Assembly (NCBI GenBank): GCA_048497675.1
Contig: JBHJNC010000039.1
Location: 1 to 33,193, forward strand
Direction of reading: 5' to 3'
Origin: Gimesia maris
GTDB lineage: Bacteria > Planctomycetota > Phycisphaerae > Sedimentisphaerales > Anaerohalosphaeraceae
DNA: 33,193 nt
Shown here: positions 1 to 33,193 of the stretch, one piece after another
Layout of the letters: every line of letters begins with the position of its first letter
Numbering within the stretch: position 1 is the stretch's first letter
Notes under the pieces: model-generated
Databases searched by the model: none
The model's input: only the letters and a program-made list of their open reading frames with translations
Told to the model about the DNA's origin: nothing
Position numbers and translations under genes: made by a program

Positions 1-3000
1 TGAAAAGCGCATGCTCCAGCAGGCGGTGGATTCCTTATTTGACAACGGCCGCTGCCGCAGACCGGTTCTCGGCAGCAATAACCGTCCTCTGAAGAGCTTA
101 ACCGATATGATCAAGGGTAAGCAGGGCCGCTTCCGCGAGAACCTGCTGGGCAAGCGCGTTGACTACTCTGCCCGTTCGGTGATTGTTGTCGGTCCTCACT
201 TGAAATTGTACCAGTGCGGTCTGCCCAAGCGAATCGCCTTGGAATTGTTCCAGCCGTTTATTATCCGCAAGCTGAAAGACCGCGGTTACGCCGATACCAT
301 CAAGAGCGCCAAGCGTATGCTTGAACGGCGTGAAGAATACGTCTGGGATATTCTGGAAGAAGTCATTCATCAGCACCCAGTGCTCCTAAACCGTGCTCCT
401 ACGCTTCACCGTATGGGTATTCAAGCCTTTGAACCGGTTCTGGTGGAAGGCAATGCGATTATGCTCCACCCGCTGGTCTGCAACGGATTTAACGCCGACT
501 TTGACGGCGACCAGATGGCTGTCCACCTGCCGCTGAGCATTGAAGCGCAGGTTGAGGCGCACACTCTGATTTTAGCAACGAATAACATTTTCTCGCCTGC
601 CAGCGGAAGCCCGATGCTCGGCCCGTCTCAGGATATGGTGCTGGGTAACTTCTATATTACCCATATTGCTGACGGACAAAAAGGCGAAGGTATGGTTTTC
701 CGTGATATGAACGAAGCGATCACGGCGATGGATATGGGTAAAGTCGGTGTTCATGCCCGGGTTAAAGTTCGTATCCCCGAAGGCAAGAAAGTCTTTGGCG
801 AAAACGGATTTGAAAAGGGCGGGTTGATTAAAACTACACCCGGCCGCTGCCTGTTTAATGACATTCTCGATTCACGGATGCCGTTCTACAATCTGACGCT
901 GGATAAGAAAAAGCTTGGCAACGTCATTCACGACTGCTACGAATACGCCGGGGCCAAAGCCACGCTGGCTTTGCTGGATGATATGAAAGAGCTCGGCTTT
1001 AAGCGGGCGACCTTGTCCGGTATGAGCTTCGGTTTGATCGACCTGCGTATCCCGCCGGAAAAGCAGGGCATCATTGATGCAACGCAGAAGAAATGCGACA
1101 AGATTTACAAGAACTTCCAGGTGGGCGTCCTGACCGAGGGCGAACGCTATAACCAGGTCATTGACGCATGGACACACGCTCGCGTGGCGGTGACCAATGC
1201 GATGATGAATGCGATGAAGAACGATGTCCGCAACGGCGTACCGTATCTGAACCCGATTTGGGTGATGAGGCATTCCGGTGCTCGCGGCAGTATCGATCAG
1301 ATTCAGCAGCTGGCCGGTATGCGTGCCTTGATGGCCAAGCCGAGCGGCGAAATTATCGAAACGCCCATTAAGTCGAACTTCCGCGAAGGTCTTAACGTGC
1401 TGGAATACTTCAGCTCGACTCACGGTGCCCGCAAGGGATTGGCCGATACGGCTTTGAAAACTGCCGACTCGGGTTACCTGACGCGTAAGCTGGCTGATGT
1501 GGCTCAGAATGTCATGATCAGCGAACAGGATTGCGGTACCCTGCAGGGTATTACCAAGGCAACCGTTTATAAAGGTGAAACCGTTGATATTGCACTGAAG
1601 AACTTGATTGTCGGCCGCACCGCGCGTGACAATATCCGCAACCCGATTACTGATGAGATGATTGCTCGTGAAAACGAAGTGATCACCCCGGAAGCCGCTG
1701 AAAAAATCGAACAGCTCGGATTGGAATCCATTCGTGTCCGCAGCCCGCTGACCTGCGAAAGCAAAGTTGGCGTCTGTGCCCGCTGCTATGGCTGGGATCT
1801 GAGTACCAGTCTGGTGGCTGAAGAAGGTCTGGCCGTCGGTATCATGGCTGCCCAGTCCATCGGTGAACCCGGTACGCAGCTGACCATGAGAACGTTCCAT
1901 ACCGGTGGTATCGCGTCGGTGTCGCTGATTGAAAACGATCAGAAGGCCACGCGTGACGGTGTGATTAAGTATATCGAATTGAATGTCGTCGAAGTTGAAA
2001 TCGAAGGCGCCAGGCAGAAAATCGCCTTACGCCGCAACGGCGAAATGGCCTTGGTGGATGAAAAAGGCCGCGAACTGGAACGCTTTAAAGTGCCCTACGG
2101 CGGTTTGATTATGGCCGAAGATGGCCAGAAGGTTAAACGCGGCGAGCGGATGTTCGCCTGGGACCCGCACCGTGTTCCGATTTTGGCCGAAGTACCCGGT
2201 TTCGTACGTTTGGTGGATGTCATCGAAGGCGAAACCATGCGTATCGAAGAAGAACGCAAGGGTCAAAAGGGCCGTCCTGTCGTTATCGAACACAAGGGTG
2301 ACAAGCACCCGCAGGTGATTATCGAAGATGCCGACGGCAAGATTCTGGATGTTCACTATCTGCCGTCTAAGGCCCGTATTGAAGTGGATGAAGGCGCTCA
2401 GGTTGTCGCGGGCGCTCTGCTGGCCCGTCTGCCTCGCGGCGGTGCAGGTACGCAGGATATTACCGGCGGTCTGCCTCGTGTTACGGAAATCTTCGAAGCC
2501 CGCAAGCCGAAAGATCCGGCGGCGATGGCGGAAATTTCCGGTACCGTGGAACTCAAGAGCGATAAACGCCGCGGCAAGATGACGATTATCATCCGCAATG
2601 AAAGCGGTATGGAAAAAGAACACCATGTACCGCGTGACCGGCATTTGAACTTCCATACCGGCGACCGGGTGGAAGCCGGCGATGCCTTAACCGATGGTCC
2701 GCTGGTTCCGCATGACATTCTGCGAATTAAGGGCGAAGAAGCCCTGCAGCGTTATCTGCTCCGCGAAGTGCAGAATGTGTATCGTGCCCAGAGTGTGACC
2801 ATCAACGACAAGCACATCGAAGTGATTCTGTCGCAGATGATGAATAAAGTTGAAATTGAAACCGTCGGCGACAGTCAGTATCTGCCCGGCGAAATCGTCG
2901 ATAAGCAGGATTTCCGCAGAGCGAATATCGACCTGTCGATGGGTCTGCGTATCAGCGACCCCGGCGATACCGACCTGAAGGTTGGTCAGGTTGTAACCAA

Positions 3001-3403
3001 AGAACAGCTTGAATTGGCCAACGAAAAAGTCGAAGCTCTGGGCGGAACGGCGGCGAAAGGCAAAAAGCCGCGTCCGGCGACGGCCACCACGCTGCTGCTG
3101 GGTATTACCAAGGCATCGCTGCAGTCAGACAGCTTTATTTCGGCTGCAAGCTTCCAGGAAACAACAAAAGTCTTGACGGAAGCCTCGCTTGCCGGTAAAA
3201 TTGATGATCTTGTTGGTTTGAAAGAAAATGTCATTCTGGGTCACCTGATCCCGGCAGGTACAGCTTTCAAGAAATACTTAGACGCCAAGATCAAGCATAT
3301 GGGCGAGCCTCCAGTGCCGCGTCAGCTTGAAGAATTGCGTCAGGCCAAAGAAGCCGATGCGGCAGCCGATAAGGCGGTCAAGGCGGCTTTGGGATTGGAA
3401 TAA
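1..3403 (+). CDS. rpoC: RNA polymerase beta' subunit (5'-truncated by window edge)
   Basis: Frame open from base 2 ([10 protein letters not shown]). Catalytic [16 protein letters not shown], bridge helix, TQLTMRTFH trigger loop with large insertion, and [16 protein letters not shown] are all present. Confidence 0.99.
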
Positions 3404-3451
3404 AAAATATAACTCTTTTATGTATAAGCGGTTAGAACTTTTGGAGAAGAT

Positions 3452-3820
3452 ATGCCGACCATTAATCAGTTAGTTCGCAACGGGCGAAGAAACAAAGGTA
3501 AAAAGAGAGTTTCCGATATCAGCGGAAGCCCTCAGAAACGCGGTGTCTGCCTGATCGTCAGGACCCAGACGCCCAAGAAGCCCAACTCCGCGTTGCGTAA
3601 AATCGCCCGTGTCCGGTTGACCAACGGTACCGAAGTGACTGCGTACATTCCCGGTATTGACCATAACCTGCAGGAACACAGTACGGTGATGATTCGCGGC
3701 GGCCGTGTTCGTGACTTGCCTGGCGTACGGTACCATATTGTTCGCGGCACCCTGGATACTTCGGGCGTAAACGGCCGTAAACAAGGCCGCAGTAAATACG
3801 GCGCCAAGAAGGGTAAATAG
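3452..3820 (+). CDS. rpsL: 30S ribosomal protein S12
   Basis: [20 protein letters not shown] and [13 protein letters not shown] motifs; GGAG SD. Confidence 0.99.
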
Positions 3821-3910
3821 TCGTTAGGTGGACAGCACCGTTCGCGGTGCGGATTCCTTTAAAATAGATAAATTGATAGTAAACCCCAACATTTAGTGTA
3901 AGGTGTTTGA

Positions 3911-4390
3911 ATGGGAAGAAAAAAATTCGTAGAAGGCGACAGCAGGTATTTAACCCCTGATCATAAGTATAACAGCAAACTGGTTTCCAAGTTTGTCAAC
4001 TGTATGATGTGGGACGGCAAAAAGAGCCGGGCATTAGAAATTTTCTATGATGCGATGGATATTATTGCCAAGCAGGTTGCTGAGACGCCGACGATAGAGG
4101 TGTTTGAGACGGCTATCGAGAATGTCAAGCCGATGCTGGAAGTTCGCAGCAAACGCGTCGGCGGAGCCAGCTATCAGGTCCCGATGCAGGTCCGCCCCAA
4201 ACGTCAGCAGTCCCTGGCATTCCGCTGGATTCTGGCGGCCGCACGCGGCAAGAAGGGCAAGCCGATGGCGCAGCGTCTGGCAGGCGAGCTGCTGGATGCC
4301 TTCAAACGCGAAGGCGCAGCAATGACGATGCGGGAAAACGTGCATCGTATGGCCGAAGCCAACAAGGCTTTCGCCCACTTTGCCTGGTAA
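3911..4390 (+). CDS. rpsG: 30S ribosomal protein S7
   Basis: [15 protein letters not shown] and [13 protein letters not shown] motifs. Confidence 0.99.
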
Positions 4391-4403
4391 CAATTTGTTT
4401 TTC

Positions 4404-4448
4404 AAAACAGCCACGGATGTGATAAACTGCACCCGTGGTTGTTTTTTT
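4404..4448 (+). terminator. Intrinsic terminator-like hairpin after rpsG
   Basis: aaaacagccacgg (4404-4416) pairs with ccgtggttgtttt (4433-4445); the arm ends in a T7 run (4442-4448). Confidence 0.75.
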
Positions 4449-4453
4449 ATATA

Positions 4454-4518
4454 CAGCCGGCCCGCTCGACAGGGGATGTAAAATCCCGTCGGGCAATGGG
4501 TATGGCTGCTGTTTTTTT
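4454..4518 (+). terminator. Second long hairpin plus T-run upstream of fusA
   Basis: Nested stems cagcc/ggctg, ccc/ggg, gctcgac/gtcgggc and gggat/atccc around a gtaaa loop, then T7 at 4512-4518. Confidence 0.6.
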
Positions 4519-4562
4519 GACGCAGAATACTGAATGATGGCATCAGATTGAGTGATTGACTT

Positions 4563-6647
4563 ATGGCTGACGACTTATCCTTAGTACGAAATATCGGTAT
4601 TATGGCGCATATCGACGCCGGCAAGACGACGGTATCGGAGCGGATATTATATTTCAGCGGCAAGACATACAAAATCGGTGAAGTTCACAACGGCACGGCC
4701 GTAATGGATTATCTGGAAGAAGAACAGCAGCGCGGCATTACGATTACCTCGGCGGCTACCAAATGTCCGTGGAAAGGCTACGACATCAATCTGATCGATA
4801 CGCCGGGCCATGTGGATTTTACGGCGGAGGTCGAACGGTCGCTTCGTGTTCTCGATGGGGCGGTGGCTGTTTTTGACGCCTCAGAGGGTGTTCAGGCTCA
4901 ATCGGAGACCGTCTGGCGGCAGGGGCAGAAGTATCAGCTGTCGTGCCTGATTTTCATCAACAAGATGGATAAAATCGGCGCCGATTTCGAGATGTGTCTT
5001 CGAAGCATTCACGATAAACTGTTGTCAAACCCTGTCCCGGTGCAGATTCCAATTGGTTACGAATCGACATTCGAAGGAATGGTTGATTTGGTTAAGATGA
5101 AAGCGGTGTATTTCACCCAGGAAGAAAAAGGCGCCAGCTTCAGAGAAGAGGCGATTCCTGCGGACCTGATGGATAATGCGTTGCACTATCGGTCCAAGAT
5201 GATCGAGGCGGCGGCGGAGTTTGATGATGAAATGATGGAGCTGTATATCAGTGACCAGCCTATCGCGGAGGATGTGATTTATCGGGCGATTCGAAAGGGT
5301 ACCGTGGCCAACACATTGCACCCTGTTCTGGTGGGTTCGGCACTGCGTAATATCGGCGTTCGCCGTCTGCTGGATGCGGTGGTTAATTATCTGCCTTCGC
5401 CGCTGGACATGCCGCCGGTAATTGGACATGAAAACGGCGACAAAAACAAGCCTGTCAAAGTTGTTTGCGACCCCAAAAAGCCGCTTGTGGCGATGGCGTT
5501 CAAGATTACCAGCGACAAGCACGGTGATTTGTATTTCCTGCGTATCTACCAAGGGGCTGTTCATAAGGGCACACGCGTATTTAATCCGAACCGTAATGTC
5601 AAAGAAAATGTTACCCGGCTGTTTCACATGCATGCCTCAGAGCGTCTTATTATCGACTCTGCTTTTGCCGGTGATATTGTGGCGGTGCTGGGACCCAAAG
5701 ATACCTTGACCGGCGATACCCTCTGTGACTCCAAAGAAAATGTCATGCTGGAAGGCATCACGTTTCCGGAAACGGTTATTAGTATGTCAATTGAGCCGAT
5801 TTCCGCGGCTGAGCGAAATCGACTTGGTGAAGCGCTGGCGATGCTGCGAAAAGAAGACCCCACATTCAAATCCAAATTTGATCCGGAAACAGGACAAACC
5901 ATCATCAGCGGTATGGGTGAACTGCACCTGGAGATTCTGGAAAATAAGCTGATTCGGGATTTAGGGGTAAAGGTGCGTGTGGGCAAGCCTCGCGTGGCCT
6001 ATAAAGAGGCGATTGCCGGAACTGCCGAAGGGGAGGGCAAATTTATCCGTCAAACCGGCGGCCGGGGACAATATGGGCATGTGGTTATCCGGATGGAAGC
6101 GTTGTTCAGCGAAGACGGCCACTATGCCAAAACCAACCAATTTGTCAACGCCATCATTGGAGGGTCCATTCCGAAAGAGTATATTCCTTCCGTTGAGGCA
6201 GGTGTTATGGGGGGGCTTACCAGCGGTTCGCTGGCGGGGTATCCTGTTGTCGGCGTGAAAGTTACGCTGCTGGACGGGTCGTTTCATGCGGTCGATTCGT
6301 CGGAATTGGCGTTTGAACAGGCTGCGAGTATTGCGGTACAGGATCTCCTCGGCAAGGCAAATCCGGTGCTTCTGGAGCCAGTAATGCGTGTTCAGGTGGT
6401 AACGCCTGAAAACTACTTTGGGGCTATTCAGGGCAATCTGGTTGCACGACGCGGCGAAATTACCAATTCCTATCTGCACGGCACGGTTCGGGTGATTGAT
6501 GCCAAAGTGCCGCTTGGGGAAATGTTTGGTTATGCGAGCCAGATTCGCAGTGCCACGGCGGGGCGGGGCACATTTACCATGGAGCCTTTAAGTTATGAAC
6601 GGGTTCCCGACCAAATAATTGAAAAAATTCTTTTAGGAAGTTATTGA
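4563..6647 (+). CDS. fusA: Elongation factor G (str-locus copy, somewhat divergent)
   Basis: NIGIMAHIDAGKTT, RGITITSAA, DTPGHVDF, NKMD, GMGELHLEI, GGRGQYGHV and EMFGY motifs; 694 aa. Confidence 0.97.
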   Translation: MADDLSLVRNIGIMAHIDAGKTTVSERILYFSGKTYKIGEVHNGTAVMDYLEEEQQRGITITSAATKCPWKGYDINLIDTPGHVDFTAEVERSLRVLDGAVAVFDASEGVQAQSETVWRQGQKYQLSCLIFINKMDKIGADFEMCLRSIHDKLLSNPVPVQIPIGYESTFEGMVDLVKMKAVYFTQEEKGASFREEAIPADLMDNALHYRSKMIEAAAEFDDEMMELYISDQPIAEDVIYRAIRKGTVANTLHPVLVGSALRNIGVRRLLDAVVNYLPSPLDMPPVIGHENGDKNKPVKVVCDPKKPLVAMAFKITSDKHGDLYFLRIYQGAVHKGTRVFNPNRNVKENVTRLFHMHASERLIIDSAFAGDIVAVLGPKDTLTGDTLCDSKENVMLEGITFPETVISMSIEPISAAERNRLGEALAMLRKEDPTFKSKFDPETGQTIISGMGELHLEILENKLIRDLGVKVRVGKPRVAYKEAIAGTAEGEGKFIRQTGGRGQYGHVVIRMEALFSEDGHYAKTNQFVNAIIGGSIPKEYIPSVEAGVMGGLTSGSLAGYPVVGVKVTLLDGSFHAVDSSELAFEQAASIAVQDLLGKANPVLLEPVMRVQVVTPENYFGAIQGNLVARRGEITNSYLHGTVRVIDAKVPLGEMFGYASQIRSATAGRGTFTMEPLSYERVPDQIIEKILLGSY

Positions 6648-6672
6648 CAAGTATAAAAGCCTGTTATATACT
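6644..6672 (+). promoter_or_regulatory. sigma70-type promoter overlapping the fusA stop codon
   Basis: TTGACA (6644-6649), 17-bp spacer, TATACT (6667-6672). Confidence 0.75.
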
Positions 6673-6680
6673 CCTTCTTT

Positions 6681-6950
6681 CCGGCCGAGCGAGCGCGTTA
6701 TGAATGAATATCGTGCGATTCGAGTTGGGCTGTTCATCTCAGTTTGAGATTTTATGGACGGCACTGAAGCCTTCAAGGCTTTGAATGCCAAATACATGTA
6801 GTGCAAGGACTTACATCAAGTTTAATGCGCGAAAGTTAAATTGTGGACGTATTTGGTAATTAGGATTTCATACACAAATAGATTGGGTATGTCCTATAAT
6901 TTTGTCCTCAGGTATCTTAAAAAATGAATGCGATTCTGATGGACTAAAAT
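6681..6950 (+). ncRNA. Candidate structured RNA (ncRNA or long S10 leader)
   Basis: Back-to-back hairpins and a three-way junction found by hand, starting just after the promoter. No family recognised. Confidence 0.4.
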
Positions 6951-7011
6951 TAAAATGAACAACAGATACATTTGTAAAAAAATAACTTTTAACAAAAAAT
7001 AAGTTTTTTTC

Positions 7012-7040
7012 TTGTTTTTGTTGGATGGAATTGATAATCT
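7012..7040 (+). promoter_or_regulatory. Probable proximal S10-operon promoter with A/T-tract UP region
   Basis: TTGTTT (7012-7017), 17 bp, TAATCT (7035-7040) with TGn extension; A/T tracts over about 6970-7010. Confidence 0.5.
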
Positions 7041-7096
7041 TTCCATCTTTCAAAAATGGATATGTAGATGTCGCAGGTATAGATTAAGGGTTAACC

Positions 7097-7408
7097 ATGA
7101 CGGAAACCGAACGCATTAGAATAAGAATGGAAGCCTATGATCATAGGGCTTTGGACAGCTCGGCGAAAGAAATCGTTGAGCAGGCTCGCCGTACGAACGC
7201 ACGGGTTAGCGGACCGGTTCCGCTGCCGACCCGCATTGAGCGGTATACCGTATTGCGCAGTCCGCATGTGGATAAGAAGTCTCGTGAACAGTTTGAAATG
7301 AGAACGCATAAGCGTTTGATTGATATTTATGATGCAAATGCCCGCACAGTCGAAGCCCTCAACCGGCTTGTTGTCCCTGCGGGCGTTTTTGTTAAGATTA
7401 AAGCGTAG
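7097..7408 (+). CDS. rpsJ: 30S ribosomal protein S10
   Basis: [16 protein letters not shown] and [20 protein letters not shown] motifs. Confidence 0.99.
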
Positions 7409-7491
7409 TCCTAAAAAATCATGAATGCCAGCATTAAAAAAGGCATTCTTGAGAATGTGAAAGATTGAGTCAGACTCAAAGGAAATAGACA

Positions 7492-8142
7492 ATGGCAATG
7501 TTGCTGGGAAAAAAAGTTGGCATGACGCAGGTTTACAACGAAGCCGGTCAGATGACGACGGTTACGGTAATCCAGGCCGGTCCCTGTAAGGTTATGCAGG
7601 TCAAGACCCCGGAAACGGATGGATATGCGGCCATGCAGCTTGGTTTTGATGATAAGAAAGAACGTCGGGTATTAAAGCCCGAAGCAGGTCATGCGGCCAA
7701 GGTCAATACCGCGGCCAAACGATTTATCCGCGAGTGGCGTTTGGAAGACGGCGCTGAAGTAAAATACAACGCCGGCGATGATGTGGATGTAAAGCTGTTT
7801 GAAGGTGTAACCTATGTTGATGTGATTGGCACCAGCAAGGGTAAAGGGTATGCCGGTGTTATGAAACGCCACAACTTCGGCGGTTTCCCGGCATCACACG
7901 GTACCGAACGCAAGCACCGTGCCGGTGGTTCAATCGCCAGCCATGCAACCAACCGTGGTAATAGCGGTAAGATCAAAAAAGGCAAGCGGATGAGCGGTCG
8001 TCTGGGCAACGAACGGGTCACCACCAGAAATCACAAACTGATTTCGATTGATCCGGAAAACAACCTGCTTGTCGTTAAAGGCGGTGTTCCCGGTCCCAAC
8101 GGCGGATATGTAGAGATTCGCACGGCAAAAACGAAAAAATAA
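7492..8142 (+). CDS. rplC: 50S ribosomal protein L3
   Basis: GKKVGMTQ, GTSKGKGYAGVMKRHNF and KGGVPG motifs. Confidence 0.99.
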   Translation: MAMLLGKKVGMTQVYNEAGQMTTVTVIQAGPCKVMQVKTPETDGYAAMQLGFDDKKERRVLKPEAGHAAKVNTAAKRFIREWRLEDGAEVKYNAGDDVDVKLFEGVTYVDVIGTSKGKGYAGVMKRHNFGGFPASHGTERKHRAGGSIASHATNRGNSGKIKKGKRMSGRLGNERVTTRNHKLISIDPENNLLVVKGGVPGPNGGYVEIRTAKTKK

Positions 8143-8172
8143 ACATTCAGCAGATTCCGACTGGAATAGAAT

Positions 8173-8799
8173 ATGATTGACATTGCAGTATATAATCGCG
8201 AAGGCAAAGAGGTTGAAAGCCTCCAGGTAGATGAAAGCGTCTTTGGGGGCGTTGTTCGTCATGCTCTGATCAAACAGGCTGTGGTCATGTATCAGGCCAA
8301 TAAGCGCATCGGCACCGCAGCGACCAAACAGAAAAGTCTGGTAGAAGGTTCAACCCGCAAGCTTTACAAGCAAAAGGGGACCGGTAATGCCCGTATGGGT
8401 CAGGTTCGAACCCCGTCCCGTGTCGGCGGCGGTGTGGCATTCGGCAAAAAGGTCCGGGACTTCAATCAGGATATGCCCAAGAAACAGCGTCGTCTGGCAA
8501 CGGATTCGGCAATCTTATCCAAACTGCAGAGCGGTAGCGTTGTTTTGGTTGATGAACTGAACTTTGATGCACCCAAGACTAAAGAGTTTGTTCGCGTTTT
8601 GAACAACTTAAAGATAGAACGCAGCTGTCTGGTTGCCGTCAAGGATCGCAGTGAAAGCCTGCTTAAGTCAGTTCGTAATGTACCGAAAGTCGGCTTGATG
8701 CTGGTCAATGAATTGAATGCCGGTGATATCTGCAACCGTCAGAAAATGCTGTTAACAAAAGACGCCTTTTTGGCTCTGGTTAACCGGGAATCCAATTAA
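8173..8799 (+). CDS. rplD: 50S ribosomal protein L4
   Basis: KQKGTGNARMG and GGGVAFG motifs. Confidence 0.99.
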   Translation: MIDIAVYNREGKEVESLQVDESVFGGVVRHALIKQAVVMYQANKRIGTAATKQKSLVEGSTRKLYKQKGTGNARMGQVRTPSRVGGGVAFGKKVRDFNQDMPKKQRRLATDSAILSKLQSGSVVLVDELNFDAPKTKEFVRVLNNLKIERSCLVAVKDRSESLLKSVRNVPKVGLMLVNELNAGDICNRQKMLLTKDAFLALVNRESN

Positions 8800-8819
8800 A
8801 TCCCTAAGGTGGTTATAAT

Positions 8820-9098
8820 ATGAACGAATACAACATTATAGTCAGACCCATAGTTACTGAACAGGGAATGCATTTTGCGAATACCAAAAACGCATATTCC
8901 TTCGAAGTGCATAAGAATTCCAACAAGGTCCAGATTCGCCAGGCCGTCGAAAAGCTTTATAACGTTAAGGTATTGGATGTGCGGACAGCGAATGTCAAAG
9001 GCAAAGTTCGCCGCAGAGGCCGGACGTTTGGCGTAACCCCCAGTTGGAAAAAGGCGGTTGTTGTGCTTCATCCTGACAATCGCATCGACCTGTTCTAA
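8820..9098 (+). CDS. rplW: 50S ribosomal protein L23
   Basis: RPIVTE, NKVQIRQAVEKLYNVKV and WKKAVV motifs. Confidence 0.98.
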   Translation: MNEYNIIVRPIVTEQGMHFANTKNAYSFEVHKNSNKVQIRQAVEKLYNVKVLDVRTANVKGKVRRRGRTFGVTPSWKKAVVVLHPDNRIDLF

Positions 9099-9134
9099 TG
9101 GCGTGAACTTCCGCAAGTAAGGATATAGACGAAT

Positions 9135-9989
9135 ATGGCAATTAAATACTACAAACCAACCAGCAACGGCAGACGCAACGCCTCGGTTATTGATTACAAT
9201 GCTGTTCTGACGACAGATACGCCGCAAAAGGCACTGTGTGTACGTCTGAAAAAGACAGGCGGCCGCAATCACCATGGCAAAACCACGGTTCGTTTTCGCG
9301 GCGGCGGGGCCCGCAAAATTTATCGCGTAATCGATTTCCGCCGGAATAAAGATAACGTGCCTGCTAAAGTAATGAGCGTGGAGTATGATCCGAACCGCAA
9401 TTGCTTTATCAGCCTGGTTGAGTACAATGACGGTGAAAAACGCTACATTCTGTCTCCCGATGGTCTGAAGGTCGGAATGGTCATTGAAAGCGGAGTTTCA
9501 GTTGAACCTAAGGTTGGCAATGCGATGCCCTTGTCGGCGATTCCGGTCAACGTCGAGATTCACAATATCGAAATGAACCCCGGACAGGGCGGCAAAATGG
9601 TTCGTACCGCCGGCGGCGTAGCCCGGCTGATGGCCAAAGAAGGCGATTATGTTACGATCATTCTGCCCAGCGGAGAAATGCGTTATATCCGCAAAGAATG
9701 CCGTGCAACCGTAGGTCAGCTCGGCAATTCCGATTATCAGAATGTTCATCTGGGCAAAGCCGGACGCAAGCGTTATCTGGGTAAACGCCCCCACGTTCGC
9801 GGCAAGGCACAAAACCCGGTGGCCCACCCGATGGGCGGTGGTGAAGGTCGTGCCAACGGCGGTCGTCATCCATGTTCTCCGACCGGTGTACCGGCTAAAG
9901 GCGGCAAGACGCGTAATCCGCGTAAAGTTACCAACAGTAAGATTATTCGCCGCAGAAAGAATGGTCGCGGCATTCAGTTGGTATTGTAA
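9135..9989 (+). CDS. rplB: 50S ribosomal protein L2
   Basis: EYDPNR, LGKAGR and NPVAHPMGGGEG motifs. Confidence 0.99.
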   Translation: MAIKYYKPTSNGRRNASVIDYNAVLTTDTPQKALCVRLKKTGGRNHHGKTTVRFRGGGARKIYRVIDFRRNKDNVPAKVMSVEYDPNRNCFISLVEYNDGEKRYILSPDGLKVGMVIESGVSVEPKVGNAMPLSAIPVNVEIHNIEMNPGQGGKMVRTAGGVARLMAKEGDYVTIILPSGEMRYIRKECRATVGQLGNSDYQNVHLGKAGRKRYLGKRPHVRGKAQNPVAHPMGGGEGRANGGRHPCSPTGVPAKGGKTRNPRKVTNSKIIRRRKNGRGIQLVL

Positions 9990-10036
9990 TTAAAACGAAA
10001 CGATAGGAATTTACTTAATATAATTGAGGATAGTCA

Positions 10037-10315
10037 ATGGGACGTTCGCAGAAAAAAGGGCCTTTTGTTGATGAAAAGCTGTATCTGAAAGTGCAAAAGC
10101 AGATTCAGAGCGGCCGGAAAGAACCAATCAAGACCTGGGCCCGTGCCTGCACGATTATACCGGAATTCGTCGGTTATACGTTTATGGTTCATAACGGTAA
10201 AATGTTCCATAAGGTGTTTGTGACGGAAGATATGGTTGGTCACAAGATGGGCGAGTTTTCGCTGACCCGTACGTTTAGAGGTCATTCAGGCAGCAAAGCT
10301 GAAGCTAAAGCATAA
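10037..10315 (+). CDS. rpsS: 30S ribosomal protein S19
   Basis: [15 protein letters not shown] and [13 protein letters not shown] motifs. Confidence 0.99.
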
Positions 10316-10372
10316 AACGGATAAATAGAGATAACGGCGATAGAACGCCGGATGTTTCAAAAGGTTAAAACA

Positions 10373-10921
10373 ATGTTGAGCGCTAAGAAATTTTTAAAAC
10401 AATCGCAGAAAAAAGGCGTGAGTGTCCAGACGCTTGCAGATCATCTGACTCGTGGCGGTATGGATAAAGAAGCTGCCTTAACCGCGGTGAAGAATTGGAT
10501 GAAGGGTTTATTTGCAGTGAAACCCGCCAAACAGGATGTTCAGCGGCTCGCCGATGCCTTGGGTGTTAGCGTCAGTGATATTTCTGAATGGAAGTCATCC
10601 TATCGATATGCTCCGATGTCACCGAGCAAAGTTCGTCTGGTAACCTCATTGATTCGCGGCCGTGATGTTCAGGACGCGTTGGATATCCTGACATTCACAC
10701 GCAAACGAGCCGCCGAAGCCGTTCGCAAAACCCTGCAGGCTGCGATTGCGGATGCCGACGAGAATGAAGCCGATGTCGATAATTTGGTTGTTTCCGAAGT
10801 CCGGGTTGATGGCGCTGGTCGTCGGATAGGCACCAAAGGGTTCAGAGCGAAAGATCGCGGACGCGCTCATGCGATTCGTAAACAAGCCAGTCATATTCAC
10901 ATAGCAGTGGCGGAATTTTAA
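10373..10921 (+). CDS. rplV: 50S ribosomal protein L22 with N-terminal XRE/Cro-like HTH extension
   Basis: L22 core runs from W at 10589 (YRYAPMSPSKVRLV ... GRAHAIRKQASHI), after 72 in-frame extra residues. Start placed at ATG 10373 because of the AAGGT SD at 10361-10365; ATG 10352 is the alternative. Confidence 0.95.
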   Translation: MLSAKKFLKQSQKKGVSVQTLADHLTRGGMDKEAALTAVKNWMKGLFAVKPAKQDVQRLADALGVSVSDISEWKSSYRYAPMSPSKVRLVTSLIRGRDVQDALDILTFTRKRAAEAVRKTLQAAIADADENEADVDNLVVSEVRVDGAGRRIGTKGFRAKDRGRAHAIRKQASHIHIAVAEF

Positions 10922-10938
10922 TTCACGGATACAGATAT

Positions 10939-11754
10939 ATGGGTCAGAAGACATCTCCAATCGGTTTTAGAACAGGTATCACTCGTGGCTGGGACAGCAT
11001 TTGGTTTGCTCCCAAGGCCAATTACGGTGAGTTTCTTGTCGAGGACTTCAAGATTCGCGAGTTCATCGACAATAAGTTCAACCGCCGTGCTCCTTATGCT
11101 GCAGTTGCCAAGACGGAAATCGCCCGTACTCGCAATGAAGTGAAGGTTACCCTGCACACCGCACGGCCCGGTATGGTCATCGGTCCCCGCGGAGCGGAAG
11201 TTGATAAACTCCGTGAAGAACTTGAAAATCTCATTGATCGCAAGGTCAATGTCAATGTGATTGAAATCAAGGAAGCTGCTCTTGATTCGAAGCTGGTTGC
11301 CGAAGGCATTTCCGAACAGCTTAAGAAACGTGCCGCGTTCCGCCGTGTGATGAAAATGGCATGCGAAAACGCGATGAATGCAGGCGCCAAGGGGGTCAAG
11401 ATTCTGATCAGCGGCCGTTTGGGCGGTGCTGAAATCGCACGCAGCGAAGCGCAGAAGCTGGGTTCGATTCCGCTGCAGACTCTGGATGCCAACGTGGATT
11501 ACGGCGTTGCAACAGCTGTGACCACTTATGGCTGCATTGGCATTAAAGTATGGATTTACAAGGGTAAATTCGGCGAAGAAATTACCCCGGTACAGCGTTC
11601 AGCCGGCGGCGAACGCCGTCGTCCTCAGCGCGGCGGAGAACGAGGCGGTAAAGGGCCTCGACGCAGCCGTCAGGATGCCAGTCAGAGCCGTGTTGCTCCT
11701 CAGGCAGACGAATCGGCCGAACCAATGGATAACAATACTGTTGAAAACAGCTAA
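10939..11754 (+). CDS. rpsC: 30S ribosomal protein S3 (long low-complexity C-terminal tail)
   Basis: MGQKTSPIGFR, ARPGMVIG, SGRLGGAEIARSE and IGIKVWIYKG motifs. Confidence 0.99.
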   Translation: MGQKTSPIGFRTGITRGWDSIWFAPKANYGEFLVEDFKIREFIDNKFNRRAPYAAVAKTEIARTRNEVKVTLHTARPGMVIGPRGAEVDKLREELENLIDRKVNVNVIEIKEAALDSKLVAEGISEQLKKRAAFRRVMKMACENAMNAGAKGVKILISGRLGGAEIARSEAQKLGSIPLQTLDANVDYGVATAVTTYGCIGIKVWIYKGKFGEEITPVQRSAGGERRRPQRGGERGGKGPRRSRQDASQSRVAPQADESAEPMDNNTVENS

Positions 11755-11785
11755 TTAATAAGCGGTTTAATAAGGGAATAGAATT

Positions 11786-12208
11786 ATGGCGTTGATGCCT
11801 AAAAGAGTAAAATATCGCAAGCAGATGCGCGGCAAGATGCGCGGTAATGCTTGTCGGTGTAATTATGTCGCTTTCGGCGAGTGGGGTCTTCAGGCCGTCG
11901 AAGGCAGCTGGATTACCGGTCGTCAGATTGAAGCCGGGCGTGTTGCGGCAACTCATTTTCTGCACCGCGAAGGCAAAGTGCATATCCGCATTTTCCCCAA
12001 CCATTCGTATTCGGCAAAACCGCTGGAAACTCGTATGGGTAAAGGTAAAGCCGAAGTCGAGGGCTGGGTTGCTCGCGTTAAGCCCGGAACCGTAATGTTT
12101 GAAATCGGCGGCGTCGATGAACAGGTTGCGAAAACCGCGCTGCTGCGTGTAGCTCACAAAATGCCCATTCGATGCCGTCTGGTAACGCGTCGGCATAGTC
12201 TCGGATAG
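11786..12208 (+). CDS. rplP: 50S ribosomal protein L16
   Basis: [12 protein letters not shown] and [11 protein letters not shown] motifs. Confidence 0.99.
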
Positions 12209-12219
12209 AAAGGAATATC

Positions 12220-12417
12220 ATGAAATCTTCTGAAATTCGAGATCTAAGAAATGATGAACGTCAGGAAAAGCTTGGCGAACTGAATAAGAAGCTTTATGAG
12301 CTTCGTTGTCAGTCGGTGACCGAAAATCTTCCCAACCGACATGCGATTCGTAACATTCGCAAGGATATCGCCCGGATTAAGACCATTATGCGTCAGGATC
12401 AGTTAAAGGTTCAGTAA
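12220..12417 (+). CDS. rpmC: 50S ribosomal protein L29
   Basis: IRNIRKDIARIKT motif; expected operon position. Confidence 0.97.
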   Translation: MKSSEIRDLRNDERQEKLGELNKKLYELRCQSVTENLPNRHAIRNIRKDIARIKTIMRQDQLKVQ

Positions 12418-12684
12418 GTGACTATGGAAAAAGAAATCAATAAAACTCAGCGTGCCGTGGTCATCGGCAAAAGCGGCGATAAGACGATCAAGGTTCAGAT
12501 CGACTTTTTGGCCCGCCATCCGAAATATGGCAAGTTTATGCGTCGCAGAACCCGTCTTGCCGTGCATGATCCGGGTAACATTGCCGGCGTAGGCGATGTG
12601 GTTGAAATTACCGAGTGCAGACCGATCAGCAAGAATAAAAGCTGGCGTCTGATGAATGTCGTACAAAAGGCAGTTGTAGAGTAA
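12418..12684 (+). CDS. rpsQ: 30S ribosomal protein S17
   Basis: HPKYGK and [18 protein letters not shown] motifs; GTG start (alternative ATG 12424). Confidence 0.98.
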
Positions 12685-12694
12685 AGGGGCCGCC

Positions 12695-13084
12695 GTGATA
12701 CAGCAGGAAACAATGTTGGAAATCGCCGACAACAGCGGCGTCAAAGAAGCGCAATGTATTCGCGTTCTTGGAAAAAGCAGTGCACGTAAAGGCAAGTATA
12801 CGCGGGTAACCGCACAGGTCGGCGACATCATCTGCGTCGCGCTGAAAAAGTATCTGCCGAGCTGCCAGCTGGACCGTAAAAAGGTTTATAAATGCGTCGT
12901 GGTGCGAACCAAGCACCCGATTCGCCGGCCGGACGGAAGCTATGTCCGTTTTGACGGCAATGCCGCAGTCATCATTGATGCGGAAAATAACCCGATCGGC
13001 ACCCGTATTTTTGGTGCGGTTCCGAGAGAATTGCGTGAAAAGAACTTTATGAAAATTATTTCGCTGGCCAGTGAAGTAGTCTAA
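12695..13084 (+). CDS. rplN: 50S ribosomal protein L14
   Basis: GTG start; ADNSG, FDGNAAV and [13 protein letters not shown] motifs. Confidence 0.99.
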
Positions 13085-13106
13085 GGCCTGCATCAGGATA
13101 ACAGAT

Positions 13107-13442
13107 ATGGCAAAACATATTAAATCAGGCGATACGGTACAGGTAATAGCCGGTGACAGCAAAGGGGTAACAGGACGCGTATTGCGGGTTATACCCGATA
13201 AAGACCGCGTAGTGGTCGAGGGCGTCAACTTGGCGCAAAAGCACGTTCGTCCGTCTCAGAAGAATCCTCAGGGCGGCCGAGTTCGTGTGGAAAAGCCCAT
13301 TCATATCAGCAATGTGCTTCCTGTGGATCCCAAGACAGGCAAAGGAACTCGTGTGAAATTTGTCACTGATTCCAAAGGCGCCAAAAAGCGGGTCAGCAAA
13401 AGCGGTAATGAAATCAGTGTTGTGACCAGAGCGACCAAATAG
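13107..13442 (+). CDS. rplX: 50S ribosomal protein L24
   Basis: KOW motif GDTVQVIAGDSKG; EKPIHISNV. Confidence 0.99.
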   Translation: MAKHIKSGDTVQVIAGDSKGVTGRVLRVIPDKDRVVVEGVNLAQKHVRPSQKNPQGGRVRVEKPIHISNVLPVDPKTGKGTRVKFVTDSKGAKKRVSKSGNEISVVTRATK

Positions 13443-13465
13443 TCGTCAGAACAAAAGGGTAAACT

Positions 13466-14005
13466 ATGGCTCGTTTAAAAGATTTATACAAAAGCAAAAT
13501 TGCCGCAGCATTGAAAGAAAAGTACGGCTATTCCAGCGCGATGGCAATACCCCGCCTGCAGAAGATCGTCGTATCGATGGGGCTTGGCAAGGCGATTCAA
13601 GATAAGAAGTTTATGGATTTGGCTGTTAAGGATATGACCACCATCAGCGGCCAGAAGCCGTTGGTCTGCAAAGCCAAGAAAAGCGTGTCGAACTTTAAGG
13701 TTCGTGAAGGCGATAAGACCGGTCTTAAGGTGACGCTTCGCAAGGAACGGATGTACGAGTTCCTGGATCGTCTGATTAACCTTGCGATTCCCCGCGTTAA
13801 GGACTTCCGCGGTCTGAACCCCAACGGGTTTGACGGGATGGGTAACTATTCGATGGGATTGGATGAACAGAGCGTATTCCCCGAAATCGATCCGGCCAAG
13901 ATCGAGCATCAGCAGGGGATGAATATAACATTTGTAACGACAGCCAAAACCAACAACGAAGGACGTGAGTTGCTGCGGTTGTTCGGAATGCCCTTTAAAT
14001 CATAA
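13466..14005 (+). CDS. rplE: 50S ribosomal protein L5
   Basis: SGQKP, PRVKDFRG and FDGMGNYSMG motifs. Confidence 0.99.
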   Translation: MARLKDLYKSKIAAALKEKYGYSSAMAIPRLQKIVVSMGLGKAIQDKKFMDLAVKDMTTISGQKPLVCKAKKSVSNFKVREGDKTGLKVTLRKERMYEFLDRLINLAIPRVKDFRGLNPNGFDGMGNYSMGLDEQSVFPEIDPAKIEHQQGMNITFVTTAKTNNEGRELLRLFGMPFKS

Positions 14006-14037
14006 GCCAACCCGAAATCGGGTCTATGGAGTAAACT

Positions 14038-14223
14038 ATGTCAACAAAGGCAATGGAAAATAAGTGTGCGAAAAAACCCAAGTATCCCAGCCGCGGATAT
14101 ACGCGGTGTCAGATATGCGGGCGTGCCAGAGCGGTTTATCGGAAGTTTAAGATTTGTCGTATCTGCTTCCGCAAGATGGCCAATGAGGGTAAGATACCCG
14201 GCGTCAAGAAGTCAAGTTGGTAA
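14038..14223 (+). CDS. rpsN: 30S ribosomal protein S14, Zn-binding type Z
   Basis: RCQICGR...ICRICFR zinc ribbon; 61 aa. Confidence 0.98.
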
Positions 14224-14261
14224 TGAATGAATCTTAATTGCAATACGTTTGGAGTAAATAA

Positions 14262-14660
14262 ATGAGTCTGAGTGATCCGATTGCGGATATGCTAACGCGA
14301 GTGCGGAATGCCGGCAGAGTCGGCAGACGGGAAGTCAAGATTCCCAACTCGAAGGTCTGTCAGGGCGTTGCTTCTGTTCTAAAGACGGAAGGCTTCATCG
14401 AAGACTACGATTGTATCGACGATGGCAAGCAGGGTCTGTTGCGGATCAAGTTGAAGTACTCCGCAACCGGCGAGCACCTGATTAATGATATTAAACGGAT
14501 GAGCAAGCCCGGCTGCCGTGTATACTGCCCGGTCGCGGATTTGCCCAAAGTGCTTGGCGGGTTGGGGATTTCAATCGTCTCGACCAGCAAAGGAATCGTA
14601 AGCGATAGAGTATGCCGCAAGGAAAACATCGGCGGCGAATTAATTTGTACGGTGAGCTAA
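14262..14660 (+). CDS. rpsH: 30S ribosomal protein S8
   Basis: DPIADMLTRVRNA, SKPGCRVY and STSKG motifs. Confidence 0.99.
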   Translation: MSLSDPIADMLTRVRNAGRVGRREVKIPNSKVCQGVASVLKTEGFIEDYDCIDDGKQGLLRIKLKYSATGEHLINDIKRMSKPGCRVYCPVADLPKVLGGLGISIVSTSKGIVSDRVCRKENIGGELICTVS

Positions 14661-15233
14661 ATGAGTCGTATAGGAAAAAAACCAATTGAGATCCCCGGCG
14701 GCGTCAAGGTTGAATTAAGCGGCAAGACCCTTAAAATCACCGGCCCCAAGGGCACTCTCCAGATGAACGTCAGTCCTGAAGTGAGTGTCAAGGTTGAGAA
14801 TAATCAGGTTTCCGTTGTCAATGACGACGAAAATGTGAGATTCAAGAAAGCGATGCATGGGACAACCCGGGCTTTGATTTTTAACATGGTTGAAGGCGTG
14901 ACCAAGGGATATCAAAAAGATATTCAGATTTTCGGCACCGGCTACAACGTTAAAGAACAGGGCGGTAAACTGCTGCTCAATGTCGGCTACTGCAATACGG
15001 TTTCGTTGCCGATTCCCAAGAATGTCAAGGTGGAAATCAAAACCGCGGCAACCAAGGGTAATGACACGCCAGCCTTGTTCACCCTGACCAGTGCAGACAA
15101 GCACGCTATCGGTCAGTTTGCAACAAACGTCCGCCGTGTTCGTCCCCCGGAACCGTATCAGGGTAAAGGGATTCGCTTTGCTGATGAGCATGTGGTACGT
15201 AAAGAAGGTAAAGCACTGGCCTCCGGTGGATAA
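14661..15233 (+). CDS. rplF: 50S ribosomal protein L6
   Basis: MSRIGKKPI, GPKGTL and RPPEPYQGKGI motifs. Confidence 0.99.
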   Translation: MSRIGKKPIEIPGGVKVELSGKTLKITGPKGTLQMNVSPEVSVKVENNQVSVVNDDENVRFKKAMHGTTRALIFNMVEGVTKGYQKDIQIFGTGYNVKEQGGKLLLNVGYCNTVSLPIPKNVKVEIKTAATKGNDTPALFTLTSADKHAIGQFATNVRRVRPPEPYQGKGIRFADEHVVRKEGKALASGG

Positions 15234-15296
15234 TAAACAATACTTGATTTTACAGGCGGCATAGGCCTCCTTTGAAAATCGCAGGATGACAAAGCT

Positions 15297-15662
15297 ATGT
15301 TGAAAGACAGAATAGAAAAATGCAGAGAACGCCGGAATTGGCGGTCGCGTAAAAAGGTTTTCGGTATGCCCGAACGTCCCCGCCTGGTGGTATTCCGCTC
15401 GGCCCGGCATATCTATGCTCAGATTATCGATGATGTCGCCGGATTGACCCTGGCTTCCGCCAGTACGGTGGCCAAAGGCGTCAAAGAAGGCGTCAAGAAA
15501 ACCGGCAACAGGGATGCTGCCGCAGTTGTGGGAACCGCCTTGGCAAAACGTGCCATGGAAGTCGGCATCAAGGCCGTTTGTTTCGATCGTAATGGCTATA
15601 AGTATCATGGCCGAGTCAAGTCGCTGGCTGATGCAGCACGCAAGGCCGGATTGGCATTTTAA
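15297..15662 (+). CDS. rplR: 50S ribosomal protein L18
   Basis: RPRLVVFRS and [13 protein letters not shown] motifs. Confidence 0.99.
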
Positions 15663-15719
15663 TCGTCAGGAAAAAGGTACAATAACCCAGTTACAGGTTT
15701 TTGATAACGGAGAGTTAAG

Positions 15720-16226
15720 TTGGCTGAGGAAGCAATCAGAACAGAAATGTACGGCGAACAGCCGCTGGAAGAGACCGTTGTGAAGGTTTATCGCAACGCC
15801 AAAGTCGTTAAGGGCGGCAGACGTTTCAGCTTTGCTGCACTGGTCGTAGTTGGTGATCGCAATGGTACAGTAGGGTACGGGTACGGCAAGGCCAATGAAG
15901 TTCCTCCGGCCGTCGAAAAGGCAATCAAAGACGCCAAGAAGAATCTTAAAAAGATTGTTGTCGTCAATGATACACTGCCGCATCAAATTCACGGCAAATG
16001 CCGTGCAACGGATGTGCTCATGATGCCGGCCAGCCCTGGTACGGGTGTTATTGCCGGTTCATCGGCTCGTGCGATGCTTGAGCTGGCGGGAGTACGCAAT
16101 GTGCTGACCAAAATTTATGGCAGCCGTTCGCCGAAAAATGTGGTCAAAGCCGTGATGGCCGGTCTTGTGAAACTTCAAAATAAAGAGACAATCGAGTCGC
16201 TTCGCGGCGTAAAGATTGAAGCTTAA
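15720..16226 (+). CDS. rpsE: 30S ribosomal protein S5
   Basis: TTG start after GGAG; KVVKGGRRFSF, GKANEVP and PGTGVIAG motifs. Confidence 0.98.
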   Translation: MAEEAIRTEMYGEQPLEETVVKVYRNAKVVKGGRRFSFAALVVVGDRNGTVGYGYGKANEVPPAVEKAIKDAKKNLKKIVVVNDTLPHQIHGKCRATDVLMMPASPGTGVIAGSSARAMLELAGVRNVLTKIYGSRSPKNVVKAVMAGLVKLQNKETIESLRGVKIEA

Positions 16227-16244
16227 ACTAAGGACGTAAGTAAG

Positions 16245-16694
16245 ATGTATATACATGAAATTACAGCAATTGCCGGAGCGCATAAAAAACGCAAGCGAGT
16301 TGGACGCGGTACTGCCAGCGGCCACGGCAAAACCTGCGGACGCGGACAGAAGGGTGATGGATCCCGTTCAGGATTTTCAATCCCCTTGACCTATGAAGGC
16401 GGACAGATGCCTCTGTTTCGCCGCATACCCAAACGCGGGTTTAACAATGCCAATTTCACCACTCGTTATGAAGTTGTGAATGTATCGCAGTTGGACCGCG
16501 TTTTTGATGATGGTGCTGCTGTGGGCGCCAAAGAAATGTATGTTGCCGGTTTAATCGACAGCACCGACAGCCGCATCAAAATCCTTGGTGATGGCGAGTT
16601 GTCGAAAAAGCTGACCGTGACTGCCCATAAGTTCAGCAAGAGTGCCGAACAGAAAATTTCCGGCTGCGGCGGAACCGTGAAAGTCGTAGCTTAG
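16245..16694 (+). CDS. rplO: 50S ribosomal protein L15
   Basis: RVGRGTASGHGKT and EGGQMPLFRRIPKRGF motifs. Confidence 0.99.
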   Translation: MYIHEITAIAGAHKKRKRVGRGTASGHGKTCGRGQKGDGSRSGFSIPLTYEGGQMPLFRRIPKRGFNNANFTTRYEVVNVSQLDRVFDDGAAVGAKEMYVAGLIDSTDSRIKILGDGELSKKLTVTAHKFSKSAEQKISGCGGTVKVVA

Positions 16695-16718
16695 GATTCT
16701 AACCAAAGGATTTGTCTG

Positions 16719-18077
16719 ATGCTGGGTACATTTGTAAATATCTTCAAGATTCCGGATCTTAGAACCAAGATTCTGTTTACTGCGGCTCTGCTTTGCATTT
16801 ACCGAATCGGTTTTTATATTCCGGTACCGGGTTTCAATCAGGAAGTAATTGCAGCCCAATCAAGCCAGAAAGATTCGAGCAGCCCCATGAGCCGTGCGAC
16901 GGATTATCTGGAAATGTTTACCGGCGGTACGCTGAGCCGAAGCAGTTTGTTCGGCTTGGGTATTATGCCTTATATTTCTGCGTCGATTATTCTAATGCTG
17001 TTGGGTGAAGTCTTGCCCTCGCTGCGAAAACTGCGGCAGGAAGGCGCAACCGGGCATAAGAAAATACAGGAATATACCCGTTATCTGACGGTTCCGCTCT
17101 GTATTCTGCAGGCGATGATGTATATGCGGATGTTTATGAGCGGCGAAGGCTATATCTATCCGGGCATGCAGTTCTGGACAATCCTGATGGGGGTTGTCGG
17201 TATGACGGCCGGAACTCTGTTTTTGATGTGGCTGGGTGAGCAAATTGACGAATACGGCATCGGTAACGGCATCAGCCTTTTGATTATGGCTGGTATTTTG
17301 GCCCGTATGCCTAAAGCCTTTCATGATGTGTGGCTCAATACCGAATTTAAAGTCGGCGTTTCCGCGGGTAAGTATGGCCCTGGAACCTTGATTTTCCTGA
17401 TCGCCGCTTTTGTTTTTGTCATTGCGGGTGCTATTCTGATTACACAGGGCCAGCGTCGTATTCCGATTCAGCAGGCCAAACAGATGCGCGGCCATCGGAT
17501 GTATGGCGGTCAGCGTCATTATCTGCCGCTGCGTGTGAATCATGGCGGCGTGATGCCCATCATCTTCGCTTCAAGCTTGATGATTTTCCCGAATATTATT
17601 GCCGGATGGTTTAAGAACCTCTTCCCGGGTTCGGAATTTACCCGGCTCTTCGACGAAGCCTTTCAGCCGACTTCCTATATCTATACCGTAGTGTATGTCG
17701 TGATGATTTTCGTCTTTGCTTTCTTCTGGACAACCGTTCAGTTTCAGCCGAAAGATATGGCCAAAAATCTCCGTGACCGCGGCAGTTTCATTCCCGGTCT
17801 TCGGCCGGGTCAGCGCACCGCTGAATACCTGGAAACGGTTATGATTCGCATTACGTTCTTTGGTGCGGCTTTTCTGGCGATTATCGCGGTTATCCCCAGC
17901 CTGGTCTCGGGTCTGCTTGGTGTAAATTATGTTGTAACGTCCTACCTTGGTGGTACGGGACTTTTGATTGTTGTCAGTGTGTCGCTGGATTTGGTCCAGC
18001 GTATCGAGGCCAACCTGCTGATGCGCAACTACGAAGGTTTTTCAGAAGCCGGCCGGATTAAAGGGGCATATCGATGA
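16719..18077 (+). CDS. secY: Preprotein translocase SecY
   Basis: LGIMPYISASII, GIGNGISLLI, GVMPIIFAS and IPGLRPG motifs. Confidence 0.99.
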   Translation: MLGTFVNIFKIPDLRTKILFTAALLCIYRIGFYIPVPGFNQEVIAAQSSQKDSSSPMSRATDYLEMFTGGTLSRSSLFGLGIMPYISASIILMLLGEVLPSLRKLRQEGATGHKKIQEYTRYLTVPLCILQAMMYMRMFMSGEGYIYPGMQFWTILMGVVGMTAGTLFLMWLGEQIDEYGIGNGISLLIMAGILARMPKAFHDVWLNTEFKVGVSAGKYGPGTLIFLIAAFVFVIAGAILITQGQRRIPIQQAKQMRGHRMYGGQRHYLPLRVNHGGVMPIIFASSLMIFPNIIAGWFKNLFPGSEFTRLFDEAFQPTSYIYTVVYVVMIFVFAFFWTTVQFQPKDMAKNLRDRGSFIPGLRPGQRTAEYLETVMIRITFFGAAFLAIIAVIPSLVSGLLGVNYVVTSYLGGTGLLIVVSVSLDLVQRIEANLLMRNYEGFSEAGRIKGAYR

Positions 18078-18724
18078 GGTTGATTCTGTTGGGACCTCCG
18101 GGGGCCGGTAAAGGCACCCAGTGCAAGAGGATTATTGAAAAGTATAAAATTGTGCATTTGTCCAGCGGCGATATTCTTCGAGCTGAACGTGCTGCAGGAT
18201 CGGATTTAGGTAAAAAAGCCCAAAGTTATATGGATTCCGGGGCGTTGGTTCCCGATGGCCTGATTATCGATATGATGGTTAAAGCCATGACGAATGCACC
18301 CCGCGGATATGTGTTGGATGGTTTTCCTCGGACGACCGTTCAGGGCGAAGGGTTGGATAAAGCCCTTGCGGCCGCCGGCGAGAAGATCAATGCGATTGTC
18401 AATCTGGTTGTTGATGATCAGATGATTCTTCCACGTATGACCGGACGCCGAAGCTGTCCGAAATGCGGTGCGGTATATCATATACAGTCGCTGAAGCCCA
18501 AAGTCGAAGGACAGTGTGATAAAGGATGCGGTCCTTTGGTTCAGCGGGTAGATGATACCCCCGAAGTTGTGGAAAATAGATTAAAAACATATCATCAGCA
18601 GACGGCTGCGGTGGTAGGTTATTATAAATCCAAAGGTGCGATGATTATAGATATCGATGCCGCCCTGGATATAGATCAGGTTACCCAGTTAATCTTCAAG
18701 AAACTGGATACCCTTATAAAATAG
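18074..18724 (+). CDS. adk: Adenylate kinase (Zn-lid type)
   Basis: GPPGAGKGTQ, LDGFPR and CPKC...CDKGC lid; ATGA overlap with secY. Confidence 0.99.
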   Translation: MRLILLGPPGAGKGTQCKRIIEKYKIVHLSSGDILRAERAAGSDLGKKAQSYMDSGALVPDGLIIDMMVKAMTNAPRGYVLDGFPRTTVQGEGLDKALAAAGEKINAIVNLVVDDQMILPRMTGRRSCPKCGAVYHIQSLKPKVEGQCDKGCGPLVQRVDDTPEVVENRLKTYHQQTAAVVGYYKSKGAMIIDIDAALDIDQVTQLIFKKLDTLIK

Positions 18725-18733
18725 GTTGTTGCG

Positions 18734-19528
18734 ATGGCTATTACGCTGCGAAGCAGCCGAGAAATTCAGATGATTCGCAGGGCCGGGATGGTCGTTGCGA
18801 AGGTTCTTTCAAAACTTCAAGAGTTAGCGGTATCAGGCGTCAGCACTGCCCAGCTGGATCAGGTTGCAACAGAAATGACTCAGGCCTCTGGGGCAACCGC
18901 CTTGTTTCGAGGCGTTCCCTGCCCTTATGGCGGAAGGCCGTTTCCAGGTGCAATTTGCGCATCAATCAATGAGCAATTGGTGCACGGAATTCCATCGCCC
19001 AAAGTAATACTTCGGCAGGGTGATATTTTAAGCGTCGATTTCGGAGTCAAGGTAAATGGTTATTGCGGTGATGCTGCGGTAACTATTCCAATCGGAATGA
19101 TATCGCCTGCAAAGCAGAAGCTTCTGGACATAACAAAGCAGATGCTGGATATCGCTATTGAGATGGCTGCTCCCGGTATTAAATGGAGCGCTGTCGCCGG
19201 ATGCATGGAGCAGTTGGCAAAACAGGCCGGATTTTCCGTGGTACGGGATTATGTTGGCCATGGGATTGGTACCGAGATGCATGAAGATCCCAAAATCCCC
19301 AACTTTGTCAGCCGCGACCTGCTCAAGAATGATTTTGTCCTTCAGGAAGGGATGATTCTGGCGATAGAGCCGATGGTGAATATGGGTAAACATACGGTCC
19401 GTACGCTGGCCGATGGATGGACGGTGGTAACACAGGATGGGCAATGTTCAGCTCATTTCGAACATACGGTCGCCATAACCAAAGACGGCTGTGAAGTGCT
19501 GACGGATCTGAGTGAAACAAATCAATAG
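18734..19528 (+). CDS. map: Methionine aminopeptidase type I
   Basis: VHGIP, GHGIG, HEDP, AIEPM and SAHFEHT motifs. Confidence 0.99.
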   Translation: MAITLRSSREIQMIRRAGMVVAKVLSKLQELAVSGVSTAQLDQVATEMTQASGATALFRGVPCPYGGRPFPGAICASINEQLVHGIPSPKVILRQGDILSVDFGVKVNGYCGDAAVTIPIGMISPAKQKLLDITKQMLDIAIEMAAPGIKWSAVAGCMEQLAKQAGFSVVRDYVGHGIGTEMHEDPKIPNFVSRDLLKNDFVLQEGMILAIEPMVNMGKHTVRTLADGWTVVTQDGQCSAHFEHTVAITKDGCEVLTDLSETNQ

Positions 19529-19546
19529 AAAGCGTAAAGAAACGAT

Positions 19547-19762
19547 ATGCCAAGAGAAGACTCCATAAGAGTCGATGCCAAAGTGATTGATGCACTGCCC
19601 AACGCGATGTTTCGTGTCGAGCTTGAGAATGGCCATCGCATTTTGGCGCATGTGTCTGGGAAGATGCGAATGCATTTTATTCGCATTTTGCCGGGTGATA
19701 AAGTGGTTGTGGAAATGAGCCCTTATGATTTAACCAAGGGCAGAATTATTTTGCGAAGTTAG
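19547..19762 (+). CDS. infA: Translation initiation factor IF-1
   Basis: [19 protein letters not shown] and [10 protein letters not shown] motifs. Confidence 0.99.
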
Positions 19763-19770
19763 GTGAGATT

Positions 19771-19887
19771 ATGAAAGTACGCAGCTCGGTAAAGCGAATT
19801 TGTGAAAATTGTAAGCTGATTCGGCGCAAAGGTGTTTTGCGGGTGATTTGTTCGACAAATCCTCGTCACAAACAGCGTCAGGGTTAA
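19771..19887 (+). CDS. rpmJ: 50S ribosomal protein L36 (Zn-binding), missing from ORF track
   Basis: Translated by hand: [38 protein letters not shown]. Confidence 0.99.
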
Positions 19888-19922
19888 GCGCATAGAAATT
19901 TTATAGGAATACAGGAGACGAT

Positions 19923-20306
19923 ATGCCTCGTATTGTTGGTGTGGACATTCCGAATGATAAGCCGGCTTGGGTTTCGCTGGCGTATATTCATGGAATCGGC
20001 TATTATATGGCCAAGAAAATTCTAAAAGAAGCGAATATTGACCCGTCGATTCGTGCCGGAAAGATGACCGAAGACGAAGTCAGCCGCATCAGCCAGATTA
20101 TTGACCGTGATCTGCTGGTTGAAGGTCAGCTGCGCCGCCAGGTGGCTCAGGATATTGCCCGCCTGCGCGAAATCAACTGTTACCGCGGCATTCGACACAA
20201 AAGGGGCCTACCGGTTCGCGGCCAGCAGACACAGAGCAACGCCCGTACCCGTAAAGGCAAACGCAAGACCGTCGCCGGCAAGAAGAGCGTTAAAGAAATG
20301 CGCTAA
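19923..20306 (+). CDS. rpsM: 30S ribosomal protein S13
   Basis: [10 protein letters not shown] and [15 protein letters not shown] motifs. Confidence 0.99.
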
Positions 20307-20364
20307 TTGATGGCAGGTGACCGGATTATAAACAAAACGCAAGCGAATTGGGATTGCAAGAGCA

Positions 20365-20745
20365 ATGGCTAAAAGTATCAAAAAGAAAGTCAAAAAGAAC
20401 GTTATCCGTGGTATCGTCAATATTAAAGCCAGCTTTAATAACACGCTGATATCGATTACGGATATGGATGGCGCGGCCATCTGTCAGGACTCCGGCGGTT
20501 CAGTCGGCTTTAAGGGTTCGCGTAAAAGCACCCCCTTTGCCGCACAAAAGGCTGCCGAAAAATGTGCCAAAAATGCGATGCGGGTTGGTCTTCGCGAGGT
20601 GGAAATTCGCGTCAAAGGCCCCGGAGCCGGCCGTGAATCGGCTATCTCGGCAATCCAGCAGGCCGGACTTCGGATTTCGTCAATTGAAGACGTGACCCCG
20701 ATTCCTCACAACGGGTGCCGTCCGCCGAAGCGTCGCAGAGTATAA
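20365..20745 (+). CDS. rpsK: 30S ribosomal protein S11
   Basis: [19 protein letters not shown] and [12 protein letters not shown] motifs. Confidence 0.99.
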
Positions 20746-20798
20746 TAAATCGAATTAAAACCAATTGTTTTAGTATAACACAAGGAATCTGAGCGAAT

Positions 20799-21431
20799 AT
20801 GGGACGTTATTTACAAGCTACGTGCAGACTTTGCCGCCGCGAAGGAATGAAACTGATGCTCAAAGGCACCCGTTGCGAAACCGCAAAGTGCGCCGTTGAA
20901 AAGCGTCAGAAAAGTATGGCTCCCGGCCAGCACGGCTGGCGGAAGGGGCGGGGAAGTGATTATGCCGTTCGCCTCCGCGAAAAGCAGAAACTCAAACGGT
21001 ATTACGGTCTGCTCAATAGCCAGTTTATGAAGATTTTCCATCAGGCTGCCAAAGGTAAAGGGGATACCGGTAAGCAGTTCCTTGAGTATCTGGAACGTCG
21101 TCTGGACAATGTGGTCTACAAGCTGAACTTTGCCCCGTCCAGAAAAGCAGCCAGAATTCTGATTTCATACGGCCATGTCTGCCTGAACGGTCGTCGTGTG
21201 GATATCCCGAGCATTATGGTTAAGGTCGGCGATAAAATCACGCTGAAGAACTCGGAAAAATCACGCAAGCTGGTCAAGGCTCAGCTGGAAAGCAATCCGA
21301 ATTTTACCCCTCAGGGATGGCTTCAGCTGGATGCCGGAAAACCGATAGGAACTGTGGTTGCTTTGCCGACCCGCGATGATGTCCAGCTGGCGGTCGAAGA
21401 GCAGCTGGTTGTTGAATTTTGTGCACGATAA
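20799..21431 (+). CDS. rpsD: 30S ribosomal protein S4 (Zn-ribbon type)
   Basis: CRLCRREG...RCETAKC, LREKQK and LERRLDNVVY motifs. Confidence 0.99.
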   Translation: MGRYLQATCRLCRREGMKLMLKGTRCETAKCAVEKRQKSMAPGQHGWRKGRGSDYAVRLREKQKLKRYYGLLNSQFMKIFHQAAKGKGDTGKQFLEYLERRLDNVVYKLNFAPSRKAARILISYGHVCLNGRRVDIPSIMVKVGDKITLKNSEKSRKLVKAQLESNPNFTPQGWLQLDAGKPIGTVVALPTRDDVQLAVEEQLVVEFCAR

Positions 21432-21531
21432 ATTAACACTGTAAGCTGATCGGATACCAGAGAGCGAATTATCAATCGCCCTGTGTTGATAATAATGCTG
21501 AGAACATCCGCGGCTAATAGGGAGACGAAAT

Positions 21532-22536
21532 ATGAGAATTACATGGAGAGGTTTGGAACTGCCGACTCGCATTGTGCGCGATGTGCAGATTTCGAATGAA
21601 CGTTACGGAAAATTTATAATCGAGCCGTTTGAACGCGGCTTTGGCACCACGATTGGCAACAGTCTGCGTCGCGTGCTGTTGTCTTCATTGGAAGGTTATT
21701 CCGTAGAGTGGATTAAGATTGCCGGCGCCGACCATGAATTTACAACCATCAAAGGTGTCATGGAAGATGTTACGGATATCGTGCTGAATATCAAGCAGTT
21801 GGTTGTTCGGATGCAGGACGATACGCCGCGAACAATGAAAATTTCGGTTAATAAGGCCGGAAAAGTGACCGCCGGAATGATTGAATCGGATCCTTCGATT
21901 GAAATCATCAATAAGGATTTGGTTTTGGCCACGCTGACCGAAGACGTCAAGTTTGAAATGGAAATGGGTGTAGGTATCGGCCGCGGTTATTCGTCTGCCG
22001 CCGAGCGGATTGCCCAGAAAGACCGCTTTGACCAGGAAGCCGGCTTGATAGAAGTGGACGCGGTATATTCACCGGTTTTGCGTGTCCGTTACAAGACTGA
22101 AGATACCCGCGTTGGTCAGCGTACCAACTATGATAAACTGATTCTTGAAATTTGGACCGATGGAACAATTTTGCCGCAGATGGCGATGGTTGAAGCATCC
22201 AAGATTCTGCGGAAATATATCAATCCGTTTGTTCAGTATTGTGAAGTCGAAGAAGAGACCGTCGAAAACGAAGTAATGGCCTCGGAAACCGCCACTGTGA
22301 CGGCGGATAATAATCAAATCGCCGCGCTGCTGGCGATGCCGATCGAACAGTTGAATCTGACCGTCCGTTCGAGCAACTGCCTGGAAGCCAACAATATCCA
22401 GACGGTCGGCCAGCTGGTTGCGATTGATGAGGCGGAACTGATGAAGTTTCGCAGCTTTGGCAAGACCAGCCTGCGGGAAGTTCGTCAGAAACTCGCCGAC
22501 CTTGGATTGTCGCTCGGGATGAAGATCCCTTGCTGA
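21532..22536 (+). CDS. rpoA: RNA polymerase alpha subunit
   Basis: EPFERGFGTTIGNSLRRVLLSS, DAVYSPV and alpha-CTD LTVRSSNCL...FGKTSL. The exact C-terminus is suspect (see findings). Confidence 0.99.
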   Translation: MRITWRGLELPTRIVRDVQISNERYGKFIIEPFERGFGTTIGNSLRRVLLSSLEGYSVEWIKIAGADHEFTTIKGVMEDVTDIVLNIKQLVVRMQDDTPRTMKISVNKAGKVTAGMIESDPSIEIINKDLVLATLTEDVKFEMEMGVGIGRGYSSAAERIAQKDRFDQEAGLIEVDAVYSPVLRVRYKTEDTRVGQRTNYDKLILEIWTDGTILPQMAMVEASKILRKYINPFVQYCEVEEETVENEVMASETATVTADNNQIAALLAMPIEQLNLTVRSSNCLEANNIQTVGQLVAIDEAELMKFRSFGKTSLREVRQKLADLGLSLGMKIPC

Positions 22537-22581
22537 TGTGAATGTGCAGACTGTAACCGTATAATTAAGGAATAATGAAAT

Positions 22582-23046
22582 ATGCGTCATTTAAGAGACA
22601 GAAGACGTTTGAATCGAACCAGCGAGCATCGTCTGGCAATGCTGAGAAATATGGCCTCATCGTTGTTTGAACATGGGACCATTTCCACGACGATTCAGAA
22701 AGCCAAAGAAGTTCAGCGGTTCTCAGAAAAGCTGATCACCAAGGCAAAACAGGGTACGCTTCATGCCCGCCGCCAGGTCATCTCTGAGCTTCGCAACCGC
22801 GGCATTTATGCTGAAGAAGAGGGTCAGAATGTCCGTAAAGGAACCGTGGTTGGCAAATTGTTCAGCGATATTGCCCCGCAGTATCTGGATCGTCCCGGCG
22901 GTTATACCCGCATCATCAAACTGGCCCAAAGACGCCTTGGCGACAATGGTCAATTGGTGCTGCTGCAGCTGGTAGGTCAGGAAAAGAAAGAAGAAGCGGC
23001 CGCTCCTGAGAAGAAAAAGAAAAAGGCGGCAAAGAAAGCTGAGTAA
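22582..23046 (+). CDS. rplQ: 50S ribosomal protein L17
   Basis: MRH...LNRTSEHRLAMLRN, RPGGYTRI and RRLGDN motifs. Confidence 0.99.
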   Translation: MRHLRDRRRLNRTSEHRLAMLRNMASSLFEHGTISTTIQKAKEVQRFSEKLITKAKQGTLHARRQVISELRNRGIYAEEEGQNVRKGTVVGKLFSDIAPQYLDRPGGYTRIIKLAQRRLGDNGQLVLLQLVGQEKKEEAAAPEKKKKKAAKKAE

Positions 23047-23062
23047 CAGCCTATTAAAAATC

Positions 23063-23096
23063 AAAAGCCCGGCGAAGTTTTTCGTCGGGCTTTTTT
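23063..23096. terminator. Bidirectional intrinsic terminator between convergent rplQ and glnS
   Basis: aaaa-gcccggcgaa-gttt-ttcgtcgggc-tttttt. Confidence 0.9.
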
Positions 23097-23121
23097 GTTT
23101 GAGCATTTTGTATCGTCAGGC

Positions 23122-24831
23122 TTAAGCTTGTTTCTGCTGAATCTTTGACCAGGTATCCTTTAGAGTCAAAGTCCGGTTGAAAATCAGCTTGCCGGCGGTG
23201 GTGTCCGGGTCGGTATTGAAATAGCCCAGCCGTTCAAACTGCCAGCGTTCCAGAGGTTTTGTGTCTTTCAAATGCGGCTCCACCTTGCAGCCGGTCAGAA
23301 TTTGCAGTGAATCTGGATTCAGATTTGCCGTAAAGTGTGTGCCTTCGGGCGTGTCTTCCGGATTTTCCTGGGTGAACAAATGGTCATACAGTCGCACTTC
23401 TGCATCGATGGCATTGGATTCGGCGACCCAATGCAGGGTGGCTTTGACTTTACGCCCATCTGGCGAATCGCCGCCGCGTGTAGCCGGATCATACGTGCAA
23501 TGCAGTTCGACAATATTGCCCGCCGCATCTTTGATCACATTTTCACATTTGATAAAATAGGCATATCTTAGACGCACTTCTTTGCCGGGAGACAGACGGA
23601 AAAACTTGCTTGGAGGATTTTCCATAAAGTCGTCCTGTTCGATGTACAAGACTTTTGAGAAGGGCACTTTCCGTGTGCCGGCCGCAGGGTCTTCGGGATT
23701 ATTGACCGCATCCAGCCATTCGACCTGTCCGTCTGGATAGTTGGTAATCACGACCTTTATTGGTTTCAATACCGCCATAACCCGCGGCGAAGTTTTGTTC
23801 AAATCTTCACGAATGCAGTGTTCCAGCAGGGCGACATCGACGGTGCTGTTGGTCTTATTCACGCCGATGACTTTGGCAAATGAACGAATACCGGATGGGC
23901 TGAATCCCCGACGCCGCATACCGGATATTGTCGGCCTCCGCGGGTCGTCCCATCCGTTGACATATTTATCCTTAACCAGATGCAGCAGCTTGCGTTTACT
24001 CATCACGGTATAGGTCAGATTGAGGCGGGCAAATTCGATCTGCTGGGGATGATATATTCCGAGCTGGTCGAGGAACCAGTCATACAGGGGACGATGGTTT
24101 TCAAATTCCAGTGTACAGATTGAATGGGTGATGCCCTCAATAGAGTCTTCCAGCCCATGGGACCAGTCATAAGTCGGGTAAATGCACCAGGCGTCGCCCG
24201 TTCGGTGATGGCTGACATGCATAATCCGGTACATAATCGGGTCGCGCATATTTAGATTCGGATGGGCCATATCGATTTTGGCGCGAAGCGTCCGAGAACC
24301 GTCCGGAAATTCGCCTTTTCGCATCCGCTCAAACAGATCCAGATTCTCTTCAATGCTGCGGTTGCGGTATGGACTTGGCTTGCCGGGCTGCGTGAGTGTA
24401 CCGCGGTGTTCGCGGACTTGGTCGCCATTCAGGTCGCAGACATAGGCGGCTCCTTGTTTGACTAATTGCACGGCCCATTGGTACATTTGTTCAAAGTGGT
24501 CCGAGGCGAAAAATAGCCGGTCTTGCCAATCCCAGCCGAGCCATTTGACATCGTAGATGATGGAATCTACATATTCCTGCTCTTCTTTGCTTGGATTTGT
24601 GTCATCAAAGCGAAGATTGCACTTGCCGGCAAACTCTGCGGCGATGCCGAAATTCAGACAGATGCTTTTGGCATGGCCGATATGCAGATAGCCGTTGGGT
24701 TCAGGTGGAAAACGGGTATGAACCCGGTTGTTCCATTTTCCGATTTTGTTGTCGTCGATAACGATTTGCCGAATGAAGTCCGTTCGTTCCGGCGTTCCGT
24801 TGCCTTGTTCCGTGTTATTTAGCTCTGCCAT
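23122..24831 (-). CDS. glnS: Glutamine--tRNA ligase (no C-terminal YqeY domain seen)
   Basis: [37 protein letters not shown] and QFERLGYF motifs. Confidence 0.97.
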
Positions 24832-24844
24832 GGGATTTATCCGT

Positions 24845-24878
24845 AAAAAAAGCCCTGCAAGTGGTTATCTTACAAGGC
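24845..24878 (-). terminator. Terminator-like hairpin downstream of tRNA-Lys
   Basis: Minus strand reads gccttgtaag-ataacca-cttgcagggc-ttttttt. Confidence 0.7.
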
Positions 24879-24889
24879 CTTGCGATTAC

Positions 24890-24962
<73 letters not shown>

Positions 24963-25003
24963 TAACTTATTTTTTGCATAATACTTATACGAAAAACGCG
25001 GAT

Positions 25004-25031
25004 AAAAAAAGCCGGACACATTGTTCCGACT
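25004..25031 (-). terminator. Terminator-like hairpin upstream of tRNA-Lys
   Basis: Minus strand reads agtcgga-acaatgtg-tccggct followed by a T-run. Confidence 0.6.
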
Positions 25032-25043
25032 GATTTGTGCTAA

Positions 25044-25072
25044 ACATTACAGTCAAAAGCGCAATATTGCAA
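25044..25072 (-). promoter_or_regulatory. sigma70-type promoter facing tRNA-Lys
   Basis: Minus strand TTGCAA, 17 bp, TAATGT; AT-rich upstream. Confidence 0.55.
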
Positions 25073-25209
25073 GAAAATTAAGGGCAAAATTTACTATTTT
25101 GGTCCAGATAACTTACTGGTTGTGTATCTTATTTCGTATACTATAAGGTATCTTAGCTCCAGTATATCTGAAAAAGACGCTTGAGTGCCGTTCTGTTTTG
25201 GGTGCGTGC

Positions 25210-26622
25210 TCAATCCGACACGGCGATACCGAAATAGTCTTTGGCATTATTGTAGCAAATATTTTCAACCATTTTTCCGAGCAGAGAAATATCGTTCGGC
25301 AGCAGGCCATTCTCGACGTCATTACCCAGAATATTACACAGAATCCTTCGGAAATATTCATGCCTGGGATATGACAGGAAGCTTCGTGAATCGGTCAGCA
25401 TTCCGACAAATCGACTTAAGAGTCCAAGGTTGGACAAAGCCTCGATTTGTTTTTCCATGCCGTCTTTTTGATCCAGGAACCACCAGCCTGAGCCGAATTG
25501 CAGTTTGCCCGGCACAGAACCGTCCTGGAAATTGCCGATCATGGTTGCCATCAATTCGTTGTCGCGGGGATTGAGGTTGTAAAGGATGGTTTTGGCCAAC
25601 TGGTTATTGGTATCGAGGCGATCAAGCAGTTTAGCAAGGGGTTTGGCGATTTCAATATCCAGAATGGAATCAAACCCTGTATCCGGGCCGAGTGTCCGCA
25701 GCATTCTGGAATTGTTGTTGCGCAAAGCGCCTAAATGGAACTGCTGGACCCAGCCTTTAGCATGATCCATCAATGCAAATTCATACAGCATCGCCGATTT
25801 GAATTTCCGCTGCTCCAGACAGGTCAATTCTTTGCTGGTGCGAATCTTGTTAAAGATGCCTCGGATTTCAGTTGTGGTGTAGTCGTCAGCATAGGCCGTC
25901 TCGATGCCGTGATCTGACATGCGGCAACCGTGCTGATGAAAAAAGTCATGACGTTTTTGAATGGCTTGCAGATAGCGGTCAAAATCAACAATGTCGATTC
26001 CAGTCATCTGTGCCAATGTGTCAATCCAGGCATTCAGGCTTTTGGTGTTCTCTGTGGCCATCCCCTTGTCCGGACGCCAGGTCGGCAAAACTTTAATTTC
26101 AAAGCCTTCGGCCGCGATCTTCGTGTGATGTTCCAGCGAGTCGACGGGATCATCCGTAGTGCAGACTGCCTTGACGTTCATTTTACGCATCAGATTCCGT
26201 GTGCTGTATGCCGAACTGTTGAGCATCTCGCTGCATTTATTGTAGATGGTTTTGGCTGACGCGGGATTTAAGACCTCCTTGACGTCAAAATATCGCTGGA
26301 GTTCCAGGTGGGTCCAGTGGTAGAGGGGGTTTCTCAGGGTATGCGGAACCGTCTGAGACCATTTTTCAAATTTTTCCCAATCCGAGGCGTTTCCGGTGCA
26401 GTATTTTTCATCTACCCCATTGGTCCGCATGGCCCGCCACTTATAATGGTCTCCATAAAGCCACGCCTGGGTGATGTTTTTAAATTGCATATCCTCAGCG
26501 ATCTGCTGTGGCGGCAGATGGCAATGGTAATCGAAAACGGGCATTTTAGCGGCATGTTCGAAATATGGCTTTCGAGCGGTTTCAGTTTGCAGCAGAAAAT
26601 CTTCAGACATAAATTGTTTCAT
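25210..26622 (-). CDS. uxaC: Glucuronate (uronate) isomerase
   Basis: DYHCHL, GDHYKWRAMR, NPLYHWTHLEL, WWFLDQ and GMLTDSRSFLSYPRHEYFRR motifs. Confidence 0.98.
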   Translation of the reverse strand: MKQFMSEDFLLQTETARKPYFEHAAKMPVFDYHCHLPPQQIAEDMQFKNITQAWLYGDHYKWRAMRTNGVDEKYCTGNASDWEKFEKWSQTVPHTLRNPLYHWTHLELQRYFDVKEVLNPASAKTIYNKCSEMLNSSAYSTRNLMRKMNVKAVCTTDDPVDSLEHHTKIAAEGFEIKVLPTWRPDKGMATENTKSLNAWIDTLAQMTGIDIVDFDRYLQAIQKRHDFFHQHGCRMSDHGIETAYADDYTTTEIRGIFNKIRTSKELTCLEQRKFKSAMLYEFALMDHAKGWVQQFHLGALRNNNSRMLRTLGPDTGFDSILDIEIAKPLAKLLDRLDTNNQLAKTILYNLNPRDNELMATMIGNFQDGSVPGKLQFGSGWWFLDQKDGMEKQIEALSNLGLLSRFVGMLTDSRSFLSYPRHEYFRRILCNILGNDVENGLLPNDISLLGKMVENICYNNAKDYFGIAVSD

Positions 26623-26642
26623 GGTTGATATCCCTCAAAAAC

Positions 26643-26670
26643 AAAAGGCCGAACCAGCGGCTCGGCCTTT
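26643..26670 (-). terminator. Intercistronic hairpin/terminator between gnd and uxaC
   Basis: Minus strand reads aaaggccgagcc-gct-ggttcggccttt-tgttttg. Confidence 0.65.
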
Positions 26671-26684
26671 CTGGCATATTCATT

Positions 26685-28136
<1,452 letters not shown>

Positions 28137-28182
28137 TTTATTCTCCATATTTTAGATTTATAACCTGTATTTCAGTTTATGA

Positions 28183-29256
28183 TTAACGTTTTACTCTTGC
28201 GTTGCCGTTCCAAATACTCCAGAGCTGTTCTTCGTCGGCCGGCTGAGCGTAATCAGTCAGCATTGTGACGGCAAGTGCACCCGAAGCCCATCCAAATTGA
28301 GCACATTTTTTGACATCCCATCCCTTGAGTATGCCGTAAAGCAAGCCGCCGACAAACCCATCGCCTCCGCCGATACGGTCCAGAACGCCGATTTCACGGG
28401 GCTTGATGATTTCCCAATCCTTGCCGTCGGTTACCAGGGCGCCCCACATGTGGCTGTTTGCCGAAATAACCTCACGCAGTGTGGTTCCAAAGTAGGTGGG
28501 ATTGGGATAGGCGGCCTGTACTCTGCCAATCATCTCTTTGAAGCTGTCAATTTTCGCTTCAAGGCCTTTGCCGCCTGATTCGGGACCCTGAATGCCAAGA
28601 CAGAGCTGGAAATCTTCTTCGTTGCCGATCAGAATATCGCTGCGTGAAGCGATTTCTGCAAATGCCGCGGAGAGTTCTTTTTCCCGGCCTTTCCAAAAGC
28701 TGGCTCGATGGTTCAGGTCGAACGAAATCAGTGAGCCATTTTGCTTGGCAATACGGGCGATATCAAGGCAGAATTTGCAGGTCTTGGGCGACAGGGCGGC
28801 AATCAGGCCCGACAGGTGGACAATCTTGACGCCTTCTTTGACAAAGATCCGGTCCAGATCAAAGTATTCGGCGCTGAGTTCGCGGCCGACTTCACCGGCT
28901 CTGTCATTCTGAACCCGCGGTCCCCGAGCTCCCCAGCCGCTGTCGGCCATGTTAATCTGGTGGCGATAACCCCAGGGGCCGCCCTGTTCCAGTTCAGGGC
29001 CTTCAAAGTCCATTCGACGGCTTTTCAGGTTGTCCTTGATAAAGTGTGCGATCGGGCTGCCTTTGACGAACGCGGTCAAAACTTTAACCGGCATGCCGAG
29101 ATACGATGCAATGCTCGCTACGTTGCTTTCGGCGCTGGTTGCCTGCATCTTAAACGTGTCGCTGCAGTGAAAGGGCTGTGAATTAACCGGCGTTAATCGA
29201 ATACCCATACTGGTCGCAACAAGCAGGGAATATTTTTTTGATGATGTTTCTTTCAT
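28183..29256 (-). CDS. PfkB-family sugar-acid kinase (KdgK-like)
   Basis: SFDLNHR, GNEED and DRIGGGDGF motifs. Start moved to MKETSS (GGAG SD) to remove the overlap with the upstream gene. Confidence 0.85.
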   Translation of the reverse strand: MKETSSKKYSLLVATSMGIRLTPVNSQPFHCSDTFKMQATSAESNVASIASYLGMPVKVLTAFVKGSPIAHFIKDNLKSRRMDFEGPELEQGGPWGYRHQINMADSGWGARGPRVQNDRAGEVGRELSAEYFDLDRIFVKEGVKIVHLSGLIAALSPKTCKFCLDIARIAKQNGSLISFDLNHRASFWKGREKELSAAFAEIASRSDILIGNEEDFQLCLGIQGPESGGKGLEAKIDSFKEMIGRVQAAYPNPTYFGTTLREVISANSHMWGALVTDGKDWEIIKPREIGVLDRIGGGDGFVGGLLYGILKGWDVKKCAQFGWASGALAVTMLTDYAQPADEEQLWSIWNGNARVKR

Positions 29257-29275
29257 TTTTACTCCATAAATTAAA

Positions 29276-30541
29276 TTATTTAAATCGTTCGCGCCATGAC
29301 CACAATCCCATTCCTGGGTTGGAAATATAGAAAATCTCTTCGCCTGCGACGGTATTGAATCCATTCTGCAGTTTATCCGGGTTGTATCGCTGTGTCATCT
29401 GGTTAAGGTCGGCATACTGGAAATTGATGGATTCAATTTCCTTTTTGCTGGTATGCCCGGGACAATAGGTAACACTGAACCGTCCCTCGGTAGAGCCATG
29501 AATCAGGTGAGCTGCGGCACTGAGGTTGTTTCGGAGTTCTTCGTTTTGCCGGACGAGTTCAAGGACCTTGTCGGTGCCGACATAGCCGTACTTGCGAATC
29601 AGCCGGTCAATTTCCTTGTCTTCGCCGAATTCTTTAAGCCCCGGAGCCAGTACAATCAGTTCGCCTCCGTCAGCCATCGCCATGCGTGTTCGATAAATAG
29701 ATTTGTTGCCCAGCCATGTACTTTTGAATTCATGCGGATCGAGATAGACAACTACTTTTTTCAGCGGCTTATCAAGCATCTGAAAATTGACCTTTAGCGA
29801 CAATTCGGCCGCTTTCACAAAGCACTCAAAATCATTGCCGATAAACAGTCCGCGAACCACAGGTCCTGCGGCAGTGGCTTCAACAACGGTTAGAATATAG
29901 ACAATCGGCAAATGGCTGGCAAAATGTTCCGATGCGTAGTTGAGTACTTTGCGGACGGGGGTTTCAGCTCGGCCCATAATCCGTTCCATACCATAAACAG
30001 CGCCGAGATAATGGCTCTTATTGATGCCTTCAGCACCGCCGGTGCCCACGAAGATATTCTTATTATGATTTGCCATCCCGATCACTTCGTGCGGTACGAC
30101 TTGTCCGGGTGAGAGGATTAAATCATATTCGCCGTTGACCAGCAGTTTGTTGACCTGTGCGGGCCAGGTAAAATCCAGTTTGCCTTCGCTGACCTGCCGG
30201 ATAAAGTCCGACGGAACATGGCCGAGTGTAACGATGTCGTTACGCCAGTCATGGTTGCGAAATAACGAAGTAGGAACATCGCCGAACATACGCTTAATTT
30301 CCGGCTCAGTCATTGCAAAGTGGGTACCCAGAGCAGGTAAAATGTCCGTCATTTTATCGCCATAGTAACGCCATGCCATTTGCGTCAGTTCCCCCGCCCG
30401 TGAATAGAAGCGGGTTCCATCCGGGGGCACGGCCAGCACTTTGCGTTTGACGCCGAGTGCGTCGAATGCCTGGTACAGTCCCTGTTTAAGGTCGTCGCTG
30501 CTTAAAATGTCATTTTCGCTTCCGCGAGCGTAATAGAGCAT
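29276..30541 (-). CDS. LarA (lactate racemase) superfamily protein, probable D-mannonate/D-gluconate 2-epimerase (GntE-like)
   Basis: PPDGTR, ALGTH, NHDW and PHEVIGMANHNKNIFVG match LarA-family D-x-TR, GxH, NHD and PH...K motifs; hexuronate gene context. Start at MLYYA after AGGA. Confidence 0.75.
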   Translation of the reverse strand: MLYYARGSENDILSSDDLKQGLYQAFDALGVKRKVLAVPPDGTRFYSRAGELTQMAWRYYGDKMTDILPALGTHFAMTEPEIKRMFGDVPTSLFRNHDWRNDIVTLGHVPSDFIRQVSEGKLDFTWPAQVNKLLVNGEYDLILSPGQVVPHEVIGMANHNKNIFVGTGGAEGINKSHYLGAVYGMERIMGRAETPVRKVLNYASEHFASHLPIVYILTVVEATAAGPVVRGLFIGNDFECFVKAAELSLKVNFQMLDKPLKKVVVYLDPHEFKSTWLGNKSIYRTRMAMADGGELIVLAPGLKEFGEDKEIDRLIRKYGYVGTDKVLELVRQNEELRNNLSAAAHLIHGSTEGRFSVTYCPGHTSKKEIESINFQYADLNQMTQRYNPDKLQNGFNTVAGEEIFYISNPGMGLWSWRERFK

Positions 30542-30554
30542 AATTTGTCCTGAA

Positions 30555-31373
30555 TTAGACTCCGCTAAATGCGCTGAATCCGCCATCGATCGGAATGACC
30601 GTGCCCGTTACAAATTTGGATGCATCGCTGATCAGCCATCGAACGGCTCCAAACAATTCGTCAGGGGTGCCGAATCGGCCGGCGGGGGTGTGAGCGATGA
30701 TGGTCTTGCCGCGAGGGGTCAGTTCACCGGTTTTCTGGTCGGTCAGCAGAAAGCGATTTTGTTCTGTCAGGAAAAAGCCCGGAGCGATTGCATTGACGCG
30801 AATGTCGGTTGAATAATTCTGGCACAGATGGACTGCCAGCCACTGGGTAAAATTGCTTACCGCAGCTTTGGCCGCTGAGTACCCGCAGACTTTGGTCAGT
30901 GGCTTAAAGGCACTCATACTGGATATATTCAAAATATTTCCCTGTTTTTGCTCGGCAAAATATCGCCCGAAAACCTGTGAAGGCATCAGGGTACCCATAA
31001 AGTTCAGGTCAAAAACACTCCGCATGACATCGGCGGGCATATCATAAAATTTCATCTCATCCGAAGTGGTTGCGTCTTTCTTGTTACCCCCGGCGCCATT
31101 AATCAGTACATCGATTCCTCCCATGCTGTCCAAAGCACAGGAAAAAGCCTCGGCGATCTCGTTTTTGTCTAATACATTGATGCGTATCGGCAGGGCAAAT
31201 CCGCCGGCGGCGGTTATTTTTTGGGCGACCTGGTTGGCCCTGGTGTCATCATAATCAGCAATGCAAACCTTGGCGCCGGCTGAAGCTAAATCTTCAGCAA
31301 TAGCACCACACAATACCCCAGCACCGCCAGTGATAACGACGCGTTTACCTTGAATATCAAAAATGTTTCCCAT
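30555..31373 (-). CDS. SDR-family D-mannonate oxidoreductase / fructuronate reductase (UxuB/UxuD-like)
   Basis: TGGAGVLC, NGAGGN, NISSM, YSAAK and APGFFLTEQNR motifs; context with uxaC and uxaE. Confidence 0.85.
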   Translation of the reverse strand: MGNIFDIQGKRVVITGGAGVLCGAIAEDLASAGAKVCIADYDDTRANQVAQKITAAGGFALPIRINVLDKNEIAEAFSCALDSMGGIDVLINGAGGNKKDATTSDEMKFYDMPADVMRSVFDLNFMGTLMPSQVFGRYFAEQKQGNILNISSMSAFKPLTKVCGYSAAKAAVSNFTQWLAVHLCQNYSTDIRVNAIAPGFFLTEQNRFLLTDQKTGELTPRGKTIIAHTPAGRFGTPDELFGAVRWLISDASKFVTGTVIPIDGGFSAFSGV

Positions 31374-31420
31374 TATAAGACCTCACTATTAAATCGATGA
31401 ATTGCTCTGTTATTTAAAAG

Positions 31421-31434
31421 ACTCACGACTTGAG
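31421..31434. promoter_or_regulatory. Putative operator O1 (CTCA-N5-TGAG)
   Basis: ACTCACGACTTGAG, over the predicted start site of the leftward operon; a second copy lies at 31484. Confidence 0.55.
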
Positions 31435-31438
31435 CTAT

Positions 31439-31466
31439 ATTATAGCAAATAAAATCGAATATTCAA
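31439..31466 (-). promoter_or_regulatory. Promoter of the hexuronate operon
   Basis: Minus strand TTGAAT, 16 bp, TATAAT with extended -10 (TGcTATAAT). Confidence 0.7.
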
Positions 31467-31476
31467 CAGAATTATC

Positions 31477-31504
31477 TTGAAATACTCACATATTGAGGTA
31501 TTAT
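31477..31504 (+). promoter_or_regulatory. Promoter of ROK regulator/uxaE, containing putative operator O2 (31484-31497)
   Basis: TTGAAA, 16 bp, TATTAT; the spacer holds ACTCACATATTGAG. Confidence 0.55.
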
Positions 31505-31510
31505 TTATTT

Positions 31511-32713
31511 ATGGATATAAGTGCGATAGATTCCAAAAATGCAGGTATCAGGAACGAAAAGCTGGTCATCGGGGTACTCCGGAGCCGGGGTGGGCTTTCA
31601 CAGGCTGAAATTGCCAAAAAAACTGGTCTTTTAAGCTCCACAATAACCTATATCGTAGGTCGTCTCCGTGCCAAAGGGCTTATTCTTGAAAAGCCGGGTC
31701 AGAGCAGCAAGAGAGGCGCAAAGCCGATTTTAATTGAAATTAATCCGGCAGGACAGTTTATTGTAGGTACAGAAATCAACCCCAGCTATTTGTTAACGGG
31801 GTTATTCGATTTTAAAGGTGATTTAGTTGATTTGATCAAAATTCCTTTAGGACAAGATCATTCGGTTGATACCATTATCCACATTCTTGAAGTCAACATT
31901 AAAGGTCTCTTGAGTCGACATCCTGTGCCAGTCGATAAGCTGGCTGGGGTGGGTATAACTCTCAGCGGTTCGATCTCAGTTGATGGGTCTGTCCAGTTGT
32001 CCAGTCCCTTAGGATGGAAGAATGTGCCCCTTAAGACGCTGCTGGCCTCTAAATTTGATTGTCCTGTTGATGTTTTTACCACAAAAGTCCGTTTGCTGGC
32101 CGAGATGAGCATGCAGCCTTCGCTGGATTCCAGGAATACCGTGTATGTGAATGTCGGCAATGGAGTCGGTGCAACGGTGATTGTGGATGGGAAACTCATT
32201 CATGGAGCCACGAATCGATGCGGTGAACTTGGGCATATAATCATAGATTCGGAAGGTCCTATGTGCGGATGCGGACAGCGGGGTTGTTTGGAAGCCCATA
32301 TTTCAGGCCCCGCTATCTTGAAAAAAATCAAAGAAGACCTGAATCGTGGTGTAAAGTCTATATTATCTGAATTAATCAATAACCTGTTAACTCCTGAGGA
32401 CATGGCGGAACAATGGAAACTGGCTTTGCAGAAAAAAGATTCTTATGCCATGAAATTGCGGGATTTTGTTGCGGACAAACTAAGTCGTGCCGCGGCGATT
32501 GCTGTTAATCTCTTTGATCCAGATGTTTTAGTTCTTGCCGGATATATTAATGAGGTCAGTTCGGACTATTTTGCAGAGACTATCCGGAAGCGATTTGTGA
32601 CCGATGTGTACGACCAATCGTCCCGGAAAATTGAAATCGTAAACGCCTGTGCCGGCCAGCAAGCCTTGATCCGAGGGGTGGCCGCCGCAGTTTTGGAAAA
32701 ACAATTCAGCTGA
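31511..32713 (+). CDS. ROK-family transcriptional regulator (NagC/XylR-like)
   Basis: N-terminal winged HTH (LSQAEIAKKTGLLSSTITYIVGRL); GELGH and CGCGQRGCLE ROK motifs. ATG 31511 preferred over TTG 31493. Confidence 0.93.
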   Translation: MDISAIDSKNAGIRNEKLVIGVLRSRGGLSQAEIAKKTGLLSSTITYIVGRLRAKGLILEKPGQSSKRGAKPILIEINPAGQFIVGTEINPSYLLTGLFDFKGDLVDLIKIPLGQDHSVDTIIHILEVNIKGLLSRHPVPVDKLAGVGITLSGSISVDGSVQLSSPLGWKNVPLKTLLASKFDCPVDVFTTKVRLLAEMSMQPSLDSRNTVYVNVGNGVGATVIVDGKLIHGATNRCGELGHIIIDSEGPMCGCGQRGCLEAHISGPAILKKIKEDLNRGVKSILSELINNLLTPEDMAEQWKLALQKKDSYAMKLRDFVADKLSRAAAIAVNLFDPDVLVLAGYINEVSSDYFAETIRKRFVTDVYDQSSRKIEIVNACAGQQALIRGVAAAVLEKQFS

Positions 32714-32737
32714 CAGAAAAATTATGAGGTAGAAAGC

Positions 32738-33193
32738 GTGAAATTACAGAAATACTCAATGGGGATAGGCGATCGTTTTGGGCATCAGGCTAAGGCCCAG
32801 CTTAAAGCAATTATTCAAGCAAAAAAGCAGGGAGTAAATATCGCCCCGGTATGGAATAAATCCAATCGCGAACATTCCATCATCGGAACAAATCCCGCGG
32901 ATGTACGCAGGGAAGCAGACGCTGCGGTCAAGGCGTTAAAATGGACGGATCCCTACTATGTCGATGCGGATCATATTAATATGAATAATGTGGACGGTTT
33001 TATCGCCCACAGTGATTTTTTTACTCTGGATGTGGCTGATTATATCGGCAAAAAAGCAGGCGATCAGGAGCTGGCCCAGTTTCTCAAATCGGCATCCAAA
33101 TATGCGGGTACCCTCCAGATTCCGGGCATTGAAAGCCGATTCACAATTACTCAGCACGACATAGAGAAAATCGGCGGTAAGTTTCTTTTTGCC
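32738..33193 (+). CDS. uxaE: Tagaturonate/fructuronate epimerase family protein (3'-truncated), missing from ORF track
   Basis: GTG start after GAGGT. Translated by hand as MKLQKYSMGIGDRFGHQ...WNKSNREH...YYVDADHI...FTLDV, matching UxaE GxGDR, SxRE and DADH motifs. Confidence 0.85.
   Translation, partial: MKLQKYSMGIGDRFGHQAKAQLKAIIQAKKQGVNIAPVWNKSNREHSIIGTNPADVRREADAAVKALKWTDPYYVDADHINMNNVDGFIAHSDFFTLDVADYIGKKAGDQELAQFLKSASKYAGTLQIPGIESRFTITQHDIEKIGGKFLFA

What the first reader, a model, noticed from the sequence alone, without database searches (positions are those of the whole stretch)
10373..10588. Ribosomal protein L22 fused to an N-terminal Cro/XRE-like helix-turn-helix domain
Seen: 72 in-frame residues precede the L22 core with no stop, a good SD lies only before the extension, and no in-frame start sits at the core boundary. 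The extension reads as a five-helix XRE fold: SAKKFLKQSQKKG / VSVQTLADHL / (TRGGMD) KEAALTAVKNWMKG / P-AKQDVQRLADALG / VSVSDI, echoing the family pattern GLSQEELA...TISRWENG...P....L..LA.ALGVS..EL. Known: L22 is normally about 110-120 aa with its globular body at the tunnel exit; XRE domains bind DNA, while MBF1/EDF1 uses this fold on ribosomes and RodZ uses it to bind protein. Inference: either free L22 moonlights as a transcription factor sensing ribosome assembly, or every 50S displays an HTH at the tunnel exit that tethers ribosomes to DNA or docks a factor. This is the best candidate for a new system in the window; I cannot tell whether it has been reported.
Basis: partly seen in the sequence, partly recalled or inferred. 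Interest (0 to 1): 0.85.

Follow-up and report, generated by a model that had tools for sequence, protein, structure and literature searches.

The report
Repressor fold welded onto ribosomal L22
In this bacterium, in nearly all examined members of its order and in two distant families, the gene for ribosomal protein L22 carries a conserved extra domain predicted to have a phage-repressor fold; it lacks residues typical of DNA-binding repressors and likely grips ribosomal RNA on the ribosome surface rather than regulating genes.

Summary
Confirmed. Window 10373-10921 encodes a 182-aa uL22, the only one in this 74%-complete genome, with a 72-aa N-terminal domain. The domain is under purifying selection (median dN/dS 0.12), has a five-helix XRE/Cro-C1 model (pLDDT 95.7; best structural match Z 10.0) and is fused without a linker. 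It occurs in 40 of 41 Sedimentisphaerales genomes and in two Phycisphaerales families (53 of 53), but was not found in the other Phycisphaerae or Planctomycetota searched. The domains form one clade; their carriers do not (p-AU 4.5e-9). The transcription-factor idea is weak: the XRE Arg/Glu pair and helix-2 Gln are lost (4 and 0 of 129, versus 70 and 63 of 99 control domains), and no operator dyad is conserved. In the predicted pose, alignment to rRNA-binding N-terminal extensions of Porphyromonas and some Deinococcus uL22 structures starts at helix 3. Best reading (0.6): a fixed, rRNA-binding surface module of the 50S subunit. Side find: an unlisted structured S10-leader RNA restricted to Sedimentisphaerales. 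Not found in ten paper searches. This scan noted the fusion twice before on other genomes; one note's class-wide range is contradicted here.

The parts
10373..10921 (+). rplV: 182-aa uL22 with fused N-terminal XRE-fold domain; the only PF00237 match in G000
10373..10588 (+). 72-aa five-helix XRE/Cro-C1-like domain; about 7 extra residues in the turn before helix 3; no linker to the core
10466..10501 (+). Helix 3 (residues 32-43), the recognition-helix equivalent; W42 invariant, N41 and K/R40 conserved, outer N-terminal positions variable; predicted to lie where uL22 N-terminal extensions of other bacteria contact 23S rRNA
10589..10921 (+). uL22 core starting at W73 (strand beta-1)
10823..10831 (+). 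Three-residue insertion in the uL22 tunnel beta-hairpin, in 14 of 14 Sedimentisphaerales rows and 0 of 47 other rows (exact placement depends on the alignment)
10361..10365 (+). Shine-Dalgarno-like AAGGT, 7 nt before the start
10037..10315 (+). rpsS (uS19), upstream neighbour in the canonical S10-operon order
10939..11754 (+). rpsC (uS3), downstream neighbour
6644..6672 (+). sigma-70-type promoter-like site (TTGACA-17-TATACT) at the fusA stop; -35/-10 positions kept in relatives, spacer dyad not kept
6680..6739 (+). Conserved structured RNA at the 5' end of the S10-operon leader (candidate ribosomal leader; side finding)
   Evidence: no Rfam match

Best explanation
rplV encodes uL22 with a conserved, linker-less N-terminal domain predicted to have an XRE/Cro-C1 helix-turn-helix fold, which likely serves as a permanent rRNA-binding surface module of the 50S subunit rather than as a gene regulator. 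Shown: the fusion, its single copy, its conservation, purifying selection and the loss of canonical XRE signature residues. Predicted: the fold and a fixed pose against the uL22 core. Inferred: once uL22 is in the subunit, helix 3 and the basic loop after it would pack on 23S rRNA near H24/H25/H46/H47, where shorter uL22 N-terminal extensions of other bacteria bind, clamping domain I/II helices beside the tunnel exit and helping assembly or stability. A small repressor gene was probably captured in frame once and then spread to, or survived in, two separate carrier clades.
For: (1) Constitutive: one PF00237 match in G000; one A1-profile match per carrier genome. (2) Rigid junction: indels in 66 orthologues fall only at the N-terminus or in the turn between helices 2 and 3, never at the join; full-length model pLDDT 91.2, pTM 0.81, with strand beta-1 starting at residue 73 right after helix 5. 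(3) Position: VIA-align pairs about 14-16 more residues than the 107-110 typical of extension-less uL22 for P. gingivalis 9i5t_V (124 aligned, model 32-181 to chain 2-128) and 9i5v_V (123, from model 33), and D. radiodurans 3pio_P and 4u67_P, both from model 31. In all four the alignment starts at helix 3. The P. gingivalis extension is a helix inserted between 23S H25 and H47 (PMC12123416, passage); the C. acnes extension anchors H2, H24, H46 and H19 (PMC10085706, passage). (4) Chemistry: K/R6 128, K/R40 115, N41 127, K/R44 110 of 129 Sedimentisphaerales domains are kept, while R11 with E43 occurs in 4 and Q18 in 0 of 129 (0 and 0 of 21 Phycisphaerales; 70 and 63 of 99 control XRE domains). 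(5) Median dN/dS 0.12 for the domain and 0.04 for the core over 28 of 78 within-genus pairs with usable dS. (6) Precedent: the cro/C1-type HTH of EDF1/Mbf1 sits between 18S h16 and h33 (PMC7486125, passages); T. gondii mitoribosomes reuse transcription-factor folds as rRNA scaffolds (PMC11742926, passages), and an LSU chain of that ribosome (9g6k_Lj, Z 7.7) and a human 80S chain (9p73_CH, Z 6.9) are among the structural matches.
Against: No experiment shows rRNA binding. The positional argument rests on a predicted inter-domain pose (no PAE or coordinates were returned) and on range-only output; rmsd rises to 3.1-3.6 A in those four rows, and three other Deinococcus chains (7a0r_P, 7a0s_P, 5jvg_P) align only 109 residues. 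No 23S length or single-column feature tracks the fusion (14 carriers vs 16 non-carriers; 0 columns with up to 2 exceptions), and none of bL32, PDF, trigger factor, bL21, uL13 or 18 other proteins shows a loss or residue that tracks it, so nothing explains why only these lineages need the module. Net charge is unremarkable (mean +2.6 and +4.2 vs +2.4 in controls).
Confidence: 0.6

Rival explanations
1. The domain is a protein-docking platform at the exit-site rim that recruits or excludes a nascent-chain factor (peptide deformylase, methionine aminopeptidase, a targeting factor or a lineage-specific partner).
For: The globular part of uL22 forms the PDF site with bL32 and rRNA (bioRxiv 10.1101/2022.04.20.488877, passages). 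Conserved non-basic surface-looking positions exist (G29, L46, P49/P51, D55, E66). Caryophyllales chloroplasts build an exit-side domain from uL22, uL13 and bL21 extensions (bioRxiv 10.64898/2026.07.03.736309, passages). This can hold together with rRNA anchoring.
Against: PDF (66 of 67), bL32 (67 of 67) and trigger factor (66 of 67) are present in carriers and non-carriers alike; no residue in Map, SecY, uL23, uL24, uL29 or bL17 tracks the fusion. No partner gene was identified.
Confidence: 0.15
2. Free HTH-uL22 is an RNA-level autoregulator: in Sedimentisphaerales it binds the conserved structured leader of the S10 operon, using the same surface it uses on rRNA.
For: A covarying RNA structure lies directly after the S10 promoter in 13 of 14 order genomes inspected and in 17 of 20 order genomes by covariance model. 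Its core can be drawn as tandem G-A pairs beside a bulge (for the flanking pairs), resembling the kink-turn region of H46 (my reading; the kink-turn assignment is recalled). r-leaders often mimic rRNA sites (PMC7247131, passages).
Against: The RNA was not found in 0 of 21 f19/f27 carrier genomes (strict filters), so it cannot be what maintains the domain there. The model found no match in four carrier 23S loci or E. coli 23S. uL4 is the known S10-leader ligand in E. coli (recalled) and is an equally near candidate.
Confidence: 0.1
3. Free HTH-uL22 moonlights as a sequence-specific DNA-binding transcription factor sensing ribosome assembly.
For: The fold is that of phage repressors and controller proteins; members match PHROG transcription-regulator families (12 of 53 at best E 1.9e-7); basic residues on the DNA-facing side are kept; the window's promoter spacer holds a 9-bp-arm dyad at 6650-6672.
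Against: Loss of R11/E43 and Q18; positions 32-34 and 36 of helix 3 have 2.5-3.0 bits of entropy, among the highest; the dyad scores 8 of 9 only in G000 and 4-6 of 9 at shifting centres in 12 relatives; the only palindromes shared upstream of rpsJ are A/T runs; helix 5, a common dimer element (recalled), is four residues and runs straight into the uL22 sheet. Only the S10 promoter was examined.
Confidence: 0.07
4. The domain faces outward and binds DNA non-specifically, tethering ribosomes to the nucleoid.
For: Basic residues kept without base-reading conservation fit non-specific nucleic-acid binding.
Against: The predicted pose places helix 3 at the rRNA-bound extension site, which would hide the DNA-binding face; net charge is modest.
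Confidence: 0.04
5. The domain is a tolerated passenger kept only because it now supplies the start signals and shields a hydrophobic face of uL22.
For: It evolves about three times faster than the core; many related lineages lack it.
Against: dN/dS 0.12; invariant W42 and near-invariant N41, P49 across two orders; kept in every carrier family searched.
Confidence: 0.04

Closest known systems
Bacterial uL22 (PF00237, TIGR01044), including forms with short N-terminal extensions in Porphyromonas gingivalis, Cutibacterium acnes and Deinococcus radiodurans
   Same: Same core, same place in the S10 operon, single copy; extra N-terminal material predicted at the same surface site.
   Different: The addition is a whole 70-79-aa folded domain of repressor ancestry, not a 17-25-residue arm; none of the 48 PDB sequences matched by P0001 aligns over it (best stretches start at residue 68 or later).
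XRE/Cro-C1 (HTH_3 clan) regulators: C.Csp231I, C.AhdI, P22 c2, lambda cI, 434 repressor, ImmR, SinR
   Same: Five-helix fold (Z 8-10, rmsd 1.3-2.3 A over 57-66 residues); W42-x-x-G and the P-x-P loop.
   Different: Fused to an essential ribosomal protein; longer turn and helix 3; canonical Arg/Glu pair and helix-2 Gln lost; no conserved operator found.
EDF1/Mbf1 and archaeal MBF1
   Same: A cro/C1-type HTH that binds rRNA helices on the ribosome (PMC7486125, passages); weak structural match 9p73_CH Z 6.9 (that this chain is EDF1 is my inference from its size and entry).
   Different: Separate, transient factor on the small subunit at the mRNA entry; has an MBF1 or zinc-ribbon domain; reported absent from bacteria. 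Here: covalent part of a large-subunit core protein.
Transcription-factor folds reused in the Toxoplasma mitoribosome (ApiAP2 proteins, BolA-like mL151)
   Same: DNA-binding folds turned into rRNA scaffolds without their canonical DNA contacts (PMC11742926, passages).
   Different: Organelle ribosome with fragmented rRNA and separate proteins; here an intact bacterial 23S with no co-varying loss.
PRK12279 'L22/unknown domain fusion' (NF008917)
   Same: A uL22 carrying an extra domain.
   Different: Matches only the core (profile 11-108 of 311; 43 bits vs cut-off 526); its extra part is C-terminal to the core.

Membership tests
uL22 (rplV) | Profile score above curated cut-off | tested here: met
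   PF00237 98.8 vs 28 bits; TIGR01044 92.8 vs 73.65
uL22 (rplV) | Position between rpsS and rpsC; sole copy | tested here: met
   (genome 73.8% complete); one match per genome
uL22 (rplV) | Full-length protein incorporated into the 50S subunit | not testable with these tools
   needs proteomics or cryo-EM
XRE/Cro-C1 HTH fold | Five-helix bundle superposable on lambda/434/C-protein domains | tested here: met
   model pLDDT 95.7; Z 10.0, rmsd 1.6, 66 aligned to 3lfp_A, and nearly all of the 50 listed rows are XRE-type. Foldseek E-values were not significant (best 0.085) though probabilities were 0.82-1.0; the tool warns that Z under 13 can be common for helical domains
XRE/Cro-C1 HTH fold | Pfam HTH_3-clan score above gathering threshold | tested here: inconclusive
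   window domain 15 bits vs 23; of 53 members 16 match HTH_31, 12 HTH_19 (best E 1.4e-7), 11 HTH_3 at E<=0.01
XRE DNA-binding regulators | Helix-1 Arg paired with the Glu after the recognition-helix Trp (structural role recalled from 434 repressor) | tested here: not met
   4 of 129 and 0 of 21 vs 70 of 99 control domains
XRE DNA-binding regulators | Gln at the start of helix 2 (phosphate contact; role recalled) | tested here: not met
   0 of 129 and 0 of 21 vs 63 of 99
XRE DNA-binding regulators | Conserved palindromic operator at own operon | tested here: not met
   only the S10 upstream region was examined
XRE DNA-binding regulators | Dimerisation and sequence-specific DNA binding | not testable with these tools
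   needs SEC-MALS, EMSA, DAP-seq
MBF1/EDF1 | N-terminal MBF1 or zinc-ribbon domain before the HTH | tested here: not met
   the HTH begins at residue 1-2; no MBF1 family listed
MBF1/EDF1 | HTH contacts rRNA helices on the ribosome | tested here: inconclusive
   positional inference only
Ribosomal leader (r-leader), for 6680-6739 | Conserved covarying structure upstream of a ribosomal operon | tested here: met
   the structure was drawn from these same sequences, which favours it
Ribosomal leader (r-leader), for 6680-6739 | Binds a protein of the operon and represses it | not testable with these tools
   ligand unknown

The most novel reading that the evidence does not exclude
A captured phage-type repressor domain became a built-in rRNA clamp of the bacterial 50S, was passed between two orders by transfer of part or all of an essential ribosomal gene, and in Sedimentisphaerales also lets spare uL22 read a kink-turn-like leader RNA that mimics its rRNA site, making HTH-uL22 a new autoregulator of the S10 operon.
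Probability: 0.1. Interest if true: 0.85.

Novelty: new variant of a known kind. Interest (0 to 1): 0.57.

Why it matters
Bacterial core ribosomal proteins rarely gain whole folded domains, and I found no paper describing a repressor-fold domain as a covalent part of a bacterial 50S protein. If the reading holds, it is a bacterial parallel to EDF1/MBF1 and to mitoribosomal reuse of transcription-factor folds, a clean case of a DNA-binding fold turned to rRNA, and it remodels the surface next to the peptide-deformylase site. The patchy range implies either many losses or transfer within an essential operon. Some database entries start the gene downstream (113-153 aa), which may have hidden the domain. 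One cryo-EM map of a carrier ribosome would decide the main question.

Tried and rejected
Homodimer prediction of full-length HTH-uL22: no answer, score 0.00 in two runs; not used as evidence. ESM Atlas: no usable hit for P0004 residues 1-72; P0001 and P0303 are not held. Foldseek on the domain alone gave no E<=0.001 match. Profile hits to ShTniQ (E 0.00085) and CapH are weak; TniQ was not among the 50 structural rows, so no special kinship is claimed. Compensation for lost rRNA or neighbours: none found in 23S, bL32, PDF, trigger factor, bL21, uL13 or 18 operon proteins. A free-standing copy of the domain in non-carriers: not found (the one outside hit, G335, is E 4.4e-6 inside a 912-aa frame). 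Whole-gene transfer of rplV could not be excluded: the free uL22-core tree separates the two carrier groups, but holding them together is not rejected (p-AU 0.126, 106 columns). One search's DNA pattern had one position too many, so its counts (8 of 121) are not prevalence. A paper search for XRE signature residues found nothing, so their roles are recalled. PMC13338714, PMC11354259, PMC5071890 and PMC7797042 (passages only) did not mention this fusion in the passages seen. G020 gave only a 33-residue fragment and is the one order genome not counted as a carrier.

Full report
Observation. The window holds a canonical S10-spc-alpha ribosomal cluster. Between rpsS and rpsC, 10373-10921 encodes 182 residues: a 72-residue N-terminal part and a uL22 core (PF00237 77-179; TIGR01044 above cut-off). 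It is the only uL22 in G000 (73.8% complete). The start is fixed by relatives: 38 of 66 loci have an in-frame stop within 6 codons upstream, 58 of 66 an SD-like word, and 8 of 66 any start codon just before the core. Independent contigs cross the junction. Source labels of close homologues name Anaerohalosphaeraceae and Sedimentisphaerales; two close records are titled Pirellulales, which conflicts with those labels and was not resolved.

Range. 40 of 41 genomes of the order carry the domain (with for two partial alignments; the exception is a fragment). In the order centred on G056, which source labels tie to Phycisphaerales, f19 has it in 42 of 42 genomes and f27 in 11 of 11, counting G640, whose assembly appears frameshifted while an intact protein with an identical core exists (P0303); f26 (0 of 41), f15 (0 of 41), f21 (0 of 14 with a match) and f108 (0 of 1) lack it. 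A domain profile over 401 genomes of the phylum hit 32: 31 carriers from those groups and one weak unrelated frame. In the class search only the best 150 of 250 matches were listed. Among 1.84 billion representatives the strong single-domain hits are uL22 fusions or their N-terminal fragments, followed by ordinary XRE proteins (the output was cut in the middle).

Fold. From a 53-row alignment (66 loci thinned to under 80% identity) AlphaFold2 gives five helices at pLDDT 95.7 and a full-length model at 91.2, pTM 0.81. VIA-align ranks C.Csp231I first (Z 10.0, rmsd 1.6, 66 aligned), and nearly all 50 rows are XRE or lambda-repressor-like; Foldseek agrees in kind without significant E-values. Pfam support is sub-threshold for this protein but reaches E 1.4e-7 in relatives. 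Length changes fall in the turn before helix 3 or at the N-terminus, never at the join to the core. Median dN/dS is 0.12 for the domain and 0.04 for the core (28 of 78 pairs kept for usable dS).

Is it still a repressor? Against 99 control domains from 56 free-standing XRE proteins that I picked from the hits (not verified DNA binders, and found by the same profile), the fused domains have lost the Arg11/Glu43 pair (4 of 129 and 0 of 21 vs 70 of 99) and Gln18 (0 and 0 vs 63), while keeping K/R6, K/R40, N41 and, in Sedimentisphaerales, K/R44. The four that keep Arg/Glu show the ancestry. Outer positions of helix 3 are highly variable. The roles of these residues are recalled from the 434 repressor; a paper search for them found nothing. 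The promoter at 6644 is real as a consensus and its position is kept, but its dyad is not, and no palindrome other than A/T runs is shared upstream of rpsJ in 25 carriers (some upstream stretches were short).

Where would it sit? Aligning the full model to solved chains, extension-less uL22s pair about 107-110 residues from model 69-72 on. P. gingivalis 9i5t_V and 9i5v_V and D. radiodurans 3pio_P and 4u67_P pair 123-125 residues starting at model 31-33, the start of helix 3; human and Polytomella mitoribosomal uL22 also pair extra residues. Three other Deinococcus chains do not. The P. gingivalis extension is a helix between 23S H25 and H47 (PMC12123416, passage; its supplementary figures were not seen); that of C. 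acnes anchors H2, H24, H46 and H19 (PMC10085706, passage). This depends on a predicted pose and on range-only output, so it is suggestive, not proof. It points to the recognition helix facing rRNA. A cro/C1 HTH bound between rRNA helices has precedent in EDF1/Mbf1 (PMC7486125, passages).

What changed with it? Nothing found. No 23S length or column tracks the fusion in 14 carriers against 16 non-carriers. bL32, PDF, trigger factor, bL21 and uL13 are present on both sides, and no residue of 18 operon proteins tracks it. This counts against a simple compensation story and leaves the selective reason open.

History. A concatenated tree of 16 other ribosomal proteins plus SecY separates Sedimentisphaerales from f19/f27 by several non-carrier lineages; one carrier clade is rejected (p-AU 4.5e-9; 27 of 61 rows, first 2400 of 2918 columns, quick tree), while f19+f27 together is not (p-AU 0.25). 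The domains form one clade against 12 free XRE domains (98/93; 73 columns, bootstrap not fully settled), and a Sedimentisphaerales-only profile scores 30 f19/f27 domains at 42.7-81.3 bits against at most 42.7 for free XREs. The uL22 core tree follows the species tree, but a carrier clade is not rejected (p-AU 0.126). So: one origin, then either many losses or a transfer of the 5' part or all of rplV; no direction can be given.

Side finding. Just after the 6644 promoter lies a conserved RNA structure (6680-6739) in 13 of 14 order genomes inspected, with compensatory changes in 10 of 13 pairs (structure drawn from the same sequences) and no Rfam match. A covariance model finds it in 17 of 20 order genomes, about 3.5-4.2 kb upstream of rplV, in 0 of 21 f19/f27 carriers and once, weakly and elsewhere, among 39 non-carriers. 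It is a candidate r-leader; PMC7247131 (passages) has no Planctomycetes mention. Its ligand is unknown; uL4 is the default, HTH-uL22 a possibility.

Novelty. Ten searches of the open library, four aimed at the fusion itself, returned no description; subscription papers, bioRxiv supplements and InterPro/UniProt were not searchable. All papers were seen as listings or passages, none in full. This scan noted the fusion twice before; my reading was recorded before seeing them. One note says the whole class carries it, which contradict. Verdict: a real, lineage-fixed fusion of an XRE-fold domain to uL22, most likely an rRNA-binding surface module; a new variant of a known kind; interest 0.57.

Noticed in passing
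window 6680-6739 (+): Conserved, covarying RNA structure at the 5' end of the S10 leader, restricted to Sedimentisphaerales among genomes searched, without an Rfam match; tandem G-A core could be kink-turn-like.
   Followed up: partly
window 10823-10831 and 10613-10615 (+): All 14 Sedimentisphaerales uL22 cores examined have a three-residue insertion in the tunnel hairpin and Pro at position 81 where nearly all others have Arg. PDB 4u67 is a Deinococcus 50S with a three-residue L22 insertion (title); an effect on tunnel shape or macrolide binding is untested.
   Followed up: no
G640:C1 near 2801600 (L156): rplV of this f27 genome appears frameshifted within the HTH domain; an intact 177-aa protein with an identical core is on record, so probably an assembly error.
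   Followed up: partly
P0161 (908-nt contig): An HTH-uL22 whose domain groups with f19 but whose core sits on a long branch near f21; may mark a third carrier lineage.
   Followed up: partly
cluster members P0279, P0281, P0289, P0294: Database entries of 113-153 aa start inside or after the domain, so annotation can hide the fusion.
   Followed up: no
L267-L279: bL21 carries a loop insertion in 7 of 8 Sedimentisphaerales rows and in G670 and G625; peptide deformylase matches are about 10-20 residues longer in f19. Neither tracks the fusion.
   Followed up: partly
window 16226-16245: rpsE is followed directly by rplO with no room for rpmD (uL30); not checked elsewhere in the genome.
   Followed up: no
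L200 (G031 23S rRNA): An insertion of about 290 nt near E. coli position 1851-1900, likely an intervening sequence.
   Followed up: no
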